Shown here: piece by piece, positions 1 through 64,000 of the stretch
Layout: each line of letters starts with the position of its first letter
How positions within the stretch are numbered: position 1 is the first letter of the stretch
Source of the DNA: a virus
Taxonomy: Duplodnaviria; Caudoviricetes
Virus record (IMG/VR): IMGVR_UViG_3300005573_000088
Span: 5,237 to 69,236 of that record
Direction: 5' to 3' (one strand)
DNA length: 64,000 bases
Position numbers and translations under genes: made by a program
The notes under the pieces: generated by a model
Seen by the model: the letters and a program-made list of their open reading frames with translations, nothing else
Told to the model about the DNA's origin: nothing
Databases searched by the model: none

Positions 1-1
1 C

Positions 2-1495
2 GATGATTTTGTTTTAGATTGTAACATTGGAATTAATCGTAATGGGAAACCACTACCGAGAATAAAATTGATGACCCTTTTAGCAAATAATCCAGAATTA
101 AAAGAAGGTGATGAAGTTTTATGTACTGTATTCGACTTACCTTACTGGAAAATTAACTTGACAGAAAAATCTTTGAGTGAAAGACGTGAGGCACTAGAAA
201 ATTTCTTTAATAAATATCTGAAAGGTAATAAAAACTTTGGAATTACATCGTATAATGTTGTTAATAGTAAAAACGAAATGGCTACTAAGGCAAAGCATCT
301 TGCTAGTCTTCCAGGTTCCGAAGGTATAGTTGCAAAGACTATTGATTCAAAATATGTAAGAGGTGGAAGTGACGATTGGGCAAAGCTTAAATCCATTGTT
401 GAAGTTAAAGCTTTAGTATATAATGTTCAGACTAATAAAAATGGGACAAAATCGTTTTATTGTGGTTTACTACCTGGTGATTCTAACTACAAGAATATAA
501 TTGAATATAATGGAACTAAATACGTTGATTTAAAGAAAACAATGTCGTCAAATGTTCCTGCTACAAAAGGTGATATTATCACTGTCCATGTTGGTGAGAT
601 AATAGAAACTGAAGATGATAAACTTCAGTGGGTTATTCCGAGAGTTATAGACGTGGATAAATCCAGAACAGAGCCATATTTTGCTAAACAAGTTGTTGAT
701 ATGGCTGAACGAGCGCATGTTTTGCAAAAAGCATTAAATATTGTTGATGAAATACAAAAAACTATATCACCTAAACAAGTTTCACAGGAACAAATTGGTG
801 AGGAAGTGGGTAAAGGTCCGCATGCCAAAGCGTCAATATCATTCTGGGAAGAAAACTGGTGGAAAATGTACAATAAAGAAACAGGAAAGTTTGTTCTTCA
901 ATCGCATTGGAGAGGATTAAGTGAAGAAGAGTCTAAAATGACATATGAGGAACTTTTAAATACAAATAATTCTGTCCACCAGGACCTTCGCTCCGAAATA
1001 GAGCCTGGTGGAAATTTATGGGGTTTCTCATTGTTTACTGGAACAGCGAAGGATTTGAAAAAGATGAATGGAAACTCTCTTGCAAATATAGACAATAGCC
1101 ATATTCGTGGGACACACAAATTGCTTGTTCCAAGAGGATGGCTTAATCTTAAAGACGGAACAGTTTTTGCACCTACAGAACCAGGTGCAACAACGAAGTC
1201 ATATGCTAAATTCTTTGTTATTGAGAAAGGATCTTTCAAAAATGGTGTGTGGCATAGAAGTTTTCAGGAAGTATTTTTCAATGGGCCTACAATAAAGGGA
1301 AGATATATATTTGCAAAAGCACAAGTTGGAGATCAGAGATTTTGGCTTGTATCAAAGCCAGAAGATCAGAAGCCATATGCCGAAACTCATAATCTTGAAA
1401 CAGTAATAAAAGAACTTAAATCCAGAGGGCATAAATGGTTGTGGTGGAGAGAATCATTAGAATCCGAACCAAAACTCCTTGATTTAAGTAGATGA
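2..1495 (+). CDS. ATP-dependent DNA ligase-like domain + OB fold + LigD-type 3'-phosphoesterase-like domain, in head module (5'-truncated by window edge)
   Basis: Frame is open from nt 2. Ligase motifs III FVLDCN, IIIa VFDLPY, IV EGIVAK, V WAKLK. The C-terminal part has FVLQSH...HQDLR, matching the QxH...HxDxR pattern of LigD PE domains. Confidence 0.7.
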   Translation, partial: DDFVLDCNIGINRNGKPLPRIKLMTLLANNPELKEGDEVLCTVFDLPYWKINLTEKSLSERREALENFFNKYLKGNKNFGITSYNVVNSKNEMATKAKHLASLPGSEGIVAKTIDSKYVRGGSDDWAKLKSIVEVKALVYNVQTNKNGTKSFYCGLLPGDSNYKNIIEYNGTKYVDLKKTMSSNVPATKGDIITVHVGEIIETEDDKLQWVIPRVIDVDKSRTEPYFAKQVVDMAERAHVLQKALNIVDEIQKTISPKQVSQEQIGEEVGKGPHAKASISFWEENWWKMYNKETGKFVLQSHWRGLSEEESKMTYEELLNTNNSVHQDLRSEIEPGGNLWGFSLFTGTAKDLKKMNGNSLANIDNSHIRGTHKLLVPRGWLNLKDGTVFAPTEPGATTKSYAKFFVIEKGSFKNGVWHRSFQEVFFNGPTIKGRYIFAKAQVGDQRFWLVSKPEDQKPYAETHNLETVIKELKSRGHKWLWWRESLESEPKLLDLSR

Positions 1496-1510
1496 CAGTA
1501 GGAGGTTGTT

Positions 1511-2722
1511 ATGGAACAGAAAATAATTGAAACAAACAGAGGATTAAGATTGCCTGTGATTTTCGAGAAAAATTATGTAGAAAAAACCGAAGGTGAAGAA
1601 AAAAGATTTATTGAAGGGCTGGCAGCGGCACCTGGAGAAGATAGAAATGTACCTTTATACGAACTTACTGAAGAGTGTTTACGTGAGGCTGTTAATGACT
1701 TAAAAGTAAACCAAGTGCTATTTCTTGAACACGATAAACATCAGCCAATAGGAAAGATTGTTGATGCAAAATTTATTCCAGGCAAAGGTATCTGGATAAA
1801 AGCTCTAATAAGTAAAACTGCAGATAAAGTTTGGACGATGATACAAGAAGGAGTTTTAACGGGTTTTTCCATAGGAGGTAGCGTAAAAAAGTTCATTGAA
1901 GAAGCTGGTAAAACTATATCTGACACTGTTTGCAAAGTCATCAGAATTGAACTTAATGAAGTATCAGTTGTAGCGCTTCCCGCTAACATCCATACACGGA
2001 TATGGAACTCGTATATAAGTAAAGCATTATCTTTAAATATGGAAGGAGGTGAATTACTAATGGGCGATAAAGAATTTGCTGAAGTTGAAGAAGAAATTAA
2101 AGAAGAGGAAAAAATCAGTAAAGAGCTTGCAAATGAAAAAAGCGACATTAAAGAAATAGAAAAATCTACTATTGAAAAAACTGATGAAGTTAATATTAAA
2201 AATGATGAGAAAAAATCTGCTGAAACTGAAAAAGATGAAATTGATATTGTAAAAGATATAGGTGACGAAACAAAAGTTCCTGCTGATTTCGTGATCGAAG
2301 AAGCAATGAAGGATAAAATTGACAAAGCTGAGATTATACGTGGTCTGAAAGCTGCTCTAAAGGCAAAGAATATTGAGAAAGTGAAGGAAGCTATCAACAA
2401 AGTTATTTCACTTTTAGAGGGCAAGTATTACGAATATTACTATAAGGAGGAATATGACAAAAATCGCAAGAAAGAAGAAAATGAAAAATATCCCAAAGTG
2501 GACAAAGCTCTTGAGGATATTCGTAAGGAAATTGAAGTCCTTAAAACATTTCAGTCTGATAGCATCAAAAATGCTGTTAAAGAAGTTCTTGCGACACTCC
2601 CTGATGAAATAAGGAAGAGCGTAGCTGTTTCTCATAAAGACGAAGAAAAGAAGAAAGATACTCGGACTTTTGATGAGAGACTTAGCGATGCCGTAAGGGC
2701 TACTATTGAAAATAAGGGCTAA
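1511..2722 (+). CDS. HK97-type prohead protease fused to acidic/coiled-coil scaffold
   Basis: LFLEHDKHQPIGK, GFSIGG and LNEVSVVALPAN motifs; E/K-rich C-terminal half; directly upstream of capsid gene; GGAGG SD. Confidence 0.9.
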   Translation: MEQKIIETNRGLRLPVIFEKNYVEKTEGEEKRFIEGLAAAPGEDRNVPLYELTEECLREAVNDLKVNQVLFLEHDKHQPIGKIVDAKFIPGKGIWIKALISKTADKVWTMIQEGVLTGFSIGGSVKKFIEEAGKTISDTVCKVIRIELNEVSVVALPANIHTRIWNSYISKALSLNMEGGELLMGDKEFAEVEEEIKEEEKISKELANEKSDIKEIEKSTIEKTDEVNIKNDEKKSAETEKDEIDIVKDIGDETKVPADFVIEEAMKDKIDKAEIIRGLKAALKAKNIEKVKEAINKVISLLEGKYYEYYYKEEYDKNRKKEENEKYPKVDKALEDIRKEIEVLKTFQSDSIKNAVKEVLATLPDEIRKSVAVSHKDEEKKKDTRTFDERLSDAVRATIENKG

Positions 2723-2765
2723 CAACCTTAATAATTCCAAAAATGATAGGAGGTGAATTAATACA

Positions 2766-3668
2766 ATGGAAGGACTTGACATCGAGAAAGCATTAACTAC
2801 GGCTGACGGTAGCGGTGCTGCTTTAATTCCAGAAAAACTTGATCCATTGCTCACGGAACTTGCTTATAAGGAAACTCCTCTCTTGAGACTTTTCAAAGAG
2901 AAACCATGGTCAACCAACGTTTACGCATGGAATGAAAGAACAGCACTTGTAGCGTCTGGTGCATACAATGAAAGTGATACATTCAGTTCAGCTACATCTA
3001 CTTATAGCCAGAAATCTGTTACAATTAAGATGGTAAAAGCTGATGGTGAAGTATCGAATCTTTTGAAAGAGACTTCCAGGGACTATATTGATGCCCTAAA
3101 AGCAGAAATAGAGTCTGCTACACAGGAACTTTCTCACCAATTAGAGAAATACTATATCATTGGCAATGCTGGTCTTACTTCTAAAGAGTTTGATGGTTTA
3201 TCAAATTTGGTTACGCAGACTTACAATGCCGCTTCTAGTAAAATTAGTCTGGATATTCTTGATGGTGCTATTAATACAATCATTGAGAATAATGGAAAGC
3301 CAAATCTGATTCTTCTTGCAACTCGTGATATTCATGAGTTGTGGAGTGTTGTTAGAGACTCTGCTCTTGCATACTTCTGGAAAGAAGTTGAAAATAGAGA
3401 GAATTATCTCGCAAGTTATCGTGGGATACCTATAGTAGGTTCACAGTTTATTCCTACAAATCTTGGTTTGACTGGAGATCAGTCATTTGGATTTGTGCTT
3501 GATTTGAATAATATTGTTGTTCCTGTAGTAAAGGGTATTTCTTACGAAGATATGACTGCCAAAGTATCAGCTGATACAACCGCATTTAGAGTAAAGACAT
3601 GGAGAGCATTAGCTGTGAAAGGTGGAGCATATAAACATGTGAAGATAACTAACATAGCTAAACCCTAG
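2766..3668 (+). CDS. Major capsid protein (HK97 fold)
   Basis: 300 aa after the protease. N-terminal EKALTT...GAALIPE, mid-protein EFDGL and terminal GIPIV patterns are typical of HK97-fold capsids. Followed by a terminator. Confidence 0.88.
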   Translation: MEGLDIEKALTTADGSGAALIPEKLDPLLTELAYKETPLLRLFKEKPWSTNVYAWNERTALVASGAYNESDTFSSATSTYSQKSVTIKMVKADGEVSNLLKETSRDYIDALKAEIESATQELSHQLEKYYIIGNAGLTSKEFDGLSNLVTQTYNAASSKISLDILDGAINTIIENNGKPNLILLATRDIHELWSVVRDSALAYFWKEVENRENYLASYRGIPIVGSQFIPTNLGLTGDQSFGFVLDLNNIVVPVVKGISYEDMTAKVSADTTAFRVKTWRALAVKGGAYKHVKITNIAKP

Positions 3669-3682
3669 TAGAATATAATGAG

Positions 3683-3719
3683 AGAGTTGGGCTAATGAAA
3701 GTTAGCCCACTCTTCTTTC
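3683..3719 (+). terminator. Intrinsic terminator after capsid gene
   Basis: agagt-t-gggctaa / tgaaag loop / ttagccc-actct, followed by T-rich tcttt. Confidence 0.7.
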
Positions 3720-3758
3720 ACTGTCTTATCAAGTAGGACAATGCAAGAGGAGTAAAAA

Positions 3759-4367
3759 ATGGGTTATCTTATAGATTTAGATGGGATGAGTAGAATAAGA
3801 AGCTTTACTGGAGCTACGACAATACAGCTTCTAAGTGATGAACAGTTAAATTTTTATATAGACACTGAAGAAGCCCTTGTAATGGAGAAAACTGGATTAA
3901 AATTTTATGATACAGAAATAGATGAATGGCATGATGGTGATGGAGAAAATGTTCTCATACTAGATCATTTCCCACTACGAAGTGTTTCTGAAATAGAAAT
4001 AGATGGAGTTTTAGTTGATTCTTGTTGTTACTTTATATATTACGATAAAGGTATGCTATATCTAAAAGATGGATATTTTACTAGTAATATTCACAATGTG
4101 CGTGTAAAATATACGTATGGTGCTCCAGATACATCTGATACAGTAAGATTTAATTTAGCTAAATCAATTGCTTTTAAATCAGTTTCAAAACAAGTTTTGT
4201 TAGAACTTGGAAACCGTGATTCAAAAGGGTTTGTTGAAGAAAAATTGGGGAATTACTCGCTTAGTTATGGTAGAGGTCCATATTACGAAACTATAAAAAA
4301 ACTTGATGAGGATATTGAAAAAGCATATGCTGCTCTTGGAATAACAGTTTCAGCGAAGGTACTATAA
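3759..4367 (+). CDS. Head-tail adaptor/connector
   Basis: Position after MCP; EWHDGDG...LDHFPLRSVSEI...NVRVKYTYG and EEKLGNYSLSY patterns typical of gp6/gp15-like connectors. Confidence 0.7.
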   Translation: MGYLIDLDGMSRIRSFTGATTIQLLSDEQLNFYIDTEEALVMEKTGLKFYDTEIDEWHDGDGENVLILDHFPLRSVSEIEIDGVLVDSCCYFIYYDKGMLYLKDGYFTSNIHNVRVKYTYGAPDTSDTVRFNLAKSIAFKSVSKQVLLELGNRDSKGFVEEKLGNYSLSYGRGPYYETIKKLDEDIEKAYAALGITVSAKVL

Positions 4368-4814
4368 ATGGGATTCTTAAAGACATGTACTCATATTCAG
4401 CATAGAGAATATGGCTATATTAGCGAATATGGCACAGAAATTAATATTAAAGAATTTACTGGGTGGACTGATTGCCCTGATTGTGTGTATGACAATGTAT
4501 ATAAGGCGTCAAAGAATCCAGGGTGTCTAACGTGTGGTGGAAAAGGAAGAATTGCGTCATATAACGATCATATAGAAAAAGTATTTGTTACGTGGGTTAC
4601 AGAAGAAGGTTTAAAGGACGTTGAAGTTGGAGGTGTAAGGGTAGGCGACTGTAGAATTACAGCTAGATACGAAACCCTTGACTGGTTTAAGAATGCTATA
4701 AACAATAAAACTATTCTAACTATTGATGATGTTAAAGTTATATCCAAAACTGTTACGTCTTCAATTCTTAAAACAGTGGTTAATGTCTATGGATCAAGAA
4801 CGGAGTTGAGTTAA
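4368..4814 (+). CDS. Putative head-closure protein with Zn-finger insert
   Basis: Synteny; CPDC and CLTCGGKG motifs. Confidence 0.5.
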   Translation: MGFLKTCTHIQHREYGYISEYGTEINIKEFTGWTDCPDCVYDNVYKASKNPGCLTCGGKGRIASYNDHIEKVFVTWVTEEGLKDVEVGGVRVGDCRITARYETLDWFKNAINNKTILTIDDVKVISKTVTSSILKTVVNVYGSRTELS

Positions 4815-5138
4815 ATGGATGGAGGTAAAAAAATGGAACTAGTAGAAAGAAATAAACGGATATATAATTTATTTAAGAATAAAATGAATTATATGTTCAA
4901 GGAAGTTCTGACACAGGTTGAAAAAGAGACAAAGCAGTTTAATGTAAACACTGATTTTTTTAAAAAACCATCGGGATTTTATGCTATAAGAAAGACGTTA
5001 TTTGATCATGGTAACAGTATTATAGAATTAATGGAGTTGATACTAAGTGAAGTTGAAGTTACCCCATTGAAGTCAATTATAAATATAGATAAAAAATTGC
5101 TTGATGAAGTAAATAAAAAAAATGATTCCAGCAGTTGA
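4815..5138 (+). CDS. Hypothetical protein (neck region)
   Basis: 107-aa ORF abutting neighbours; no recognisable motif. Confidence 0.55.
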   Translation: MDGGKKMELVERNKRIYNLFKNKMNYMFKEVLTQVEKETKQFNVNTDFFKKPSGFYAIRKTLFDHGNSIIELMELILSEVEVTPLKSIINIDKKLLDEVNKKNDSSS

Positions 5139-5871
5139 GACAAAGGTAAGAGTTGTTTTTCCAAAAAAGTGGAGAGCATTAACATTAGGTGTTTCTTCGT
5201 ATGGTAAGGAATTCCCTACAATATTATCATTTGCTATGAACGATGTAAATCAAACTGGAGCGATTGCTACTGGGTATTTACGTTCAATATTGCAAAAAGA
5301 AGTCTATGGTGGAAATGCATCAACTTTACGGGTTGAGGGGGGGAAAGTTTTAGAAGGAAGAAGCGGTCAGTTTTATAAGAGTGTAAGATTAACTCCTGCT
5401 GATAGAGTTGAGGCTATGACAACAAGAGGTATTAGTGGCGTTGGAATAAAAGCTGGGATATTTGATTTAAAAGAAGCAGCAAAAATGACATCACATAGAA
5501 GTAGATATAAATACTATGAGCTACTAGAGAATGGGATACCACCATTTGTGCTATCAACGGAACAGTTAAAAGCATTTTTTGTAATATTAAATGAACAAGG
5601 TTTATACAATAAAAATCTTGCAGAAACATTTAAAAAGACTGGTGGTCCTGGAGGTGTTCATAAGGGCATTGAACCTAAGAGATTTTTTCAAAGAACAATG
5701 TGGTACTGGCATGATATTCTACAGCCACTTATGGCTAACCTGGTTAACAGGTACCTTGACTATGTTATCAGTCAACGATTTGGAGGTAAGATTAAAGAAG
5801 ATGTTATACAGTCTACTGGTATTGGTGGACCTGGTTTTCCAGAAATGCTTTTTAAAATAAAAAAGTCTTAA
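5122..5871 (+). CDS. Putative neck/tail-completion protein (HK97 gp10-like)
   Basis: Synteny; YYELLENG...HKGIEPKRFFQRT pattern typical of gp10-like proteins. Confidence 0.5.
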   Translation: MIPAVETKVRVVFPKKWRALTLGVSSYGKEFPTILSFAMNDVNQTGAIATGYLRSILQKEVYGGNASTLRVEGGKVLEGRSGQFYKSVRLTPADRVEAMTTRGISGVGIKAGIFDLKEAAKMTSHRSRYKYYELLENGIPPFVLSTEQLKAFFVILNEQGLYNKNLAETFKKTGGPGGVHKGIEPKRFFQRTMWYWHDILQPLMANLVNRYLDYVISQRFGGKIKEDVIQSTGIGGPGFPEMLFKIKKS

Positions 5872-5874
5872 TCT

Positions 5875-6375
5875 ATGGGATATCAAAGAGTTCATAATGT
5901 AAAAAAAAGTATATATAATTTCATAAAGAATACAATAAATTCTGAAGGAACATATATTGTTGGAGATGGTGCATCTGAGTTAAGCTTTTATGACTCATTT
6001 CCAGTTGAGCCTACGACATTTAAACAACCATCATTATCTATAGATTTTGCACGAATTGCACCAAGGAGACAGTATGATTTAGGTTGTAGTGCTACATATT
6101 CATATGATTTTGTAATTGACCTATTTGGAAGAAACAATTATGAAGATGAATATATAGCATCCATTATAACAGATGCGTTTGATGGAAAAGGAAAAAATTC
6201 TGGAAAACTCATTGACTATAGTGATTTTAATCTTGATGCTGATGGAGCATGCGTAACTGGAGTAATTTATATAAAAGACGTTAACGCTAACGCAAGGCGA
6301 ATAGAGTCTCCTGGATTGGAATCCGTGTACCGATTTCAGGTGACTTTTATTGCAGAATATAATGATTCATATTAA
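5875..6375 (+). CDS. Putative tail terminator
   Basis: 166 aa just before tail tube; FPVEP...PSLSIDF...FVIDLFG pattern. Confidence 0.55.
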   Translation: MGYQRVHNVKKSIYNFIKNTINSEGTYIVGDGASELSFYDSFPVEPTTFKQPSLSIDFARIAPRRQYDLGCSATYSYDFVIDLFGRNNYEDEYIASIITDAFDGKGKNSGKLIDYSDFNLDADGACVTGVIYIKDVNANARRIESPGLESVYRFQVTFIAEYNDSY

Positions 6376-6396
6376 ATGGAAGGGAGGTGAGATAAA

Positions 6397-7113
6397 ATGT
6401 TTACTGCACATGACATTGCTGGTTATCAAGGAAAAGAAGTTGAGTTATGGGTAAAATTATCTAATGCAACAGCGCCTAATCAAGATGATGTTACTGCATA
6501 TCAGATTAGAGGCGCTCAAAGTTTCAATCCTACTGAAGAAAAGGCTGAGTCTAGAGTGTCAGAGCTTGGTTTTGAAGCAACCAAAGTTATCTATGGTACT
6601 TCAACATTCTCTGTAAGCACATCTCTAATGATCAGGGACTTGATTCAGATAGCTAGATTATCTGGTTTAAATCCAAGTACAGCTACAAGAATTATCGTAG
6701 ATGAATTCCAGAAAATCAATGCTTTGAACTGGATAAGAAATCCTGATGGAGACGACATTTATGCGACTGTGTATGTCAGTGGCTTCAAAGCTAGGACTGC
6801 AAGTAAAGCATTAGCAGTTGAAGCAAATGCAACAATCACGCTCGATGGTAGCGCAGATCTGATTGCAACGTTTGATGGAAAGGCAACAGTCCGAGAACAT
6901 CAGGCTGACGGATCTTGCACGCTATTTGCGATAGAGTCTGGCGTTACAGATTCAGACGTTTATATGGTTGAAAATCCCGCTGGTCAGGCTCTTTCTATGT
7001 GGGATGGTTACACTTTTGTAGCAAGTGGAATTGGTGGTGTTCCATCGATTCAGTTCTCCACTGCACCAGATGATGGGACAAAAGTGAAAATAGTGTATAA
7101 GGCTCAAAGTTAA
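6397..7113 (+). CDS. Major tail (tube) protein with C-terminal beta-sandwich module
   Basis: Synteny, strong SD (GGAGGTG); C-terminal ADG...F...IQFSTAPDDGTKVKIVY module. Confidence 0.7.
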   Translation: MFTAHDIAGYQGKEVELWVKLSNATAPNQDDVTAYQIRGAQSFNPTEEKAESRVSELGFEATKVIYGTSTFSVSTSLMIRDLIQIARLSGLNPSTATRIIVDEFQKINALNWIRNPDGDDIYATVYVSGFKARTASKALAVEANATITLDGSADLIATFDGKATVREHQADGSCTLFAIESGVTDSDVYMVENPAGQALSMWDGYTFVASGIGGVPSIQFSTAPDDGTKVKIVYKAQS

Positions 7114-7132
7114 TTAAATTGGAGGAAAAGGA

Positions 7133-7927
7133 ATGGATAAGGATCTTGAGAATAAGATTAGAATATCAACATCGGAAGATGAAGAAAATCTGCAAAAGGT
7201 TGTTAGCCCTGAAGCAGAATTTGAAATTCCGATAGGTAATGGAAAAAGAAAAAGAGTATTTTGGACTAGAATAGGCTTTAATAGCAGAGTATATTTTAAA
7301 GCTTACTTTAGGAAAAAACTAAAAGAAGCTATAGAATCTGGGCTAATAGGAATAGATAGTCATTTTAAAGGTAGCCCAATTGGAGATGTGGATGGCAAGA
7401 ATGCTACATTCACATTGTCTCCAAGTTCAATAGACGAGAGTACATTAAAGGTTTATATAGGAAGCACTCTTAAGAAAGAAGGGCAGGATTATTCCTATTC
7501 TGATGACTTAAGAGTGCTTCTGTTTAATAAACCTCCAAGTGAAGGGACGAAAATTACTGTTGAATATGACTACTATGATCAGTCAGTTTTTACAACACTA
7601 TATAATGACTGCTTTATTACAGTGCTTATATATTTATGTGCAAGAGAAATTGATAACCACAATAAACGAATATTTGATAAAATAGATGACATTGGATTAC
7701 TTACAATGACAGAAATAAATGAGATAATATCTCTTTATACGAGCAATACTCCATTTGAATCACTTCAGCCTGATACCGAAAAACTAAAAAACTCGCCTAC
7801 GCCTCCTCTTACTTCAGAAGGAGGCGTTATGCAGAGCGATGGGGTCTCAACCCTTGGGGTACTGAAGTCTGGGGAGAACTTGGGAAATATAACTCCATCT
7901 ACGGAGTTACAGAAGAGCAACTCATAA
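7133..7927 (+). CDS. Tail assembly chaperone (G-like)
   Basis: Between tail tube and tape measure; contains EKLKN slippery site. Confidence 0.7.
   Translation: MDKDLENKIRISTSEDEENLQKVVSPEAEFEIPIGNGKRKRVFWTRIGFNSRVYFKAYFRKKLKEAIESGLIGIDSHFKGSPIGDVDGKNATFTLSPSSIDESTLKVYIGSTLKKEGQDYSYSDDLRVLLFNKPPSEGTKITVEYDYYDQSVFTTLYNDCFITVLIYLCAREIDNHNKRIFDKIDDIGLLTMTEINEIISLYTSNTPFESLQPDTEKLKNSPTPPLTSEGGVMQSDGVSTLGVLKSGENLGNITPSTELQKSNS
7786..7827 (+). other. Programmed -1 ribosomal frameshift signal
   Basis: In-frame A_AAA_AAC heptamer at 7786-7792, 6-nt spacer, then a perfect 9-bp stem acgcctcct (7799-7807)/aggaggcgt (7819-7827). Confidence 0.8.
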
Positions 7928-8070
7928 TTGATGAGGAAGCTGAAAAATTTAAAAATGAGTTAATAGAAAATCAGTATAAGGATATTTCTAATAGGCAAGA
8001 CAAACATGAAGTTAACAAAAAGTCTAGGTTTATTCAGTTTTCCAAAAAAGCATTGGATGAGTCAATGTAA
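7792..8070 (+). CDS. -1 frame extension of tail assembly chaperone (GT-like product)
   Basis: -1 frame translated by hand is open from 7792 (LAYASSYFRRRRYAERWGLNPWG...KALDESM) to TAA at 8068-8070, 17 nt before the tape measure ATG. Confidence 0.75.
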   Translation, partial: LAYASSYFRRRRYAERWGLNPWGTEVWGELGKYNSIYGVTEEQLIIDEEAEKFKNELIENQYKDISNRQDKHEVNKKSRFIQFSKKALDESM

Positions 8071-8087
8071 ACTATCGGAGAAAATGT

Positions 8088-11000
8088 ATGGCTGAATCGA
8101 CTGATAGAATACTATTCCAGTTGGTATTTGGGACATCAAATACAGCAGCTGTCGTGGGTGATATAAGGAAGGTTGAATCTGCAGTTGCAAGTGCTGTAAG
8201 AACAACAAAATTGAGTTCAAAAGAGATAGGGGAACATTCGTCAAAAATGGAGGCTGCTAGGATTGCTTATACAAAAAATGCAGAGCTTATAAAAAGTATA
8301 TCTGAGGACCAGGAAAAAAGCATAGATCAGAAAAAACGTGATATAGCAGCTATAAATACACAGAACTCAGTCTTGCTTGCCGCATATAGGCAAAGCGATA
8401 GTATATTACGTGGTAAAACAATGACTGGTCAGGAATACAGGCGACAGCTTAAGCTAATAGAAAAACAAGAAGAACTCACTGGAAAAGCTATGCCTACCGA
8501 TAAGATAAACTTATTAAATCGACATGTAGCATCAGGTGGTCGTGTTACAGCTAAAATGCGTGAAGAAATGGCACAATGGAACAAAGAAGCTGAAAAGATG
8601 AATTCTAATACTGAAACAAATATTTTGACAGCTGCTAAATGGGCATTTATGTGGTTTATCTTGTATAGAGCTTTGAGACTTGTTATAGATCAATTTAATG
8701 GAGTGTTTTCGACTACAATTGAACTTAATAAATCTATGACTGAACTTGCCGCTATTGCTGATAAAAACAGAGAAGAAATAGACAGTTTGCTTCCGTCATA
8801 TGCTAAGCTAGCAAGTACGTTTGGTATATCAATCGAAAAAGTTCTTGAAGGAACAAAAGATTGGGCAAGACAAGGGTTAGATATACAGCAGTCGCAGGAA
8901 GCGTTGACAGCAACGCTCCTATTGGCAAATGTTGCTATGGTTGATGTTTCAACTGCTGCAAAATACCTTACTGCTGTGTATTATGAGTATGGATTAACGA
9001 CAAAACAACTTGTTAATATCACAGACAAATGGGTTAAACTTGATATGTTGAACGCAACAACTGTTCAAAATTTGGCAGAGGCATATCAGGTAACTGGGTC
9101 TGCTGCATATGAATTTGGGGTTACTATTGATGAGTTAAATGCTCTTGTGACAGCAGCAACATCTATAACTCAAAGATCTGGAAGCGAAATTGGCAGATCA
9201 TTAAGAACCATATTTACAAGATTGTATCGTCCAGAGACAATAGACGATTTATATAACATCGGAAGAGTTTCTGCTATAGCTCTTGGTGGAATGAAGCCAC
9301 TATACCAGATACTAAAAGAACTTGCTGATAGATGGAACGATCTTACAGAGGCGCAGAAGGCACAAATATCATATAGTCTTGCAGGAGTAAGGCAGTCTTC
9401 TCATCTTTTGGCATTGATGGCACATTGGAATCTTGTTGAGAAGTCATTGAAAGAAAGTTTAACTGCAAGAGGAGAAGCATTACTGAGAAATACGATTATT
9501 ATGCAGTCATATAGTAAACAAATTGCAGAAGTAGGCCCGAAGTTAGAAAGACTTAGAGTTGCTCTCGGAAACATTGTAATGCCAATAGTTACACAAGGCA
9601 TTAAAACAGTAGGAAATATTTTAGATGCATTATCATCAAAATTTGAAAATACTGGAAATGCTGCTGACAAATATTACAAAAAAGTGCTTATATTGGCATT
9701 TGGCAGTGAAGATTATGCGAAGCAATTTAAAAACGTTGCAGAAATAGTTGGTTTCCTTGAGAATGTTGAGAAGATACCTGGCAGTGAAAAAAAGCTCCTA
9801 TCTATTTATAAAAGTCTTCAAGCGCAAGGATTGGTTCAAAATCTTACAGAAGAGCAAATGAAGAATATAGAGAAATTAGGAAAAGCTATTATCGAAGGTG
9901 CTAAAGCAATTGAGAAAAAAACAGAGGCTGACTTAAAAGCAGCAGCGATTAATATATTGCAGATACGAGAAATGCAGGAAGCATATGATGTCTGGCAGAA
10001 GATGTCCTTGGCAATAAAGACTGCAGAGATTAATATTAAAGCAATAGAGGATACATTATCAGATGAAATATTTAGCATTGATAAATTAAATTCGGAGCAA
10101 GAAACCCATATATCTCTTTTAAAAGGTGGAATTGCGGCTCTTGCAGGATATTCACTAGAGATACAGAAAGCATATTCTTATGAGTCTGCGCACAAAACTG
10201 CACTTGAAGGTATCCTAGAAGAGTACAAAAGTATAACAGAGGCTCTCCCTGAATTAAGGAATCAGTTAATTTATCAGATTACACATATTTATGATGAAAA
10301 AACTGGAGTTGATAAATTAAGGGAAGGATACATAAAGCATAAAGGTGAGATCGATGCTCTTATAGAGAAATATAAATTGACTGGCAATGTCGAAAAAGAT
10401 ATTATAGGAATAAGGCTCTTGCTTGCAAAAGCAACAAGTACATTTGGGGATAGTCAAGAGTTTGCTACAGAAAAAATAACTGAAAATCTTGATAAAATTG
10501 GCGAAAATAAAAAGAAACAACAGGATCTTACAAAATCTATATTGGAGGATTCACAGAAACAAATAGATGCTATAAAAAAGATAAGAGAACAATATAACGA
10601 TTGGGCTGAATCTGTAAAAGGTCCATTTATGGATGCATTTAAGAGTATGCTTCAGGTATATGAATTGACAGAAAAAGGTACCAGAAAAACCGAAGATGCT
10701 ATAAAGATCCTTACTCGTGAGATTATAGAAATGGCAGAGGAAGCTCTTATAAATAGTTTACTTGTTTCTATAAATAAATTAACTGGAGTATTTTCATTAT
10801 TAGGTATTGGGTTAGAAGCGATGAAAGATCCAGCTAGTTACTACACAGCGATGGTTCAAGCTGGCACTACTATTGAAAAGTTATGGATTACAGCATTTCA
10901 AACTGGCGCAACTGAAGTGGAAAATGGAATAATTGATGGATTTAGAATAGCAAACGTGGGTATAACACCAACTTCGACTTCAGTAACGTCATCTTCATTA

Positions 11001-12218
11001 ACAGCTACAAAAGAGGGAATAACAAAGTCTGTTGAACAAGCTGGTTCCCAGTTTCTTGATGCATATGCCAGGGCAGTGGCTGACGCTGTAAACAAGAAAA
11101 TTCTTGGGCTATCAGTTGAAGAAGAAGGTGAAGGATGGACGGGTATAGACACTATTACTGATAGAATTGATGCAATGAACAGAAGACAGGAAAGAGTCAT
11201 TGAGAAATTGACAAGTGTTACGACATGGGGAGCGCTTGGATTGGTAATTGGGGCTGCTATATGGAAATCAACTGAAGGCGGGATTTTTGGGGCGTTATCA
11301 GGTGTAGTATTAAACGTTGCGGTAGAAGAATTTGGAGATAAGGCAGTAGAATTACTTAGTGATATTTGGGAAGATATTGGATATAAACTTGAAGATATTG
11401 GAGAATATGCAAAACCATCAGCAATTGGGGCGGCAATAGGCGCAGCACTTGGTTCATTGCAAGGTAAAGCGGGTATCGGAATGCTATTAGGCGGTGCAGT
11501 AGGAGCTGGAGTTCACGCTATATGGCCTGAAGAAGGTGCATTCACTGGGTTTATAGGAAAAGTTGTTGACAGAGTTGGTAAAATATGGACTGGTGTTAAT
11601 AAGGAACTAGCAAAACCATTTTGGCAAATGGTTATTTCTTTAGGACTAATGCAAAGACAACAACAGCTTTCTAGTGAGGAAATGCAAAAAATAGAAGATG
11701 CAAGAGCAAAAGGTGAAAAAGAAGTTAACATAACACAAGCAAAAACATTTTCCTATATAGGCACAATGCTAGGTTCAACATTAGGTCCCGTTGGAACTAT
11801 CTTAGGTGCATTTTTGGGAGAGGCATATGGAAGAACTCAAAAACAAATAATTCAGTTAGATCAGATAGATGAAGATACAAAATCAGTTACCAAGGCTATA
11901 AATGCTGCATCTGAAATATCACAAAGGCAGCTGGAAGTTGTAAATCGCAATCTTGCAGCATTAAGAGAGCTCCCTCCACCATATCCATTAAGAGAACAGT
12001 ATTACTTTAGGCCATATGAATTTGGCGAAGGACCATTTTACAAGAGTGCTGGAATGAATTGGGGCAGTGGTAAACAATATGCAAATCCTATCGGTGGAAA
12101 CAATGTTACAGTGGGGAGTATAGTAATAAACGTTCCATCTGGAAATCCACAAGATATTATAAATGCAATAGAAGATACATTTGCTTTAAAGAGTATTTCT
12201 TTGTATCAAGGAGGGTAA
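8088..12218 (+). CDS. Tape measure protein (TP901-like core)
   Basis: 1376 aa, helical; GSEIGRSLRTIFTRL core motif; Gly/Ala-rich hydrophobic C-terminal repeats. Confidence 0.92.
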   Translation: MAESTDRILFQLVFGTSNTAAVVGDIRKVESAVASAVRTTKLSSKEIGEHSSKMEAARIAYTKNAELIKSISEDQEKSIDQKKRDIAAINTQNSVLLAAYRQSDSILRGKTMTGQEYRRQLKLIEKQEELTGKAMPTDKINLLNRHVASGGRVTAKMREEMAQWNKEAEKMNSNTETNILTAAKWAFMWFILYRALRLVIDQFNGVFSTTIELNKSMTELAAIADKNREEIDSLLPSYAKLASTFGISIEKVLEGTKDWARQGLDIQQSQEALTATLLLANVAMVDVSTAAKYLTAVYYEYGLTTKQLVNITDKWVKLDMLNATTVQNLAEAYQVTGSAAYEFGVTIDELNALVTAATSITQRSGSEIGRSLRTIFTRLYRPETIDDLYNIGRVSAIALGGMKPLYQILKELADRWNDLTEAQKAQISYSLAGVRQSSHLLALMAHWNLVEKSLKESLTARGEALLRNTIIMQSYSKQIAEVGPKLERLRVALGNIVMPIVTQGIKTVGNILDALSSKFENTGNAADKYYKKVLILAFGSEDYAKQFKNVAEIVGFLENVEKIPGSEKKLLSIYKSLQAQGLVQNLTEEQMKNIEKLGKAIIEGAKAIEKKTEADLKAAAINILQIREMQEAYDVWQKMSLAIKTAEINIKAIEDTLSDEIFSIDKLNSEQETHISLLKGGIAALAGYSLEIQKAYSYESAHKTALEGILEEYKSITEALPELRNQLIYQITHIYDEKTGVDKLREGYIKHKGEIDALIEKYKLTGNVEKDIIGIRLLLAKATSTFGDSQEFATEKITENLDKIGENKKKQQDLTKSILEDSQKQIDAIKKIREQYNDWAESVKGPFMDAFKSMLQVYELTEKGTRKTEDAIKILTREIIEMAEEALINSLLVSINKLTGVFSLLGIGLEAMKDPASYYTAMVQAGTTIEKLWITAFQTGATEVENGIIDGFRIANVGITPTSTSVTSSSLTATKEGITKSVEQAGSQFLDAYARAVADAVNKKILGLSVEEEGEGWTGIDTITDRIDAMNRRQERVIEKLTSVTTWGALGLVIGAAIWKSTEGGIFGALSGVVLNVAVEEFGDKAVELLSDIWEDIGYKLEDIGEYAKPSAIGAAIGAALGSLQGKAGIGMLLGGAVGAGVHAIWPEEGAFTGFIGKVVDRVGKIWTGVNKELAKPFWQMVISLGLMQRQQQLSSEEMQKIEDARAKGEKEVNITQAKTFSYIGTMLGSTLGPVGTILGAFLGEAYGRTQKQIIQLDQIDEDTKSVTKAINAASEISQRQLEVVNRNLAALRELPPPYPLREQYYFRPYEFGEGPFYKSAGMNWGSGKQYANPIGGNNVTVGSIVINVPSGNPQDIINAIEDTFALKSISLYQGG

Positions 12219-12219
12219 T

Positions 12220-12609
12220 TTGGCTATATATAGTTGGACTCTTCAAGTGTATGATGGATCCAGTTTTATTGAAACGTATAAAATCCCTAATCCTGGAAAT
12301 AGAGGTGTTACTGTAGGAGCTACATCAAATCAAAAAGTTATACAATTATGGGATGGCTCAAGAGTATTTGTAAGTCCTCAAACTAAAAGTTCAAATGATG
12401 TATTTGACTTTGAAATAACAGAGGCGTCGTCTACACAGGCATTATATTTAAAACTTAAAGATTATGTTAGCAATCAGCGTAGGATAGTAATGACTACACA
12501 TACTGGCGAAAAATTTACTGGATATTTTACTTCCGTAAAGAAATCGTATACATTGAGTGGAAAGGATCAGAAATATACTATTACAATAAGTTTTACACCT
12601 GAGGATTGA
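12220..12609 (+). CDS. Putative distal tail protein
   Basis: 129 aa immediately after TMP (TTG start, GGAGG SD). Confidence 0.5.
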   Translation: MAIYSWTLQVYDGSSFIETYKIPNPGNRGVTVGATSNQKVIQLWDGSRVFVSPQTKSSNDVFDFEITEASSTQALYLKLKDYVSNQRRIVMTTHTGEKFTGYFTSVKKSYTLSGKDQKYTITISFTPED

Positions 12610-12610
12610 A

Positions 12611-15600
12611 ATGCCAAAAAGACTTTCAGCTTCTGGCGAAGCTGCATTAAATAGTAAAAATGTGACAACATGTTGTCAATTAAAGTTGAATGGTAGTAAT
12701 CTTGGCGATGTAGTTGAATATTCATACAATTTTGACAAACATTTTGGAGCATCTAGTCTGGAGATAACACTGAATAACCAAGATGGCAAATACGGAGTTA
12801 ATGGAACAAATGAGATAAAATTAGGAGATGTTATAACTTTAAAAGAAGGACTAGTGAATACTGATGGAATTATAGAATCATTTGATAAATTTTATGGCAT
12901 AGTTAGGCATTTGTCACCACAATCTGATGCTAATGGAAGCTATTTAAAGATTACAGCATTAGATAAAATTTGTAAACTGGATGATTTAGAAATAGATAAA
13001 CTGATAACTTCTTCTGATGTTGCTATTAGATATATGCCAGATTACACCGAGGGTGGTGTATTACTTATGGAATCATTTGTTTCGTCTAAGCTTTCTGAAG
13101 GAGCGGCATATGGTGCAACTACATTATATCTTGAGTCTGTTGATGGATTTGAAGCTGATGTTAATGAAAATTCATTAAGTTGGATATATATTGGTTCAGT
13201 TACCGAATCGCATAAATATGAACTAGTGTCTATAAATAGTGCTTTAAAAACAATAACAATTGAGCCAGGAATCCAGGAAGTTTCTGGTGTGTCTGCTGGG
13301 ACGTATGTAAGACAAAGGTGTAGTGATACAGCAAGTAAGAAAGGGTATGCTTTTTATTATGATTTTGGGTACTGGGATTATGAGCAATCTGATTTTCCTA
13401 TGGCATGGTTTGCATCTGGTTCACCTACAACAATATATTTTCATCCAGTTCAAAACATAAGTCCTGTTGATGTACCTAGAATTATAGTTAAATACAAAGA
13501 TACAATTACAGAGATAAAAGATCCACTATGGAATGGATATGAAGTAAATTATGCCACTGGACAAGTAGTTCTAGGAACACCATTAGAGGTTAATAATTGG
13601 GAATTATGGGCTAATTTTAACTACTACCCAGTAGAAACAATTCAATATGCTGAAGATATAATAGAAACTCTATTAACAGAACCAGATGGGTATGGCAATA
13701 CAGTATTTACGAGTTCAGATTATACTACGGATCTTGATACTGAAGATGGGACTTCAACTGATGCTTTAACTTATAACAGATCACCAGTTATAATCAATGA
13801 CACAACATATTCAATTGGACAAGTATGGTATCATAAGTATTCTAACATAATAACATCATTAGTTTCTGATGATTATACAATTCCAACTGGAAATTCTATA
13901 TCGTCTATAAATTTAAGGTATGGACGAGTTATATTGGAATCACCTGTGTCAAATCCTACTGATGGAGATGTAACGTGCAATACTAATTATAGTTTTAAGA
14001 CAATTCAGGCAACTGGTGTAAAAATTCCATTTATAGACTTTAGACAAGATAAAGTTAAAAATAGAATGGAAGCTTTTAATGATCTAAAGAAACAACTTGC
14101 ACCTAACTATATTATTAGATCATCTGGTGATGGTAAGATTTGGGGGCTACACTTAAGGCAAAAAGTATCTCACGATTTAGACATTAAATTAATTCAGAGT
14201 TTATCTTACGAGTCAGATACAGAAATATATACAAGAGTCAAACTATTTGGTGAAAATGCGACTCCTAAAAATGTATTAATTGACGCTGATTATACCAGTG
14301 ATGGAACATATACTACATTTGCATCTAATGTGCCACTTGTATGGACTGGTGAGAGAGAAAGTATGTATGAAGGATGGCTTGAATTCACTGTTCCTGATAG
14401 TCTTGTAGATGAATCAGAAATGGGGCTGATTTTGAGTAAGCCCAAACCACCTGTTGTTTGGATAAATGGATTAAGAAACTCAACTACAGCCATAGATAAT
14501 GTTCCATTTGAATCGTGGGGATATTATCAGGATGAAAGTACATACAAGGGCTTTGTTTTCAACCTTGCTATAGATTTTAATTCCCCTATTATATTTTATA
14601 GAAATGGGGAACCATATGGATTTGAAGTGGATGGGACTTTGTATGATGGAATTAACGATAAAGTAACCGTTAACATGTTGAGTTTAGAGTGGGATAGCGA
14701 GAATTTTGTCTACAAATGGAACCCTATGTCTGATGCTCATATAACTAATAAAAATTACTGGTCTAGTGATATAATAAGCCAGATATCGTCTATAACATTT
14801 AACCTGGCATATAACAATGCATGGAAATATGCACCAACAGATTCGCTTCCAAATAGATTCTTGATAAATCCTCAGTATCTGATTTTAACAGAAGAAAGTC
14901 AAGGTTTAGTTGATAGGTCAAAAAAGGGATGTTTAGTTAATTCATCAAATTATGGTCTTGTAGGTCCAGGAACTGTTGAATTTAAATCGTCTACTAGTTC
15001 AACTCCATATGCACTTTGTGATGGTAAGGACTATTTCTATACTTGTATAACTGGTAAAAATTTTGGTTCTATAAAAGATGTAAATTCCCAATATGTATAC
15101 TTAACAATTGATTTAGAAGGATTTTCCCTTGTGCGAAATATTGAGATGTGGTATGGATATATTCCTGATTGTACAATAGGAAGCATAAGTGACTTTTATT
15201 GGTATTGGTGGAGCGAGTCGCAAAATGCATGGCGATTATTAATGACTGATGCCAAAGTTGGTGTTACAGCACAAGTTGTTTCTGATCCTGGCGAAGGAAA
15301 TGGGCCTGTATTTGATGGTTACACATATAAAAAGTATAGATGGACTTGTAGGTGGACATACACTGACAAGTTACAATTAAGGATAAGTAACTCATCTGAT
15401 GGTAAACTAGGTCGAAGTCCATCTGTCAGATATTATTTGCCAGAAGTATATGTCAATTGCTGTAAAGAGACATTCAATGTAACTGCTGACTTCTGGTATA
15501 GAAAAGCATTTTCCATTCCAAGTCCAGACAATATAAGAAAACTACACGATGGCTTATGGTCTACGCAATTTCAGTCAATTTATCTATTTGAGCCTACTGA

Positions 15601-16576
15601 TGGGCATAGACTTATAACATTTGATATAAAACAAGTTTATGAAAATGGACAACTGGTTTATCCTAAAATTGAAGCAATAGATATAGTTGGTGGATGGTAT
15701 ATGCCTAACCAAAATGATCCAACGCGTAAATATGATATTAGTAACAAATATAGTATCGAGTATTGGGATGGTTCTGACTGGTATCCAGTAGCAAAAGATG
15801 CATCGCAATTTAGTCTTGGGAGCGGTGAAACTCGTAGTTTTGAACGAGATGATCTTGGAAATGAATTTAGACCTCAGAAACTATCAATCGTTTTGAACCA
15901 AGTTGGCAAAATTGAAGGGTTTGGTGCAACTAAATACGTAGTTTCTTTAATTGAGTTCAGTGCATGGCAAAATATTACTCTAACAGCAGAATCAAAACTT
16001 ATAAGAACAACAAAACTTTCACAGGCTACAACAAATGGTGCAACCACAGTTTATGTTGAAAGCACGGATGGTTTTCCTAGTTCAGGAACTGCGTATATTT
16101 CTGCTGATGGATATGATATTAACAAGTTTACTTATACAAGTAAAACATCTTCATCGTTTAATGGGTGTTCCAATGTATTGGCGAGACCAGCAAACTCGTA
16201 TGTTTCTATTTCGCCAGCATCAAGTTCCTTGGATTTAACTAACTACTATAATATTTACGATCCAGATTTACTTTTAGATAGATACGGTGATAGATTATAT
16301 AAAGACACAGATGTAAATAAATATTTAAATACACAAACTAAGTTGAATTCAATGGCACGACTTATGCTCAAAGAGTTAACGAAAAATGTTACAAGTGTTT
16401 CTGCTCCTGTTGTATGCAGACCAGATGTTTATCTTGGTGACACTGTGAGAGTATACGACCCTATAAATACATCTGGAAATCAAAACTATTTTGTTGAGAG
16501 TATATCTTCTAGGAATGGTAGTTTGAATCTTAGACTGGCTAAATATTGGTCTATTGATCAAGAGGTAGAAATATGA
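12611..16576 (+). CDS. Baseplate hub/Tal-like tail protein with carbohydrate-binding-like inserts
   Basis: 1321 aa; hub-like N- and C-termini (VVCRPDVYLGDTVRV); two copies of a KLS..A..GATT.Y.ES.DGF module; two discoidin-like segments (LCDG...YLTIDL; LHDG...LITFDI...IEYWDGSDW). Confidence 0.65.
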   Translation: MPKRLSASGEAALNSKNVTTCCQLKLNGSNLGDVVEYSYNFDKHFGASSLEITLNNQDGKYGVNGTNEIKLGDVITLKEGLVNTDGIIESFDKFYGIVRHLSPQSDANGSYLKITALDKICKLDDLEIDKLITSSDVAIRYMPDYTEGGVLLMESFVSSKLSEGAAYGATTLYLESVDGFEADVNENSLSWIYIGSVTESHKYELVSINSALKTITIEPGIQEVSGVSAGTYVRQRCSDTASKKGYAFYYDFGYWDYEQSDFPMAWFASGSPTTIYFHPVQNISPVDVPRIIVKYKDTITEIKDPLWNGYEVNYATGQVVLGTPLEVNNWELWANFNYYPVETIQYAEDIIETLLTEPDGYGNTVFTSSDYTTDLDTEDGTSTDALTYNRSPVIINDTTYSIGQVWYHKYSNIITSLVSDDYTIPTGNSISSINLRYGRVILESPVSNPTDGDVTCNTNYSFKTIQATGVKIPFIDFRQDKVKNRMEAFNDLKKQLAPNYIIRSSGDGKIWGLHLRQKVSHDLDIKLIQSLSYESDTEIYTRVKLFGENATPKNVLIDADYTSDGTYTTFASNVPLVWTGERESMYEGWLEFTVPDSLVDESEMGLILSKPKPPVVWINGLRNSTTAIDNVPFESWGYYQDESTYKGFVFNLAIDFNSPIIFYRNGEPYGFEVDGTLYDGINDKVTVNMLSLEWDSENFVYKWNPMSDAHITNKNYWSSDIISQISSITFNLAYNNAWKYAPTDSLPNRFLINPQYLILTEESQGLVDRSKKGCLVNSSNYGLVGPGTVEFKSSTSSTPYALCDGKDYFYTCITGKNFGSIKDVNSQYVYLTIDLEGFSLVRNIEMWYGYIPDCTIGSISDFYWYWWSESQNAWRLLMTDAKVGVTAQVVSDPGEGNGPVFDGYTYKKYRWTCRWTYTDKLQLRISNSSDGKLGRSPSVRYYLPEVYVNCCKETFNVTADFWYRKAFSIPSPDNIRKLHDGLWSTQFQSIYLFEPTDGHRLITFDIKQVYENGQLVYPKIEAIDIVGGWYMPNQNDPTRKYDISNKYSIEYWDGSDWYPVAKDASQFSLGSGETRSFERDDLGNEFRPQKLSIVLNQVGKIEGFGATKYVVSLIEFSAWQNITLTAESKLIRTTKLSQATTNGATTVYVESTDGFPSSGTAYISADGYDINKFTYTSKTSSSFNGCSNVLARPANSYVSISPASSSLDLTNYYNIYDPDLLLDRYGDRLYKDTDVNKYLNTQTKLNSMARLMLKELTKNVTSVSAPVVCRPDVYLGDTVRVYDPINTSGNQNYFVESISSRNGSLNLRLAKYWSIDQEVEI

Positions 16577-19080
16577 GAACAGGTCGTGATTTCTTTACGC
16601 AGTTAAGAAATGAGATTCAGAAATTGGTTAAATCTAAGGTTCCAACTGGATCTGCCACTATGGGTATAACAGTATCTACTAGTAGTAGTGGCGATGTTAA
16701 TGCACTGCTTTCTTCTATTGACAACATAAGTATCACAGTCAATGCTATACTTGAATCTATAGGTAAAACTGGTATCCATATAATTGAAGGTGGAAATGTT
16801 TATGCTAATAGCCCAGCTGATGGCTGGGTAAATGTAGAACCAACTAGAGCAATTTGCGTCAGCACTGGTTTAGTATATTCGCTCACACTTCCAGCGAAAC
16901 TAAACGTGATAGGAAACACTTCTATTACAAAGCCTGGAACTGCATATATTTTATTAGACAGAAGCGGGAATGCATATGTTAGTAATTCAGATATTTCTAC
17001 TAGTGTAATGCTTGCAAAGATTATAATTCCTAAAGAAACAACATCAATTATAAGAGATGATAGTGAAAATGAAAATGATGCATACATAATTGTTAAGAAA
17101 AACCAGTTTTTTAAAGATGATTTTAAGATAGATGATGAATCTGTAATGGAATTAAGAACCATTATGGATAAATTGCTTGCTGATAATCTTATTGGTGAAA
17201 TAAGGCTTTCTAGTGGTTTAACTATTACAAATACAGATGGCTCTCTTAGTTTAGATTCAACATCAATGCTTCTAAAATACCAAAATGGAAACACAGGAAT
17301 GAAACTTGATAAAGAAGGTATAAGATTTTACGATTCGCAAGGAAGACTTATTGCTTACTTTACAATAAATGATGCTAAAGTAGGGGCATTAAGAGTTACA
17401 CCAAATGGCATAGAATCAACAAATTTCTCATCGGGAAATTCAGGATTTCAAATAAAGGCAAATGGTGATGCTGAGTTCTACAATGGCACATTTAGAGGAA
17501 CAATTACGGCGATATCAGGATATATAGGTGGGAACACTATAGATTCAGATAGTATAGAAAGTGCAAACTGGCCTACAACTGGATTTAAATTAAATTCCAG
17601 TGGTCTAATACAGGAAAGAGATTCAACTGGGAACGAACTACGGATTCGTCCTTCTGGATTGTTTTCATATAACAAGAATTTTACATTGACACATTTACCT
17701 GGAACTTGCGATTTTATTGACTATTTAAAACTATACAATGGAACTTCCACTTCTGAGTATCTGATAGATGGAGCATGCTATATATGGGGCAATGTAAGTG
17801 GAGTAGTAATTAAAAAATTTGAATATGCAACAGATCCTACGTTTCCTGATACAGTTATTGCTGAATATAAGTTAAACTCCGAAACTGGTGTTTATTATGA
17901 AACCAAAACTTTTGAGTTTAGTGAAATGGCGGGAGCATTAGTCAAGCCTGAAGGTCTTACTGATGGGCAATATGTTCAAAATCTTACAGCAAGCCAGATA
18001 ACAGTTGGGAAATTAAGGGATTTTTCAGGAGAATCTTATTTTGATCTTGCAAATGGTAAATTAAATATAAAGTCTAATGATACAAATCCCAATAGAAAAA
18101 TAGCAGTTGGAAACACAGATTCAGATCAGTGCATGTATTATGATTTAAGCACTGGTAGACTTACAGTGAGACACAATGATTATGTTAGAAATTTACTTGA
18201 TTTTTCATCATTTGAAGAGGCTGTTGACGATCTTCCTGATTCTGGTGGTTATATATTTGTTCCACAGGGGACACATTCTGTAACATCAACTGTTATTATT
18301 TCAAAACCTAATGTTCATATATTCGGAAATGGACCTAGTAGTATAATTGAAGGGAATATTTACGACGATGAAATTATAGAAGCTTTAAATACTGAAAATT
18401 TTACTATAAGAGACTTAACAATTAGAAATACTAGTACGTATCCTAGATGTATTAGATTTAATATGTCAGAAAATTGTATTGCTTCAAGATTATTTTTACG
18501 ATGTCCCAATGTAGATATTGGTTCACTTTATTATATTTTTAATATTGATGGATGCACAAATGTAACTTCTTTTGAGTGTTATGTTGACTCTGCTGGTGTT
18601 ATAAGCGCAAATGTTTATAACGACATAGGAACTAAGTTATACATTGATAAAAATAACATAGTAAGTGGTGCAATAGCAATTGAATATTCTAATTCAAAAA
18701 TAATAAATAACTACATTTATGTTCCAGATGTATATGGATGGAACTGTGGAATATCAGCACGAGGAGATTCAATACTAGTTCATGGAAATACGTTGATATG
18801 CGAGAATAATAATGTAGATTATGGTATAAATTCAGACAGTGGGGATAGAGTTATAATAACTAACAATCATGTTTACCAGTTTGAAACTGGAATCCAAGTA
18901 TCATCAAGATATGGTATAATAGGGAACAATTCTATTGAAAAGAGTGGCGCTGGTATAACTTTGTTAAGTGGTTCATGTAACTTTACTGTTATTGGAAACG
19001 TTATACATTTATGTCCAACAGGCATTACTAATTTAGGTTCAAATAATGAAATAGCTCATAATATAAATGTAAATTCATGA
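16573..19080 (+). CDS. Tail fibre/spike with C-terminal right-handed beta-helix
   Basis: GGYIFVPQGTH...ISKPNVHIFGNG and repeated I.NN.I / I.GN.I beta-helix motifs. Confidence 0.7.
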   Translation: MRTGRDFFTQLRNEIQKLVKSKVPTGSATMGITVSTSSSGDVNALLSSIDNISITVNAILESIGKTGIHIIEGGNVYANSPADGWVNVEPTRAICVSTGLVYSLTLPAKLNVIGNTSITKPGTAYILLDRSGNAYVSNSDISTSVMLAKIIIPKETTSIIRDDSENENDAYIIVKKNQFFKDDFKIDDESVMELRTIMDKLLADNLIGEIRLSSGLTITNTDGSLSLDSTSMLLKYQNGNTGMKLDKEGIRFYDSQGRLIAYFTINDAKVGALRVTPNGIESTNFSSGNSGFQIKANGDAEFYNGTFRGTITAISGYIGGNTIDSDSIESANWPTTGFKLNSSGLIQERDSTGNELRIRPSGLFSYNKNFTLTHLPGTCDFIDYLKLYNGTSTSEYLIDGACYIWGNVSGVVIKKFEYATDPTFPDTVIAEYKLNSETGVYYETKTFEFSEMAGALVKPEGLTDGQYVQNLTASQITVGKLRDFSGESYFDLANGKLNIKSNDTNPNRKIAVGNTDSDQCMYYDLSTGRLTVRHNDYVRNLLDFSSFEEAVDDLPDSGGYIFVPQGTHSVTSTVIISKPNVHIFGNGPSSIIEGNIYDDEIIEALNTENFTIRDLTIRNTSTYPRCIRFNMSENCIASRLFLRCPNVDIGSLYYIFNIDGCTNVTSFECYVDSAGVISANVYNDIGTKLYIDKNNIVSGAIAIEYSNSKIINNYIYVPDVYGWNCGISARGDSILVHGNTLICENNNVDYGINSDSGDRVIITNNHVYQFETGIQVSSRYGIIGNNSIEKSGAGITLLSGSCNFTVIGNVIHLCPTGITNLGSNNEIAHNINVNS

Positions 19081-19089
19081 GGTAATTAT

Positions 19090-21651
19090 ATGGCTGAATT
19101 TAAAAAAGCTTCTAAGGATTGGTCAAGATCGCAGCAAATAAATCAACACAATGATAACGATTTGATTTTAGAAGGTAGAATTTCAGAACAGGAGTTTGCT
19201 GACAATGAGTTAAATCAAATATATGCCGATCTAGGGATTGCTCGTCATTATGTAAGAAAAAGAGAGTTAGGGCATAGTATAACTGATTACTCCAATTGGA
19301 CTCATTATAAAGCCGAATCTGGTTACTCAATTTGGTCTTATCCTGTATCTGACTTTTTAGACGCATCCAGCAATCTTCTCTTTATGGATAATGTCAAATT
19401 TACATATAAAGGTGAAGCTGATTCTCTAGATATTTCTAAATTTGCTAAAGTATTAAATGTATTTGAAGGCACAGTTTTTGATGTAACTGAAGAGGCTGGA
19501 ACAGAAGGTGGAACTGCATTTTCATTCCTGCAGTCTGCTGATGGAATGTCAACATGGTTATATTTATGTGGTGATGAGAAATTTAACGCTATAGACTTTG
19601 ATATTGAAACGGTAGGTGGAGGAATTAATCTTGAGTTAAGATACTGGAATGGTTCTGAATGGTCGCAATGGGATGGTTCTTGTGTAATATCAAATTTCAT
19701 AGATAATACTTCGAATTTATTATACAATGGGCGAATCGAATACGATTTGCCGTCTGATTGGATATCTAGTGAAATTGATGGTACTACTGGATACTGGATT
19801 ATGCTTAGTACAACATCAAATCCCACTCAAATACCTACAGCATATCACATACTACCTGGAAACTCTGTTCCATCACTTTTAAGGCTAAGCCAAGCACAAA
19901 TAGTGAACGATGAATGGGCATGGTGTTTTTACAATGGATACATTTATGTTACACTAAAGAATTCTGGCGATTCTTACTACGAGGGTGATTTATTTATTAA
20001 AAGCACATCATCAGTTGAGAATTTGCAGGCATTCTTTATATCAAATCATAAAATAAAAGTTTCATATTTAAAAGAGGAATGTTCATCTGGATTTAATTTT
20101 ATTAATATAAAGGACGTGCCAAATTCATATACTGGAGCGTCTCATAAATTGGTAGCTGTAAAAGAAGACGAATCTGGGTTAGAGTTTATCTCAAACCCAG
20201 GATATAAAAATAATTTCATTGAACTAGATGATACACCTAGTTCATATCTTGGTCAATCTGGCAAGTATACTTGTGTAAATCAAACGGAAGACGGTTTAGA
20301 ATTTTCAGATGTTGATATAATCAAAACAGTCACAAAAGTTATAGGTTTTACTGATGATTGTGATTATATCTGCGATGGAGCTTCTGATGATATACAAATT
20401 CAATTGGCTATAACAGAAGTTGGTATATCTGGTGGTGGAACAATTAGGTTCAGAAAAGGGACATATAACTGCCTGAATACTATAACTTCTTGTCAATTTA
20501 TAGTTTTTGAAGGAGAGTCAAGATATGAAACGATTATAAAGGATACAAGAGATTTTGGTGGTAGCTATGCTGGTAATGCTAATTTTGTAGAGTTAGATTT
20601 TTACAATGAGATAAAAAATCTTACACTTAAAAACGAAACAAATGGTACAACATCTGGATATTGTCTGATTAAAATAGAGTCAAAAGATTATGTAAATATC
20701 TTAAATTCAGACATTTGCGTTTCAAATGCAGGGTATTACACAAGTTGCATTAACATTTCTGGAACTAATAATAATATTTTTATAGATCGTTGCTATTTAT
20801 ATAATCCTACGGGAAGTGGTAATGCAATAATTCTTTATACTAGTGGTAGCACTATTTCCACTATGGGCATTACCAATTGTATCATTATAAGTGGACAGTT
20901 GGGCATATTGAATTACAATGGAAATTTTACTGACTTAAAAGTATGCCATAACAGTATTACTGGTCCTAGATTAAATGGTTATTTCTATAGATCTATTTTC
21001 GCAAACAATTACTTTGATGGTTTTAGTCTCAGTGGTGGAGGATTTGTATGGATTAGAGACGGTTCAGAGAACGTTATTGTTGAAGGAAATATTGCAATAG
21101 CATATTTTAGCTCTGGTTGTATAGAGATTGGAAATTCGTGTTCAAATATATTGATACATGACAACTACTTGAGGAATTCAGCAAATTGGCCTATTGTTGC
21201 AACTGGGACATCTCCTTATGTATTTGTATTTAACAATGTGTTTTATGATGCAGCTACAAATAATACGATTACTGGCTCTGCTATAAAATTCAATAATATT
21301 GATCCTTCAGGATATCCAATTGGGTGGACACAAACGCAAAAGTATGAAACGCATCCGACATTTAATTCTGACACTCAGTTGGTTGACAAGAAATATGTAG
21401 ATGACAAATATCATGTTTGGACAACTGCAACGAGACCAAATTCACCAACTCAAGGTATGCTTGGGTACAATACAGATTTCAATGGAACAGAAGTATATCA
21501 AACTGTCACTGGAAGGGTTGGATGGCTTGTAATAGGTGGATATTGGACAGTGGCGACTAGACCATCAAGTGTTGTAATTGGAAGTAGAGGATATAACCTC
21601 GATCTTGAGACATTTGAATATCTTGATGTTACAGGAAACTGGTCGTCATAA
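19090..21651 (+). CDS. Second tail spike with pectin-lyase-like beta-helix
   Basis: CDGASDDIQIQLAI...GGTIRFRKGTY beta-helix entry; tandem F..L.D.P.SY.G...K...V...E.GLEF repeats; C-terminal WT.ATRP...GYN.D repeats. Confidence 0.7.
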   Translation: MAEFKKASKDWSRSQQINQHNDNDLILEGRISEQEFADNELNQIYADLGIARHYVRKRELGHSITDYSNWTHYKAESGYSIWSYPVSDFLDASSNLLFMDNVKFTYKGEADSLDISKFAKVLNVFEGTVFDVTEEAGTEGGTAFSFLQSADGMSTWLYLCGDEKFNAIDFDIETVGGGINLELRYWNGSEWSQWDGSCVISNFIDNTSNLLYNGRIEYDLPSDWISSEIDGTTGYWIMLSTTSNPTQIPTAYHILPGNSVPSLLRLSQAQIVNDEWAWCFYNGYIYVTLKNSGDSYYEGDLFIKSTSSVENLQAFFISNHKIKVSYLKEECSSGFNFINIKDVPNSYTGASHKLVAVKEDESGLEFISNPGYKNNFIELDDTPSSYLGQSGKYTCVNQTEDGLEFSDVDIIKTVTKVIGFTDDCDYICDGASDDIQIQLAITEVGISGGGTIRFRKGTYNCLNTITSCQFIVFEGESRYETIIKDTRDFGGSYAGNANFVELDFYNEIKNLTLKNETNGTTSGYCLIKIESKDYVNILNSDICVSNAGYYTSCINISGTNNNIFIDRCYLYNPTGSGNAIILYTSGSTISTMGITNCIIISGQLGILNYNGNFTDLKVCHNSITGPRLNGYFYRSIFANNYFDGFSLSGGGFVWIRDGSENVIVEGNIAIAYFSSGCIEIGNSCSNILIHDNYLRNSANWPIVATGTSPYVFVFNNVFYDAATNNTITGSAIKFNNIDPSGYPIGWTQTQKYETHPTFNSDTQLVDKKYVDDKYHVWTTATRPNSPTQGMLGYNTDFNGTEVYQTVTGRVGWLVIGGYWTVATRPSSVVIGSRGYNLDLETFEYLDVTGNWSS

Positions 21652-21669
21652 AGAAAAAGGAGAGATAAA

Positions 21670-22569
21670 ATGTTAAAAAAATTATTATTTTCACTTGGTT
21701 TAATGCTCACTTCTACTATTGTTTATGCTGGTTATCCCTACTGGCAGATTCGTATCGATCCTCTTAGTAAAGAAGCAACTGCATATATGTGTTCATATAT
21801 GATTATAAGTACTGGTGTTGGTGGAGTAGAAAAAGGTTTTATTGATGACCGTAATGGTAATGCAAAATTTTATCAATTGTATACAAGTACAATAGTTGGG
21901 ATAGGGCATATTTCAATAATGAATAATTTGATAGGAAATGCAACATTTTTTACAAATGGAGACTTAGGAATAAGAGGAAGTTTTATAGGTGATGGAAGTA
22001 AATTAACTAATTTATCAACTGGAACTTCAACAGATATAGAATGTAGAAAATCAACAGGAACATTAACAAGAATTAATACAACAGGAAACGTAGGTGATGT
22101 TTGGCAAGTGTTTGCAAGTTCACCATCATACGGAAAATTGATAGCAGGTAATGGTGGCACGAAAGATCAATGGGGTTCAATAGGGTTTTATATTCCAGGA
22201 GATGCTTTTACAACTAATGGTATAGCGTATTGTCCTCCAATAGGCTATGGATTAACAATAACAAGTGCCATAGCAACAGTTACACCAAATGGCAAATGTC
22301 CGACAGGTGCAGGGAGTAGATTGAATTTTGATATTAAATATTCCAGTTTTCCAATTGCAAGTGATGTATCAAATTGGGCAAGTATAATGGCATCGTCTTG
22401 GACATTATCGATTGTAGCAAATTCATCTCACGTTATAGTAAATGCATCAGGTTTTTCAAGGACACATTTAAACTCAGATGATGTATTACGGCTTGATATA
22501 GGAGATATAGGTTCAGCAACAGCAGGAGGGTCACCAATATGCGTTACAATATATGGCAAAAAGGATTAA
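21670..22569 (+). CDS. Exported protein with Sec-type signal peptide
   Basis: MLKKLLFSLGLMLTSTIVYA|G signal; S/T/G-rich beta-type body. Confidence 0.55.
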   Translation: MLKKLLFSLGLMLTSTIVYAGYPYWQIRIDPLSKEATAYMCSYMIISTGVGGVEKGFIDDRNGNAKFYQLYTSTIVGIGHISIMNNLIGNATFFTNGDLGIRGSFIGDGSKLTNLSTGTSTDIECRKSTGTLTRINTTGNVGDVWQVFASSPSYGKLIAGNGGTKDQWGSIGFYIPGDAFTTNGIAYCPPIGYGLTITSAIATVTPNGKCPTGAGSRLNFDIKYSSFPIASDVSNWASIMASSWTLSIVANSSHVIVNASGFSRTHLNSDDVLRLDIGDIGSATAGGSPICVTIYGKKD

Positions 22570-23270
22570 TATTATTTTTGTTGTTTGCAATATATAGGAT
22601 TGCTGATACGACGGCACCTGTTTCTATCTGCCAATCTAATAGCAATAGAAGTGGATTGATAGCGCTGTGGCATTTGAATACAAATAGCACTTCACAACCA
22701 GACGCAACAGGTAATAATCATACTGGGACAGTTATAGGTTCAGCATCATATACAACCGGTAAATTTGGTGGCGCATATGTATTTCCTTCATACCCATCGT
22801 ATATACAAACAGATTTTACAGGCGCTACTTTAAACTATAATATAACAGTAATTGCTTGGATATATCCAACTGATATATCGACTAACAGAGGAATTATGGG
22901 GTGTGCCGATTCAAATCCTTGGCAAGGGTGGTACTTTAGAATATCTTATTCTAAATTACAATACCATATTAACGGTGGTGGCGCGGAAGTTTACGGAAAT
23001 ACACCAGTGACTTTAAACACATGGCATCAGGCTGCTTTTACGAGGACAACCGGGGAATTTTGTTTATATTTAGACGGAGTATTAGATAAAAAACAATCTT
23101 TTTCAAGCGGCAATCCTGGCACAAGAAATGTTGTTTTTGGTGCAGTTTATTATGAAGGAGGAGAACATTTTTATGGTAAAATAGATGAGGTAGCAATATA
23201 TAATAGAGTGTTATCAGACGCAGAAATAAATTTTTTATATTATAACAATCCAAAGGTGATGATAAAATGA
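22539..23270 (+). CDS. LamG/concanavalin-A-like lectin domain protein with signal-like N-terminus
   Basis: GLIALWHLN, TGKFGGA, ITVIAWIYP, WHQAAFT, LYLDGV and FYGKIDEVAIYNRVLS are canonical LamG motifs. Confidence 0.85.
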   Translation: MRYNIWQKGLILFLLFAIYRIADTTAPVSICQSNSNRSGLIALWHLNTNSTSQPDATGNNHTGTVIGSASYTTGKFGGAYVFPSYPSYIQTDFTGATLNYNITVIAWIYPTDISTNRGIMGCADSNPWQGWYFRISYSKLQYHINGGGAEVYGNTPVTLNTWHQAAFTRTTGEFCLYLDGVLDKKQSFSSGNPGTRNVVFGAVYYEGGEHFYGKIDEVAIYNRVLSDAEINFLYYNNPKVMIK

Positions 23271-23632
23271 TATTACTTTTTTTACTCATTTCTTCAATAT
23301 GTTTTGCACAAGAAGAATCTACAGGGACTGTTAAAATAGAATTAGTTCCACCTACAACAGCGCAAATATTAGCTTCACCAACAACAGCACAAATATTGAT
23401 TAAAAATTATATTGAACCTGTTTTAATGGATAAAGGGAAAATAATTGCAATTGATTTATTGTTATTGGATAGAGATTATTATAGAAGTTTATGTGGAGTT
23501 AATATAGACAAGGAAACAGGACAGATATTGATGAATTATAAGTATATGTTAAAAGAAGAAGAAAGGAACCAAGAACTCGGCAGAAATTATGTTGCTGGAG
23601 TGACATTCCCTATTTTTAGATTAGAGAAATAG
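23267..23632 (+). CDS. Small exported protein with signal peptide
   Basis: MILLFLLISSICFA|Q signal. Confidence 0.55.
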   Translation: MILLFLLISSICFAQEESTGTVKIELVPPTTAQILASPTTAQILIKNYIEPVLMDKGKIIAIDLLLLDRDYYRSLCGVNIDKETGQILMNYKYMLKEEERNQELGRNYVAGVTFPIFRLEK

Positions 23633-23747
23633 TATGTTTTATATTGATTATAGATGTTATGGTGTAGAAACAGTAATTATAAAAGTAAACCTATAGCGGA
23701 GTAAAAATTGTTTAATGAGAGGAAAGACCTAAGAAAAGGAGGAGAAT

Positions 23748-24080
23748 ATGGATCCTATCACAACAACAGCAGCAACACAGTCTTTGGGTATATTTGCCCA
23801 GTTCGTGAATTGGGAGGTTGTAATAGCCGTAGTTTTAATCGTAGAGTTAGCAAAGATATACATTCCTGACAACTTAGAACCTAAGTTACTTCCTGTGATT
23901 TCGATAGCAGTAGGTGGTTTGATTTCGGTAATACCACAGCTTCATCTTTCGATAATTGTAGGTCTAGTGAGTGGTTTCACAGCAACGGCTGGCTACAATG
24001 CTGGATTCATTGGAATACAGAAGATCGTAAATATTATAACTACGGCTATGACAACCCAACCTGAGCAACCGAAACAGTAG
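23748..24080 (+). CDS. Holin
   Basis: 110 aa, about three hydrophobic segments, immediately upstream of endolysin, strong SD. Confidence 0.75.
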   Translation: MDPITTTAATQSLGIFAQFVNWEVVIAVVLIVELAKIYIPDNLEPKLLPVISIAVGGLISVIPQLHLSIIVGLVSGFTATAGYNAGFIGIQKIVNIITTAMTTQPEQPKQ

Positions 24081-24083
24081 TTT

Positions 24084-24713
24084 ATGATAATGGGTTGGAA
24101 ATACACAGACGAAGAAATATCAAATATTGAGAATGAACTCAAACTTCTAAAGGAAAGAAGGTTGTTTCAAGATCAGCAACGAATGGAACAATACGAGAAA
24201 CAATTTGTAGAAGAGAGCGATGCAGTTATTCTTGCCAAGTTACATCCGATAGTTAAGGTTATGATGAGGAAATTGCTAATTCAATGCAAACAAGCGGGTT
24301 TGAAATTTGGTATTTACTCTGGGCTAAGAACTTTCGACGAGCAGAATAAACTCTATAGTAAAGGAAGAAGATTTGAAAATGGCAATTGGGTAATAATAAA
24401 CAAAGCAGAAATAGTTACTAATTCTAAATGTGGATATTCATGGCATAACTATGGCTTGGCCTGCGATTTTGTAATTAGAGGTAGCAAAAATCAGTGGACA
24501 TGGAATAGTTCTATAGACACAAATAGAGATGGTAGAAATGACTGGAATCATTTTGGTGAAATAGCAGAGTCTAATGGATTAACATGGGGTGGACGCTGGA
24601 AACCACCAGATATCCCACATGTGCAGTATCATGGCGGCATAAAAGATATTAATAGTGCATTAACTCTATATAATAGTGGTGGAATTTATGCAGTTTGGGA
24701 AAAGGTAGTCTAA
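24084..24713 (+). CDS. Endolysin, M15-family L-Ala-D-Glu peptidase
   Basis: SGLRTFDEQNKLY, SWHNYGLACDF and WGGRW...DIPHVQ zinc-peptidase motifs. Confidence 0.9.
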   Translation: MIMGWKYTDEEISNIENELKLLKERRLFQDQQRMEQYEKQFVEESDAVILAKLHPIVKVMMRKLLIQCKQAGLKFGIYSGLRTFDEQNKLYSKGRRFENGNWVIINKAEIVTNSKCGYSWHNYGLACDFVIRGSKNQWTWNSSIDTNRDGRNDWNHFGEIAESNGLTWGGRWKPPDIPHVQYHGGIKDINSALTLYNSGGIYAVWEKVV

Positions 24714-25475
24714 ATGGCTTCTGCTGAAATTAAAATAAGTTGTGGCATTGGTGATGCAATAACATACATCACAAGAATTTCAGAGTTTATAAAACGTGAG
24801 CAAGTTAGTGAATTATCTATATGGATTGCTGGAGGGTGGCAACAAATACCACGTCTTATCAAAGAAGTATACGAACCCTGCAAACTTATAAATAAGATAA
24901 CCTACCACAGTGAAAAAGCCGATAAACACTTTGATTGGATAGCAGATGATGCTCCACTCATTTACCCTATGACTATGCCTTTTGACATTCCTATATATGA
25001 TACTGATAAGATTTCTCTACCATCTGACTGGAAAGTTTGTGTTATTCATCCTATTACTACAGAAGGTTCATTTGAAGGTTACAACTGTCAAAGATATTTA
25101 GAACCATCAAAATGGGTTAAAATTTGCGATAAAATCCACGATTTGGGGTATAAGATTGTTCAGATAGGGGGAGCAGCAGAAGGTGGCTATTTACCCCAAG
25201 AAACGATAGATTTGAACCTATCTGGTATTACTACTATACGTGAAAGTATTGGAATATTAAAAAACTGTGATTTTTGTATTGGTTGCAATAGTTGGCCTTG
25301 GGAAGTATCTAGTTACAAGGGTATAAAAACAGTGTGTTTATACTATACAAATACACACTGGATACGTCTTCATGTGCCAAAACCAGATAGCAAAGACTAT
25401 GGTTTACCTAACCTTAGGATTGAAACTGATAAAAATATTGATAAAATTATTGGTTTCATAGAGGAGCTTCAATGA
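24714..25475 (+). CDS. Glycosyltransferase, GT9-like
   Basis: GIGDAI; VIHP...W; IVQIGG; LKNCDFCIGCNSWP, similar to heptosyltransferase-fold motifs. Confidence 0.7.
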   Translation: MASAEIKISCGIGDAITYITRISEFIKREQVSELSIWIAGGWQQIPRLIKEVYEPCKLINKITYHSEKADKHFDWIADDAPLIYPMTMPFDIPIYDTDKISLPSDWKVCVIHPITTEGSFEGYNCQRYLEPSKWVKICDKIHDLGYKIVQIGGAAEGGYLPQETIDLNLSGITTIRESIGILKNCDFCIGCNSWPWEVSSYKGIKTVCLYYTNTHWIRLHVPKPDSKDYGLPNLRIETDKNIDKIIGFIEELQ

Positions 25476-26116
25476 AGGGTTATTGGGCTAATTGGTCAAA
25501 AACTTTAGGTAGTGCTATGTACTGTATAAGAACTGATAAGGAAAATTGGACTTTAGATGAATTTTTTAAGAGTGGTCTTGATGACTACAACAATTTTTTA
25601 AAACTTGACGAAATCCCAGACAATGAAAGTGTGCTTGATATAGGTTGTGGAATTGGACGAGTGTTATTCCCAATACAAAACTTCTATAAGAATTTATATG
25701 GAATAGATGTTTCAGATGGGATGATTGAACTTGCAAATAGTCTTAAAAAAGAGTATAATAAAAGTGACAATATAAAGTTTATTGTTACAGATGGATTGGG
25801 AAATATCCCATTTGACAGTAACAGTATTTCATTTGTATTTTCCATTATATGTTTTCAGCATATTCCTTCAAAAGAAGTACAGCTAAAATATTTTAGTGAA
25901 GTTGACAGGGTTTTAAAGAAAAATGGGATAGCAAAGATAATGGTGCAAGATCCAAAATATAGAGCTACAGATTTCAATTGCGAGGTTGGCTGTGGAATCT
26001 CTATTGATGAGATAAAAGGAAGTTTAGTAAAATCAGGAATATTAAGGACAGAACCTAGTAAGTGGATTTGCCAGGCTGAACGTAATTACTGGGTTGTAAT
26101 AAGGAAATATGCTTGA
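25472..26116 (+). CDS. Class I SAM-dependent methyltransferase
   Basis: VLDIGCGIGR, YGIDVS and FVFSIICFQHI motifs. Confidence 0.88.
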   Translation: MKGYWANWSKTLGSAMYCIRTDKENWTLDEFFKSGLDDYNNFLKLDEIPDNESVLDIGCGIGRVLFPIQNFYKNLYGIDVSDGMIELANSLKKEYNKSDNIKFIVTDGLGNIPFDSNSISFVFSIICFQHIPSKEVQLKYFSEVDRVLKKNGIAKIMVQDPKYRATDFNCEVGCGISIDEIKGSLVKSGILRTEPSKWICQAERNYWVVIRKYA

Positions 26117-26792
26117 TATAGTTGTAATAGGTAAAGATAGACCTTTTTATTTGGAAAAGTGCATATCTGCTATAGAAGCCACATCAAGAAAATATCGTCT
26201 AACTATAATAGACGATGGATCCTCTAATTTGTTTGACATTAAACGTAATTTAAGCAAGGCACACCAAATTATTCTAAACGGAAAGAATATGGGGAGTACA
26301 CCATCCATGAATACTGGAATACATCTTGCACATATGTGGCAATGGTTTTATAAAGAAAGTGTTGATGATCCATTGTTATTTATAGAAGATGACATGGTGT
26401 TAAAATCTGGTTGGCAGGAAAAATGCTGGGAATACTTGAATAAATGGGAAAATGAATTCAAAATTGGATTTATATCTGGGTTTGATGCTCCAGAACACTC
26501 AACAACAAAAGAAATTTCTTATGTCGGAGATACAATAAAAATAAAAGATATAATTCGTTCTTCAATGATGTATGCAAGAAAAAAACACTGGGCTTCAATT
26601 GGATTGGTTCCAAATCTTGATAAAGATGGCAAGGAAAGAGGGTTTCCAAGCGCAGGAACTGGAAGCAAACGTGACTGGTATTATCTTACAGATGCTATAA
26701 ATTCAAATAAAGCACAAGGTAAAAACTGTCTTGTAATATGCGGTCTCGCTGAACATATTGGGGAAAATAACTCTACGTGGAGGAAAGAGTGA
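26109..26792 (+). CDS. Glycosyltransferase, GT2-like
   Basis: DIVVIGKDRP, IIDDGS and LLFIEDD (DxD-like) motifs. Confidence 0.8.
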   Translation: MLDIVVIGKDRPFYLEKCISAIEATSRKYRLTIIDDGSSNLFDIKRNLSKAHQIILNGKNMGSTPSMNTGIHLAHMWQWFYKESVDDPLLFIEDDMVLKSGWQEKCWEYLNKWENEFKIGFISGFDAPEHSTTKEISYVGDTIKIKDIIRSSMMYARKKHWASIGLVPNLDKDGKERGFPSAGTGSKRDWYYLTDAINSNKAQGKNCLVICGLAEHIGENNSTWRKE

Positions 26793-27637
26793 ATGTATTT
26801 ATACTAGCTGATAGTCCTCACTGGATTGTGAATAAATGTGTTGACAATATGATAGCAAATATGGTAGAATACTGTTTTGTAAAGAGATATGACCAGAATA
26901 TTGAAATAGACGAGTTTGTTAAAATTGCTAGTAAATCAGACATTATTCATTTTAACTCTTGGGAGAAGATATACTTATTTCAAAAAGCAGTTTCAAGTTT
27001 GCAAGATAAATGCATAATTTTAACCATAAGGTCACATAGATACAATGTTGAAAATATTAGGCAGTTTGTTAAAGTGTGTTCATCCATTTCAGTGGTTAAT
27101 AAGCAACTGGTTTCAGAAATCAAGGATCTTGGTGTTAGCAATGTTGTTTATATTCCAGATGGAATAGATGATAAATTTATCTCACATAGATATACACCAG
27201 TTATAGGATTTGAAGGGAGACCTTGCGAATATAAGGGTAATGCACTTGTAGAACAAGCTTGCAATGAACTTGGTTTTGAGTTTAGACCTGCATATGGAAA
27301 TATATCAGACATGGTAAGTTATTATTCATCACTTGATTGTTACGTGTGCGCATCAGAAAATGAAGGTTTTAGCACTGGTGCAATGGAGGCAATGGCAATG
27401 AACATTCCTGTTTTAACTGTCAATGTTGGTGTTCCCAAAATGCTAAATGTTTTTAAAATTGATAGATCCGTTGAAGGTATAAAGAAAGGACTTGCAGCTC
27501 TATTTGCGCATAACCAAGTTGAAAATTTTACTTGGAAAAATGTATGTAAGTTGTTTAGTTCTCTTTATAAACTATCATACGCAAAAAAACAGATTTCACA
27601 GGATTTACTTGAAAAAGACACAGGAGTGAAATTTTGA
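26789..27637 (+). CDS. Glycosyltransferase, GT4-like
   Basis: YIPDGID; YVCASENEGFSTGAMEAMAMNIPV (EX7E motif). GTG start overlaps the upstream TGA, with GGAGG SD. Confidence 0.85.
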   Translation: MNVFILADSPHWIVNKCVDNMIANMVEYCFVKRYDQNIEIDEFVKIASKSDIIHFNSWEKIYLFQKAVSSLQDKCIILTIRSHRYNVENIRQFVKVCSSISVVNKQLVSEIKDLGVSNVVYIPDGIDDKFISHRYTPVIGFEGRPCEYKGNALVEQACNELGFEFRPAYGNISDMVSYYSSLDCYVCASENEGFSTGAMEAMAMNIPVLTVNVGVPKMLNVFKIDRSVEGIKKGLAALFAHNQVENFTWKNVCKLFSSLYKLSYAKKQISQDLLEKDTGVKF

Positions 27638-27649
27638 TGGTGAAATAGT

Positions 27650-28231
27650 GTGAAAGACTACGATATTATTATAGATAGACAAACTGCTAACGAGGAAAAT
27701 CACTTATGTATTTCAGAGGCATTGAAATTAGTCCCATCACATACAATCAGTCTTGATATCGGCTGTAACTCTGGTTGGCTAATGGAAGAAATGACAAAAA
27801 AAGGTTGTATATGTTATGGGGTAGATAATAGCAAAAAAGTAATAAAAATTGCAAGAAATAAAGGATTAAACGTTATTTTTTCAGATGCTCAAAATATTCC
27901 ACTTGAAAGTTCATATTTTGATATTATAACAATGGTAAGTGTGTTACAGCAATGCACAAAAGATGAAATATGTCTTATATTAGGAGAATGCTGGAGGTTA
28001 TTAAAAGATCCTGGGTGGATTATAGGTATAAACCCCATGCCTAATGGTGGATGGGGATATTCTGCTATTGGTAAATCTCCGTATGTCAAGAGCGTAATAG
28101 AGCCTAATTTATTTTGTTCTGATTTTCACCCAGAGGGACATACATACTGGAAGCAAATAAGCAAAGATAATTATGTATTTAAAATTCATACACGATTTAT
28201 TAAGGAACTGATAGATGCTATTCAGAAATGA
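27650..28231 (+). CDS. Class I SAM-dependent methyltransferase
   Basis: LDIGCNSG, YGVD, FDIITMVSVLQ. Confidence 0.85.
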   Translation: MKDYDIIIDRQTANEENHLCISEALKLVPSHTISLDIGCNSGWLMEEMTKKGCICYGVDNSKKVIKIARNKGLNVIFSDAQNIPLESSYFDIITMVSVLQQCTKDEICLILGECWRLLKDPGWIIGINPMPNGGWGYSAIGKSPYVKSVIEPNLFCSDFHPEGHTYWKQISKDNYVFKIHTRFIKELIDAIQK

Positions 28232-28796
28232 TGACATATCTTCAGACACAAAATTAGAAGAATTAGAACGATTTTGTGATATATTTGATAAATATGGATT
28301 TAAAATCATTCATGGGGTTACCATTTTTGGGCCTTTAATACCAATGGATAGCTCTTGGAGTAACCAGAATATTGATTTAATATGCATAGAAAAATTTACT
28401 GACAATAAAGATGTTATTGAATATTTATTTTCAAGAAATGATGAGATTGCAGTGCATGGATATAAACATTACCATTATTTAAATATTGAACAAGATATGG
28501 GCTATGGAATAGGGATTGCAAAGAGAACACTTGAGGATATATTCCAGAGACCTGTTAAATACTTTATTCCACCCTTTAATGAGCATGACGCATTAACAGA
28601 TTATTATTGTAGCAAGTATGATCTTGAAATTCTTGATTCAAAAGGTGAGCATCTTGAGCTTTATTTAGACAGAGAACCTCCTAATATCGATACAAACTGG
28701 AGATGCCACTCCTGGAGGTTCTATTCTGTTTACATTGATGGATACGCAAAGCTTGATGTGCTTCTTGGGAAAATAAAAACATACATAAAGAAATGA
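28215..28796 (+). CDS. Polysaccharide deacetylase-like protein
   Basis: FRNDD, EIAVHGYKH and YFIPPFN NodB-type motifs. Confidence 0.8.
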   Translation: MLFRNDDISSDTKLEELERFCDIFDKYGFKIIHGVTIFGPLIPMDSSWSNQNIDLICIEKFTDNKDVIEYLFSRNDEIAVHGYKHYHYLNIEQDMGYGIGIAKRTLEDIFQRPVKYFIPPFNEHDALTDYYCSKYDLEILDSKGEHLELYLDREPPNIDTNWRCHSWRFYSVYIDGYAKLDVLLGKIKTYIKK

Positions 28797-28820
28797 TGAT
28801 GGAATAATTACGAACTAATT

Positions 28821-29303
28821 ATGAAACTAAACCTTGGTTGTGGAAAAGATTATATCAAAGGCTTTATTAATATTGATACAATAAAGGGCTTTAAGGCTGA
28901 TTTGTATCACGATTTGAGATATCCTCTTCCGTATAGTAGCGAAACAGTTACATATATTAAGGCAAAAGATATTTTTGAACACTTTAATAAATATGAAGCT
29001 GAAATAGTCTTTCGTGGATGGGTAAACCTTCTTTGTGAAGGAGGAATAATTGAAGTTACTGTTCCAGATATTGAAGTTATCATAAAAAATTTTAATGGTG
29101 ATACTTTACTAAACCTTATATTTGGTGAACCTTTGTTTGCAGGTATTGATACAGGAAACTTTGGAATGCATAAATGGGGATACACGAAACAAACACTTAA
29201 AAAACTATTTGAAGATAATGACCTTGAAGTTTTAGAATTAGTAAATGTTGACGGGACAAACATTTTCTGCAAAGGAAGAAAGAAGGAGAGGAGGCAAGGA
29301 TGA
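28821..29303 (+). CDS. Class I SAM-dependent methyltransferase
   Basis: KLNLGCG...FINID...IFEH...VTVPD...HKWGY. Confidence 0.85.
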   Translation: MKLNLGCGKDYIKGFINIDTIKGFKADLYHDLRYPLPYSSETVTYIKAKDIFEHFNKYEAEIVFRGWVNLLCEGGIIEVTVPDIEVIIKNFNGDTLLNLIFGEPLFAGIDTGNFGMHKWGYTKQTLKKLFEDNDLEVLELVNVDGTNIFCKGRKKERRQG

Positions 29304-29977
29304 TTTCAATTATAACATTGACTTATGGTGATAGAGCTGATGTTTTAAAGAACTGCATAGAATCTATTTTAAAGCATACTAAAGAGGAATTTGAGTATTT
29401 TATTGTAGATAACTGTTCAAGTCAGAGAACAAGAAATGTTATATCAGTATATTCAAGACTACCAGGGATAACATGGATATTACTAGATAAAAATGAAGGC
29501 ACAAGTGCAAGAAATCATGCATTAAAAAGGGCAATCGGTAATATCATAGTCAATGTAGATGACGATGTAGTTGTATGTGAAAATTATATTCAGTCAATGA
29601 TGAAATATCTTGATGATAAAACATCATTGGTAGGTCCGCAGGGTGCTTTGTATGATCCGAATGGCGAATTGGGGTTTTTTGGCACACAAGATGTTCCAGT
29701 TGGCTCATATGTTGATTTTGTAACAAGCTGGATATGCCTTTATCGTATGGGTGAGTGGCAATATGATCCGAATCTTTTTTCGTTACGTGATGAATCAGAT
29801 TTGCAACTCCAAATGAAAGAAAAAGGTTGGAGATTAAGAAAATCAGAATGTGCAGCATTTCATAATTGTATTAGAAATTATGAATTAGGCAAACAAACGT
29901 TTAATAAAGATAATGAATACTTTGTAAATAAATGGAAAGAGAAGAAGGATAAAATTAGATGGGAAAGCCATCAATAG
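29300..29977 (+). CDS. Glycosyltransferase, GT2
   Basis: ISIITLTY, IVDNCS, RNHAL, NVDDDV. Confidence 0.85.
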   Translation: MISIITLTYGDRADVLKNCIESILKHTKEEFEYFIVDNCSSQRTRNVISVYSRLPGITWILLDKNEGTSARNHALKRAIGNIIVNVDDDVVVCENYIQSMMKYLDDKTSLVGPQGALYDPNGELGFFGTQDVPVGSYVDFVTSWICLYRMGEWQYDPNLFSLRDESDLQLQMKEKGWRLRKSECAAFHNCIRNYELGKQTFNKDNEYFVNKWKEKKDKIRWESHQ

Positions 29978-30683
29978 CTTCCTGTATTTGTTCTATAGAT
30001 GGTCTTTGTATTAACTGAATTATGTTTTTATGGAATCTATCAAATTTGAAATTATCACCATAATCAACTACTATCATTGGTATTCCTGTATAGAAAGCAA
30101 GACAAGTTACAGCAGAATGTATTCCTACATATAATTTTGCACTACAAATTGTTTTTAGCACCTCAATCCAAGGCATACCTAACATTGGTGTGCTTCCAGG
30201 TATTATGCGTTCTTCTCTACCACCTATGCTTATCACTGGATATGGAAAATAACAATGGAATAAACTATCAACTCTTTTTATAGATGATATAGAATCTGGT
30301 TGAACTACTATTATATTTTTGCCATTGTGATGTCTATACTCTGATGGCAAATATGTCTCTTCTTCTTTAACTTTCCACTCTGGTTCAAACTCAAATGTTG
30401 ATTTGTAGTTGTCAACTACTTTATCATAATTCTTATAATCATACTTTTTACTATATTTTTCAAAGAAGTCCTTTCGTGAGTTTATGTCAGTAGGAAATCC
30501 ATCATCGTATATATCAAGTTTATCTATCTTATATATCATTTTAAGACATTCCGCAACGTGTTTTTCATAAGTTCCGGTTACCCAATCAATTGCATATCCT
30601 TCATTTTTGAGTTTGTTAAAAACTGGGATCATATGCCAACAATCGCCTACTCTAAGGCCACCTAAAATAACTAATGTTTTCAT
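29955..30683 (-). CDS. Glycosyltransferase, GT9-like
   Basis: GGLRVGDCW; VVQPDS; AKLYVGIHSAVTCLA; convergent with and overlapping the + strand GT2. Confidence 0.65.
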   Translation of the reverse strand: MKTLVILGGLRVGDCWHMIPVFNKLKNEGYAIDWVTGTYEKHVAECLKMIYKIDKLDIYDDGFPTDINSRKDFFEKYSKKYDYKNYDKVVDNYKSTFEFEPEWKVKEEETYLPSEYRHHNGKNIIVVQPDSISSIKRVDSLFHCYFPYPVISIGGREERIIPGSTPMLGMPWIEVLKTICSAKLYVGIHSAVTCLAFYTGIPMIVVDYGDNFKFDRFHKNIIQLIQRPSIEQIQEAIDGFPI

Positions 30684-32386
30684 TTTCCCTGCTGGATTTC
30701 CTTTTCAAATTCAGATTTCATTCTATCTATTTCTTTTTTTATCTTAAGTTCGTATGCTTTCTTTCTAAATCCATCAGTGAGATCTTGAGTTCTCAAAGGA
30801 TTATCTATTGTATATGCTTTTGTATATAATTCTATTGCAGAGTCAAAATCATTTTCTATTTCTGCTATTTCGGCAAGTCCTGCATACGAAAGAAATGCTT
30901 TTGGCTCACGCTTAAGACTTTCATGGAAAAACTTTTTTGCCTCGTCATATCTACCAATATGTTTCATATGAACAGCAACAGAGTGATATGGATAAAAATT
31001 ATTAGGCTCAAGTTCTATCTGCTTTAAGCAAAGCTTGTAGTAGTAGTCAAACTTCTTCTCTAAGTATTCTTTAGGGTTTAAGTAACCAAAATGCAAGAAC
31101 GGCACAGATGAAAATGCAACATTTATTTGTCTTCCTAAATTTAAATCTCTTAAAGATTTGTCAATTTCTTCATGGACTAACCCTGTATATTTTACTCCAC
31201 TATGCCTTCTAAACATTCTTATAGATTGAGAGTGAAACCACTTGGCATTCTTAGTAGTTCTAGGATCTTCAAGAAAATTTCTGACAGGGAATATATATGC
31301 ATCTACTTCGCCAGCACATGCCATATACCATAATTTTAATAAGTCGTCAGGTTCTACCAATTCATCAGCATCAAGACGAATAATCCATTCTTTTGTACTA
31401 TTTTGAATGCATAGGTTTCTTACATATGAAAAATCATGTTTCCATTCTGTTTTAATAATATTGGCTCCATAAGACTTACATATTTCAATTGTGTTATCCG
31501 TAGAACCTGTATCTACAACAACTATTTCATCAACTATTTTTCTAAATAGAGATAATAGTGGACCTATTTGGGATTCATTATTCTTTGTAACAATATTCAG
31601 TGATATAGATACACGATCAGCCCATTTATGCAGTATTATACCTCTTTCGTCTTTTATATGTAGGGCATAGTCCTCTGGATCAAGTTTTTCTTTATTATAC
31701 AGTTTTTTATAATATTCTTCCCAACTCCCAAGTGCAAGAGGAGACACTCCTTTTTCACGATATAAATTTGCATAAAAGTCATATTTCTTTTCTCTTACAT
31801 TACGATCTAAATTTCCGAAATGCCTTATTCTACAGAGTGGCATATGCGTATTAAATAATGAAAACCAAGGCACACATCCACTTAAATTAGTATTATCTGT
31901 TGAAATAGGTTCAATCTCTTGCCCCTCAAGGTTTTTAAACATTCTCTCCTGTAAAAAGTTTCCCCAAAGTCCATCAGCACGCCATTGATTTTCTGAGTCC
32001 CAATGGTGTAGAAGCGGGAATATATAACAAAGAGTCTGGGGATCCTGAGGATTGAGCAAACTATCTATTATTTCATATATATTTGGCTCTTCAAAAATCT
32101 CGTCATGATCAAGACTGCAAATCCATTCTGGATCAAATTTTTTTGCCTCTCTAAGTATAAAATTTCTATCTCTTACTTCGTTGTGATCTTTATATGGGGA
32201 ATTTATAATCTTTACTTTTGAGTATTTTTTGCATTCATTAACTGTCCCGTCTGTGCTATTGTCATTAAAAACAATAATTTTGCTCATCTGTTTAACTCTG
32301 CTGAACTGTCTTAATGTATAACGGATATACGGCATACCGTTTTTTACTCTTATCATGCCTACCAACTTACAACGATACTTTATCAT
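30680..32386 (-). CDS. Double GT2-domain + TPR glycosyltransferase
   Basis: Two GT2 modules (VFNDNSTD...SLDHDE; VVDTGSTD...RLDADE...VHEE) followed by TPR-like helices. Confidence 0.88.
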   Translation of the reverse strand: MIKYRCKLVGMIRVKNGMPYIRYTLRQFSRVKQMSKIIVFNDNSTDGTVNECKKYSKVKIINSPYKDHNEVRDRNFILREAKKFDPEWICSLDHDEIFEEPNIYEIIDSLLNPQDPQTLCYIFPLLHHWDSENQWRADGLWGNFLQERMFKNLEGQEIEPISTDNTNLSGCVPWFSLFNTHMPLCRIRHFGNLDRNVREKKYDFYANLYREKGVSPLALGSWEEYYKKLYNKEKLDPEDYALHIKDERGIILHKWADRVSISLNIVTKNNESQIGPLLSLFRKIVDEIVVVDTGSTDNTIEICKSYGANIIKTEWKHDFSYVRNLCIQNSTKEWIIRLDADELVEPDDLLKLWYMACAGEVDAYIFPVRNFLEDPRTTKNAKWFHSQSIRMFRRHSGVKYTGLVHEEIDKSLRDLNLGRQINVAFSSVPFLHFGYLNPKEYLEKKFDYYYKLCLKQIELEPNNFYPYHSVAVHMKHIGRYDEAKKFFHESLKREPKAFLSYAGLAEIAEIENDFDSAIELYTKAYTIDNPLRTQDLTDGFRKKAYELKIKKEIDRMKSEFEKEIQQGK

Positions 32387-32401
32387 TTTTAGCCTCCATA
32401 T

Positions 32402-32743
32402 TTAAATTCCATAGTATTTTCTAACTCCTTCATATTTGGGTAATCCTGTAAAGAAGTATCTTATCAAAGTTTTTAGATTAAATAAACCTAAAATATATGC
32501 TCTTCTACAAAAATATTTTTTATGAAAATTATCCCTTATTTTATCGTTTTTATAAATTATACCTAGCGTTTTTATAAGGATAGGCATTTCCATATTATTT
32601 ATTTGACATATATGTGAAAGAATAAGTTCAAAATGACTACATACCCATTCACGCTCTTCTATTATCAAATTTTCTTTCCAATTAAATATAATGCATATTC
32701 TTAACACGATAAAAATTATGCCTCCAAATATTATTATATTCAT
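32402..32743 (-). CDS. Hypothetical protein with N-terminal hydrophobic segment
   Basis: 113-aa ORF abutting the upstream stop codon. Confidence 0.45.
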   Translation of the reverse strand: MNIIIFGGIIFIVLRICIIFNWKENLIIEEREWVCSHFELILSHICQINNMEMPILIKTLGIIYKNDKIRDNFHKKYFCRRAYILGLFNLKTLIRYFFTGLPKYEGVRKYYGI

Positions 32744-33208
32744 TTAACCCCCTTTTATATAAAAAACTTCCATTCCTATAGTAGCACCATCTCCATTTCC
32801 ATAGCCATATTCTCCAAAACCATCCCCGTAACCATTTCCATATTCAGCGCCATATCCATATCCATCTCCATATCCATCTCCAAATCTATCTCCATATCTG
32901 TAACCATAACCATCTCCGTACCCGTACCCATCTCCATCTCCACTTCCACTTAAAACAGCATTTCTAAAATATAAACATAATTCTATTCCTATAACTGAAC
33001 CATCACCAGATCCATCTCCATATCCACCAGCTCCATATCCATATCCATATCTATCTCCATATCCATATCCATATCTATCTCCATATCCATCTCCATATCT
33101 ATATCCACTTCCATCTCCATCTCCATCTCCATCTCCATCTCCATAACTATATCCCTCTCCATTTCCATAACTAATAGAAAATTTTAAGTATATATAATCC
33201 TTTCTCAT
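32744..33208 (-). CDS. Gly/Tyr/Asp-rich protein, unit 5 (154 aa; two fused modules)
   Basis: [14 protein letters not shown]-(GX)n-GSVIGIEL then a second (GX)n block ending GATIGMEV. Confidence 0.75.
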   Translation of the reverse strand: MRKDYIYLKFSISYGNGEGYSYGDGDGDGDGDGSGYRYGDGYGDRYGYGYGDRYGYGYGAGGYGDGSGDGSVIGIELCLYFRNAVLSGSGDGDGYGYGDGYGYRYGDRFGDGYGDGYGYGAEYGNGYGDGFGEYGYGNGDGATIGMEVFYIKGG

Positions 33209-33495
33209 ATTTCTGTTCCTATATCTGAACCATTACCAGATCCATCTCCATCTCCATATCCATACCCATATCCATACCCATATCCATTACCATTACCATA
33301 ATTATACCCATCTCCATACCCGTCTCCATTATCATTCACATATCCAAAACCATCTCCACACCTATATCCTTATCCGTCTCCATTTCCATATCCGTTCCCA
33401 TAATCATATCTATAACCATCTCCACCTTCATAACTATACCCACTACCGTATTTATTTTCAATAGAATATTTAAAGTGTGTATAATTTTTTTTCAT
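33205..33495 (-). pseudogene. Gly/Tyr-rich unit 4 with in-frame TAA at codon 42
   Basis: [15 protein letters not shown]-(GX)n, TAA at 33370-33372, then the same frame continues with 54 more GX codons to GSDIGTEI-TGA overlapping the next ATG. Confidence 0.75.
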
Positions 33496-33704
33496 ATTTT
33501 CGTTCCTATATCTGAACCATCTCCAAATCCATTTCCATAGCCATCTCCATTTCCATATCCGCAACCATTTCCATAGCCATCTCCATATCTATATCCACTT
33601 CCATCTCCATTTCCATCTCCATCTCCATCTCCATAACTATATCCATCTCCATTTCCATAACTAATAGAAATAGAAAATTTTAAGTATATATAATCCTTTC
33701 TCAT
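33492..33704 (-). CDS. Gly/Tyr/Asp-rich protein, unit 3 (70 aa)
   Basis: [16 protein letters not shown]-(GX)n-GSDIGTKI. Confidence 0.75.
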
Positions 33705-33901
33705 ACTTCTATTCCTATATTAGCACCATTTCCAAAATCATCTCCATGTCCATATCCATTTCCTTTACCATCTCCATAGCTATGTCCGTCACCATATCCA
33801 TAATTATACCCATCTCCATGCCCCTTCCCATTACCATCTCCATAACCATCTCCATAACCATTTTCTATACATTGTTTTAAACAATTATAATCCTTTCTCA
33901 T
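33701..33901 (-). CDS. Gly/Tyr/Asp-rich protein, unit 2 (66 aa)
   Basis: [14 protein letters not shown]-(GX)n-GANIGIEV. Confidence 0.75.
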
Positions 33902-33981
33902 ACTTCTATAGTAACACCTTCCCCATTTCCATTTCCGTACCTATATCCATACCTATATCTATCCGTATTAACGTGTTCCAT
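33898..33981 (-). CDS. Short Gly/Tyr-rich peptide, unit 1 (27 aa)
   Basis: Hand translation [27 protein letters not shown]; TGA overlaps the ATG of unit 2. Confidence 0.5.
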
Positions 33982-33983
33982 AA

Positions 33984-34175
33984 CTATTTTCCTATTTTCA
34001 ATAATCCTTTTAACTTAGGTATATGAATAATACAGGATTCAAGTTCACCTAAAGCAAAGAGTATTTCTTTATCTTTACTTTCAGCAGTCACTAGCTTATG
34101 TTCTGTGTCTACTTTGTTAACTTTTATAACCTTGTCCGTACCCAATAACTTATAGTACTCCCCTTTAACTAACAT
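33984..34175 (-). CDS. Hypothetical protein (63 aa)
   Basis: MLVKGEYYKLLG... with upstream GGAAGGA SD; the longer called ORF is probably over-extended. Confidence 0.5.
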   Translation of the reverse strand: MLVKGEYYKLLGTDKVIKVNKVDTEHKLVTAESKDKEILFALGELESCIIHIPKLKGLLKIGK

Positions 34176-34431
34176 ATTCCTTCCATCCTTTCTTGGAACA
34201 CGCAATAGTTGCAATAACATTAGTCCAAGCAAACTGGACTACACCATTGCAAGGTTCCAGTATAGTTTCTTTTGTAGGACCATCTTGGGCTAGTTCCCCT
34301 AATCCTTTTGTTGTACCCCACTTCCTTATTACATAAGCATTCTCTAAAGTACAATCTCCTGTACTACCATCCTTCTTAAAATTTCCTACCATCACCCATC
34401 CTCTGTCCAAAATACAAATTCTTAGATCCAT
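34165..34431 (-). CDS. Small conserved phage protein of the kind found next to Gly-rich repeat genes (DUF6948-like, from memory)
   Basis: ICILDRGWVMVG...NAYVIRKWGTTKGLGELA.DGP; family label is unverified recall. Confidence 0.5.
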   Translation of the reverse strand: MDLRICILDRGWVMVGNFKKDGSTGDCTLENAYVIRKWGTTKGLGELAQDGPTKETILEPCNGVVQFAWTNVIATIACSKKGWKEYVS

Positions 34432-34496
34432 CTCTACTACCTCCTTTAAAATAGTTTCTACTACTATTGCTCCTTAAAACCAACACTTAAATACTA

Positions 34497-35732
34497 CTAC
34501 GTCTTTAGATTTTTTATTTGTATTAGTATCCCCCATGGTGGTTTGTTACTTAAGTTTCCTTGTGAACTGCATACCCACAATACTTCATAAGGTGGACGTT
34601 CTTTAGGATAAGTACAATATAAATCCGTAAAGTAGATTAATAAATCATGTTTCAAATTATGCTTTTCTATATATTCAAGGACAGGTTCATAAGCTGTACC
34701 TCCTCTACCTTTGAACTTTGCGCCTATCTTTGAATATGGTTTCAATTTATATATCTTCTGTATTTCTGCATCGCACTCTATTACTGTAGTCTCGTTCTTG
34801 TAACAAGCCATGATACTTTTTATTTCAGATATAAACTCTATAAAATCTCTACTTCTTATTGAACCTGAAGTATCTATTGCTAAAACACATTTCAGTATCC
34901 TTACTGGCAAATGGCCTTTTTGATTTTCTCCAAACCTTCTACTTATTCTTTTCCAAGAATGTTTACTTGCTGCTTTAACACTGTTCCCTACAAACATTCT
35001 CAATAACTGTTTCCAACTTATCGTAGGTGGTTTGAGCCATTCTTTTATTGCTTCCTCAACATTACCTGGAACATATCCTCTATTCTTTTGAGTTTCTTCA
35101 TAAGCTTGCTTTATAGCTTGTTTAATTATTTCCTTCTTTAATTCATTACTAACACCATTACTCATTTCCTCCCACCCTTTATGAGAATCAACAACTTTCT
35201 TCTTCCCATTAGGTGTTCCAATTTCAATTTCAAAATCTCCCTGCCCTTTTCCTTGTCCATTATCACTTAGTGCCTCTTGTGGACAACATATAGGTTTTAT
35301 TGTTATTTTGTACTGTTTAATATTCCTTTTCAAGAGTTCGTAATAAAATTCAGCGTGTTTGTCTTCTGGAAAATTAAACTGTTCAGGAAATACCGCCCAC
35401 TTAGGTAATCCTTGTATCATCTGATTAATCGCCATATCACAGCTGATATTCCATACCGTTTGTGATTTATCTTTACATCTTAACGGATGTTCAAAAACTA
35501 AGTGGAGGCATTCGTGTTCCATTATTGCTATTAGTTCTTTCAAAGTAATCAATTCAACAATCTTTGGATTTATTATAAGCAAAATCTTCCCTTTATCTAC
35601 TGTTACACCTACAGACATACAGTTTTCGTCTTCTATCCTTATCATCTGTAGTAACAGACTCGTATAGAAGACCTTGCTTTGTTCCCTTAACATGTCCACT
35701 ATTGCAGCTTCAACTTTACTTATTGCTCCCAT
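34497..35732 (-). CDS. DUF2201-type HExxH metallopeptidase-like domain + vWA domain
   Basis: MEHECLH...WNISCDMAINQ; C-terminal AIDTSGS (MIDAS), GRGGT and YFTD. Confidence 0.88.
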   Translation of the reverse strand: MGAISKVEAAIVDMLREQSKVFYTSLLLQMIRIEDENCMSVGVTVDKGKILLIINPKIVELITLKELIAIMEHECLHLVFEHPLRCKDKSQTVWNISCDMAINQMIQGLPKWAVFPEQFNFPEDKHAEFYYELLKRNIKQYKITIKPICCPQEALSDNGQGKGQGDFEIEIGTPNGKKKVVDSHKGWEEMSNGVSNELKKEIIKQAIKQAYEETQKNRGYVPGNVEEAIKEWLKPPTISWKQLLRMFVGNSVKAASKHSWKRISRRFGENQKGHLPVRILKCVLAIDTSGSIRSRDFIEFISEIKSIMACYKNETTVIECDAEIQKIYKLKPYSKIGAKFKGRGGTAYEPVLEYIEKHNLKHDLLIYFTDLYCTYPKERPPYEVLWVCSSQGNLSNKPPWGILIQIKNLKT

Positions 35733-35744
35733 TCGACCATCTCC

Positions 35745-36776
35745 TTATTTTAAACTATCTTCCTTGGCAGCTTTCTGTACTTGGTTGATTATTGAAGCCA
35801 TCTCTTCTACGAGTTTTGTTTTACTCAATTCAATTAGTATCGTTTCTGGTAAGTTACTAATGATCTCAACTTTCCATTCAGCTTTTGTATTTAACAAGTA
35901 ATCATTCAGATTCTCTATCTCACTTTTCCTTAATTTACTTTTACTAATATAGTTAACCAAATCTCTTGCTGTGACCCAGTTCTCGTCGTTCCTTTGTTTA
36001 CTAAGTTTTTCCTTTACTTTGTCATAATGTTCTAATATCTCTTTTCCTGTTACTGGCTTCTTGTATTCTTTGTCACAGAACTTTTGAAATGTTACTGCTG
36101 CTTCTTTTCCAACTAATCCTGCACTAACTTCGAACAATAGTTCATCTGGTACAACTTTTAATTCATTTGACAACAAGTGCCATGTACGAGGAAGTGGACT
36201 TGGTTCATTTTCTTTTGGTTGACATAAAAGATCTCTGTGTACGCTTATAAACTGAATTATCCTATCATCTAATTTCTTTTCATATGCAAACTTAAGCCAT
36301 TCGTCTACATCATAATCAAGTTTAACTTTGATACATCTACTTATCATTGCGGGGTCAAGATCCGAAACATGATACATCGAATCACTTGGATTGATACATA
36401 AAACAATTATTGTTTTTGCAGGTAATTTGTGTGTATGGATTTTATTTTCTGTCAGCGCTTGGAATATTGCTTGTTGTACGTCTATTGGAGCTCGGTTCAG
36501 TTCCTCTAACGCTAAAACTAATTTAGCGTTTTCTTCAGGCATCCATGAAGGTCTGCTCCAAATAGTTACTCCATCAACAACTCTTGGCATTCCTATTAAG
36601 TCGCCTGGTTCTTGTTGCGCTAACCTCAAATCGACGTACGTGTACCTTAATTCCTCAGCGACCTGTTGTACCACTTGACTTTTTCCGATTCCCATTTCAC
36701 CTTCAATGATAATTGGTGCAGGTTTATCCAACCTAGTGTGAGACTTAATCAACTCTTTTAATTCATGGATCTTCAT
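35745..36776 (-). CDS. MoxR-like AAA+ ATPase
   Basis: Walker A GEMGIGKS, Walker B LALEELNRA, LDPAMISR, SPLPRTW. Confidence 0.88.
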   Translation of the reverse strand: MKIHELKELIKSHTRLDKPAPIIIEGEMGIGKSQVVQQVAEELRYTYVDLRLAQQEPGDLIGMPRVVDGVTIWSRPSWMPEENAKLVLALEELNRAPIDVQQAIFQALTENKIHTHKLPAKTIIVLCINPSDSMYHVSDLDPAMISRCIKVKLDYDVDEWLKFAYEKKLDDRIIQFISVHRDLLCQPKENEPSPLPRTWHLLSNELKVVPDELLFEVSAGLVGKEAAVTFQKFCDKEYKKPVTGKEILEHYDKVKEKLSKQRNDENWVTARDLVNYISKSKLRKSEIENLNDYLLNTKAEWKVEIISNLPETILIELSKTKLVEEMASIINQVQKAAKEDSLK

Positions 36777-36794
36777 ATGTCTCCTTCTTTTGTA

Positions 36795-37604
36795 TCAAGT
36801 ATTTCCTTTGGGATATTCTTTTACCCAATCCTCCTTGTTACAAAAACATTCTTTTTGCTCATATTCTTTCCACCACTTTCTAAATTTCTCTGCCATTTCC
36901 TGGTATTTTTTACCTAGGTCTACTTGATTTGACTGAAATGTCTTTTGTCCATAGTGCCATATGAATGTTGATCTATCAACAACCATTTTCCAGCCTTTAT
37001 AGAGTGCCTTTAGGCACACAATATTATCCTCATACATTGTAAATCCATCTGGAAATGGGAGACACTCTTCAAAACACTGTTTTTTAAACAACATACAAAG
37101 TCCAACAAGAACCCCTTCTCTTGTCATGCTTCCTACCATTTTTCTTCTCCACTCATCAGAAAATTTATTGAATTCCTGGAGTTCCATAAATGGAATACCA
37201 ATTCTATATCCTTGTTCGCCCCCAGCACAATTTGATACTGGTCCTACGATTCCTATCCTTTCATCTTTTAATGAACATTTTATCATTGAATCGAGCCATC
37301 CCTGTCCTACTAGTGTATCATTATTCAAAATACATATATAATCGTATTTTATGTTGTGTTCCTTTATGTATTTAAAGGCTTCATTATGCCCGCTTGAAAA
37401 ACCAACATTCCTTGGCAAATGAATGACAGTTGCTCTTGGAAAATTATTGACAAACCAGTTTAAATATTGTTCTGTTCCATCGGTGCTTCCATTGTTGACA
37501 ATTATGATCTCAAAATTGTAGTCTGTATTTTTGTATAGTGAATCTAACATCCATATTGTGTATGGAAGCGCATTCCAACATATAGTTGTTATAATAGTTT
37601 TCAT
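36795..37604 (-). CDS. Glycosyltransferase, GT2
   Basis: IVNNGSTDGT, NVGFSSGHN, ILNNDT, GIVGP, YEDN, FIWHYG. Confidence 0.9.
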   Translation of the reverse strand: MKTIITTICWNALPYTIWMLDSLYKNTDYNFEIIIVNNGSTDGTEQYLNWFVNNFPRATVIHLPRNVGFSSGHNEAFKYIKEHNIKYDYICILNNDTLVGQGWLDSMIKCSLKDERIGIVGPVSNCAGGEQGYRIGIPFMELQEFNKFSDEWRRKMVGSMTREGVLVGLCMLFKKQCFEECLPFPDGFTMYEDNIVCLKALYKGWKMVVDRSTFIWHYGQKTFQSNQVDLGKKYQEMAEKFRKWWKEYEQKECFCNKEDWVKEYPKGNT

Positions 37605-37615
37605 ATTTGCTCTCC

Positions 37616-37849
37616 TTAATGATGTGTTTCTGGCTTACTTTTATGTGTTCTTAAACTATCATTCATTAATCCTATTGTAGAACTAAGTGAACTTGCAATT
37701 TTTAGCATTGTTTCAGCTTTCCTTTTCATATACGCTGTATAAATTTTCATTATTTGAATAATTATTACAAAAAATATAAGAATTGGTAATAAGATACCTG
37801 TTATTATACCAGCTCCTATAACCACGTATTTTAAATATAAACTTACCAT
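37616..37849 (-). CDS. Small membrane protein
   Basis: Long N-terminal hydrophobic stretch. Confidence 0.5.
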   Translation of the reverse strand: MVSLYLKYVVIGAGIITGILLPILIFFVIIIQIMKIYTAYMKRKAETMLKIASSLSSTIGLMNDSLRTHKSKPETHH

Positions 37850-37870
37850 AACATCCTCCTTTTATTTATT

Positions 37871-38266
37871 CTAATTCAACTGTCCAAGTTTTTTTAAAAT
37901 GTTTCTGAAAAGATACACAAACAAATACGCCTGAAATTCTTTTTCTTCATTAAAACACTTGCAGTCTGCAATATATTTTACAAGATGATGCGTTTCATGG
38001 GCAACAGTTTCAACTAAATCCCACTTTTTTGTTGTTGCTTCTAACCACAACAGTGACTGTTGCCCTTCAAAGAGAATACAAAAGCCTCTATTACATTTTG
38101 TTGTCTCATCAATAATGGTATCTTTTCTTGACTGTATAAAATCGTATGCAATACCTTTCTCTTTGCACCAATTTATAATCTCGAGGTAGCCAACTCCCAA
38201 GCATACAATTGTTTCATTTGTCAATATTCCCCAGTCCTGGATAAAAATTTTGTTTTTCATGTGCAT
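37871..38266 (-). CDS. Hypothetical protein with HExxH motif
   Basis: VAHETHHL...EFQAY. Confidence 0.5.
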   Translation of the reverse strand: MHMKNKIFIQDWGILTNETIVCLGVGYLEIINWCKEKGIAYDFIQSRKDTIIDETTKCNRGFCILFEGQQSLLWLEATTKKWDLVETVAHETHHLVKYIADCKCFNEEKEFQAYLFVYLFRNILKKLGQLN

Positions 38267-38267
38267 A

Positions 38268-38477
38268 TCATTTCTTTATTTTATTGATTGGCAGTTTTTT
38301 TGTTATATCTTTAATTTCTTGATCACTAGTTAATGGGTTTATTATACTACCAGAAAAATCATTTACTTCAATTGGTTTGCTTTTCATATTGAGAAAAGTT
38401 AGTATAATAATTGTTAATACAACTACAACTAGTGCTGGAAGTGTTAATTTTATTTCCATAAAAATCCTCCTTTGCAT
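38268..38477 (-). CDS. Small membrane-anchored protein
   Basis: LPALVVVVLTIIILTFL TM segment. Confidence 0.45.
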   Translation of the reverse strand: MQRRIFMEIKLTLPALVVVVLTIIILTFLNMKSKPIEVNDFSGSIINPLTSDQEIKDITKKLPINKIKK

Positions 38478-38875
38478 AGCATTTGTATTTGGTTATATAA
38501 TTCTTCCTCATACTTTTTCTCTATCATATTCTGATTCATTTTTTTTGAACTAATTTGTTTCTTAATTAATACAGGATTTAGCGTTCTATCATCCAAAAAT
38601 ACATGATATAGTGGTTTTTGGCTTGTGCATGGCGGATTAAATTTGTTTGTATTTATTCCATCGCAAGGAATTCTATTTTTGCGTAGAAAATCCCTTAATT
38701 TAGGTGTTTCTACTCTTGTAGTCCATATTAAAATTTTCCACCCCTCATTTTTTAGTCTACGCATAATCTTTATAACTGGAATAATAGGTTTTCCAAATTT
38801 TTCATGCCCTTTCCACCCACTGAACGTTACTATTACTCCATCAAAATCAAATACAGCGGTTTTATATTTAGGCAT
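38450..38875 (-). CDS. HAD-superfamily phosphatase-like protein
   Basis: AVFDFDGVI, ILIWTTR, VFLDDR. Confidence 0.75.
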   Translation of the reverse strand: MPKYKTAVFDFDGVIVTFSGWKGHEKFGKPIIPVIKIMRRLKNEGWKILIWTTRVETPKLRDFLRKNRIPCDGINTNKFNPPCTSQKPLYHVFLDDRTLNPVLIKKQISSKKMNQNMIEKKYEEELYNQIQMLCKGGFLWK

Positions 38876-39065
38876 TAATCCCTCCTTTCATATTTTCGAT
38901 TACAATATTATAATCGGGTTGTCTTTCATTTTGTTTTCTATTATTTGTAAATATAGTAATTCTGTATGGTGTATTTTCTATTATTAATTTTCCAGTGAGA
39001 TATTTTACTCCTTTTGCAGATGTTTTAAGCCACAAACAACCATTTGTTTTATTTTTATTATTCAT
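38868..39065 (-). CDS. Small DUF736-like protein
   Basis: GCLWLKTSAKGVKYLTG...FTNNRKQNERQPDY. Confidence 0.5.
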   Translation of the reverse strand: MNNKNKTNGCLWLKTSAKGVKYLTGKLIIENTPYRITIFTNNRKQNERQPDYNIVIENMKGGINA

Positions 39066-39390
39066 GTTGCCTCTTTTCATAAAGTAAACATCTTAAAATG
39101 TCTATATAATTTTGAAGATCATTAATAGTATCATCAATTGACTCATTTTTAGGATGTGATCCTTTATTAAGTAAATTGGTTAAACGATCTATTTTCATTA
39201 TAATGTAAAGTAATGCAATACCTTCTGGTTTACTTACATCAATATGTATTTTATCACAAATAAATGACACTCTCTTGAAGTTTGATAAACAGTCTTCGGT
39301 AGTAGCATAATCATAAGACTTACGATCAAAAATAGCAAAACGTTTAGAAAAACTATTTTTAACAATTTCATTAAATAGTACCTGCTCCAT
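39058..39390 (-). CDS. Nucleotide-modification-associated domain (DUF1599/Nmad1-like)
   Basis: KSYDY...NF...KIDRL..L......ESIDDTINDLQNY. Confidence 0.7.
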   Translation of the reverse strand: MEQVLFNEIVKNSFSKRFAIFDRKSYDYATTEDCLSNFKRVSFICDKIHIDVSKPEGIALLYIIMKIDRLTNLLNKGSHPKNESIDDTINDLQNYIDILRCLLYEKRQHE

Positions 39391-39553
39391 TGATTCCCCC
39401 TTTCTTATATAATTTTTCTTTTATTTTCTTATTGCAATTAGGGCATATAGTAGCATAATATAAAAAACCATCTTTATACAGAAAATCATCTCTGTTTTCA
39501 ATTCTTATTGCAAACTTTTCTTTAAATTTAATATTACAATGCGGACACTTCAT
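39371..39553 (-). CDS. Small zinc-finger protein
   Basis: CPHC and CPNC. Confidence 0.55.
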   Translation of the reverse strand: MKCPHCNIKFKEKFAIRIENRDDFLYKDGFLYYATICPNCNKKIKEKLYKKGGINGAGTI

Positions 39554-39848
39554 TTAAAATATTCCTCCTAACTCTTTCGTTAATTCTCCATCCAAACCAA
39601 ATTATCCATCTACTAGCTAAATGCATAGCATCTCTTTTTGACATTTTTTCAAATTTAATCAAATGATTTACAAGCCAATCTTCGAAGTCTCTTTTTTGTT
39701 GCTTTGTCCATGAATGCTTTAATTGCCAGTGTTTAGGCATTTTATCATTGTTTTTAAAAAGAGGATCAAAGAAAGAGAATGGGATATTAATAATACTACA
39801 TTGTTTCTTAAAAATTTCCTTAAATCTGTTTTTACTTAAAGTTTGCAT
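39534..39848 (-). CDS. Hypothetical protein
   Basis: 104-aa ORF with GGAGG SD. Confidence 0.55.
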   Translation of the reverse strand: MQTLSKNRFKEIFKKQCSIINIPFSFFDPLFKNNDKMPKHWQLKHSWTKQQKRDFEDWLVNHLIKFEKMSKRDAMHLASRWIIWFGWRINERVRRNILNEVSAL

Positions 39849-39857
39849 AACTACCTC

Positions 39858-40343
39858 CTATTTGCCAAGTTGTCCTGTTTCCTTTAACCATCCATATCTT
39901 GCTATAAGGAGTGCATCCCCATCACAAGATCCAATATTTATGTGTGGATATAGTCTTTTTGCTACCTCCTTTCCAGCAGACTTTAACTCAGGTCCAGATA
40001 ACCCATGGGGGAGCATATATTTCTGCCACTCTTTGCTATCTAAATACTCATAAGAATAACCTAATTGTTCTACTACAATAAGTGTTGCCTCAAGACAACG
40101 TATAGCCGATACTGTAGCTTTAAATCTTGCTGGATTAACCATAGGTCGTTCGATAAAGACTTTTGAATTTAAATTTTTGCTTAATATATTTTTTAACTTT
40201 GTTGTATCCACTCTATGAATCCATTGTTTCATTTTTGTGTAATTTAATTCCTTTTTTACTGGAATTGGATAGAACTCTACGGTTTGTTCATCTAAAATTG
40301 CAATTGCTCCTGTAACACCATTGTCAATCCCTACTATTTTCAT
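39858..40343 (-). CDS. RuvC-like Holliday junction resolvase
   Basis: IVGIDNG, VFIERP and DGDALLIA RNase H-fold acidic residues; ATG overlaps the upstream TAA. Confidence 0.8.
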   Translation of the reverse strand: MKIVGIDNGVTGAIAILDEQTVEFYPIPVKKELNYTKMKQWIHRVDTTKLKNILSKNLNSKVFIERPMVNPARFKATVSAIRCLEATLIVVEQLGYSYEYLDSKEWQKYMLPHGLSGPELKSAGKEVAKRLYPHINIGSCDGDALLIARYGWLKETGQLGK

Positions 40344-40819
40344 TAAAATCTTACCCCTGCCTTTATACCAAATTTTGTTTCTGTATTTCCCCACAAAATA
40401 CCTACTCCTACAAATACGTTCTTAAATATACTTCTCTGGTATTCTATAGCATATACGTTTTTCCAAAAATATCCACCAGAAACCAGATTTTTCCTTTCTT
40501 TTTCTGTAACTCGATTTACAATTGCATTTGTTGTGCTAACAACAGAGATCTCTTTCATTCCATCTATAATTTTATTTAATCGCTCAATTTCTATACCATA
40601 TTTATCTGATATTTCTTTTTTTTCTTGATCTGTCAAATGGATATATTTAACAGTAGTTGATGTAGATCCAGCAATAACTGGCATTGAATTCTTAATATCA
40701 ATATACTCACTGTTTAGCAAATCATATTTTCCTTTTAATATATGATACTGTTTTTCCTCATAAACTACCATACAAACCAAAATTACAATTAATACAATTG
40801 ATACAATTTTAACTTTCAT
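40343..40819 (-). CDS. Membrane-anchored coiled-coil protein with beta-strand C-terminus
   Basis: N-terminal TM, central helix, alternating-residue strands ending ...GIKAGVRF. Confidence 0.5.
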   Translation of the reverse strand: MKVKIVSIVLIVILVCMVVYEEKQYHILKGKYDLLNSEYIDIKNSMPVIAGSTSTTVKYIHLTDQEKKEISDKYGIEIERLNKIIDGMKEISVVSTTNAIVNRVTEKERKNLVSGGYFWKNVYAIEYQRSIFKNVFVGVGILWGNTETKFGIKAGVRF

Positions 40820-41204
40820 TCTTTCCTCCTTTATATAATAACATCTTTTTTAACCTTCTAATCGAACGTTTTATGTGCATTCTTACACTACTCTGACTTA
40901 TTCCAAGTTCGTCTCCTATTTTCTTAAGTGATAACCCTTCAAAAAAATGCATGCGAAGACATTGAATTTGTTTTTCTGACAAGTATTTAGATGCTTTTAC
41001 AACTGACTTAAGCAACTTCTCAGATTTTTCAGAATATTTCCAGATATTTCCCGTATCATCAAAACGCATATCCATATAATACGGATCCGAAGGAACTTCG
41101 TTATATGATATACGTTTTTTAATCTCAATTCCATTATCCTTAAGAAACTTATCTGTGTGTTTTTCAATATTATTCATAATAGATTTATTTTTTTTATTCA
41201 TCAA
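40809..41204 (-). CDS. Sigma70 region-4-like HTH transcription regulator
   Basis: LSEKQIQCLRMHFFEGLSLKKIGDELGISQSSVRMHIKRSIRRL. Confidence 0.8.
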   Translation of the reverse strand: MMNKKNKSIMNNIEKHTDKFLKDNGIEIKKRISYNEVPSDPYYMDMRFDDTGNIWKYSEKSEKLLKSVVKASKYLSEKQIQCLRMHFFEGLSLKKIGDELGISQSSVRMHIKRSIRRLKKMLLYKGGKNES

Positions 41205-41884
41205 AAAAAATGTCCTTGTCTAATTTCACATTCAAGTCTTTCTTTTATCTCTTTGCAATATTTTTCAGATATTTCTATTCCAACCCATTTTCTTTTCAAT
41301 CTTTCGCAGGACAGGGCTGTTGTTCCTGATCCTATAAAGCAGTCGAGAATTACATCAGACTCGTCTACAGAGCATCTTTTTAGCAACTTTGTCCAAAAAT
41401 TTATTGGTTTTGGACAAGGATGCAGGATACATTTAGGAGGTGTTTCCTCATATGCTATGACATCAGATACACATCCCATACGCTTCTCTAAATATGGATC
41501 AGGACCATATACAAGTATTGGCTGGAAACAATTAAACCCCCATTTTGAATAATTTGCTCCACCTTTATACACCCAAATTAGCATCCAGTCTGATTTAGGG
41601 TATTTTTTAATATTATTTATCCCAGGAGTCAGTGCTATGCGTTTAGATATTTTTAATAATAATGGCATAATCCAGTTTATTAATGAATCTAGATTTTTTT
41701 CATTATCATCATAATTATCATATTCAAGATTTATGCCGTAAGGTGGATCTGTTAATGTCAAGTCAAATGTATTTTCTTCAAACATAGGCAAAATCTCTTT
41801 GCAATCTGCATTATATAGGACACCATTATTTGTTTCATAATATGGCTTAATTTTAATAATTGTTTTAATTTTTTCTATGTTCAT
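41201..41884 (-). CDS. DNA N6A/N4C methyltransferase (beta class)
   Basis: TDPPY, HPCPKP, ILDCFIGSGTT. Confidence 0.92.
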   Translation of the reverse strand: MNIEKIKTIIKIKPYYETNNGVLYNADCKEILPMFEENTFDLTLTDPPYGINLEYDNYDDNEKNLDSLINWIMPLLLKISKRIALTPGINNIKKYPKSDWMLIWVYKGGANYSKWGFNCFQPILVYGPDPYLEKRMGCVSDVIAYEETPPKCILHPCPKPINFWTKLLKRCSVDESDVILDCFIGSGTTALSCERLKRKWVGIEISEKYCKEIKERLECEIRQGHFF

Positions 41885-43248
41885 TATTCAGATGGTTCAT
41901 CATCCGTATGCATTACAAACCGCATCGGCTTTACTAAAAATTCAGTCTCTATTTCTATATCAGAAGGTCCATTTCTTTGTTTTCCAATAATGATTGATGT
42001 AGAATATGAAACAATGCGTTTCATTTCAGGACTGTAGATATCTGGCTCGTAGTTTATTTTATGTCTATGCAAAAGAAGAACAAGATCAGCAGCTATTTCA
42101 ATTCCACCAGATTCTTTCAAATCAGACAACTTAGGTTTTTCTCTATCGCTTTTGTCAAATTGTCTCGAAAACTGCGACAAAATTACAACCCCACAGTTGC
42201 AGTCACCAGCCATTTCTTTCAAATTATTACATATTTCGGCAATTTCCCTATCAGGTCTATCTTTTCCTTTTATCTTCATTTGTTGTAAGTAGTCTACAAA
42301 TACAAAGTCAGCTTTTTCCTTTTCTGTTTCATTTCTTATTATATCATATGTAAGACCAGGCTTGAAATATATGTGCAACGGAATCCCACGAACTTTATCT
42401 GTCATTTCTAATACACTCTGTTTTTCTTCATCTGATATAATACCTTTTCTAACTACATTAAAATAATTAAGGTTCAATTCTGAGCAAATTATTCTATTTC
42501 TTATTTCTTTTTCTGGCATTTCTGTTGTAAAGTATAGGATTTTAAGCGATCTAGATGCAAGAGCATATGCTATCTGTGTTGCGAGACTAGTTTTCCCAAT
42601 AGATGACTTTGACCCTATGACAGTGATTGACTTTTTTTCAATACCACCAGTTGCTCTATCTAAGTCTCTTATTGTAGTTGTATATGGAACACCATTTAAA
42701 TATAATGCTCTTCTATCTTCGATATCCTTTATGAAATCCTGCAATCCTTCTCCGAACCTATAGATATTTTCAGATTTTACTGAATTACACACTTTATCAA
42801 TTTGTGATTTAAATTCTTCTATTATTATATCAGAAAAATGTTCTTCTTTGCAACTATTATACAACTGATATGATAGTTTTTGAATCATTCTTGCTTTCCA
42901 TTTTTCCATTAAAATTTGCAAGTATGACTCAAAAATCGCCACTGACTGTATTGAATTTACAACATCAAATAAATATGATGGTCCTATGTAATCGTATCTG
43001 CCCATCTCTTTTAATTTATTAGCTACAGTTAACTGATCTATATCCTTTTTTTCTTCTGCTAATTTGTCAAAGGATTTGAAAATAATCCTATTTTTATCAC
43101 TGTAAAAATAAAACTCATTTATAAATCTTTTTGCTTTGACAAACAAACTTTGATCTACAAGGATACATCCAATTATACCCACTTCCGCTTCTAACGAAAA
43201 TGGTGGCTGTTCTAAAAACCGATCCTTTGGTGAAGGCAAACTTTTCAT
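41884..43248 (-). CDS. dnaB: Replicative DNA helicase DnaB
   Basis: PPFSLEAEVGIIG, GSKSSIGKT, FVDYLQ, LSQFSR, DLKESGGIE..AD, KQRNGP. Confidence 0.93.
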   Translation of the reverse strand: MKSLPSPKDRFLEQPPFSLEAEVGIIGCILVDQSLFVKAKRFINEFYFYSDKNRIIFKSFDKLAEEKKDIDQLTVANKLKEMGRYDYIGPSYLFDVVNSIQSVAIFESYLQILMEKWKARMIQKLSYQLYNSCKEEHFSDIIIEEFKSQIDKVCNSVKSENIYRFGEGLQDFIKDIEDRRALYLNGVPYTTTIRDLDRATGGIEKKSITVIGSKSSIGKTSLATQIAYALASRSLKILYFTTEMPEKEIRNRIICSELNLNYFNVVRKGIISDEEKQSVLEMTDKVRGIPLHIYFKPGLTYDIIRNETEKEKADFVFVDYLQQMKIKGKDRPDREIAEICNNLKEMAGDCNCGVVILSQFSRQFDKSDREKPKLSDLKESGGIEIAADLVLLLHRHKINYEPDIYSPEMKRIVSYSTSIIIGKQRNGPSDIEIETEFLVKPMRFVMHTDDEPSE

Positions 43249-43262
43249 TCAAATTGAAATAA

Positions 43263-43862
43263 TTACTCCCTAATATACTCATTTGAAACATTTGAATTAA
43301 TTTCATTGGACTGATTTATATCTTGCCAGTAGTATTGATACGAATTAAGCAAATTTTTTAGATTCCATCTTTTCCCATACTTTTGTTCCATCCAGAAACA
43401 CACTCTTATTGCTGTTTCTAATCCTATCTTTTTGATAATGTTGCTTGCAATTCTTGTATATTGACTAAAATACGCTCTATCCCAATCAGGTTGTTTGTCA
43501 AATCCTTTCATCTTTTTGTAATGTTCTATTAATATTTGATGTGGTAGGAGTTTATTTACAAATTTATCGCAAATTTCATCAACAATTTTGATTATTTCTG
43601 GATCTGTAATTCTATTTTCCATAATCTTTCTTAAGTTTGACTCAAATACAGGGTTAAGACCTATTGTGCCATTGTCATCCTTGCAAAAATAACTTAAAAG
43701 TACTTGATCTTTTTTATTAAGCCACTCTGCTATGTCAATTCTCAATAGTGTAGCAATTTCCGTATCAGAAATAGGTTCAGAATTGGTTTTTATTAGTTTG
43801 CCTCTAACTGGGCTAAAGCAACAATAACAGGCTAATAAAAATCTAATTTTGTCTATTTCCAT
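43263..43862 (-). CDS. Hypothetical protein, possible replication initiator/helicase loader
   Basis: Position directly upstream of dnaB; no firm motif. Confidence 0.45.
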   Translation of the reverse strand: MEIDKIRFLLACYCCFSPVRGKLIKTNSEPISDTEIATLLRIDIAEWLNKKDQVLLSYFCKDDNGTIGLNPVFESNLRKIMENRITDPEIIKIVDEICDKFVNKLLPHQILIEHYKKMKGFDKQPDWDRAYFSQYTRIASNIIKKIGLETAIRVCFWMEQKYGKRWNLKNLLNSYQYYWQDINQSNEINSNVSNEYIRE

Positions 43863-43873
43863 ATGGTCTCCAA

Positions 43874-44911
43874 TTATATTCGTGTAAGTTGTTTTTGTTT
43901 ATTATTGTAAATAGGAGACAGTTTACCAATATCTTCTTTTGACATTTTGCTGTCAGCTAATCTTTTTGCTATATCTCGAAGCTCGTTCAGTGTTTTGCAC
44001 TTTTCTATTTCATTTTCCCATTTTGTTAATATATCTTCATTTGTACTTGACTCAATTTGTCTTTGCTTTTGTATCGCTTGTTCAAAAAAATCATCTGTAT
44101 TTTTTGGTTTTTCATCTGTTTTAACTGGTGACTCTACATTTTCTGATTCTATTTTTTCTAGTGGAATAATGTCCTCTGGTACTTCTTTTTCCTCTTCTGT
44201 AGGAACTGGGATTAGTCGTTTAGATTCATTTCTTTTTTTAATTATGTCAATAAGACTTTCGCTGATTACCATTGACATAATTGGAAGTTTACGAGTCCCA
44301 GTTTTAGTTTCATTGTTTTCTATATACTTATATGGAATATCTTGAAGTTGAACAATTAATTTGCAGTATATTTCTGAAATCATTCTTTGTGAAAGTTGTG
44401 AGTATGCCATAACCATATATATTGCTCCATTTAAGTTTCTAATGGAATTATACGACCCAGTATCAATTTGCCAAATTCCACCTCCAGATACATATGGTAG
44501 CATAAATTTTAAGTTTCCAACTTTTTTGCATTTGCCATTTTTCATATACTCACAGTTTACACACGCTCCTTTTTTCTCTGCCCATTGACCTATTTTCTCA
44601 TCTAACGCCAATGCATCTTCACCATTGCCTCTACAAATAAGTATACCGCTCTGTCCTCTTTTAGCATATCGTTTCCACCACTGCGGAAAAATATCATCGA
44701 TAGTATTGAATGGCAGTATAATATCGAGAGACTTTGGTTTATCTCCATAAACTTTATGAAAAGCTTCGTTTGACTCCTTACTTGTGCTACTATCTTCCTT
44801 CACATAAAAATAATCTACAGGCTCTGGGTAACCTTTTCCAGTCTGAATTCCCAAATGAATTTTCCCAATTCTAGGGAACGACGGTTTATCCGTAAGTCCT
44901 TTGATGCTCAT
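43874..44911 (-). CDS. Gp3-like/recombination-directionality-factor-like protein
   Basis: FPRIGKIHLG...DYF...LDIILP...CRGNGE...C..C...C..VGNL.F.LP...GIWQIDTGS.NS. Confidence 0.6.
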   Translation of the reverse strand: MSIKGLTDKPSFPRIGKIHLGIQTGKGYPEPVDYFYVKEDSSTSKESNEAFHKVYGDKPKSLDIILPFNTIDDIFPQWWKRYAKRGQSGILICRGNGEDALALDEKIGQWAEKKGACVNCEYMKNGKCKKVGNLKFMLPYVSGGGIWQIDTGSYNSIRNLNGAIYMVMAYSQLSQRMISEIYCKLIVQLQDIPYKYIENNETKTGTRKLPIMSMVISESLIDIIKKRNESKRLIPVPTEEEKEVPEDIIPLEKIESENVESPVKTDEKPKNTDDFFEQAIQKQRQIESSTNEDILTKWENEIEKCKTLNELRDIAKRLADSKMSKEDIGKLSPIYNNKQKQLTRI

Positions 44912-45153
44912 AATACACCTCCTATTTTTAATTTTGTTGCTTCCTTGATATATTCTACTTTTTCTTTTATAGTCATATTTTCCAATTCATTCCATAATCG
45001 CAAGTAGAAATGCCCATATAATTTGCTATTAATATCTCTACATTTTCCGTGAATAAATCCCACAGGAATAGAATGATTTATGCAATATCTATGTAACTCA
45101 CTATAATCTCTCGATATAATATGATATCTATCGTTAATAAGCACTTTTTTCAT
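44908..45153 (-). CDS. Hypothetical protein
   Basis: 81-aa ORF coupled to neighbours. Confidence 0.45.
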   Translation of the reverse strand: MKKVLINDRYHIISRDYSELHRYCINHSIPVGFIHGKCRDINSKLYGHFYLRLWNELENMTIKEKVEYIKEATKLKIGGVL

Positions 45154-46325
45154 TTTCTTGCCAAAAATCTCATCGGCATAACTACGCAGATGTAGTTTTT
45201 CCTTCCAACTGGCCTTACTATTACGGCATCAATCGACCCGTTTAGTTCGAATATTATATTTTCTTCATCTATATTTTTTAATATATCTATTATGTATTTG
45301 AAATTGAATGCAGTCTCTATATTCTGACCTTCGGATTTTATTTCTATTTCAACATCTCCACTTCCTATCCCTTGACTTACAGCAGAAAGTTTAAGGCCTG
45401 TCTTACCGAATGAATATTTTATTGCACCAGACTTGTCTGCTGCGAAAAGAGACATCTGTTTTGTGGCAGAAAGTAAACTCTGTCTATTCACTTCAATATG
45501 TATCTGGTTTTTTTTAGGTATAACCTGCTCATAGTTCGGGAATGTGCCATCTATAAGTCTTGAGACAATTGTTATATCATTTAATTGAAAAGCTATTTGA
45601 TTTTCATTTATGCTGAATTTAATTGTCTTACCTTTAACAGGCTCAATAAGTGAGATTATTTTTATAACCTCATTTATTGTCTTTGTAGGAACAATTCCTT
45701 TGGAAATTATATTGGTTTCTTTTGTTTCTGAAATAGCATTGTTAAAAATATATGCAAGTCTTCTACCATCAGTTGCAACCATCTTTAATTGTTTTTCTTC
45801 TATAATAAAGTAAACGCCATTTAGACTGTATCTTGTTTCTTCAGTTGAAACTGCAAATATAGTTTTCTTTATCATTTCGCTCATCAGTTCCATATCTATT
45901 GTAAATGCACCTTTCTCAGAAAATTCTGGCAGTGCAGGATAATCTTCAACAGATGTTCCCATAAGTACAAAATGTGATTTTCCTGACTTTATATCAACGT
46001 GTGATTCTTTATCAACTTTTATCTCTATTTTGTCATCTTTACTTAATTCTCCTATCAAACTACCAAAACGTTTTGCTGGTATTGTACATCCACCACCTTC
46101 TATTATTTTTGCATCAATATAGCATTTTAAGCCTATCTCAAGGTCCGTAGACACCATTTTAATTTTACCAGCAGATCTTGAGCCGGCTTTTGTTTCCGTT
46201 TCAATAAGAAAATTACCCAGTATGGGTAGTGTTGCTTTTGATGAAACTGCTGTTTCTATAATCCTTATACCTTTAAGAAGATTTTCTTTTTCGCATACTA
46301 TATGCATTTTTTCCTCCAGTATCAA
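45150..46325 (-). CDS. dnaN: DNA polymerase III beta sliding clamp
   Basis: TLPILGNFL, STDLE, YSLNGV, VATDGRRL, SRLIDGTFPNYEQVIP, AFN.KY..D, VVMPM. Confidence 0.96.
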   Translation of the reverse strand: MILEEKMHIVCEKENLLKGIRIIETAVSSKATLPILGNFLIETETKAGSRSAGKIKMVSTDLEIGLKCYIDAKIIEGGGCTIPAKRFGSLIGELSKDDKIEIKVDKESHVDIKSGKSHFVLMGTSVEDYPALPEFSEKGAFTIDMELMSEMIKKTIFAVSTEETRYSLNGVYFIIEEKQLKMVATDGRRLAYIFNNAISETKETNIISKGIVPTKTINEVIKIISLIEPVKGKTIKFSINENQIAFQLNDITIVSRLIDGTFPNYEQVIPKKNQIHIEVNRQSLLSATKQMSLFAADKSGAIKYSFGKTGLKLSAVSQGIGSGDVEIEIKSEGQNIETAFNFKYIIDILKNIDEENIIFELNGSIDAVIVRPVGRKNYICVVMPMRFLARK

Positions 46326-47116
46326 AAAAAATTAGCCCTATCCTTTTTAATTTCTGGTATTTTTACATCTTTATTTTCAAGTAATAGGCTTTTTGCCTTT
46401 TCAATAAGTTCTTGTTCATATATTTGTCCACATATATCTATAACATCACAGTACCTGCATATCCACTGCTCTGATGCTAGTGGTTTTGGTGGTATAACGT
46501 GTTCTGCTAATGCTTTTTTTAATACCTGTACTCTTGGTCGTAGAAAGTCTTCTATAGCATTTATTTCCCATACAGGAGCTTTGATTTTTCTACACTCTTT
46601 CATAGATAAATACTGCACTTCAAGAACTTTTATATCATATTCTGGATAAACTAGCCATCTATATCCATTTAACTGTTGGATATGATGTGGAAAAGGCGAG
46701 TCAAATATAGGTGGTTTTTCGCAAGTTTTATAATCTCTTATCAACATAAATTTCGGCTTCAGTAGATCTGGCTGACCACTTATTTTTTCTCCATCAATCT
46801 CTTTCCAAAACCGTTTTTCACAAATGCCATCGAAATTACCCTTTTCTACAATAGCATGGGCAATCTTGCCTCTAAATGACCAATACATATGTTCAATGTT
46901 GCCATAGAAATCATAGTTTTTTTCTAAATAAACTTTACGTGGACATGTCAGTAAAGACGTAATACTTATCCCTTCCCTCTCTTCAAGATAGCTTTTAAGA
47001 ATTTCCCTTACCAGTGTTTCAGAAAATGGGCATGGATTGATAAGATACTTGCTACATTTATAACATTTATAAAAACTTACTTTTCCTCTATATTGACAAT
47101 CAATTCCTACAATCAT
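46322..47116 (-). CDS. Cas4-like PD-(D/E)xK exonuclease
   Basis: TCPRK, GQPDL, RDYKT, QQLNGY, CRYC...C (Fe-S cysteines). Confidence 0.82.
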   Translation of the reverse strand: MIVGIDCQYRGKVSFYKCYKCSKYLINPCPFSETLVREILKSYLEEREGISITSLLTCPRKVYLEKNYDFYGNIEHMYWSFRGKIAHAIVEKGNFDGICEKRFWKEIDGEKISGQPDLLKPKFMLIRDYKTCEKPPIFDSPFPHHIQQLNGYRWLVYPEYDIKVLEVQYLSMKECRKIKAPVWEINAIEDFLRPRVQVLKKALAEHVIPPKPLASEQWICRYCDVIDICGQIYEQELIEKAKSLLLENKDVKIPEIKKDRANFF

Positions 47117-47125
47117 ATAATTGCT

Positions 47126-47471
47126 TTAATATAGTAATTTGTCCTCAAACTTTAGTATATCCACGCCTTTCAAATCACAACCTCTGACGTCAAGCGAACC
47201 GTCATATTTTTTTGGTAACTGGGGCATTACGTGCCGTAAAAAAGCATTGAAATTGGGGAATTTCTGTTTCAACATTTCTTTACAGTATTTCTCTGTATAT
47301 GATTTTTTTTCATCTTCTTCACACAATATCACCATCTGGTCTATAGTGTCCCTCCCCCCACACGCTCAAGTCAAGTCCCAGTGCTTTTTCCGTATTCCCG
47401 TGCGATGTCAAGTCCCATACTTTGATTTCCCCTGTTTTCGGGTTATAAAAAAAACTTGCAAATTCACACAT
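47126..47471 (-). pseudogene. Probable single gene split by frameshift (50-aa + 69-aa ORFs)
   Basis: ORF 47319-47471 (MCEFASFFYNPKTGEIKVWDLTSHG..., GGAGG SD) overlaps ORF 47126-47335 by 17 nt in another frame; the downstream ORF lacks a clear SD. Confidence 0.45.
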
Positions 47472-47486
47472 CTTTGCCTCCCTTCC

Positions 47487-47585
47487 CTACTTATTTAATT
47501 TCACTGCCAGATGCACAGTGTTGTCATCAATCTTTTCTAAAAAATCAGAATAATCCATTAAATAAATATTATTAATTTCAAGCAT
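47487..47585 (-). pseudogene. N-terminal stub of a DNA methyltransferase
   Basis: MLEINNIYLMDYSDFLEKIDDNTVHLAV resembles the start of beta-class MTases but stops where DPPY would follow. Confidence 0.55.
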
Positions 47586-47646
47586 ATTTTTTATTGTCTT
47601 TCCATATTATTAATTTCATACTTAGTTTATATAATTATTCATCTCG

Positions 47647-47865
47647 TTAAATTTCGTCTTCACCGCTTCCAATTGTTTCTGGTTTCTTAATTGTAAGAAT
47701 TATATCAAATATACATCTATCGTAATACATTGTTTCTGATGCAATTTTTTTGTCTGTCTCTGGTATATTTAGCGTTAGTTTAATTCCTCCTTCTTGACAT
47801 GTAACTATCTTTCCAAAACTAGCTTGAAATCTCAATTGTTTTATATGATTTATCATTGTCTTCAT
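47647..47865 (-). CDS. Hypothetical protein
   Basis: 72-aa ORF. Confidence 0.45.
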   Translation of the reverse strand: MKTMINHIKQLRFQASFGKIVTCQEGGIKLTLNIPETDKKIASETMYYDRCIFDIILTIKKPETIGSGEDEI

Positions 47866-48164
47866 CTATTATTTATATATTCCTTGAAAAGTCTGCTTGG
47901 TTTAAACATAATCTTATCAAATGTATAAGACATATTTTTCTTTGATTCGTATCGTGTAGTCTTTCTCAAATAAAATTTTCCTATAGACGGTAGATAAAAT
48001 TCTCTTTTTGTTTTGAGGTATATGGGGAATATCTTAATAAATGTGCGAAGAACCGTATATGCTATTCGCCTACTATATCTTGAATAGATTGCTACATCTG
48101 TTAGAAATGCGCCTAATCTAATTCGTCTCCAAACAGGAAAGGATTTTTGTAATTGCAATTGCAT
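47862..48164 (-). CDS. HU/IHF-like DNA-binding protein
   Basis: Two N-terminal helices then EFYLPSIGKFYLRKTTR...KIMFKPSRLFKEYIN, matching the HU arm pattern. Confidence 0.6.
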   Translation of the reverse strand: MQLQLQKSFPVWRRIRLGAFLTDVAIYSRYSRRIAYTVLRTFIKIFPIYLKTKREFYLPSIGKFYLRKTTRYESKKNMSYTFDKIMFKPSRLFKEYINNR

Positions 48165-48194
48165 ATCTCTACTCGTAATTTACGTTATATATTA

Positions 48195-48223
48195 ATTATA
48201 GCATATTAAAATTATTTTGTCAA
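48195..48223 (-). promoter_or_regulatory. Sigma70 consensus promoter
   Basis: TTGACA-17 nt-TATAAT with extended TG on the minus strand. Confidence 0.85.
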
Positions 48224-48254
48224 TACCATATGAAAATTTTCTTATCTCGTATTT

Positions 48255-49112
48255 TCATTTTCTAAATAAAAGAATATATTCGTGCTTGAAAATATAAAAT
48301 CCACCAACTAAAGCCCTGTATCTCCATAGTTCTTTTTGATTCATTTTACCTTTTGTTTTTTCAAAATTTTTAACTATGATAGATTTTAACATGTATCCTC
48401 TTTTTAAAACCTCGTTCATAGTATAAAAACCCAAAGGTATCCATTCGCCTTTTGAATATTTATCTCCAATAACTACGGCAAAATATCTACCTTTGTCCAA
48501 AATATCATAAGTGTTATCAACAACCTTACCAAATGAATCCAAAAAGTCTTCTATGGTTTTTGCATTAGACAAATCTTTATTAAGATTACTAAATTTTATA
48601 ATATTCCAATAAGGGGGGTGCATTATTAAAAACTGGATAGAGTTTATTCCTCTTGTTTCCAGTTCTTTTTTAAAGTCTAACTCTGTGCTGTCCGCATTTA
48701 TCACTTCTGTTTTAACATCAAAACTGTTTTTTTCATTGGCAATATTTTTATTCGCCAATTCCACTGCTTCAGGAGATAATTCAACACCTAATCCATTTCT
48801 TCCTACCCGTTTACATTCAATTAATGTTGTCCCACTTCCTACAAAAGTATCTAAAACCCACTCGCCTTTTTTTGTATATCTTCTTAAAAACTGATTCGGG
48901 ATTTGCGGAATAAAATTGCCCCAATAACCAGCATTATGCGCTCCAGACTTGTCTCTTTTATCCAAAATCCATAGGCTTTCTGTAAGAATATCATCATATT
49001 CTTTCCAGCGATTAAGGTTCAAATCATTTATACTGTTCTTAACTTCTGTTAGTTCTTTTTTCATTTTTTCAACGGTTAATATAATATTTTGCTCTTTCCA
49101 AAGTTTGAGCAT
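48255..49112 (-). CDS. DNA N4C/N6A methyltransferase
   Basis: GNFIPQIP, VLDTFVGSGTT, HPPY, HEYILLF. Confidence 0.88.
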   Translation of the reverse strand: MLKLWKEQNIILTVEKMKKELTEVKNSINDLNLNRWKEYDDILTESLWILDKRDKSGAHNAGYWGNFIPQIPNQFLRRYTKKGEWVLDTFVGSGTTLIECKRVGRNGLGVELSPEAVELANKNIANEKNSFDVKTEVINADSTELDFKKELETRGINSIQFLIMHPPYWNIIKFSNLNKDLSNAKTIEDFLDSFGKVVDNTYDILDKGRYFAVVIGDKYSKGEWIPLGFYTMNEVLKRGYMLKSIIVKNFEKTKGKMNQKELWRYRALVGGFYIFKHEYILLFRK

Positions 49113-49118
49113 CTGCTA

Positions 49119-49147
49119 TAGTTATATATAACTAATTTTACCGTCAA
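49119..49147 (-). promoter_or_regulatory. Putative MTase promoter with 16-bp palindromic operator
   Basis: TTGACG at 49142-49147; perfect palindrome TAGTTATATATAACTA at 49119-49134, 6 nt from the ATG; no SD. Confidence 0.5.
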
Positions 49148-49201
49148 TGGATTTCTTAGGGTTAATCACACGCTGAGTTGGGGTTTTTTGGTCACGTCCC
49201 C

Positions 49202-49396
49202 TCAATCAAATATAAGTCCTATTAACCGAGCTGCTATGTCATTACAATCAGCAACATTATCAAGGTTATATTTCTTGCGATTGTCATATAAAAACATCGC
49301 TATATTTGTCTTATAACCTAAATATAGTCCTTCGTCTTTTGATAGAGTTGTTGCCATGAACTTTCTTGCTTCCTTGAATTTGTTACTATCTATCAT
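49202..49396 (-). CDS. Hypothetical protein
   Basis: MIDSNKF... with AAGGAGGA SD. Confidence 0.5.
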   Translation of the reverse strand: MIDSNKFKEARKFMATTLSKDEGLYLGYKTNIAMFLYDNRKKYNLDNVADCNDIAARLIGLIFD

Positions 49397-49416
49397 AAAT
49401 CCTCCTTTCGCCCATC

Positions 49417-49998
49417 TCATATTGAAGTCCTTGTTTTTTGATAGTAAGGACAAACAAGTTTATATATCTTTTCAGTAGATATAACATCTTCAATATTATG
49501 TTTCATTATATGTTTTAATGCTTTTTCGTGTCCCAAACTTGCCTGAAACCATATTTTGGGAGAGAGTTTATGCGCTTTAGCGGGAATACTGAAGAAATCA
49601 CAAGCAACTTCTAATTTATTAGAATGTAATTTTAATCTATTCTTGACAATTTGCCAACAATCTGTATGCAGGACTTCTTTATATAGAGGAAAGTCCAGTC
49701 CATATAGAATAGCACGTGTTCGCAAGAATGGGATGTCAAATTTTTTGCCATAGTACGTTACTATCATATTGAACTTTCTTAGGTCGTAACAGCACTGTTT
49801 TATCAATCTCCTGTCAAAATTTCCATTTTTCATATCTTCTGGTGTAATTAATCCACTATAAATTCTTTGTCCGCCATTAAGTTTTTCTTCGTCTGCAACT
49901 TTGATGGCATAGGAAAAAACAAAACCATATGTTGCCTTTAGATTGCTTGTTTCAATGTCAAAAAATCCAATGTTATGAAGTTTAGGAATTGTTACCAT
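49417..49998 (-). CDS. RNase H-like/DEDD 3'-5' exonuclease
   Basis: FFDIETS, TYYGKKFDIPFL, HTDCW, HNIEDV. Confidence 0.8.
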   Translation of the reverse strand: MVTIPKLHNIGFFDIETSNLKATYGFVFSYAIKVADEEKLNGGQRIYSGLITPEDMKNGNFDRRLIKQCCYDLRKFNMIVTYYGKKFDIPFLRTRAILYGLDFPLYKEVLHTDCWQIVKNRLKLHSNKLEVACDFFSIPAKAHKLSPKIWFQASLGHEKALKHIMKHNIEDVISTEKIYKLVCPYYQKTRTSI

Positions 49999-50261
49999 TA
50001 TTTCAATCCCCATTTCTTTTTAAGTTTTTCTACTGCCTCATGTGTTCCATAGTAAGTTCTACCATATGGCATTTCCAGTTTTTCTAAATTGTTTCTCTGT
50101 TTTTCTTTTTCCAGCAGGCGTCTCACTTGTCGTTGTTTAGCCTCCCCAGAAAACTCTAATACATTAACAATTTCTTTTACGGTAAAAATTTCATCTTTTC
50201 TTCTTTCTAAAAAACTTTTAACAAGAAACTGTATTGGAATTGATAAATTTTCTATTTTCAT
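49998..50261 (-). CDS. Winged-helix-like protein
   Basis: FTVKEIVNVL...RQVRRLLE pattern. Confidence 0.45.
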   Translation of the reverse strand: MKIENLSIPIQFLVKSFLERRKDEIFTVKEIVNVLEFSGEAKQRQVRRLLEKEKQRNNLEKLEMPYGRTYYGTHEAVEKLKKKWGLK

Positions 50262-50458
50262 TTTTCCTCCTTTAAAGAAAATTTAATACATCCATCTATA
50301 TTTGCTTTCCAGTTTTTTCGTGGATATAGTATACATCTGCTATAAACACCTTTTATAAAGTTTTGACACTGTTTACATTTGTAATTAGTGTTACGTCCGA
50401 CGATAATAACCAATCGTCCGTCTTTGTCTTTCTCGTGTCTTAATTCTTCGTTCCACAT
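50258..50458 (-). CDS. Small Cys-containing protein
   Basis: CKQC...C...C. Confidence 0.45.
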   Translation of the reverse strand: MWNEELRHEKDKDGRLVIIVGRNTNYKCKQCQNFIKGVYSRCILYPRKNWKANIDGCIKFSLKEEK

Positions 50459-50465
50459 ATTTATT

Positions 50466-50494
50466 ATTATAACATATTTATTTTATTTTGTCAA
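50466..50494 (-). promoter_or_regulatory. Sigma70 consensus promoter (leftward)
   Basis: TTGACA-17-TATAAT with extended TG. Confidence 0.85.
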
Positions 50495-50577
50495 GGGGTA
50501 GTAAAAAATTTCCTGAGGAATACATTGTGGTTGCAGATGTTAAATAATGGACATTGAAAAATATTTTTTTCTACCTC

Positions 50578-50606
50578 TTGACAAACAAAAAAAAATAGTG
50601 TATAAT
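50578..50606 (+). promoter_or_regulatory. Sigma70 consensus promoter (rightward, divergent)
   Basis: TTGACA (50578-50583)-17 nt-TATAAT (50601-50606). Confidence 0.85.
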
Positions 50607-50654
50607 TATTCTAAAATAGATCTTTCTTTTTTATATTCTATTTCCTATACAATG

Positions 50655-51211
50655 AATTACGACTGTGATTTGCGATATGTGGAACAGGGGTAGACTTAAT
50701 CAGTTGATATGCTTATCGTAGTATTGTGCAACTGGCTGGGATTAAACTTCCCAGTGCTAACACAAGATAAGTTAAGGGTCGGAGTATGAAATACTACTCT
50801 GTATTGGCTTTGAAAGCCAGAAGGTTTTTGTGTTTCCCGAAGAACAAAAACACTGGGAACTATTCCTGAAAGTGACATATAATATCATAAAGTCCTTACG
50901 TTAAGAATACATAAGACGTAAATAGATATGATATTATATAAAAAGACTATGACTGTTATCTAAACCCTTAGGAAATAGAAGTTTTACTATTTTTGTAACT
51001 TACTAATGTTATTAAATTATTTAGTTTTCCTGGGGAAAAACACTGCGGTCGCAGATATAATATAATTTAAAAAAAATATACGCAGTGGGAAAAGCGAAAG
51101 AAGTTCTAGTAAAGGAACTAGATAAGTGTTAGTTGGCGATTTTGGCGATTAGTTGGCGATTTAACGCTTAGTATTGCTAACTTAGAGTCACACGTAAAGG
51201 TTGGTGTAATT
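50655..51211 (+). ncRNA. Candidate large structured non-coding RNA (~560 nt)
   Basis: No credible ORF; downstream of a perfect promoter; nested 5'/3' closing helices plus at least eight internal hairpins, including a perfect 13-bp stem. Confidence 0.6.
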
Positions 51212-51407
51212 ACTTTCCTTTAATTTTATGATGAGCAAGATAACTTACTAAAATTGTCCTATCTAATGTTTTTTTAGGTTTTACCCACTCAAATAATGAC
51301 TCTAATATAGAATCAACTGCCATATCCATACTTGAAATAAAATTTTTACTACATCTAAAACCACAGTCCTTGACTTTTTTCTTTATACTTTTTTTAACAA
51401 TATACAT
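51210..51407 (-). CDS. Bacterial-type histone-fold-like protein
   Basis: YIVKKSIKKKVKDCGFRCSKNFISSMDMAVDSIL...KKTL resembles the LIV.SKVK......M..S..F...L...V..L.......RKT pattern of single-fold bacterial histones. Confidence 0.5.
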   Translation of the reverse strand: MYIVKKSIKKKVKDCGFRCSKNFISSMDMAVDSILESLFEWVKPKKTLDRTILVSYLAHHKIKGK

Positions 51408-51471
51408 TTTTTCCTTCTTTTTTTTATTGCTTTACAAATTTTTTTTAGCAACTTGTCATTACTTTCGTTCA

Positions 51472-51675
51472 TTATTTTTCTGACTGACTGCAACATTTTT
51501 CCTCCTTTTTAATTGGTATCGGTATAATTTTTTTGTTATCTACATTCAAAATATCTCCTAAGTTTACATTTATACCACTTGTCATCAATACAACTTTTGA
51601 CCTCTTTTCACCTGTCTTAATTACTTTTGCTACTAACGTCTCATCATACAATTTAATATTTACTAACATAGACAC
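51472..51675 (-). CDS. Hypothetical protein
   Basis: 67-aa ORF with GGAGGTG SD. Confidence 0.5.
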   Translation of the reverse strand: MSMLVNIKLYDETLVAKVIKTGEKRSKVVLMTSGINVNLGDILNVDNKKIIPIPIKKEEKCCSQSEK

Positions 51676-51678
51676 CTC

Positions 51679-52731
51679 CTATTTTTTCATTTTTTTAAAA
51701 TATTTCAACCCAAATTCTGTTATTGCCCTACCTCTTGACAAATATTTTATGATACCAAGCGACACTAACTCTGGTTCATATATTTTTGTCAATGTTTGCT
51801 CGTCTATTCCTACCATAGATGCTAATGGTTTTAATCCTATGCACCCATTCTGACTTTCTACTATCACCTCTATAATTTTTCTTCCAACTTTATCTATTCC
51901 CAACTCATCTATGTCAAGAAGGTCAAATACTTGCATTAAAACTTGATGTGTAACTTTTGTTATGTTCCTAGATACAATAAAATTTTTCAATACTCTAATT
52001 AGATTATTTGCCTTCCTTGGGATCAGTGAAGATCTCTGCGCTATTTCATTCGCTAATTCATCTGGTAAATTAAGTTCAATTTTTTTACTTGTTTGCATCA
52101 CTATACTAATAATATTTTCAATTGAATACGGATCAAGATTTAGCCTTAAATGAATCCTATCAAGCATAGGTTTTGCTATTTTCCCAATTTCTCCTGCAGA
52201 TGTACCTATTAATGTAAATGGTTTTACTGTTATATCAAAATTTAATGTTCCGTAAGTACTTGGAAAATGTAATACTGTACCTGGTGACTCCATAGGAACA
52301 TATAGCAACTCTGCAAGACTTTTCTTTAATGCATGTATTTCATCTATAAACACTATTGGAAACTGCTCTTTTTCAACTTCCTTAAAGATATTATAGATAT
52401 CTATAGGTTTTTCTATTGATCCAGCTGTAATTGTAACTATAGCCCTCTTTGCCTCACTAGCTACTAGCCATGCGAGCGTTGTTTTTCCTTGCCCTGGAAG
52501 TCCTGCAAGCAGTATATGGTCTATTTGCCTATTTTGTTTAATTGCTGCCCTGACTGTGTCCTGTAATATAGTTTTTGTTCTCGTTTGTCCCTTAAACTCA
52601 TCAAAATTAGCAGGCATCAACTCAGGCTTGACAATCTTTTTTAATTTACTAGTATGCTTACTGAATGCTTCGCCTATCGTTAGAGAATCTATTATTTTAC
52701 TCAGTGAATTTTGCATTGGGATTTCCTCCAT
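51679..52731 (-). CDS. ruvB: RuvB-like Holliday junction branch-migration ATPase
   Basis: [46 protein letters not shown]....LSRGR.IT. Confidence 0.88.
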
Positions 52732-53018
52732 ATATCAAAAAACTTTTCCCTATTTATACTTAAATGTGTATAAATTTGTGTTGTGTTCAATGACTCATGT
52801 CCTAATAGATCCTTTACCATTAGTATATCTGCCCCATTGTTAACTAACTTTGTTGCAAATGAATGCCTTAACATGTGTGGTGAAATAGACTTTCCTATGG
52901 ATTTTAATGCATATTTCCTAAGAATTAGATTTATAGCCATCCTTGACAATTCAAATAATTTACCATGATTTTCTCTACTGTAGAACTTTCGCACCCTTAG
53001 TGTTTGGCAATACATCAA
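52701..53018 (-). pseudogene. C-terminal fragment of a XerC/D-like tyrosine recombinase
   Basis: [13 protein letters not shown]...GAD...[18 protein letters not shown]; lacks the N-terminal domain and first catalytic Arg. Confidence 0.8.
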
Positions 53019-53121
53019 CCTTTATACAAGAAAGAATGGGAAGGGGGGATTTTCTATCAATAACTTTCTTGGTAAGTTTTACTATTTTGACTAAGTCTTT
53101 TGAATTAAGTGTTAATTTCAT
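52975..53121 (-). pseudogene. N-terminal stub of a second beta-clamp-like gene (48 aa)
   Basis: [35 protein letters not shown] with AAGGA SD, resembling the DnaN start (..LPIL..). Confidence 0.5.
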
Positions 53122-53149
53122 GGTTTCCTTTTTAAATGTTACTATTTTG

Positions 53150-53317
53150 TTACTGCATTAATATTTTTCTTCTGCCAGGCAGACGACGTAACCTTTCTTC
53201 AGCCAGTACCGAGCATCTTCTTCTTGACGAAATCAAACCCTCCCTTTTTGTAATAACTTTTACAAGTTTGTCTTGTTCCGGGGGTTCAACTTTTTCTTTC
53301 GGTTCTAGGCTGCGCAT
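53150..53317 (-). CDS. Hypothetical 55-aa basic peptide
   Basis: Hand-translated MRSLEPKEKVEPPEQ...ILMQ with AGGAAGGTG SD. Confidence 0.35.
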   Translation of the reverse strand: MRSLEPKEKVEPPEQDKLVKVITKREGLISSRRRCSVLAEERLRRLPGRRKILMQ

Positions 53318-53363
53318 ATTTCATCACCTTCCTTTATGGTTTTCGTTTCAACCGACATTTTAT

Positions 53364-53801
53364 TTATATCAATCCGTGCTCTCTGAAAGAGTAATACCCG
53401 TTATCAGCGATTACAATATGGTCAAGCAATTCTATGTCTATTGTTTCGAGCGCCGACTTTATTCTTTTTGTGATTTCTATGTCATGTTCGCTCGGCTTCT
53501 CGACCCCGGAAGAATGATTATGTGCCAGTATCAATCGCGTGGCATTCATCAGTAAAGCATTTTTGGCTACTTTCCTAGGATATACGGCCACCTGGTCTAT
53601 ATCGCCTTCGGACTCATATTGAAACGATATAACTACATTCGCCGAGTTGAGATAGATAGCTATGAGTTTTTCATGAACTTCATCTTTCATTTTGTTAAAC
53701 CATTCATAGACGACTGAAGGCGTTTTGAATTCCAGGCTTTGAACCTTTTTGTATCTCTTGTAGATAATCCTTGATTCTCTTAAAATACAATGATTCTGCA
53801 T
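53364..53801 (-). CDS. radC: RadC-family JAB domain protein
   Basis: EKLIAIYLN..N, VYPRKV, ILAHNHSSG...PS..D..IT, LLDHIVI..YYSF. Confidence 0.88.
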   Translation of the reverse strand: MQNHCILRESRIIYKRYKKVQSLEFKTPSVVYEWFNKMKDEVHEKLIAIYLNSANVVISFQYESEGDIDQVAVYPRKVAKNALLMNATRLILAHNHSSGVEKPSEHDIEITKRIKSALETIDIELLDHIVIADNGYYSFREHGLI

Positions 53802-53844
53802 TTGGCCTCCCTTTTATCAGTAAAAATAAAAGTACCAGACTTGT

Positions 53845-54180
53845 TCAACAGGCGCTTTCTACTAACACTTTTATTGTTTTGGGCACTTCAATCTCTTTTT
53901 CTTGCACTTCGTAGTTCTTGCAATCAACTTTAATTTTAATTGATGGAAATTGCCTATTGGAAAATTTGTAAAACTCTCTCAAGCAAGCCAACTTTTGTCT
54001 TATAGAAGATGGGTTTATGCCACTATTGAATAGATAGTTTATATACTTTTTAACAGCACTTAGCATAATCTTTCTATTTATAGACAGAAATTGCCTTAAT
54101 GTAGTTAAGTAACTACTTATTGTATTCTCCGAGCAATTTTCCATCCTTTTAGATTTAATGAAACTCTTAATTTTGCTCAT
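53845..54180 (-). pseudogene. N-terminal (SAM-like) fragment of a tyrosine recombinase
   Basis: SENTISSYLTTLRQF...SSIRQKLACLREFYKF; ends before the catalytic domain. Confidence 0.7.
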
Positions 54181-54212
54181 TTACTTGTGTCCCACCTCCT
54201 TTATAAACTTAA

Positions 54213-54743
54213 TCATAAAACATATCTCCCTTTAAATGACACTCTTTTAGGCTTTACTTTAAGCCATGTTGATATTTCCTTTGACTCAGTCGGAAATTTT
54301 TCATATCTACTATCAAGTTTTTTTAATACAACACCTTCATATCCATTTTCTATACACTCACGATAGTACTTTATTTTATCGTCTGTTAACCAAGGCAAGA
54401 CTACTGGAATTTTTAACTTCAATAGAATTTTTTTTCTCTCTATCAATGGTAACTCGGATATATCCTTCCCATCATATCGCATTATATCAAATATATATAA
54501 TCTATGAACTCCATTTTTACATACATATTCACAATCAAACTCACTACCTGGACTAAACCAAGCTCTTTCTACTAATGGTTTTAATATCTTTCTTCCATGC
54601 CTGGAAAACAACTCCATCCCAAATGCAATTGCCCTGATTCCATTTATTTTAGGCTCAACTATCCATGTTCTATCATTATCTAACTTTTTAAATAAATCTC
54701 CATCATCAGGAATATACATTGGTTTTGGTGGATAATACTTCAT
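54213..54743 (-). CDS. ATP-dependent ligase nucleotidyltransferase core (no OB domain)
   Basis: EPKINGIR (motif I Lys), FDCEY, YIFDI, YEGVVLK, WLKVK; start at MKYYPPKP with AGGAGGTG SD. Confidence 0.82.
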   Translation of the reverse strand: MKYYPPKPMYIPDDGDLFKKLDNDRTWIVEPKINGIRAIAFGMELFSRHGRKILKPLVERAWFSPGSEFDCEYVCKNGVHRLYIFDIMRYDGKDISELPLIERKKILLKLKIPVVLPWLTDDKIKYYRECIENGYEGVVLKKLDSRYEKFPTESKEISTWLKVKPKRVSFKGRYVL

Positions 54744-55035
54744 CACTATCACCTCCTTTTTTCTCTTTGTCACTGTCTTCATCATCATTCCCGTATTCAC
54801 GTATGTCTCCTTCAATGTGATCTTTTTTTATTTCTTTACTCTCCTCTGTAGTAAAATAATTTCCTACCCATTCTATTATCAGCCCCTCCTTAGTGACAAC
54901 ACTAGCCCTTTTATGTGGACCTAATCTGGGGGTACTTGTTAAACAGTCAGATACACTTACAATTTCAAAATTATCTTCTATTAACTTCCTCAACTTTAAG
55001 CACAACTGATACATTTTTTCACTATCTGTTTCCAT
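54706..55035 (-). CDS. Hypothetical protein
   Basis: 109-aa ORF. Confidence 0.5.
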   Translation of the reverse strand: METDSEKMYQLCLKLRKLIEDNFEIVSVSDCLTSTPRLGPHKRASVVTKEGLIIEWVGNYFTTEESKEIKKDHIEGDIREYGNDDEDSDKEKKGGDSDEVLSTKTNVYS

Positions 55036-55626
55036 TTATCCTCCTTCTGATGTCCTAAATGAAACAACCTGTCTTACAATTTGACTTAATTTTGTAATCT
55101 GGTCCTTGTTTAAAAGCTTATACCTTTCCTTCAAGTATTTTTCTGTTGGAACTATCTCACGTTTTACTGTAAAGTATTTTGCAAAATCTTCTTGGCCTAT
55201 TTTTTCAATAAGACTTTTTAACAAACTCTCATTTTCTGTATCTTTTACTTCTATCTTAATTTTTGTTTTAAATAAACTATCATACATATCTTTTACAATT
55301 TCTACTAGTTGATCCTTAAACTCCATCCCTATTTTTGTCCACCTAGACTGCCACGTTATCGTTAAGCTATCGTCACCAAGCCCAAAAACTCTCAAGCTAG
55401 GGTCATATCTTTTTCCTGCCTGTTCGTAGTAATATTCTTCAACTAGATTTTTTATTTCATCTTGTATAATCTTAATTTTTGCATCAATTTCAGATAGTTG
55501 TTTTTCTGCTTCAACAAGTTCACTTACATTGGGTACTCTGTTGGGATACTCAATAACTTTTGACTTTGAACTCTTTTGCTCTGCACCTGCTAAAATATCC
55601 ATTACATCTAATTTAGTTTTATTCAT
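55036..55626 (-). CDS. Hypothetical protein
   Basis: 196-aa ORF with GGAGG SD. Confidence 0.6.
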   Translation of the reverse strand: MNKTKLDVMDILAGAEQKSSKSKVIEYPNRVPNVSELVEAEKQLSEIDAKIKIIQDEIKNLVEEYYYEQAGKRYDPSLRVFGLGDDSLTITWQSRWTKIGMEFKDQLVEIVKDMYDSLFKTKIKIEVKDTENESLLKSLIEKIGQEDFAKYFTVKREIVPTEKYLKERYKLLNKDQITKLSQIVRQVVSFRTSEGG

Positions 55627-55751
55627 GGTATTTCCTCCTAAAATCCAAATACAAACTCTAATACACTTATAATAAGATACAAAATTGCTATTGCAAAAAC
55701 ATATCCTATTATAATCCCTACATACTCTGTTATTAAGTCTCTATCCATACA

Positions 55752-55970
55752 CTAAATACCTCCTTTCTTGAATACATTTTGCACTGCTTTCAGCAACTCA
55801 ATATTTGTAACCTCAATTTTTGTTACCTCAATGTCGGAGGTTAAAATACTGTTTGCAGATTTTTCAATTTCATCCTTTACTGTTTCCTGGTCATACGACT
55901 CTACTATTACATTTGCCTCAATTTTTACATTTACTATGTACTTTTGTTTGCCAATATATTTTAAACTCAT
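55752..55970 (-). CDS. Hypothetical protein
   Basis: 72-aa ORF with GGAGG SD. Confidence 0.5.
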   Translation of the reverse strand: MSLKYIGKQKYIVNVKIEANVIVESYDQETVKDEIEKSANSILTSDIEVTKIEVTNIELLKAVQNVFKKGGI

Positions 55971-56023
55971 ATTATCCTCCTAGGGACTGGAAAAAGAAAG
56001 GTTAAAAACCAGTCCCCTTACTT

Positions 56024-56368
56024 TTATATTTTATCACTAAGAATTTCAACTAATTTCTTTGTGAATTCCTCAATTCTTTTATTTTCTATGATTGTAACTG
56101 CATTTTGGATACATACAGATAGTATCTTTTTTGCCCCTATGCACTCTTTTAACAAAGGACACTTACTATCTTTTTCTATACATCCTTTCTTATTAATATT
56201 TCTTGTGATACAATCTCCTTTAGTTTGTGGAATTTTTTTATTCCAAATACTCTCCCACGCTTTGTAAATCATTTGGATGACATCATAACTTAACTCAAGA
56301 CTTCCATCATAGTTTAACGAACTTTGCTTTGCTTCTTGCGGAGACTTACTTCTGTCCTTGACTTCCAT
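56024..56368 (-). CDS. Hypothetical Cys-containing protein
   Basis: 114-aa ORF overlapping the E1 gene end. Confidence 0.5.
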   Translation of the reverse strand: MEVKDRSKSPQEAKQSSLNYDGSLELSYDVIQMIYKAWESIWNKKIPQTKGDCITRNINKKGCIEKDSKCPLLKECIGAKKILSVCIQNAVTIIENKRIEEFTKKLVEILSDKI

Positions 56369-57104
56369 TGTTTACACCTCCTTTTTCATTGTAATAATAC
56401 TTCTTTATTGCATTATTTATACTAAAAACTACCTCATAATAATTATGTCCATTCGTCATTAAATCCCATATAACATTAAATCCTATTATTGCCGACATAG
56501 CATTAGTATTAAACAACTGCCTTGTGTCCTCAGCGCAAGAGCCACTTTGGGGTTCACTTATTTCTGGATGGACATCAGACATCTTTACACTCCCCCTGGA
56601 AATAAATACCTGACCATTCGTAATATCATTAGCAATATCCACCCAAGCTACTTCAGAGTCCCATCTTGTCCCTGTAAATAATTCTCTCTCAACTATCCAC
56701 CTTGTCTCATGATTGTCAACGCAAGATACAATTACTGGCCTAGCCTCACTATACATATATGAACTTATATTAAAAATACTATTAAAATTCTCACTACTTA
56801 ATCTTTCTGTGTTGAAGTAGATTGGAACTCCAAATATTCCTGAATATCTACTTGCAAGCACATATGCTTTATTTTTTCCTAAGTCCTGCACTGCAAAGTT
56901 TTGCCTAAACATGTTCTTGGGTTCTACACTATCATTATCAACTATCATATATTTTGCAATCCTGCTGTTATCATTTAGCATAACTCTGCATATCATCGGG
57001 GCTAAGTATGCTCCTATTCCTCCTGCACCTATTTGATAAATCATACACTTGCTAAAACCTGGATACTTATACTTATACTTTTCTGTATTCATTCTTTCCT
57101 CCAC
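56346..57104 (-). CDS. ThiF/E1-like ubiquitin-activating enzyme (PRTRC ThiF-like)
   Basis: IGAGGIG, IVDNDSVEPKNMFRQNF, NKAYVLASRY, SCVDN...R; candidate catalytic Cys in QSGSCAE. Confidence 0.9.
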   Translation of the reverse strand: MEERMNTEKYKYKYPGFSKCMIYQIGAGGIGAYLAPMICRVMLNDNSRIAKYMIVDNDSVEPKNMFRQNFAVQDLGKNKAYVLASRYSGIFGVPIYFNTERLSSENFNSIFNISSYMYSEARPVIVSCVDNHETRWIVERELFTGTRWDSEVAWVDIANDITNGQVFISRGSVKMSDVHPEISEPQSGSCAEDTRQLFNTNAMSAIIGFNVIWDLMTNGHNYYEVVFSINNAIKKYYYNEKGGVNNGSQGQK

Positions 57105-57739
57105 CAGTGTTCATCAATTAACTTTTCAAATAATTTATTGTGTTCACAACTTATTGATTTTATGTTTTTATCCCAAAATTTTGGATAACTAAACTCAAAT
57201 ATTTCATCAAATTGTAATTCAATCAAATCATCACCACACTTTAATCTCCACATTGATATAATATTATCACTCTTAAATGAAATTACGCCATAGATACATA
57301 ACCTTTTTTCGTCACTATTATCAATAGAACTAAAGAATGCTCCCATTCTATTGTGACTATGAACTTCAAGAACCAACAAATCTGTTTGTTCTTTAACATA
57401 ATCATTTTTAACTTCTATACTTGCTTGTGAAACACACTGTTCTGGAATAAAAACATAATACTTTTTCTCCTCTCTACTCCAGAATATTTGGGCGTATACT
57501 TCAGAATCATGCTTCCTAAAAAAACCCACTATCTGGTAAAATAGTTCTGCTGGTATCTTACTATTTTTCCACACTAAACCTTCTTTTAACTCAAGCAACT
57601 GGGGAACTTTTGAACAATGCAGATTAGCCCTAAAAACTTCGTTATTTTGGACTCTCATTACTCCTGACTTTGTTACCAAAAACACCAACTTACTTTCCAG
57701 CTGAGACTTGTCCTTAAAGAGCTCAACTTTACTTTCCAT
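57089..57739 (-). CDS. Prokaryotic JAB/MPN peptidase (PRTRC protein A-like)
   Basis: SEVYAQIFW, IPEQ.VS.ASI, EVHSHNRMGAFFSSIDNSDE. Confidence 0.88.
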   Translation of the reverse strand: MESKVELFKDKSQLESKLVFLVTKSGVMRVQNNEVFRANLHCSKVPQLLELKEGLVWKNSKIPAELFYQIVGFFRKHDSEVYAQIFWSREEKKYYVFIPEQCVSQASIEVKNDYVKEQTDLLVLEVHSHNRMGAFFSSIDNSDEKRLCIYGVISFKSDNIISMWRLKCGDDLIELQFDEIFEFSYPKFWDKNIKSISCEHNKLFEKLIDEHWWRKE

Positions 57740-57754
57740 AAACTACCTCCTTTT

Positions 57755-58390
57755 TTATTTTAAATCTATTAAGTCCCAATATTCCTTAAATGATTTATAC
57801 TTAACTAAAAGATCATTTGGAAATAACTTTCTACTTCCAAGGTTCATTAAAAAGTCCCATGTGTTTGCATATCCTTTTACTTTATTTGAAATTAACTCTT
57901 TTGTAAATGGCATACTCCAGAACTTATCGGCTATATTGTGTACTGTTATATCATGGTTTTCACCAAGACATATATAATCTCCACCTGCACTTGAATTTGG
58001 AAATGGGAACTCATAAAGAGAAAAATTTATGCCTGTGGGCAATGCTGGCAAACTATCACATGCAAATACTGAAACTTTGTTGATTACTCTATTGTATATT
58101 GTGACAAAAAACATCACATTCGGTGCAACTATTTCTAATTTTTTAATGTTTTTGTCACTATCTCGATAAAATGTAGCTAATTTTCTCTCTGCCCTATATA
58201 TTGCAAAGCATATTTTGTTACTACTACCTGACTTAATTGCATATGTCCCATAAGGAACTTGACAATATTCAAAGTCAATACCTTCTAATAATATTTTTGC
58301 AAAACTTTTTGCTGTTAACCAAACTATTTTTTTATTAGTCGTATCATAAATTTTTACTCCACTGTTTAAAATAGAAACTCTATAAGCCAT
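57755..58390 (-). CDS. Prokaryotic E2-like protein (family D/PRTRC protein B-like)
   Basis: VAPNVMFFV, LYEFPFPNS, YICLG (catalytic Cys position), FWSMPFT. Confidence 0.72.
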   Translation of the reverse strand: MAYRVSILNSGVKIYDTTNKKIVWLTAKSFAKILLEGIDFEYCQVPYGTYAIKSGSSNKICFAIYRAERKLATFYRDSDKNIKKLEIVAPNVMFFVTIYNRVINKVSVFACDSLPALPTGINFSLYEFPFPNSSAGGDYICLGENHDITVHNIADKFWSMPFTKELISNKVKGYANTWDFLMNLGSRKLFPNDLLVKYKSFKEYWDLIDLK

Positions 58391-58889
58391 GTTGCTCCCT
58401 CCATTTTCTATTAAATTTTTCCTGTATACTTTCCTCTTTTACCTCATTTACCTCATGTTGTTCTTCTTCATACTCTCTTCTTATATCGTTTAATTTATAT
58501 AAATCACTTATGAAATTTTCATTTAATATGTAATCCTCAAATATATTAACAATGCAATAGCCATATTCATTAACTTTAAATCCTTTTTCCTTAAAAAAAT
58601 TAATACGATCAATATTATCTGTTCCTAAATAAATTCCAACTATAAGATTTGTTCTTTCTATTTTTGGAAAATAAAAATAATCACTAATTTCCTCCGAAAA
58701 TAACTTATTTCTTTTTGCTCTTAGATAGTATTTTACATAACCATATCCTTTACTATATCTAAATGTTCTACTCATAATCTTCTTTATGTTTAATTTTTTA
58801 AATGACTTTAATTTGTTGTTATTTTTTAAGAATAACTTTATCTGTAATGTTGTAATCAAATTAAGTCCAAACTCTTTACTTAATTTCAT
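58380..58889 (-). CDS. Hypothetical protein within Ub-like cluster
   Basis: 169-aa ORF between Ubl and E2. Confidence 0.5.
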   Translation of the reverse strand: MKLSKEFGLNLITTLQIKLFLKNNNKLKSFKKLNIKKIMSRTFRYSKGYGYVKYYLRAKRNKLFSEEISDYFYFPKIERTNLIVGIYLGTDNIDRINFFKEKGFKVNEYGYCIVNIFEDYILNENFISDLYKLNDIRREYEEEQHEVNEVKEESIQEKFNRKWREQHGL

Positions 58890-58901
58890 ATATTTTCCTC
58901 T

Positions 58902-59123
58902 TTACAAAATTTCATTTATTTCAACTCTTTCTGCATTAAAGTCATATATTCCCTCTTCAGGAAAACATTTTAACTTTTCAATTAAGTAACGGTACTTTTC
59001 TTTTGTTAACTTACTTGCATACTTTTTAGGACTCCTACAAACCCTAATTACATATGCCATAGCATTCCTTGACTCAGAAATTTGAATGTTTTCATTAATA
59101 AAATCATCATACTTAATTTCCAT
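58902..59123 (-). CDS. Hypothetical protein within Ub-like cluster
   Basis: 73-aa ORF with AGGAGG SD. Confidence 0.55.
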   Translation of the reverse strand: MEIKYDDFINENIQISESRNAMAYVIRVCRSPKKYASKLTKEKYRYLIEKLKCFPEEGIYDFNAERVEINEIL

Positions 59124-59140
59124 ACTTAATCCTCCTTATC

Positions 59141-59167
59141 CCAAGCAAGCCTAACTGACTTGCTTGG
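59141..59167 (-). promoter_or_regulatory. 9-bp intergenic hairpin downstream of Ubl
   Basis: ccaagcaag/cttgcttgg perfect inverted repeat, no U-tract on the coding strand, adjacent to the next SD. Confidence 0.5.
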
Positions 59168-59178
59168 ACAAAGAAGGA

Positions 59179-59373
59179 CTATCCTTTATGGGCAGCTACT
59201 CGCCGAAACTCTACCATCGTTCCGTTTTCGTGCTGTATGAACTGTGCGTTGTCAATCTCTGGATATGCATCCTTTAGAGCGTCCCTATACTCAGCCTCAC
59301 TTCCCTGTGGCGCGTCAATCTCCTGCCCGTCAGGTAACCTGATTTTAATCATATCTACCATTTTATCACTCAC
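59179..59373 (-). CDS. Prokaryotic ubiquitin-like protein (PRTRC protein C-like)
   Basis: 64 aa; ...RDALKDAYPEIDNA...VEFRRVAAHKG-stop; YPE and terminal KG are typical of this family. Confidence 0.8.
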   Translation of the reverse strand: MSDKMVDMIKIRLPDGQEIDAPQGSEAEYRDALKDAYPEIDNAQFIQHENGTMVEFRRVAAHKG

Positions 59374-59388
59374 CTCCCTTTTTTAATT

Positions 59389-59625
59389 TTAATCCATATG
59401 TTTACTTATGCAATCATCACATATGGGTTTACTATCATCCTGGATAGTTACTGCTTGTTTACCACAATACTCACATAATTTACCTCCTTTCTTTGCCCAC
59501 TTCCAGAATTTTTTTTCTAACTTTTTATCTCCATTGAGCAATCTTTCTACTATTCTGTCATGGGATTTTACTGGATACATTGCCTCTACAAATTCCTGAA
59601 GTAATTTTTTCACTGCACCCATCAA
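59389..59625 (-). CDS. Small Zn-ribbon protein
   Basis: CEYC and CDDC. Confidence 0.5.
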   Translation of the reverse strand: MMGAVKKLLQEFVEAMYPVKSHDRIVERLLNGDKKLEKKFWKWAKKGGKLCEYCGKQAVTIQDDSKPICDDCISKHMD

Positions 59626-60134
59626 AATCTCCTTCCTGGGGATACTTTTTTACTTGGCAGATTTTAACTATGTCATCTACCATCCTCTCAAAATACTCAA
59701 CCTCCCCTGGAACTTTAACTACTTTACTGTTTAACTGAATACAATCTTTTTTCATAAAACTCCCTTAATAACATACTTCGTTCTTAACAAGAAATAAAAC
59801 AAATTAATCTTAAAGAATATTAAAAAGAACTTTAACTCAAACATTACTTTTTTCATTTTATACCTCCTATATTTTTAATTATTTTTTCCAACTTCTTACT
59901 TATCAGATGATAAGCATCAACTTCACTTACTACTTTGTTTTTCTGGGATACAACTATGCCCCAACACTCACCTATCAGTTGCCATATCTCTAACTCTTTT
60001 TTATCCATTTTATCCTCCTTTAATACTTACAAGAACTCTTACTACAAGAAATATGAGCGATACTATCACTAATACAAAAAATACATTCTCAAACTTATCT
60101 AATAATTTTTCAATCTTTTTCATACTTTTACCTC

Positions 60135-60329
60135 CTACAATATAATATACTCTTGCATTAAATTCCTAACTAATCCCCTAATAATCCCATTGTCGTTTAA
60201 GAACTCAAGCAATTCAAGGTGGGACTTAAATGTTTTTGACTCTTTACTGTCACTCACATTCCTTAATTGCTTAAGTTCTAAATCAAGGATGTATTGTTTT
60301 CCTCCAACTCTAACTAATAGTTTTTCCAT
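60135..60329 (-). CDS. Hypothetical early protein
   Basis: 64 aa with GGAGGTG SD. Confidence 0.55.
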   Translation of the reverse strand: MEKLLVRVGGKQYILDLELKQLRNVSDSKESKTFKSHLELLEFLNDNGIIRGLVRNLMQEYIIL

Positions 60330-60353
60330 TTTTAAATCACCTCCTTTTTTTAC

Positions 60354-60623
60354 TTACAGAGAGTTGGCAATATTTCTTACTAACTCATCATCTAACTTGT
60401 TGCAAAAATTCCTTACAGTAATCCTATCTGCTGGATTATTGTAAAGCTTACTTAAAGACATCATTAGACGTCCGTCTATTTCTGACCTAGTAGGTACTCT
60501 CTTTTTATAAGAATATCTACTAATACCTCTCCTACAAATTCTCCTAATTTGCCTTTCCGTTAAAGCGCCTGGATGCGCTCCTAGAAGCAAACTATTTTTT
60601 TCTCCTTCACTTATAATTCTCAT
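60354..60623 (-). CDS. Hypothetical basic early protein
   Basis: 89 aa with AGGAGG SD. Confidence 0.55.
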   Translation of the reverse strand: MRIISEGEKNSLLLGAHPGALTERQIRRICRRGISRYSYKKRVPTRSEIDGRLMMSLSKLYNNPADRITVRNFCNKLDDELVRNIANSL

Positions 60624-60684
60624 TTTTTTCCTCCTTTCCTGGGGAATCTACTTAATTCCCAGATTTACGATTTTATGATTTGAG

Positions 60685-60860
60685 TTATCCACAAAGTTAC
60701 TAACAGTCACTGTTATAATGTATCCTAAATGTAACAACTTTTTTTTATTTTTTTCATATTTTTTTAATTTTTTATTCTTTTTTATTTTTTTTTTAATTAT
60801 TTTCTTTCATTTTTTTTAATTATTTCTTTCATTTTTTTATTTATTTTATTATCCATTTAC
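60685..60860. other. Perfect DnaA box next to a very AT-rich T-tract region (possible origin)
   Basis: TTATCCACA at 60685-60693; T-run region with a tandem ttttttaattatt(t)tctttcat repeat at about 60789-60832. Confidence 0.35.
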
Positions 60861-60890
60861 TATTTGTTTACATAAACGGATTAAAAAAAA

Positions 60891-61315
60891 TGATACGGGT
60901 TTCTGTCCCTTTCTTTTTAAATTTTTTAACTTTTTAAACTTTTTATATGACTTTTTCTTTTTCTTCTACAACCACTTCTTTTGGTCTAACTCCAAAGAAA
61001 AAGAGCTTACAGCTGTCGTTGTCGACGATAACTCCGTCAACGTTAATAAATTTCCTTACATGATACGAAAAGTTATTAACAAAGGAAGCTGGATTTTCTT
61101 TAAAGTTTGATGGGATCTTGCCGTTGTAATATGGCAGTATCTCACTAAGATCCACCTGGATATCTTGTGTGCCAAGATCCTGACATGCTTTTAAGATGAA
61201 GCAGGCCAAATCTTGGTATCTGATAGCCGACTTTCTGCGATTGTGCCGTAGCAACTCTTGTTTTTCCTTTTCTGATATAAAATTCATTTTCAATCACCTT
61301 CAGAAACCCGTATCA
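60891..61315. repeat. Perfect 15-bp inverted repeats flanking one gene
   Basis: tgatacgggtttctg (60891-60905) and cagaaacccgtatca (61301-61315). Confidence 0.85.
60943..61287 (-). CDS. Hypothetical first early gene (114 aa)
   Basis: MNFISEKEKQELLRHNRRK...; AGGTGA SD; downstream of a strong promoter. Confidence 0.65.
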   Translation of the reverse strand: MNFISEKEKQELLRHNRRKSAIRYQDLACFILKACQDLGTQDIQVDLSEILPYYNGKIPSNFKENPASFVNNFSYHVRKFINVDGVIVDNDSCKLFFFGVRPKEVVVEEKEKVI

Positions 61316-61354
61316 CATTATGTCAAAGAGCAAATTTTTATTTTTCTTGTATAT

Positions 61355-61383
61355 ATTATAGCAGAAATATATAAATAAGTCAA
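61355..61383 (-). promoter_or_regulatory. Strong leftward sigma70 promoter
   Basis: TTGACT-17-TATAAT with extended TG. Confidence 0.75.
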
Positions 61384-61659
61384 TACCCATGATATTTTTT
61401 GTTTACATAAGTGTTATTATGCAAAGTGTCTGTCTATACAATGGTCAATATATAGACATTGTATTTTTTTATCTGTTGTATTTTGTTTATATTTTGTTTA
61501 CATATAAAAAAAATTAAAAAAAACAATTTTTCCGACGATAAATTATTTTACACAAAAAAATTATTAAAAAAATATCCCCCTGGATATAAAAATTTTTTTA
61601 AAAAATAAAAAAATAATAGGGTATCTCTCACAGCCATTGTAATAGTTTAAAACTTTTGA

Positions 61660-61688
61660 TAGACAGGTTGTAGTAAGTATATTATACT
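61660..61688 (+). promoter_or_regulatory. Rightward sigma70-like promoter
   Basis: TAGACA-17-TATACT. Confidence 0.5.
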
Positions 61689-61946
61689 AGTAATGGTTAG
61701 TTGCATTTATGAAGTTAGTGTAAGAGTGAGCGGGGTGTGTGTTATAGAGTTGGAGTGCGTTATATAGTTTACTTTTAGTGGGCTTTTTGCTTACGGGTGA
61801 AAAATCTTTCTTTCTCTCTCTTTTCTCTCCCTCTATATATAGTTAATAAGTACTTACTCCCTCTCTATACTCTCTTTTTCTTTCAGTCTCACTCACGAAA
61901 AAGAAAGAAAAAAAAGTAACAGTAGCTATTTATAGTTACAGGTATA

Positions 61947-62075
61947 TACAAAGGAAGTATCTCAAGTTTACAAAGGAAGTACCTCTTGAACTCATTTTTT
62001 TCTTTCTTTTTCATTAAAGGATTATTTTTTATTTAAAAACGACTATTACTTTGTAACTATTACTTTGTAACTATA
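61947..62075. repeat. Direct and tandem repeats sharing a TACAAAG core
   Basis: tacaaaggaagta at 61947 and 61969 (22-bp period); actattactttgta at 62042 and 62056 (core on the opposite strand). Confidence 0.75.
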
Positions 62076-62531
62076 GTTTATTTATTTATTATATTAAGTA
62101 TTAAACAGTTAGTTAATTTGTTTCAAGGAAATAGAAGTATGAGAAAAAGTAGGTTAAAAGAAGGGCATATGGTAAATTTCGCAAGGAATCGGGTCTAATT
62201 TGAGTTTTCTACATTTCCTGGGTAAAGAAGGTTTAAACTTGAAAGAAAGTGGCTCTAGTCGCAAATCTGGCTGGATTTCTTTGAATCTGTGCAGCGGTGC
62301 GAAGTTCAGAGTTTAGAAAAAAGAAAAACCTGCGCAACTTGTGCAGTGTTTGTCGCAATTCAGGCAACTCAGGCATATTCTAATTTTTTAATACTTAAAA
62401 AATTAGCAATATATGTCACACATTCTCATATAATATATGGGAAAGAGCGTCAAAGTTATGTATGAGTATTGGAGTTCTACAATTGAGGGTGTAGAGACTA
62501 AGTACATAGAAGTTGACAAGGAAAAAGAAGA

Positions 62532-62900
62532 ATGCAAGAAGTGCAGGAAACAACATCTAACAACAGTGGTTCTACCATTAGAAAAGAAGTTGTTGCAGCA
62601 TTGCGAGCTGTCGATATAAGTAAAATAAACCTGGATACCGCATATCAGTTCAGAGTAACAGATTCTGGAACTATAGAAGGAACTGCAACTGATGTATTTG
62701 ATTGGTATAAGGTTGTTTATCCTACTTGGTACATGGTCTACTACCCTGTCCACTACCCGACTTGGACACAGACACAATACGCTGATACAACTAGAAAAGC
62801 ATTGGACATTGTGAAGAAACTAAAGGACAGAAAACTGCTCAAAGTGAAAAACGTAAAGGACTTTATAGATATTGTTGACATTGTCAGGAAGACACTATGA
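62532..62900 (+). CDS. Hypothetical protein
   Basis: 122-aa ORF coupled by ATGA to the next gene; start uncertain because ORF 62437-62619 overlaps it. Confidence 0.5.
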   Translation: MQEVQETTSNNSGSTIRKEVVAALRAVDISKINLDTAYQFRVTDSGTIEGTATDVFDWYKVVYPTWYMVYYPVHYPTWTQTQYADTTRKALDIVKKLKDRKLLKVKNVKDFIDIVDIVRKTL

Positions 62901-63271
62901 GTGACTCAAAGAAAAATGGGACTGTGTGGAAGTTCGAAGAGGTAAATAGAAAGCTAGATACATTCAGCCGTACACAATCTGAACTACTTGCTTCTATACA
63001 GGAAATTTCGTCAAATGTCAAACAACTTACTGAACTGTCAGTAAAACACGACAAAGTTCTGTATGGAAACCCGGAAAATATGGGTAAAGACGGCGTACTG
63101 ATGAAAATGAGAGATCAGGAATCAGCAATTGCAAAAGTAAAAACGGAAGTGGACTCAGAGCTGAAAAATATCAAGGCATCAATAGAAAGAGATGTAAAGT
63201 GGTTTATGAGTATATTCGGCTTTATATGGACAGCAATAATTACATCGTTCAACTGGATTTTAAAAAAATAA
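62897..63271 (+). CDS. Coiled-coil protein with C-terminal TM helix
   Basis: Heptad-like N-terminus; WFMSIFGFIWTAIITSFNWIL TM segment. Confidence 0.6.
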   Translation: MSDSKKNGTVWKFEEVNRKLDTFSRTQSELLASIQEISSNVKQLTELSVKHDKVLYGNPENMGKDGVLMKMRDQESAIAKVKTEVDSELKNIKASIERDVKWFMSIFGFIWTAIITSFNWILKK

Positions 63272-63997
63272 ATGGAAACACTTCAGGACATAGTAAGTGA
63301 AATAAAGAAGGAAAAGAGAAGCCGTTCTGAATTTAAGGAAGAAGAAGAAAAAGAGCGACAAAATATCATTACTGAAAAATATACAGGTAGATTGTATCCA
63401 TGTAAGTCATGCGGGCTGGAAAAAGTCAAAGAACGTACAAGTGGATATATACCTGACTTTTGCCATAGTTGCCAGAAGAAAATAAGTATTCTAAAGATGA
63501 AAGAGGCACGACTTGAAAAGGCAAAAGAGAAGATCTTTAACAAAACTATAGATATAATCATGCCAGATGGCAGTACGGCTAAAGTTAGAGATAGCGAGGA
63601 AGAGAACTTTATAAAGCAACGTTTAATACAATACAAGAAAGACTTCGATTGGACTGAAAGTGCAGACCTCGGACTACTCACAAAACTAATCAACCTTGAA
63701 CTCCAAACCAATAGAATCTCAAAAATGCTTACCCTGAGATACAAAAATGCAGATGCAAAGTCGCTTGCCGCACTTACTGAAGAGTACAGAAAATGTCAGT
63801 CTGATCTTGGAATAAATAGAACAAAGAGAGTTGATTCAAATGAAGCCGAGGATCCAGCAAAGATTGTCATGAACATGATAGCAAAGTTTAGAGAATATAA
63901 ACAAAAATTTCCAGAGAGATTCCAATGGAGATGTAAAAAGTGCGGTGAAATTAATTCTCTGGAGATGGAAAACCCAGATGCAGGCAAATCTGTCTAG
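63272..63997 (+). CDS. Possible terminase small subunit with Zn-finger motifs
   Basis: CKSC/CHSC and CKKC; LGINRTKR resembles the LG..P..R motif of terS; lies at the start of the late strand, where terL would follow beyond the window. Confidence 0.45.
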   Translation: METLQDIVSEIKKEKRSRSEFKEEEEKERQNIITEKYTGRLYPCKSCGLEKVKERTSGYIPDFCHSCQKKISILKMKEARLEKAKEKIFNKTIDIIMPDGSTAKVRDSEEENFIKQRLIQYKKDFDWTESADLGLLTKLINLELQTNRISKMLTLRYKNADAKSLAALTEEYRKCQSDLGINRTKRVDSNEAEDPAKIVMNMIAKFREYKQKFPERFQWRCKKCGEINSLEMENPDAGKSV

Positions 63998-64000
63998 AGA

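Follow-up and report, generated by a model that had tools for sequence, protein, structure and literature searches.

A chained array of acidic Gly-X repeat genes in a hot-spring phage is very probably an atypical member of a DUF6948 two-gene module

The window analysed here, 64,000 nucleotides of the IMG/VR record IMGVR_UViG_3300005573_000088 from a hot-spring phage of the Caudoviricetes, carries a translationally chained tandem of small genes for acidic Gly-X repeat proteins. The array is an atypical member of a phage module that pairs a gene for a DUF6948 protein with a Gly-X repeat gene: it has five to seven units, and an orphan reading frame, ORF63, lies at the position where the repeat gene is normally coupled to DUF6948. 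The sequence evidence makes it very probable that the array belongs to this module and is translated.

A sequence-only reading had described five coupled minus-strand ORFs of 27, 66, 70, 96 and 154 aa. The four ATGA stop/start overlaps (at 33901, 33704, 33495 and 33208, each shifting the frame by -1) and the ORFs of 27, 66, 70 and 154 aa hold up (Table 1), but the 96-aa ORF is cut by an in-frame TAA, which under genetic code table 11 splits U4 into 41 aa and a remnant. This TAA falls at an X position, one base off the tyrosine codon TAT. Stop-codon recoding can be ruled out as its explanation, since the phage uses TAA more than any other stop, at the end of 16 of 32 long ORFs. A weak GTG start is present in U4b at 33339. 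The 154-aa ORF is real but is not the single unit it was taken for; it consists of two units, the first of which keeps its IGIEL tail, and the stop at their junction has been lost.

Table 1. Features of the Gly-X array and its surroundings, in window positions
Feature	Position	Strand	Description
DUF6948 protein	34165-34431	(-)	88 aa; one ORF upstream of the array; predicted Sm/LSm-like barrel
ORF63	33984-34175	(-)	Orphan, 63 aa; occupies the position of the Gly-X gene in other phages
U1	33898-33981	(-)	27 aa; short unit, deviant head MEHVN, tail VTIEV
U2	33701-33901	(-)	66 aa; tail NIGIEV, ATGA overlap with U1, without its own AGGA
U3	33492-33704	(-)	70 aa; tail DIGTKI, ATGA overlap, AGGA-N8-ATG
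U4a	33370-33495	(-)	41 aa; head and short core, terminated by in-frame TAA at 33370-33372
U4b	33205-33369	(-)	54-codon remnant of U4 past the TAA; core and tail DIGTEI, in frame with U4a
U5	32744-33208	(-)	154 aa; two fused units, U5a and U5b
U5a	32978-33208	(-)	Own head, internal tail VIGIEL
Length polymorphism	33067-33090	(-)	24 nt (8 codons), in frame, inside U5a; missing from one independent assembly
U5b	32744-32977	(-)	Degenerate head, tail TIGMEV+FYIKGG
113-aa protein	32402-32743	(-)	Hydrophobic N-terminus; begins directly past U5; context gene, not conserved with the module

Heads are constant among the units and core lengths vary; the cores are low-complexity repeats with no evident cleavage site. 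The head motif proposed earlier, M[RK]K[DN]Y..[LF]K..I, is present in U2 to U5 but not in U1, and the tail motif G.G..IG.[EK][VI] is confirmed in the array. Cores described as strictly Gly-X are nearly so, with two register breaks in U4 and three in U5. Similarly, the AGGA expected 8 nt ahead of each ATG is placed exactly for U1, U3, U4 and U5 but is absent for U2. The AGGA of U1 is provided by the ATAGGA of ORF63, which ends KIGK. The near-identical 5' ends of the units starting at 33704 and 33208 extend over about 150 nt common to U3 and U5a, bar a 6-nt indel. The modular logic that had been proposed, in which each tail holds the Shine-Dalgarno sequence of the next unit and ATGA overlaps chain the units, is borne out and recurs in an unrelated six-unit array (L056).

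Among the 99 G-X-G hexamers of the array, X is Asp in 35, Tyr in 28, Asn in 18 and Ser in 6, and aliphatic and basic residues remain rare at this position. Glycine is encoded mainly by GGA, with mixed codons. The units contain 32-39% Gly, 12-19% Tyr and 14-16% Asp plus Glu at a pI of 4.05-4.7, values from which the short pieces U1 and U4a deviate. The array has five frames with starts of their own, each offset by one base from its neighbour; all read Gly-X and none reads Met-Glu or Trp-Arg, a uniformity beyond chance. The Met-Glu and Trp-Arg frames were ruled out as the true genes, as they lack heads or Shine-Dalgarno sequences and other loci have different residues there. Promoter and terminator scans returned sites no more frequently than in shuffled sequence. 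By these features, the units are real, separately initiated small genes that would be chained by termination-reinitiation. New units arose by duplication of a block comprising tail and Shine-Dalgarno sequence, start, head and core, and some have decayed since, as seen in the nonsense codon of U4, the fusion in U5 and the shortness of U1.

The phage was found in two hot-spring metagenome DNA runs; there was no RNA run among those listed, and Logan contigs break inside the repeats, so that they reveal no variation in unit number and no transcripts. Aligning the window with L005, L006 and L007 shows that three independent assemblies of the phage differ in the array only by the in-frame indel in U5a and one SNP, at 32771. 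As the only indel among these assemblies is 24 nt, the proposal that length can change without a frameshift is supported. The U4 TAA is present in all three assemblies compared, L005 and L006 among them, and also in contigs of two further runs. One fixed nonsense codon and one fusion suggest that individual units are dispensable. The idea of a hypervariable repertoire applies to the wider family, in which the loci L089 and L090 have identical DUF6948 and different repeats, but not to this phage's own population, in which the array hardly varies. Searches of IMG/VR with the GT2-TPR protein or the DUF2201 protein of the window found no close relatives of the phage, and hence no diverged copy of the array that could serve for dN/dS.

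The array had been treated as self-contained, which does not survive comparison: across phages its constant partner is the upstream Sm-like DUF6948 gene. At E<1e-5, 83 homologues of the 88-aa product were found, the best non-self one at 1e-27 and many of them flagged PF22253; the product itself matches Pfam PF22253 at E 5e-5 and 23.8 bits, under the gathering score of 27. Its AF2 model has a pLDDT of 93, and the top Foldseek match of this model in the PDB is 3BY7, described as 'Sm/LSm-like' (E 1.6e-4, TM 0.65-0.72), followed by SmB, SmD/SmD3 and LSm chains (E 1e-3 to 1e-2, TM 0.5-0.7). We are confident in the resulting prediction of an Sm-type five-stranded bent barrel. The 88-aa protein has no match to the LSM Pfam family, and a profile search against PDB sequences gave nothing significant. 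Charge complementarity between DUF6948 and the repeat protein was considered and found to be weak, since with a median pI of 8.5 the DUF6948 cores are no more than mildly basic.

A DUF6948 gene followed directly by an acidic Gly-Tyr/Asp/Asn repeat gene occurs in 63 of the 64 related IMG/VR loci with enough downstream DNA, and two short patterns alone place the module in at least 363 IMG/VR loci. The same pair is found in three lineages of sequenced phages, where a 69-104-aa Gly-Tyr/Asp/Asn ORF lies directly behind the DUF6948 homologue: Rheinheimera phage Barba1A (gp018/gp017), Rhodobacter phage RcapNL (gp47/gp46) and the myovirus MW202613 (UOF79294/UOF79295), whose repeat ORF is annotated 'lamprin'. 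These pairs share with the window the partner family (41-46% identity by tblastn), the strand, the gene order and an acidic dipeptide-repeat product of 60-120 aa. In the reverse direction, three proteins found only via their Gly-X stretch all lie directly behind DUF6948. The Gly-X gene starts before the DUF6948 stop, and the overlap is 19 nt in 39 of 66 loci. Median values for 61 relatives are 41% Gly, 16% Tyr, 14% Asp plus Glu, 2% Lys plus Arg and pI 4.05, and the last residue is Tyr, Trp or Phe in 47 of 66. Clustering of all neighbouring ORFs across 80 related loci revealed no third conserved gene; beyond DUF6948, no neighbour family occurs in more than 8 loci, bar one minus-strand cluster in 26 loci that overlaps the DUF6948 gene and is taken for its antisense shadow. 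The literature covered by the search contained no paper mentioning DUF6948 and no description of a gene pair consisting of an Sm-like protein and a Gly-X repeat.

The window retains the DUF6948 gene upstream on the same strand and the acidic (Gly-X)n product with X mostly Tyr, Asp, Asn or Ser and almost no Lys or Arg. It departs from the canonical layout in several respects. In Barba1A, RcapNL and MW202613 there is a single repeat gene, which begins before DUF6948 ends, has a head of the KRTINFE type, finishes with an aromatic residue and encodes glycine by GGC only. In the window, by contrast, the units follow an orphan ORF, their heads are of the MRKDY type, their tails read IG.E[VI] and their glycine codons are mainly GGA. 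The array is uncoupled from DUF6948, as ORF63 takes the coupled place, its ATG overlapping the DUF6948 stop by 11 nt; the first Gly-X unit begins 184 nt past this stop. ORF63 has no Pfam family and no homologue but itself, and it is unlike both DUF6948 and the C-terminal domains of fused Gly-X proteins. The 113-aa protein downstream of the array likewise has no Pfam family and no counterpart in the 80 related loci.

The canonical head (K/R)(R/K)TINFE(D/E)SQ is absent from the window: scored with an HMM of 33 canonical heads, U2 to U4 gain no advantage over shuffled heads, and 75-214 out of 300 shuffles reach the real score. Aromatic C-terminal residues are replaced by aliphatic V/I, the window units ending V, I, I and G. 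Conservation of the head and tail motifs elsewhere, which the earlier reading had called for, was not found. An exhaustive HMMER search of 1.84 billion representatives with a profile of the units gave 31 weak matches (at most 44 bits), all via the Gly-X core, and the MRKDY head or IG.E[VI] tail appears among them only in the window's own U4a. A word-indexed search with U3 returned four compositional look-alikes and missed the self match too, and is uninformative on this point. Other tandem Gly-X arrays do exist in IMG/VR: L056 (six units) and L086 (two units) have a constant head and tail like the window, and their tail codons (GGAGTAGGTTAT-TGA-N3-ATG) supply the ribosome-binding site of the next unit. 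Unlike the window, L056 has the canonical head MKIAINFEDSQ, a Y terminus and a 3-nt spacer rather than an ATGA overlap, and is interrupted by an unrelated ORF.

Three lines of evidence argue that the Gly-X frame is translated. Folded C-terminal domains lie in frame behind the repeat in P0091, P0115 and P0089; most relatives write glycine as GGC and the window mainly as GGA, with the same peptide pattern, so that the Gly-X frame is kept across homologous loci despite different codons, as the earlier reading would predict; and the five rotated frames of the array agree. Two unrelated C-terminal domains stand behind the same head and Gly-X layout. An ESM Atlas search with that of P0115 found unnamed viral clusters only, at 0.89.

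We tentatively read the array as a locally amplified and diverged second gene of this widespread two-gene module, whose products would work with the Sm-like protein. Our best guess at their function, offered by analogy and with perhaps slightly less assurance, is that they are disordered acidic partners or tethers of that protein. The products are predicted to be intrinsically disordered acidic chains with a pI of about 4, because the AF2 prediction for one unit, U3, gives no fold (pLDDT 34, pTM 0.12) and the 61 relatives have a matching composition. Gly-X chains would then be tails supplied in trans to the Sm-like protein. Each would dock on the barrel or ring through its constant head, and the chain, flexible, polyanionic and studded with Tyr, could serve as a tether or compete with nucleic acid; the tether idea draws on the two unrelated C-terminal domains that share one layout. 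Early in infection, such tails might tune or extend the partner's binding, a task that in SSB, T7 gp2.5 and Hfq falls to acidic tails in cis, and amplification may raise dosage or valency. Against this reading stand the aliphatic C-termini, the non-canonical heads, the position of ORF63, the dispensable units, the lack of a sequence-level relative of DUF6948 in the PDB, the weak charge complementarity and the extreme GGC usage of canonical repeats.

Sm, LSm and Hfq proteins can carry low-complexity tails, such as the Arg-Gly repeats of SmD1 and SmD3 and the acidic or Gly-rich C-termini of Hfq. Like the module, they combine an Sm-type barrel (predicted for DUF6948) with a dipeptide-repeat or acidic disordered segment. 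Their tail, however, belongs to the barrel's own chain and is either basic (RG) or short, whereas the window encodes a separate, translationally linked, acidic protein. In single-stranded DNA-binding proteins, a small barrel is known to be combined with an acidic tail, which competes with ssDNA and also recruits partners (PMC10359462). T7 gp2.5 and E. coli SSB resemble the module in pairing a small beta-barrel with a flexible acidic tail, and canonical Gly-X proteins end in an aromatic residue after acidic residues. The likeness is one of resemblance only, as these proteins have an OB rather than an Sm fold and a tail in cis that is not a strict dipeptide repeat, and the window units end V/I. 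In a broader form, which we regard as rather doubtful, a split machine of Sm ring plus detachable dipeptide-repeat tail would be widely deployed: heads would dock on a DUF6948 oligomer, and a polyanionic, tyrosine-studded brush would imitate single-stranded nucleic acid, compete with it or seed a condensate, controlling phage or host RNA/DNA transactions or blunting host defences, while arrays would tune valency and diversify tails fast by slippage.

It is unlikely that the products instead act as free-standing decoys, that is, as acidic, Tyr-rich nucleic-acid mimics or sponges on host DNA/RNA-binding or defence proteins, with DUF6948 as a co-regulated neighbour or chaperone. Their very acidic composition and predicted disorder would suit this role, as would the fact that in several phages their genes lie among those for early functions and replication; further, a dosage-driven sponge would be expected to show the uncoupling from DUF6948 and the multiplication seen in the window array. 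Without a joint function, however, it is hard to explain why linkage to DUF6948, both genetic and translational, is near-obligate (63/64 loci).

Low-complexity domains of the FUS family, with their [G/S]Y[G/S] motifs, and silk-like (Gly-X)n sequences also alternate glycine with Tyr, Ser or Asn. On this likeness, the repeat proteins could be material-forming, with [G]Y[G]-type stickers giving condensates, gels or silk- or amyloid-like beta-sheets that compartmentalise or shield phage replication, a possibility that we judge distinctly unlikely. Strict alternation would place all glycines on one face of a strand, and the AF2 model of U3 contains strands, at low confidence only. The phage proteins, however, are strongly acidic (high Asp), tiny and stand-alone, and the likeness is of composition only. 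With 14-16% Asp plus Glu and 2-8% Lys plus Arg, their negative charge would oppose self-association without counter-ions or a basic partner, and the model of U3 has no confident structure.

Could the array be mostly slippage and duplication debris, open merely because stops are rare in GGN-NAY repeats? The fixed TAA in U4, the fused U5, the truncated U1 and the register breaks point this way, as does the lack of any other sequence with the array's heads and tails. We nevertheless consider it highly unlikely, because heads, starts, AGGA-N8 spacing and ATGA overlaps are kept in four of five units, all rotated frames read Gly-X with few aliphatic or basic residues at X, and the independent assemblies are nearly identical.

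It is very improbable that (GGN-NAY)n acts at the RNA or DNA level and that its peptide is secondary; the tract could then be, for instance, an array of sites at which the Sm-like protein binds its own mRNA, or a hotspot of recombination or slippage. The idea draws on codon usage: in 54 of 59 canonical loci Gly is encoded almost exclusively by GGC (median 97% vs 25% in flanking ORFs, even at 28-36% GC), and each locus uses either C alone or T alone as the third base of its X codons. This extreme GGC usage hints at nucleotide-level forces too. The only published mention is also of DNA: a 210-bp (KMGCCG)35 repeat in Iodobacter phage phiPLPE was reported not as a gene but as a repeat in the DNA and a speculative attachment site (PMC3391216, Table 3), although its complement would read GGC-[TAC/GAC/TCC/GCC], that is, Gly-X. 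In-frame C-terminal domains need the repeat to be translated, however, the window retains the peptide with different, mixed codons, and heads are conserved as peptides past the overlap with DUF6948.

The suggestion of leader-plus-core precursors, for instance RiPP-like peptides glycosylated by the GT2-GT2-TPR enzyme and processed by the DUF2201 metallopeptidase-VWA/MoxR pair, is extremely improbable: the array does lie between MoxR/DUF2201 genes and a double GT2 plus TPR gene on the same strand, and its units have a constant head and variable core, but the reading lacks comparative support because no third gene is conserved and the window's GT2, GT2-TPR, DUF2201, MoxR and VWA genes do not recur in the 80 related loci, which have no conserved enzyme of any kind near the pair; phages that lack Gly-X genes often have MoxR/DUF2201 pairs (515 records); and there is no transporter or cleavage motif, the cores being low-complexity.

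The DUF6948/Gly-X module is present in hundreds of uncultured phages and in the cultured Rheinheimera Barba phages and Rhodobacter RcapNL, where its repeat genes have so far been left unannotated, mis-annotated as 'lamprin' or read as DNA repeats. Those repeats also break short-read assemblies, 16 of 80 contigs ending just past DUF6948, which matters for viromics. In the module, a small barrel of high conservation stands next to a protein sequence that is among the fastest-changing and simplest known in phages, and the pair is a tractable system for the role of dipeptide-repeat, tyrosine-rich disordered proteins in bacteria. Within it, the window is a natural experiment in which the repeat gene has been uncoupled from its partner, multiplied and re-headed, and is partly decaying.

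The array at 32744-33981 is a genuine chain of small genes that belongs to a phage module pairing a DUF6948 protein gene (Pfam PF22253) with a Gly-X repeat gene, and its units have been duplicated and have decayed. The sequence-only reading described five ORFs of 27, 66, 70, 96 and 154 aa. Four of these lengths stand (units U1 to U3 and U5), but the 96-aa U4 ends at 41 aa, at an in-frame TAA (33370-33372), and the 154-aa U5 is two units joined, with the internal tail VIGIEL still present and the stop between them lost. The proposed ATGA stop/start coupling is seen at all four junctions (33901, 33704, 33495, and 33208), the frame moving by -1 at each. The constant head ascribed to most units, M[RK]K[DN]Y..[LF]K..I, is present in U2 to U5, and the tails read G.G..IG.[EK][VI]. 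The cores are near-strict Gly-X, X being D 35, Y 28, N 18, and S 6 times in 99 G-X-G hexamers. The AGGA said to precede each following ATG lies exactly 8 nt upstream in U1, U3, U4, and U5 but is absent at U2. U3 and the first half of U5 are almost identical over ~150 nt, save for a 6-nt indel, which bears out the suggested recent duplication of the units starting at 33704 and 33208. The units are modular as well as coupled, as had been proposed. The TAA in U4 falls at an X position, one base away from the Tyr codon TAT; stop recoding was rejected, as TAA is the commonest stop among the long ORFs of this phage (16 of 32).

Features of the Gly-X array and its surroundings in the window
Feature	Coordinates	Strand	Remarks
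Flanking enzyme genes (MoxR, DUF2201-VWA, GT2-GT2-TPR, GT2)	34497-36776 (-), 30680-32386, 36795-37604 (-)		Pfam/PHROGs
DUF6948 protein, 88 aa	34165-34431	-	one ORF upstream of the array; sub-threshold Pfam match
ORF63, orphan, 63 aa	33984-34175	-	ATG overlaps DUF6948 stop by 11 nt
U1, 27 aa	33898-33981	-	deviant head
U2, 66 aa	33701-33901	-	ORF reading
U3, 70 aa	33492-33704	-	ORF reading
U4	start 33495	-	41 residues up to TAA, then 54-codon remnant
U5, 154 aa	32744-33208	-	fusion of two units

Clear homologues of the window DUF6948 protein number 83, with E values as low as 1e-27, and the core R.WGTT.GLG is invariant among them. Searches with tblastn place homologues in 115 Rheinheimera Barba phage genomes, Rhodobacter phage RcapNL, and one Manatee Spring myovirus; in one genome per lineage, the DUF6948 gene is directly followed by one for a Gly-Tyr/Asp/Asn repeat protein of 69-104 aa, labelled "lamprin" in one of the three records. 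A pattern scan of IMG/VR gave 363 loci, of which we kept 80, 64 of them with at least 400 nt downstream. A Gly-X frame starts at the DUF6948 end in 63 of these 64, the commonest geometry being a 19-nt overlap (39 of 66 loci), so the array is not the self-contained system it had been taken for. Next to the closest partner homologue (64% identity) lies just one Gly-X gene of the ordinary kind. Two ENA contigs (L089 and L090) encode 100% identical DUF6948 proteins (P0006) next to Gly-X proteins of 80 and 79 aa that differ in repeat order and last residue, indicating that at the family level the repeat turns over much faster than its partner. When every ORF lying up to 3.5 kb from DUF6948 in the 80 loci was clustered, no other family turned up in more than 8, barring a cluster of minus-strand ORFs in 26 loci that overlap the DUF6948 gene itself and were taken for its antisense shadow. 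The 3' part of the window DUF6948 gene contains a terminator-like hairpin (34221-34241, minus strand; 8 pairs, 3 G-C), which is probably due to chance since such sites are no more frequent than in shuffled sequence.

A profile of the window units, searched against 1.84 billion representative proteins, gave 31 weak matches, all through the Gly-X core only. The expected conservation of head and tail elsewhere was not borne out: among these matches, only the window's own U4, up to its TAA, carries either motif. Three of the matched proteins, each of ~210 aa (P0091, L093:296-931; P0115, L094:3001-3630; P0089, L095:426-1049) join a Gly-X N-terminal part to a folded C-terminal domain, which is one common unnamed domain in P0091 and P0115 and DUF7666 in P0089, and each gene lies directly behind a DUF6948 gene. 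Judged by this gene architecture, the repeat is shown to be translated in the Gly-X frame, and the arrangement suggests that it can act as a linker from head to cargo.

The source record is 69,236 bp long with direct terminal repeats (IMG/VR). The window has a GC content of ~33%, with structural genes on the plus strand up to ~30 kb and replication and early genes on the minus strand. Hot-spring metagenome runs contain near-identical DNA, and no close relative was found in the INPHARED phage collection or IMG/VR. The exact DUF6948 protein is also present on contigs of other samples. When the window was aligned with two of these, L005 (ENA, 72.5 kb) and L006 (JGI, 31 kb), only two differences appeared across the whole array, a 24-nt in-frame deletion (33067-33090) and a SNP at 32771, with the U4 TAA kept in all aligned assemblies. 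This rules out an assembly artefact, and the population of this phage has a stable array, not the hypervariable repertoire that had been envisaged; its sole length change does preserve the frame, as predicted. Logan contigs of the phage from two further short-read runs break inside the repeats (33039-33109 and 33536-33606). Short-read assembly appears to break at the hexanucleotide repeat, in which case contigs ending soon after DUF6948 are expected; 16 of the 80 IMG/VR contigs stop less than 400 nt after it, several less than 100 nt.

The canonical module has a single Gly-X gene, with a KRTINFE[DE]SQ head and an aromatic C terminus, in the coupled position behind DUF6948. In the window that position is occupied by ORF63, for which we found no homologue or family match. 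Its last codons, ATA GGA AAA TAG, form the AGGA-N8-ATG of U1; since ATAGGA thus recurs at the end of ORF63, a ribosome-binding role probably constrains, at least in part, the "IG" in the unit tails. The window has five to seven units versus one canonically, and arrays are a minority among the 64 loci (six units in L056, two in L086). L056:3761-5993 (IMGVR_UViG_3300027688_000925) follows the same modular logic: its units carry a canonical MKIAINFEDSQ head and a constant GVGY tail that supplies the next unit's Shine-Dalgarno sequence, GGAG serving the next start. That array is broken by an unrelated ORF of ~190 aa. The window heads match the canonical head profile no better than shuffled heads do, and the window C termini are aliphatic, whereas canonical ones are aromatic.

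The AlphaFold2 model of DUF6948 (30-sequence alignment) has a pLDDT of 93. Its top Foldseek match in the PDB is 3BY7 (E 1.6e-4, TM 0.65-0.72), a protein of metagenomic origin whose entry describes it as Sm/LSm-like, followed by SmB, SmD3, LSm, and archaeal Sm chains; no sequence-level relative was found in the PDB. The U3 model shows no confident fold (pLDDT 34, pTM 0.12), which is compatible with disorder without proving it. The products may be disordered acidic chains acting together with the Sm-like protein. We regard it as plausible, if short of probable, that they serve as tails in trans: the constant head would dock onto the DUF6948 barrel or ring, and the tether, polyanionic and rich in Tyr, would act as a competitor of nucleic acid or bring in other proteins. 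The tails of Sm and Hfq proteins provide one analogue. The acidic tails of SSBs provide another: they bind partners and also vie with ssDNA for the OB domain (PMC10359462).

Alternatively, the Gly-X proteins could be free decoys, or could form condensates or fibrils; the array could also represent decaying duplicates. A further rival treats the Gly-X tract as an RNA- or DNA-level element. In 59 canonical loci, GGC makes up a median 97% of Gly codons versus 25% in flanking ORFs, a preference that holds in the Gly-X genes of IMG/VR loci L010-L088 even in AT-rich phages (28-36% GC), and within any one locus the Tyr, Asp, and Asn codons almost all end in C or almost all end in T. Such uniformity suggests that slippage homogenises the repeat rapidly, and a nucleotide-level preference may add to it. 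The window array is a codon outlier (~70% GGA, the rest GGT, GGG, and GGC) that matches the phage's own usage; that it keeps the Gly-X pattern with other codons argues for selection acting on its peptide. Least well placed are RiPP precursors or glycopeptides. The module is flanked by a MoxR-type AAA ATPase, a DUF2201 metallopeptidase-VWA protein, a double GT2+TPR glycosyltransferase, and a single GT2. No counterpart of these, of a neighbouring 113-aa protein, or of ORF63 occurs near DUF6948 in the 80 loci, and phages in general often carry MoxR/DUF2201 pairs, so the glycopeptide/RiPP idea comes down to adjacency in one genome. In PHROGs, the DUF2201 family goes under "HNH endonuclease," a label to which the Pfam domains give no support.

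The initial observation is thus partly confirmed and its interpretation partly supported. "DUF6948" is not mentioned in the literature searched, and the nearest published mention of such a repeat is the (KMGCCG)35 "GC-rich repeat" of phage phiPLPE, read as a possible attachment site (PMC3391216). DUF6948/Gly-X is a phage module of a kind undescribed in published knowledge, and the member found in the window is unusual, amplified, and in partial decay.

Follow-up and report, generated by a model that had tools for sequence, protein, structure and literature searches.

Two Fic enzymes, CccR of Yersinia pseudotuberculosis and SoFic of Shewanella oneidensis, carry a winged-helix tail which binds specific DNA, and the binding that has been published for both takes place at the promoter of the enzyme's own gene (PMC9755527; bioRxiv 10.64898/2026.07.09.737422). 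Replication origins that depend on transcription form a second group of described systems. [quoted passage not shown] A third group comprises the large RNAs ROOL, GOLLD and OLE, which combine a phage setting with promoter-driven sequence free of ORFs. Lastly, Blower and colleagues reportedly described in 2012 that phage phiTE carries pseudo-ToxI, an RNA of repeats imitating a type III antitoxin, that is to say, a short tandem repeat which in cells is said to accompany a toxic defence enzyme and which the phage bears without the gene.

The locus analysed here, an ORF-free gap in the genome of an uncultured hot-spring phage, shares traits with each of these systems. The explanation tentatively preferred, which is nevertheless far from secure, is that the gap serves early in infection as a non-coding control region, whose functional core would be an orphan array to which SoFic- or Schlafen-type winged-helix proteins of the host dock.

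The gap and its two promoters

The window, by which the whole analysed stretch of 64,000 nt is meant, comprises bases 5237-69236 of a 69,236-bp IMG/VR record with direct terminal repeats. Late genes lie on the plus strand up to about 30 kb, and all genes between 30 kb and about 62 kb are on the minus strand. Inside the replication and recombination part of this minus-strand arm, positions 50459-51209 form an ORF-free gap of 751 nt. On its right are two small ORFs, p67 and p65, and a RuvB-like AAA+ protein (51679-52731), which is a clamp loader according to PHROGs but RuvB according to Pfam and its homologues; on its left are p66, p87, an RNase H-like (YprB/PF13482) exonuclease, a methyltransferase, an HU-like protein, a PDDEXK nuclease, the beta clamp and DnaB. 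Since the beta clamp shares 50-57% identity with those of Elusimicrobiota/Endomicrobiia, the host of the phage is likely to belong to the phylum Elusimicrobiota. Near-identical contigs were obtained from hot-spring metagenome runs and from three further ENA/JGI assemblies; the sequencing runs containing the stretch were two hot-spring DNA runs, with no RNA run among the runs listed.

The gap is non-coding. Gene callers left the same 751 nt empty on four independent assemblies, and no frame within it is open beyond 48-60 aa, which bears out the description of about 600 nt without a credible ORF given in an earlier note on this DNA. A hidden protein gene was rejected on account of stops in all frames, the lack of a ribosome-binding site and the presence of only a 13-aa ORF at 50652. 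ARAGORN gave no match to a tRNA or tmRNA in the gap, and the idea that the element is a repeat family within the phage was also considered and rejected.

Two host-type promoters stand back to back in this region (Table 1), the plus-strand one being the perfect TTGACA-17-TATAAT site already reported in the earlier note, and the minus-strand one carrying a TG extension in addition. Together they make up a 47-nt inverted repeat (81%), and the window as a whole has four sites with all twelve bases in place versus about 0.2 expected, an estimate from base composition. The extended -35 context of the plus promoter (a T-tract, ACCTC and TTGACAAA) recurs at Elusimicrobiota promoters, and the ACCTCTTGACAAA motif gave 46 matches in 201 genomes versus 12 for its reversed control, so that this promoter is, judging from its sequence, very likely to be real. 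When 50,697 phage records were searched by megablast and blastn, nothing matched apart from a 45-nt stretch at the promoter, found in Lactococcus 949-type phages.

Moreover, a plus-sense skew (G>C, A>=T), with a GC skew of up to +0.31, is confined to 50500-51200, both flanks having the opposite sign, and this switch fits a segment which is persistently transcribed from, or in the sense of, the plus strand. Because of the promoter context, the lack of an open frame and the skew, a plus-strand non-coding transcription unit in the gap is considered likely. Its putative transcript may end at about 51195-51230, where there is a weak hairpin plus AATTTTAT.

Table 1. Features in and around the ORF-free gap, in window coordinates
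Feature	Position	Strand	Remarks
Perfect sigma70-type promoter	50466-50494	-	12/12 with TG extension; starts the downstream unit (p66, p87, RNase H-like exonuclease, replication genes)
Direct repeat of ~40 nt, copy A, TTTCCTGRGGAA..ACAYTG.GG..GCAGAT	50509-50548	+	Between the two promoters; repeat families D1, D3
Perfect sigma70-type promoter, TTGACA-17-TATAAT	50578-50606	+	12/12; reads into the ORF-free stretch, against the surrounding genes
Putative non-coding transcript	50613-51230	+	Start placed from the -10 box, end uncertain; no ORF, no ribosome-binding site
Cluster of short local hairpins	50693-50867		50701/50729, 50735/50755, 50781/50800, 50805/50819, 50824/50851, 50855/50867; MFE helices; local z -3.1 (+), -2.1 (-)
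Direct repeat of ~40 nt, copy B	50833		Weaker copy
Perfect 13-bp AT-only palindrome around a 7-bp stem, TTACGTT/GACGTAA	50877-50939		Strongest local z, -4.5 and -3.8 on the two strands
AT-rich, easily melted stretch	50923-51022		Rank 8 of all 100-bp windows in a nearest-neighbour stability scan
Direct repeat of ~40 nt, copy C	51026-51066		
7-bp GC-rich stem, CACTGCG/CGCAGTG	51041-51087	-	Candidate terminator of the upstream minus-strand operon; U5 follows on the minus strand only
Orphan docking-type array, TTGGCGAT-T-TTGGCGAT-TAG-TTGGCGAT	51133-51161	+	Spacing 9 + 11

The three copies (A, B and C) of the direct repeat of about 40 nt each contain a TTCC-N3-GGAA palindrome.

Such an arrangement could also be a plain boundary between two minus-strand operons, one ending at 51210 and the other starting at the minus promoter (50494). 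The hairpins would then terminate the upstream early operon, an antisense plus-strand RNA would damp it by convergent transcription, and the array would be incidental, or a captured scrap. The GC-rich stem with its one-sided run of U residues would suit this role, and a plus transcript that was not stopped would enter p65, p67 and the RuvB-like gene in antisense. Nevertheless, a strict terminator scan did not call this stem and found no canonical minus-strand terminator, 750 nt is long for a spacer between terminator and promoter, and three perfect units of a motif found across phyla, with flanks unlike any source locus, are unlikely to have lasted without selection. This explanation is regarded as unlikely.

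Folding of the gap and the large-RNA question

The earlier note had proposed that the plus promoter drives a multi-domain structured RNA of the ROOL, OLE and GOLLD class. All the stem strings quoted in its support are present where they had been placed, among them the perfect 13-bp palindrome (50877/50927), and so are the three ttggcgat repeats, but the large RNA built upon them is not supported by the present results. When both strands of 49500-52500 were compared with Rfam by cmscan (E <= 10), the only matches were two of chance level, to RsaB and MIR6024, and these fall outside the element or at its edge, so that neither ROOL, GOLLD, OLE nor any other Rfam family was matched by the element itself. 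In size class, phage setting and promoter-driven ORF-free sequence it resembles these three RNAs, whereas it differs from them in lacking a covariance-model match, a conserved family and a fold signal specific to one strand.

The latter point follows from the comparison with dinucleotide shuffles which the earlier note had suggested. The 599-nt fold gave z = -3.9 on the plus strand and -4.05 on the minus strand (-3.2 in a re-run), while twenty-one 600-nt windows elsewhere in the genome had a mean z of about -0.85, with a standard deviation of about 0.95 and a minimum of -2.7. The region therefore pairs with itself somewhat more than is usual in this genome, but since the excess is equal on both strands it reflects DNA palindromes as much as RNA. 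In folds of 150-nt windows the excess was found at 50450-50599, where the promoter inverted repeat lies, and at 50700-50999, where the 13-bp palindrome dominates; the 3' half of the element folds at background, save for a mild dip to a z of about -2 at 51100-51249. A plus-strand bias is limited to parts of 50550-51000, where z was lower on the plus than on the minus strand in every 150-nt window (e.g. -1.6 versus +1.8 at 50600-50749).

Furthermore, the long-range architecture shifts with folding temperature, with about ten local hairpins persisting. The nested stems which were thought to close the two ends of the RNA exist as strings, but they are missing from the MFE structure at 37 C and form only when the sequence is folded at 55-65 C. 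The stem enclosing the three repeats, which had been read as an RNA domain, has z = -1.5, a value equalled by 7.8% of the shuffles, and it is no feature of the array class to be described below, in which the mean flank-pairing z over 62 arrays is -0.01. The repeat-bearing domain is thus better explained, as far as can be told from sequence comparison, as a putative protein docking array of a kind known from cellular genomes, and we infer that the hairpins upstream of it form local elements, be they terminators, RNA stabilisers or palindromes in the DNA, and not domains of one large RNA. An argument from thermophily against AU-rich stems was dropped, the host lineage looking like Elusimicrobiota and no sample temperature being at hand.

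Homologues of the element were looked for among copies of the same phage, related loci and distant genomes. The other copies (L002 and L204-L206) differ from it by 0-1 bases, with a SNP at 51003, and are therefore uninformative for covariation. In the loci with the nearest relatives of the RuvB-like protein (L003-L005; 57% and 41% identity), nothing beyond the integrase and RuvB is shared and no comparable gap is present, and 80 viral loci with relatives of the exonuclease at 37-53% identity showed no synteny and no match by blastn or nhmmer. A diverged homologue was found neither in phage GenBank records, nor in 401 Elusimicrobiota genomes, nor among the viral and metagenomic contigs and the genomes that were retrieved from the respective collections; the only parts of the element which match elsewhere are two short pieces, the promoter and the repeats.

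A free-standing structured RNA of about 200-600 nt, private to this phage lineage and possibly restricted to the 5' half (50613-51000), would still agree with the strong promoter, the lack of an ORF, the plus-sense skew, a fold z of -3.2 to -3.9 on a background of -0.85 and the plus-strand bias of the 5' windows. Yet, besides the missing Rfam match and the missing diverged homologue, the z of the whole region is the same on both strands, its strongest signals are perfect Watson-Crick palindromes and its long-range helices are unstable across folding temperatures, and this possibility is accordingly given very little weight.

A triple repeat of a class found in cellular genomes

The three repeats towards the 3' end of the gap are perfect copies of the 8-mer TTGGCGAT, starting at 51133, 51142 and 51153, and they account for three of the four sites of this word in the window. 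With an array taken as at least three tandem TTGGCGAT units spaced by 9-12 nt, the phage possesses one, and so do many cellular genomes. A loose three-unit pattern matched at least 120 metagenome contigs, many of the matches being coding tandem repeats; many low-GC metagenome contigs carry TTGGCGAT arrays in non-coding DNA, and at least 19 metagenome arrays are placed at the stop codon of a gene with a wHTH tail. A stricter pattern, run on one genome per species (GTDB), was present in 62 species from many phyla of Bacteria and Archaea. The bacterial lineages include Nitrospirota, Planctomycetota, Ignavibacteria, Desantisbacteria, Stahlbacteria, Actinomycetota, Chloroflexota and one Elusimicrobiota MAG, and there are several archaeal ones, such as Methanosarcinaceae, Methanophagales, Altiarchaeota and Aenigmatarchaeota.

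The position of these arrays defines them as a class. In fact, 45 of the 62 genomic arrays start no more than 12 nt from the stop codon of an upstream gene on the same strand, or contain it, and the genes before these 45 all share a C-terminal winged helix (...SDEgalKEikkL...GKGRslhYiL). The spacing of the units goes with the type of protein: arrays of period 12 (TTGGCGATTAGG) follow proteins of about 350 aa, which in the sampled cases contain a Fic domain and score 1e-57 to 1e-60 with the PADLOC SoFic model, and arrays with period 11 or with 9+11 spacing follow proteins of about 470 aa, which in the sampled cases are AlbA_2(Schlafen)+HATPase_c_4 or DUF4062+HATPase_c_4. One array follows a sigma54-type AAA+ protein with an HTH. 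The cellular array regions gave no Rfam match. As to the literature, searches for the repeat word returned only primers and no published site with TTGGCGAT, and no paper was found which describes either the gene-then-array layout behind SoFic-type or Schlafen genes or an orphan phage-borne copy of a defence-linked array class.

From the adjacency of gene and array, the correlation of spacing with protein type and the DNA binding of CccR and SoFic, which are Fic enzymes with a winged-helix tail as are those encoded by the array-linked Fic genes, the cellular arrays may be supposed to serve as docking sites for the tail of the adjoining protein. The known cases differ from this layout in that CccR and SoFic bind their own promoters whereas the arrays sit behind the stop codon; moreover, TTGGCGAT is absent from the promoter regions of 36 array-linked genes, a fact which speaks against the docking interpretation.

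The phage array agrees with those of the SoFic and Schlafen-AlbA_2-HATPase_c_4 genes in the 8-mer, the number of units, the 9+11 spacing and the orientation towards incoming transcription, although the orientation to the plus promoter, taken alone, is a coin-flip. Its 9+11 architecture is identical to that of several cellular loci (L262, L283/L343, L330, L347, L374), and the array itself is one base away from that which follows a 484-aa wHTH gene of an Elusimicrobiota genome (L392), array matches of this kind being present in five of 401 sampled Elusimicrobiota genomes. The TAG linker is common to some cellular members, others having TAC or TAT. What sets the phage array apart is that no winged-helix gene precedes it; instead, it follows some 520 nt of hairpin-rich, ORF-free sequence driven by a presumably early promoter. 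Whereas the cellular arrays lie within about 12 nt of, or overlap, the stop of a GKGRxxxYxL winged-helix gene, the phage array lies behind no such stop. A profile of the winged-helix tail found no homologue in six frames of the window, a nucleotide profile of the ends of winged-helix genes gave no match upstream of the array, and the whole 69-kb record lacks a Fic or COG2865-like gene. For these reasons the phage array is an orphan copy and not a full member of the docking-type class. The small ORF p65 was considered as a winged-helix partner and discarded, since it has no profile match and its sequence is unlike the tail.

An orphan array of this kind might be a functionless remnant, either of a decayed plus-strand gene or of DNA taken up from the host, for instance a winged-helix gene's 3' end together with the array behind it. 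The purine and GC skew in the plus sense recalls a former coding strand, the promoter has no gene, and the array stands at the 3' end, as it does behind cellular genes. The protein and nucleotide profiles just mentioned, however, detect nothing of a winged-helix gene upstream of the array, the units would have stayed intact while all else decayed, the promoter is still perfect, and the region is virtually unaltered in copies assembled from at least four further samples; decay is thus thought quite improbable. Three perfect units with flanks unlike those of the cellular loci speak for selection having acted on the array as such. The pattern was matched only twice more in 2.9 million viral contigs, in both cases by coding or giant tandem repeats, and a first scan of viral contigs for two-unit repeats had given chance or coding matches. 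No other phage array in a non-coding setting is thereby available as an independent viral replicate, which weighs against the preferred reading.

A proposed docking array or a possible transcription-dependent origin

If the gap is indeed a control region built around a docking array, the host RNA polymerase would fire both promoters early in infection. The minus promoter would start the replication-gene unit, and the plus unit would carry the array at its 3' end, the number of array copies rising as phage DNA is replicated. The array would represent a row of putative docking sites for the winged-helix tail of a host protein, by analogy with the cellular loci, and its three perfect units would be kept under selection so that host winged-helix proteins bind phage nucleic acid, either the multi-copy phage DNA or the early plus transcript, in which the array has the sense orientation of cellular mRNAs. 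Two effects can be envisaged. A defence-type enzyme could be titrated, or decoyed from its normal tether or target, or else the bound protein could act as a roadblock which sets where the convergent plus and minus transcripts end.

The first of these effects leads to a narrower proposal, considered doubtful, in which the array is a gene-less mimic drawing SoFic/Schlafen-type enzymes onto phage nucleic acid and thereby disarming or sensing them. Pseudo-ToxI would be its model, with the difference that ToxI repeats are said to be 36 nt long, to lie upstream of the toxin gene and to act as processed RNA, while the phage units measure 9-12 nt, lie downstream and are probably DNA sites. Three sites, moreover, are few for titration, and the 520 nt which separate the array from its promoter speak against array RNA as the only product. 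As regards the preferred reading as a whole, it must be borne in mind that the docking function of the cellular arrays is itself inferred, and that the position in the replication module, the AT-rich DNA and the repeat spacing close to the helical period suit a replication origin equally well.

An origin activated or primed by transcription, in which the plus promoter would open or prime AT-rich DNA and the TTGGCGAT repeats would be iterons for an initiator, has in fact several points in its favour. The gap lies among genes for a RuvB-like protein, an RNase H-like exonuclease, the beta clamp and DnaB, and it combines an ORF-free region with a strong promoter for a non-coding transcript without a ribosome-binding site, which is the layout of the Ceduovirus origin (PMC7150918). 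At the level of sequence this combination, seen in the c2 origin with PE1-T, in ColE1 RNA II and in the T7 and T4 primary origins, is present in the phage, and its putative transcript of a few hundred nt resembles PE1-T and RNA II (PMC7150918, PMC5043065). A G-rich transcript, such as the skew predicts, would favour R-loops, the repeats are spaced by 9-11 bp, and the element holds ranks 8 and 10 among the most easily melted 100-bp stretches. Against these points, there is no sequence similarity to the c2 or ColE1 systems, and the phage promoters are divergent and not tandem. The class to which the repeats belong is linked with winged-helix genes of the Fic and Schlafen kinds and not with initiators, the phage encodes no such winged-helix protein, and no initiator gene was identified. 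A better candidate in terms of melting and DnaA box exists at 60.7 kb, since the most easily melted site of the window and its only perfect DnaA box are both located at 60685-60852; a clustering of DnaA boxes in the element was considered and rejected. The origin is therefore held to be a rather improbable explanation of the gap.

For the search for phage non-coding RNAs the locus carries a caution, as a perfect promoter and many hairpins in an ORF-free gap need not mean a large folded RNA. Should the gap prove to be an origin, a phage of a poorly studied phylum would possess a transcription-dependent origin of the c2 or ColE1 kind. If, on the other hand, the array reading holds, the phage array would be the first viral copy of a repeat class which otherwise accompanies SoFic-like and Schlafen-like genes in Bacteria and Archaea alike, and it would offer a direct and cheap test of the role of the cellular arrays, through the binding of winged-helix tails to its DNA or RNA. 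In the decoy version, it would be a decoy, made of nucleic acid, for a class of defence proteins. The array reading, if true, would suggest a new way in which phages counter host defences, or in which hosts sense phages.

Repeat arrays behind winged-helix genes

Arrays of TTGGCGAT located behind genes with a winged-helix tail were found in both Bacteria and Archaea, among the genome contigs (L327-L388) as well as the metagenome contigs (L207-L326), and the spacing of the array correlated with the type of upstream protein. A period of 12 accompanied proteins of roughly 350 aa, those scanned being Fic/SoFic-like, while a period of 11, or of 9+11, accompanied proteins of roughly 470 aa, those scanned being AlbA_2/HATPase_c_4 proteins. 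In the period-11 class, the first repeat unit includes the last codons of the gene and its stop (..V-G-D-TAG). Furthermore, some arrays (L239, L280, L330, L343 and L347) are followed 40-100 nt downstream by additional short direct repeats, which are specific to each locus. The presence of this second set suggests that array and second repeats form composite binding regions.

Positions and sequences of the repeats and other features
Feature	Position	Strand	Sequence	Remark
Second repeat, L239			AACCCGACA x3	downstream of array
Second repeat, L330 and L343			AAGGGCTCA-like	downstream of array
Second repeat, L347			AAAGGGGCA	downstream of array
Roughly 40-nt module, three copies	50509-50548, 50833-50870, 51026-51066		TTTCCTGRGGAA..ACAYTG..	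in the ORF-free gap
About four tandem copies of a 26-nt repeat	60744-60852			inside AT-rich stretch 60650-60950
Sigma70-type promoter, 12/12	47093-47121	+		within and antisense to PDDEXK nuclease gene (46322-47116, -)
Integrase, N-terminal SAM-like piece	53845-54180
Integrase, C-terminal catalytic piece	52701-53018

Candidate regulatory and origin sites in the phage

The module repeated in the ORF-free gap of the phage contains a TTCC-N3-GGAA palindrome, and one of its copies lies exactly between the divergent promoters; a further TTTCCTGGGGAA occurs at 60635, in the 5' leader of a gene on the minus strand. These modules look like candidate operator sites for a regulator. The plus-strand promoter inside the nuclease gene may be another promoter for antisense transcription, or else a match that arose by chance.

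An AT-rich non-coding stretch is found at 60650-60950, directly downstream of the first early gene. Of all 100-bp segments of the window, the one that melts most easily lies here, as does the sole perfect DnaA box (TTATCCACA, at 60685), and at the sequence level the stretch is a better origin candidate than the gap at 50459-51209.

Integrase, population variation and likely host

The XerC/D-like integrase (52701-54180) appears to be in two pieces, with a RadC gene and small ORFs lying between them. In the nearest relatives through the RuvB-like protein (L003-L005), the integrase is intact, with 248-263 aa, and directly upstream of the RuvB-like gene. Moreover, a 2-bp GG indel at 52994-52995, within the C-terminal piece, distinguishes assemblies of the phage. 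In the contig of the same phage from SRR5248875 (L002), the RuvB-like gene is 12 nt longer than in the window through an in-frame insertion at 52658, a small population-level variation in a phage that is otherwise clonal. Finally, the beta sliding clamp (45150-46325) shares 50-57% identity with clamps of Elusimicrobiota/Endomicrobiia MAGs, a likeness which provides a strong hint of a host in this group for a phage otherwise without close relatives.

What the first reader, a model, noticed from the sequence alone, without database searches (positions are those of the whole stretch)
56346..59373. Complete phage-encoded prokaryotic ubiquitin-like conjugation module (Ubl-x-x-E2-JAB-E1)
Seen: in transcription order there is a 64-aa Ubl ending ...AAHKG, two unknown ORFs, an E2-like protein (YICLG), a JAB peptidase (HSH...S..D) and a ThiF/E1 (GAGGIG, RQNF), all in the early arm. 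Established: this four-component set matches PRTRC-type prokaryotic Ub-like systems, and bacterial E1/E2/JAB systems (CBASS Cap2/Cap3, Bil, Bub) conjugate proteins during anti-phage defence. Inference: carried by a phage without parB or a defence context, it may tag host proteins for takeover or counter host ubiquitination, for example by JAB removal of Ubl from virion proteins. The two intervening ORFs are candidate substrates or E3-like adaptors. A 9-bp hairpin after Ubl could raise Ubl mRNA levels relative to the enzymes.
Basis: partly seen in the sequence, partly recalled or inferred. Interest (0 to 1): 0.8.

Follow-up and report, generated by a model that had tools for sequence, protein, structure and literature searches.

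The report
Phage-encoded ubiquitin-like protein tagging cassette
A 69-kb hot-spring phage carries an intact, minimal kit for attaching a small ubiquitin-like protein to other proteins; every such bacterial kit tested so far defends against phages, and what this phage-borne type does has never been tested.

Summary
Six co-directional, tightly packed minus-strand genes encode:
- a 60-64 aa beta-grasp Ubl ending ...AAHKG-stop;
- two orphan ORFs (73 and 169 aa);
- a Prok-E2_D/PRTRC_B-type E2 (conserved Cys141);
- a JAMM/JAB peptidase (H127-S-H129...S137..D140);
- a single-domain ThiF-type E1 with all adenylation residues and a conserved S-C190-x-E.

It is a divergent, ParB-less phage version of "operon type 6d" (Iyer et al. 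2006), also called the PRTRC cassette. That type was predicted from genomes, and I found no experimental test of it.

The gene order Ubl-x-x-E2-JAB-E1 recurs in Bacillus phages WH1, Edson and KLEB27-3, in the jumbo prophage pBtic235, and in 22 of the 80 best IMG/VR loci. 366 viral contigs encode an E1 relative. In relatives the tag gene is a head-to-tail poly-Ubl of 2-7 units with a C-terminal cap, or a Ubl fused to a C-terminal extension. Here it is already mature.

The "9-bp hairpin" is really a 28-bp structure that buries the next gene's Shine-Dalgarno and AUG. Hairpins or terminators after Ubl recur in relatives, which fits more Ubl than enzymes.

The two middle ORFs have no detectable relatives. 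Targets and biological role are unknown.

This scan has already found the same cassette family on other phage DNA (at least 11 genomes).

The parts
59179..59373 (-). Ubl (ubiquitin-like tag). 64 aa from GTG 59373, but more likely 60 aa from ATG 59361. It ends ...RRVAAHKG directly followed by the stop codon, so it is already mature with a free C-terminal Gly.
   Evidence: ORF. P0005 is the 60-aa public call. The AF2 model has pLDDT 81.5 and a beta-grasp order of elements. VIA-align top hits are Ub, ISG15, SUMO and MoaD at Z 4.3-5.9. phmmer gives E 3e-20 to poly-Ubl P0006. Its WH1 homologue gp211 passes TIGR03738 PRTRC_C. Invariant in the family alignment: P38, N42, K63.
59120..59191 (-). Composite RNA stem-loop spanning the last Ubl codons, the stop codon, the intergenic spacer and the start of the next gene. 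An 11-bp lower stem pairs UAG+UCCUUCUU with the AAGGAGGAUUA Shine-Dalgarno of ORF73. A further 5-bp stem pairs the ORF73 AUG with the CAU of the Ubl His codon.
   Evidence: strand folding gives dG -38.1 kcal/mol, z -6.58, 0/200 shuffles. Inverted repeat I1 is at 59127-59149 / 59159-59181. Sequence. Comparable hairpins or terminators directly follow stand-alone Ubl genes in WH1, Edson, pBtic235, L007, L010, L015, L020, L032, L050, L063 and L070.
58902..59123 (-). ORF73 (x1): orphan small protein in the position held by a small acidic protein in relatives, or by a C-terminal extension fused to the Ubl.
   Evidence: ORF. No usable match in Pfam, NCBIfam or PADLOC; the only PHROGs match is a weak one to an unannotated family (phrog_5190, E 0.0045). 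No similarity to x1 proteins of other loci. The position is conserved.
58380..58889 (-). ORF169 (x2): orphan protein directly upstream of E2, whose start it overlaps by 11 nt. Relatives have a 210-567 aa protein in this position.
   Evidence: ORF. No family match. ESM Atlas gave no usable feature hit and its own model has pLDDT 0.46. No similarity to x2 clusters.
57755..58390 (-). E2-like conjugating enzyme of the Prok-E2_D / PRTRC_B family, 211 aa. The motif FPNSSAGGDYIC(141)LG resembles the HPN...C motif of E2s.
   Evidence: tblastn to WH1 gp214 (2e-5) and Edson. Alignment A1 has invariant P129, F130, N132, C141, G143. hhalign against PRTRC_B-like A5 gives 94.2% probability, E 1.2e-7. Relatives P0002 and the pBtic235 protein pass the PF14460 gathering score. 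ESM Atlas: 30/30 feature hits are PF14460 at score 0.96, structure TM 0.70. My own AF2 model failed with pLDDT 33.
57089..57739 (-). JAB/JAMM metallopeptidase, 216 aa, with an N-terminal JAB-N-like part. Predicted role: deconjugation, and in relatives processing of precursors.
   Evidence: Pfam Prok-JAB 28.6 bits, above the gathering score. TIGR03735 PRTRC_A 46.7 bits, below the cut-off. Alignment A7 has invariant H127, S128, H129, S137, D140, W87, K61.
56346..57104 (-). E1-like ThiF-family adenylating enzyme, 252 aa, with a single adenylation domain. Its start overlaps the JAB gene's end by 16 nt.
   Evidence: Pfam ThiF 51 bits. TIGR03736 PRTRC_ThiF 67.3 bits is the best hit but lies below the cut-off of 144.75. 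Alignment A6 has invariant G26xG28G29xG31, R40, D58, R67-Q68, N78-K79, D130-N131 and S189-C190-x-E192.
61355..61383 (-). Context: the best sigma-70-like promoter of the region, at the head of the minus-strand arm about 2 kb upstream of the cassette.
   Evidence: TTGACT-17-TATAAT, 11 of 12 matches with a TG extension. No minus-strand terminator-like site lies between it and the cassette.

Best explanation
This is an intact phage-encoded ubiquitin-like conjugation machine of the 'type 6d / PRTRC' kind, in its most compact form.

Inferred mechanism, from what is established for E1/E2/JAMM families:
1. The E1, probably acting as a homodimer because it has only one adenylation domain, adenylates the free C-terminal Gly of the Ubl with ATP.
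2. The E1 takes the Ubl as a thioester on Cys190.
3. The Ubl passes to Cys141 of the E2.
4. The E2, alone or with the two orphan proteins as adaptors, transfers it to lysines of target proteins.
5. The JAB peptidase reverses the tagging. In relatives it also cuts poly-Ubl or Ubl-fusion precursors after each ...KG. This phage's Ubl needs no processing.

A large stem-loop that buries the ribosome-binding site and AUG of the next gene makes translation of the downstream genes depend on, and run lower than, Ubl translation. The tag would then be made in excess over the enzymes.

The cassette lies about 2 kb behind the strongest promoter of the replication/early arm. Relatives sit on phages, plasmids and ICEs. 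I therefore think it most likely acts early in the infected cell, on host or phage proteins, to help the incoming element establish itself (takeover or counter-defence). The targets and this role are inference, not shown.
For: - All four catalytic or functional signatures are intact and conserved across distant relatives: the E1 adenylation residues plus Cys, the E2 PxN...C motif, the JAMM HxHx7Sx2D motif, and the Ubl beta-grasp with an invariant K-G end.
- The best family matches are PRTRC_A and PRTRC_ThiF and Prok-E2_D. PRTRC_C is reached through the WH1 homologue.
- The order Ubl-x-x-E2-JAB-E1 is conserved in WH1, Edson, KLEB27-3 and pBtic235. It also occurs in 22 of 80 IMG/VR loci.
- In relatives the tag is a head-to-tail poly-Ubl, each unit ending AGTKG, with a 4-16 aa cap, or a Ubl with a 77-106 aa extension. 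This only makes sense if a peptidase frees a C-terminal Gly for activation, which is the logic of ubiquitin.
- The genes are tightly packed with overlapping stops and starts.
- The SD-sequestering structure has z -6.6. Hairpins or terminators follow Ubl in 11 other loci.
- A promoter heads the arm and no terminator lies in between.
Against: - There is no biochemical evidence for any member of this operon type. I found none in 10 literature searches.
- The window's own E2 and Ubl do not hit Pfam or NCBIfam models directly. The assignments rest on profile-profile, transitive and model-based evidence.
- My AF2 model of the E2 failed, and Foldseek gave no significant PDB hit for the Ubl.
- PRTRC_A and PRTRC_ThiF scores are well below the curated cut-offs.
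- The His that Iyer et al. describe as absolutely conserved after the E2 Cys is not conserved in the phage clade.
- The two middle ORFs have no relatives, so their part in the machine is unsupported.
- Only DNA runs hold the sequence, so there is no expression data.
- Early timing is inferred from position only.
Confidence: 0.72

Rival explanations
1. The biochemistry is the same, but the role is the opposite. The cassette is a defence or exclusion system carried by the phage. It would tag the virion proteins of competing phages, as the host Bil system tags central tail fibres, and so protect the infected cell or lysogen from superinfection.
For: All experimentally studied bacterial E1/E2/JAB/Ubl systems (Bil, CBASS Cap2/Cap3) act in anti-phage defence, according to the papers read. 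Relatives sit on a plasmid prophage (pBtic235) and on plasmids (176 plasmid records with an E1 match), which are places where defence cargo is common.
Against: The cassette is a conserved, syntenic module of virulent-looking large phages rather than variable island cargo. Here it sits in the co-directional early/replication arm. Among the PADLOC defence models, only the E1's Rossmann region matched anything.
Confidence: 0.15
2. Self-tagging of the phage's own virion proteins. The Ubl would be conjugated to capsid or tail proteins as a decoration, cross-link or shield, for example occupying lysines that a host Bil-type system would otherwise hit. The JAB would trim the tags.
For: The WH1 record annotates the poly-Ubl gene gp211 as 'virion structural protein', as it does the nearby gp208. 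In the Bacillus phages the cassette lies next to such genes.
Against: I could not trace the basis of the WH1 annotation, because no paper on it is in the library. In this window the cassette is in the arm opposite the structural genes, which argues against late co-expression with virion proteins.
Confidence: 0.1
3. This is not protein conjugation. The Ubl would be a sulfur carrier (thiocarboxylate) or the E1 a peptide/RiPP-type adenylating enzyme, as in ThiS/ThiF, MoaD/MoeB or ThiF-like RiPP enzymes.
For: The E1 also matches ThiF/MoeB models at lower scores. The WH1 poly-Ubl gives weak SAMP1 and MoaD matches.
Against: An E2 with a conserved Cys and a JAMM peptidase are strictly linked to the E1 in all relatives. 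The tag ends K-G, not G-G. Poly-Ubl precursors have no place in sulfur transfer. There is no rhodanese domain on the 252-aa E1, and no sulfurtransferase or cofactor gene is adjacent.
Confidence: 0.03

Closest known systems
Operon type 6d of Iyer, Burroughs & Aravind 2006 (Genome Biol 7:R60, PMC1779556), equal to the PRTRC cassette (NCBIfam TIGR03734-03742; Pfam Prok-E2_D PF14460, Prok-JAB PF14464, ThiF PF00899)
   Same: It has the same four protein families: a small beta-grasp Ubl with C-terminal Gly, an E2 lacking the classical His of HPN, a JAB with an N-terminal extra domain carrying a conserved Trp, and a single-domain ThiF-type E1. It also has rapidly diverging extra proteins between Ubl and E2. 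The best HMM hits of JAB and E1 are PRTRC_A and PRTRC_ThiF. The paper's own species list already includes B. cereus and B. thuringiensis; I did not check whether those entries are pBtic235-type elements, though a B. thuringiensis one carries the cassette.
   Different: There is no ParB and no match to PRTRC_E, PRTRC_F or PRTRC_B at E <= 0.1. All direct scores are below the equivalog cut-offs. The carrier is a 69-kb virus with terminal repeats, not a plasmid or ICE. The His said to be conserved after the E2 Cys is not kept. The proteins are the shortest in the set (E1 252, JAB 216, E2 211 aa). The function of the known type has itself never been tested, as far as I could find.
Same cassette in cultured large Bacillus phages vB_BceM_WH1 (gp211-216), Edson and vB_BauM_KLEB27-3 (gp199-194), and in the B. 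thuringiensis jumbo prophage pBtic235
   Same: The gene order Ubl-x1-x2-E2-JAB-E1 is identical. The E2, JAB and E1 are homologous at 22-36% identity. A hairpin or terminator lies right after the Ubl gene.
   Different: Their tag is a poly-Ubl of 4-5 units (KLEB27-3 is cut at the locus edge, at least 3 units seen) with a 6-16 aa C-terminal cap. Their x1 (115-147 aa) and x2 (509-559 aa) are much larger and unrelated in sequence to ORF73 and ORF169. Their JAB proteins carry long C-terminal extensions.
Bil systems (BilABCD, type I and II) and CBASS Cap2/Cap3: experimentally shown bacterial Ubl conjugation in anti-phage defence
   Same: They use the same chemistry and the same four roles (Ubl, E2, JAB deubiquitinase, E1). 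In type II Bil the Ubl has a conserved Gly followed by removable residues.
   Different: In the one solved type II example (E. aridi), the Bil E1 has inactive plus active adenylation domains and an inserted Cys domain with its catalytic Cys at residue 417. This E1 is a 252-aa single domain. Cap2 is an E2-E1 fusion acting on a CD-NTase, and none is present here. The E2 belongs to Pfam family D rather than the Bil or Cap2 types. PADLOC models matched only the E1's nucleotide-binding region. The carrier is the phage, not the host.
Eukaryotic polyubiquitin and ubiquitin-fusion genes (analogy for the relatives' tag genes)
   Same: Relatives encode 2-7 near-identical head-to-tail units, each ending in the Gly to be activated, plus a short cap, or a Ubl fused to another polypeptide.
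   Different: This window's gene is a single unit that ends at the Gly. The units are about 57 aa and end K-G, not G-G. No sequence relationship to ubiquitin was detected beyond the fold.
Phage lambda gpK (JAB/MPN) and gpI (Ubl domain) in tail-tip assembly
   Same: This is a phage-encoded JAB peptidase acting on a Ubl domain (meeting report; Iyer 2006).
   Different: There is no E1 or E2 in lambda. The Ubl is part of a tail protein and is only cleaved off. The genes lie in the tail module, whereas here they are in the early/replication arm.

Membership tests
Operon type 6d / PRTRC cassette | Small beta-grasp Ubl with conserved C-terminal Gly (PRTRC_C, TIGR03738) | tested here: met
   The direct HMM gives no hit. 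However, phmmer gives E 3e-20 to poly-Ubl P0006. P0006 is 75% identical to WH1 gp211, which scores 73.6 bits against the 45.95 cut-off with 5 stretches. The beta-grasp model has pLDDT 81.5. The protein ends K-G-stop.
Operon type 6d / PRTRC cassette | E2-like protein of family Prok-E2_D / PRTRC_B with conserved Cys and no HPN histidine | tested here: met
   There is no direct Pfam or NCBIfam hit. hhalign of the phage alignment against PF14460-bearing PRTRC_B-like proteins gives 94.2% probability, E 1.2e-7, with the Cys aligned. Relatives pass the PF14460 gathering score. ESM Atlas: 30/30 hits are PF14460, structure TM 0.70. The motif is FPN...C141.
Operon type 6d / PRTRC cassette | Absolutely conserved His C-terminal to the E2 catalytic Cys (Iyer 2006) | tested here: not met
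   The cyanobacterial PRTRC_B-like proteins keep H200. No His is invariant after C141 in the phage alignment A1; the invariant residues there are D155, F157, P161, F162.
Operon type 6d / PRTRC cassette | JAB peptidase with JAMM motif and an N-terminal extra domain carrying conserved Arg and Trp (PRTRC_A) | tested here: met
   Prok-JAB scores above the gathering score. PRTRC_A is the best NCBIfam hit but lies below the cut-off, 46.7 against 101.8 bits. H127, H129, S137, D140 and W87 are invariant. The Arg of GV(F/M)RV is kept in 5 of 6 sequences.
Operon type 6d / PRTRC cassette | ThiF-family E1 of the PRTRC_ThiF type (TIGR03736) | tested here: inconclusive
   It is the best NCBIfam hit, but at 67.3 bits against a cut-off of 144.75. 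WH1 gp216 reaches 102.7 bits. The adenylation residues and a Cys are conserved.
Operon type 6d / PRTRC cassette | ParB homologue in the cassette (the 'PR' of PRTRC) | tested here: not met
   No ParB_N (PF02195) match at E <= 1 in the whole 69-kb virus record. The control search matched 11 of 14 reference genomes.
Operon type 6d / PRTRC cassette | [quoted passage not shown] | tested here: inconclusive
   Two ORFs occupy the position, but neither matches any NCBIfam model at E <= 0.1 or the accessory proteins of other loci.
Bil (BilABCD) systems | E1 with inactive plus active adenylation domains and an inserted Cys domain, as in the solved E. aridi type II E1 | tested here: not met
   The E1 is 252 aa with one ThiF domain.
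Bil (BilABCD) systems | E2 of the BilB type (a Cys with a nearby conserved His in types I and II; type II adds the CEHH motif) | tested here: not met
   The E2 groups with Pfam family D / PRTRC_B. No conserved His follows the Cys. No Bil-specific HMM was available to me, so this rests on the motif and on family D membership.
CBASS type II (Cap2/Cap3) | E2-E1 fusion protein next to a CD-NTase and an effector | tested here: not met
   E2 and E1 are separate genes with JAB between them. PADLOC 'E1-E2' models match only residues ~18-90 of the E1. No neighbour gave a CD-NTase match.
ThiS/MoaD sulfur-carrier pairs | C-terminal Gly-Gly carrier, and an E1 acting with sulfurtransferase or cofactor-synthesis genes | tested here: not met
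   The tag ends K-G, and K63 is invariant. The neighbours are an E2 and a JAB. No rhodanese domain is on the E1.

The most novel reading that the evidence does not exclude
Phages, not only their hosts, run a ubiquitin-like conjugation system. Made early in infection, it would tag host proteins, for example defence or core machinery, or cap the phage's own lysines. It would thereby take over the cell or blunt host Ubl-based immunity such as Bil. That would be the first viral E1-E2-Ubl pathway in prokaryotes and the mirror image of the bacterial defence systems. The poly-Ubl precursors of relatives would be a second, independent polyubiquitin-type gene design.
Probability: 0.3. Interest if true: 0.85.

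Novelty: new variant of a known kind. Interest (0 to 1): 0.62.

Why it matters
Ubiquitin-like conjugation in bacteria has recently been shown to be an antiviral weapon (Bil, CBASS Cap2/Cap3). The type 6d/PRTRC branch was predicted in 2006, and I found no test of it.

This window, together with its relatives, shows that the branch is largely a property of mobile elements:
- 366 IMG/VR contigs encode an E1 relative.
- 22 of the best 80 IMG/VR loci carry the full ordered set.
- Several cultured Bacillus phages and an inducible jumbo prophage carry the cassette.

The open question of what a virus does with its own E1/E2/Ubl/DUB becomes directly testable in Bacillus.

The hot-spring phage gives the smallest version: a pre-matured 60-aa tag and enzymes of 211-252 aa, presumably thermostable. 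That is attractive for biochemistry and structure work.

The relatives' poly-Ubl and Ubl-fusion genes also offer a prokaryotic or viral parallel to eukaryotic polyubiquitin and ubiquitin-fusion genes.

Tried and rejected
I used tblastn against phage records and IMG/VR loci instead.
- An AF2 model of the E2 from a 4-sequence alignment failed (pLDDT 33) and was not used.
- A profile search of the E2 alignment against PDB sequences gave nothing (best E 0.79).
- Foldseek of the Ubl model against the PDB gave no hit at E <= 0.001 (best 0.06; NEDD8, protein G, protein L).
- Word-based protein searches found only the E2 itself, then 4 family members.
- IMG/VR scans seeded with the E2, the Ubl monomers, a poly-Ubl or the E2 alignment found no confirmed relatives. 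The tblastn confirmation against the divergent window protein is probably too strict. The E1 alignment worked.
- blastn of the region against phage records gave no match.
- ORF73 and ORF169 gave nothing by any route: nothing usable in Pfam, NCBIfam, PADLOC or PHROGs, nothing usable in the ESM Atlas for ORF169, and no similarity to positional counterparts by blastp, HMM or shuffled Smith-Waterman (x2 against L007 x2 Z = 1.4). My hhalign loop returned empty lines and is not counted.
- The ORF downstream of E1 (56024-56368) is not conserved among loci, so I dropped it as a seventh component.
- No RNA holder was listed among the sequencing runs, only two hot-spring DNA runs.
- No paper on the WH1 or KLEB27-3 annotations, and none on PF14460 function, was found in the library.

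Full report
**1. What is there**

The window is most of a 69,236-bp virus record with direct terminal repeats. It comes from hot-spring metagenomes. Strand composition splits it into a plus-strand late arm and a minus-strand arm from about 61.4 kb down to about 30 kb.

At the stated coordinates the minus strand carries six tightly packed ORFs:

| Coordinates | Length | Name used here |
|---|---|---|
| 59179-59373 | 64 aa | Ubl |
| 58902-59123 | 73 aa | ORF73 / x1 |
| 58380-58889 | 169 aa | ORF169 / x2 |
| 57755-58390 | 211 aa | E2 |
| 57089-57739 | 216 aa | JAB |
| 56346-57104 | 252 aa | E1 |

- The gaps between genes are 55, 12, -11, 15 and -16 nt.
- The GTG start of the first ORF lies inside its own GGGAGGTG ribosome-binding site. 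The ATG at 59361 (60 aa) is more likely the real start and equals the public gene call P0005.

**2. The enzymes**

JAB:
- It passes the Pfam Prok-JAB gathering score (28.6 bits against 25).
- Its best NCBIfam hit is PRTRC_A.
- In an alignment with six relatives, H127-S-H129, S137 and D140 (the JAMM motif) and W87 are invariant.

E1:
- It passes Pfam ThiF (51 bits).
- Its best NCBIfam hit is PRTRC_ThiF, at 67.3 bits, below the cut-off of 144.75.
- The nucleotide loop GxGGxG, R40, D58, R67-Q68, N78-K79, D130-N131 and an S-C190-x-E motif are invariant. It therefore looks like an active adenylating enzyme with a candidate thioester cysteine.

E2:
- The 211-aa protein has no direct family hit.
- It matches Bacillus phage WH1 gp214 and its Edson counterpart over 96% of its length.
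- The alignment shows invariant P-F-x-N...C141-x-G, close to the HPN...C motif of E2 enzymes.
- Relatives pass Pfam Prok-E2_D: P0002 at 39.7 bits and the pBtic235 protein at 29 bits.
- The phage alignment matches cyanobacterial PRTRC_B-like proteins by hhalign at 94% probability, E 1.2e-7, with the Cys aligned.
- In the ESM Atlas all 30 feature hits carry PF14460 (score 0.96), and the Atlas's own model matches a Prok-E2_D cluster at TM 0.70.
- My own AF2 model failed.

**3. The tag**

- A full HMMER scan of 1.8 billion representatives found 13 relatives.
- Two are monomers ending AHKG or SHKGV.
- Most of the others are tandem arrays of 2-7 units of about 57 aa. Each unit ends AGTKG, AQNKS or AANKG, and most arrays carry a few extra residues after the last unit.
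- P0006 is 75% identical to WH1 gp211. That protein passes the PRTRC_C cut-off with five stretches.
- The AF2 model of the window's protein (pLDDT 81.5) has the beta-beta-alpha-beta-beta order of a beta-grasp and a floppy tail.
- Foldseek was not significant.
- Nearly all of the top 50 rows of the Foldseek-independent VIA search are ubiquitin, ISG15, SUMO, FAT10, Fubi or MoaD (Z 4.3-5.9, rmsd 2.1-4.5 Å over 48-64 residues). That Z range alone is middling. The uniformity of the list plus the sequence link is what I rely on.

**4. Synteny**

- WH1 (gp211-216), Edson, KLEB27-3 (gp199-194) and the B. thuringiensis jumbo prophage pBtic235 all have poly-Ubl, x1, x2, E2, JAB, E1 in that order.
- A scan of IMG/VR with the E1 alignment found 366 contigs.
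- I made local HMMs from the sequences above and applied them to the 80 best loci. The orders found were:

| Order | Loci |
|---|---|
| UBL-E2-JAB-E1 | 22 |
| E2-JAB-E1 | 2 |
| E1-x-E2 (a human-gut phage cluster; my HMMs saw no JAB or Ubl) | 48 |
| JAB-E1...E2 | 3 |
| E1-E2-UBL | 3 |
| E1 alone | 2 |

- Across these loci the tag gene takes three forms:
  - a monomer ending KG-stop, as here;
  - a poly-Ubl with a 4-16 aa cap;
  - a Ubl followed by a 77-106 aa extension. Several of these loci (L006, L037, L080, L085) have only one gene before E2, which suggests that x1 can be fused to the tag.
- The last two forms need a peptidase to expose the Gly. That is the ubiquitin logic, and it argues for conjugation rather than sulfur transfer.

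**5. The two middle ORFs**

- Nothing usable matched in any library, and the ESM Atlas gave nothing usable for ORF169.
- They show no similarity to positional counterparts, which themselves fall into several unrelated clusters.
- Their position is conserved but their sequence is not. Calling them adaptors or substrates is speculation.

**6. The hairpin**

- The 9-bp repeat is the core of a 28-bp composite structure (dG -38.1 kcal/mol, z -6.6; arms).
- Its lower stem pairs the Ubl stop codon plus UCCUUCUU with the AAGGAGGAUUA ribosome-binding site of ORF73.
- A further stem pairs the ORF73 AUG with the CAU of the Ubl His codon.
- There is no U-run, so it is not a classical terminator.
- I read it as translational coupling with attenuation. 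A ribosome finishing the Ubl gene opens the site, and the downstream genes, which are chained by overlaps, are made at a lower rate.
- In 11 other loci a strong hairpin, often with a U-run, directly follows a stand-alone Ubl gene. It is missing where the Ubl is fused to an extension (the z values there come from mononucleotide shuffles).
- The structure itself is a computed result. Its effect on expression is inferred.

**7. Context**

- The best sigma-70-like promoter of the region (61383-61355, 11 of 12 matches plus TG) heads the arm. No minus-strand terminator-like site lies between it and the cassette.
- Downstream come a DNA ligase-like gene and other replication-type genes.
- No ParB is present in the record.
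- Early expression is inferred from position. No RNA run was listed.

**8. Comparison with what is known**

- The set corresponds to operon type 6d of Iyer, Burroughs and Aravind 2006, which equals the TIGRFAM PRTRC cassette. I found no experimental work on it.
- PRTRC appears in the library only as an annotation.
- A 2026 preprint reports PRTRC protein B of a Phocaeicola prophage as a target of a diversity-generating retroelement.
- A 2021 jumbo-phage survey by Iyer, Aravind and colleagues does not mention a ubiquitin-like conjugation, JAB or ThiF system.
- Bil and CBASS Cap2/Cap3 share the chemistry but differ in E1 architecture, E2 family and carrier.
- Lambda gpK/gpI share only the JAB-cuts-Ubl step.
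- Strict PRTRC membership fails on three counts: ParB is absent, all scores are below cut-off, and the E2 His is not kept. I file this as a divergent, phage-borne variant that most likely works like the predicted 6d system.

**9. Earlier notes of this scan**

After reaching these conclusions I found that the scan had already reported the same cassette family on other phage DNA, in at least 11 genomes, with the same closest-known assignment.

New in this window:
- the minimal, pre-matured form in a 69-kb hot-spring phage;
- the SD-sequestering structure and its recurrence;
- the Ubl-extension fusions.

**10. Verdict**

- The biochemical mechanism is likely (about 0.7).
- The biological role is unknown. 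I favour an early-acting establishment or counter-defence function over phage-carried exclusion, virion self-tagging or sulfur transfer.

Noticed in passing
window 52701-54180 (minus strand): A RadC-like JAB gene (53364-53801; Pfam RadC 136.5 bits) sits between two pieces of a tyrosine recombinase. One piece is an N-terminal SAM-like fragment (53845-54180). The other is a C-terminal catalytic fragment covering only profile positions 104-169 of 172 (52701-53018). The integrase looks split or decayed around the RadC gene.
   Followed up: partly
L006:4120-4650, L012:3161-3718, L016:4292-4729, L080:4409-4855, L083:2867-3319, L085:3862-4380: In these plasmid and viral loci the Ubl domain (ending AGTKG or similar) continues into a 77-106 aa extension. 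In several of them (L006, L037, L080, L085) only one gene separates it from E2. This suggests that the small x1 protein can be made as a Ubl fusion, reminiscent of eukaryotic ubiquitin-ribosomal protein fusions. Several of the extensions and stand-alone x1 proteins end in a short hydrophobic motif (..GF..DFI).
   Followed up: partly
L014, L021-L067 and similar (IMG/VR, many from one human-gut data set): About 48 of the 80 loci have a second architecture: E1 (about 228 aa), a conserved 283-aa protein, then a Prok-E2_D-like E2 (about 205 aa) and small ORFs. My HMMs recognised no JAB or Ubl there. A divergent JAB or tag may be hidden among the small neighbours.
   Followed up: partly
L003:2039-2938 (Bacillus phage vB_BceM_WH1 gp211): The five-unit poly-Ubl gene is annotated 'virion structural protein' in the GenBank record, as is gp208 nearby. 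If that rests on virion mass spectrometry, it would point to Ubl on virions. I could not find the source.
   Followed up: partly
window 59389-59625 (minus strand): A 78-aa ORF with a C-terminal CxxC...CxxC zinc-ribbon-like motif ends 15 nt before the Ubl gene. It has only weak sub-threshold zinc-ribbon hits. The best-matched relative, L007, has no co-directional ORF in that position, and conservation elsewhere was not checked.
   Followed up: no
window 56024-56368 (minus strand): A 114-aa Cys-rich ORF overlaps the E1 stop by 23 nt, so it is probably translationally coupled to the cassette. ORFs in this position in other loci are unrelated to it and to each other.
   Followed up: yes
preprint 10.64898/2026.10.01.756045 (not in the window): A Phocaeicola vulgatus prophage is reported to diversify its 'PRTRC system protein B' (the E2) with a diversity-generating retroelement, alongside its receptor-binding protein. 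If that holds, the E2 of such cassettes may be a target-recognition surface under arms-race selection.
   Followed up: no
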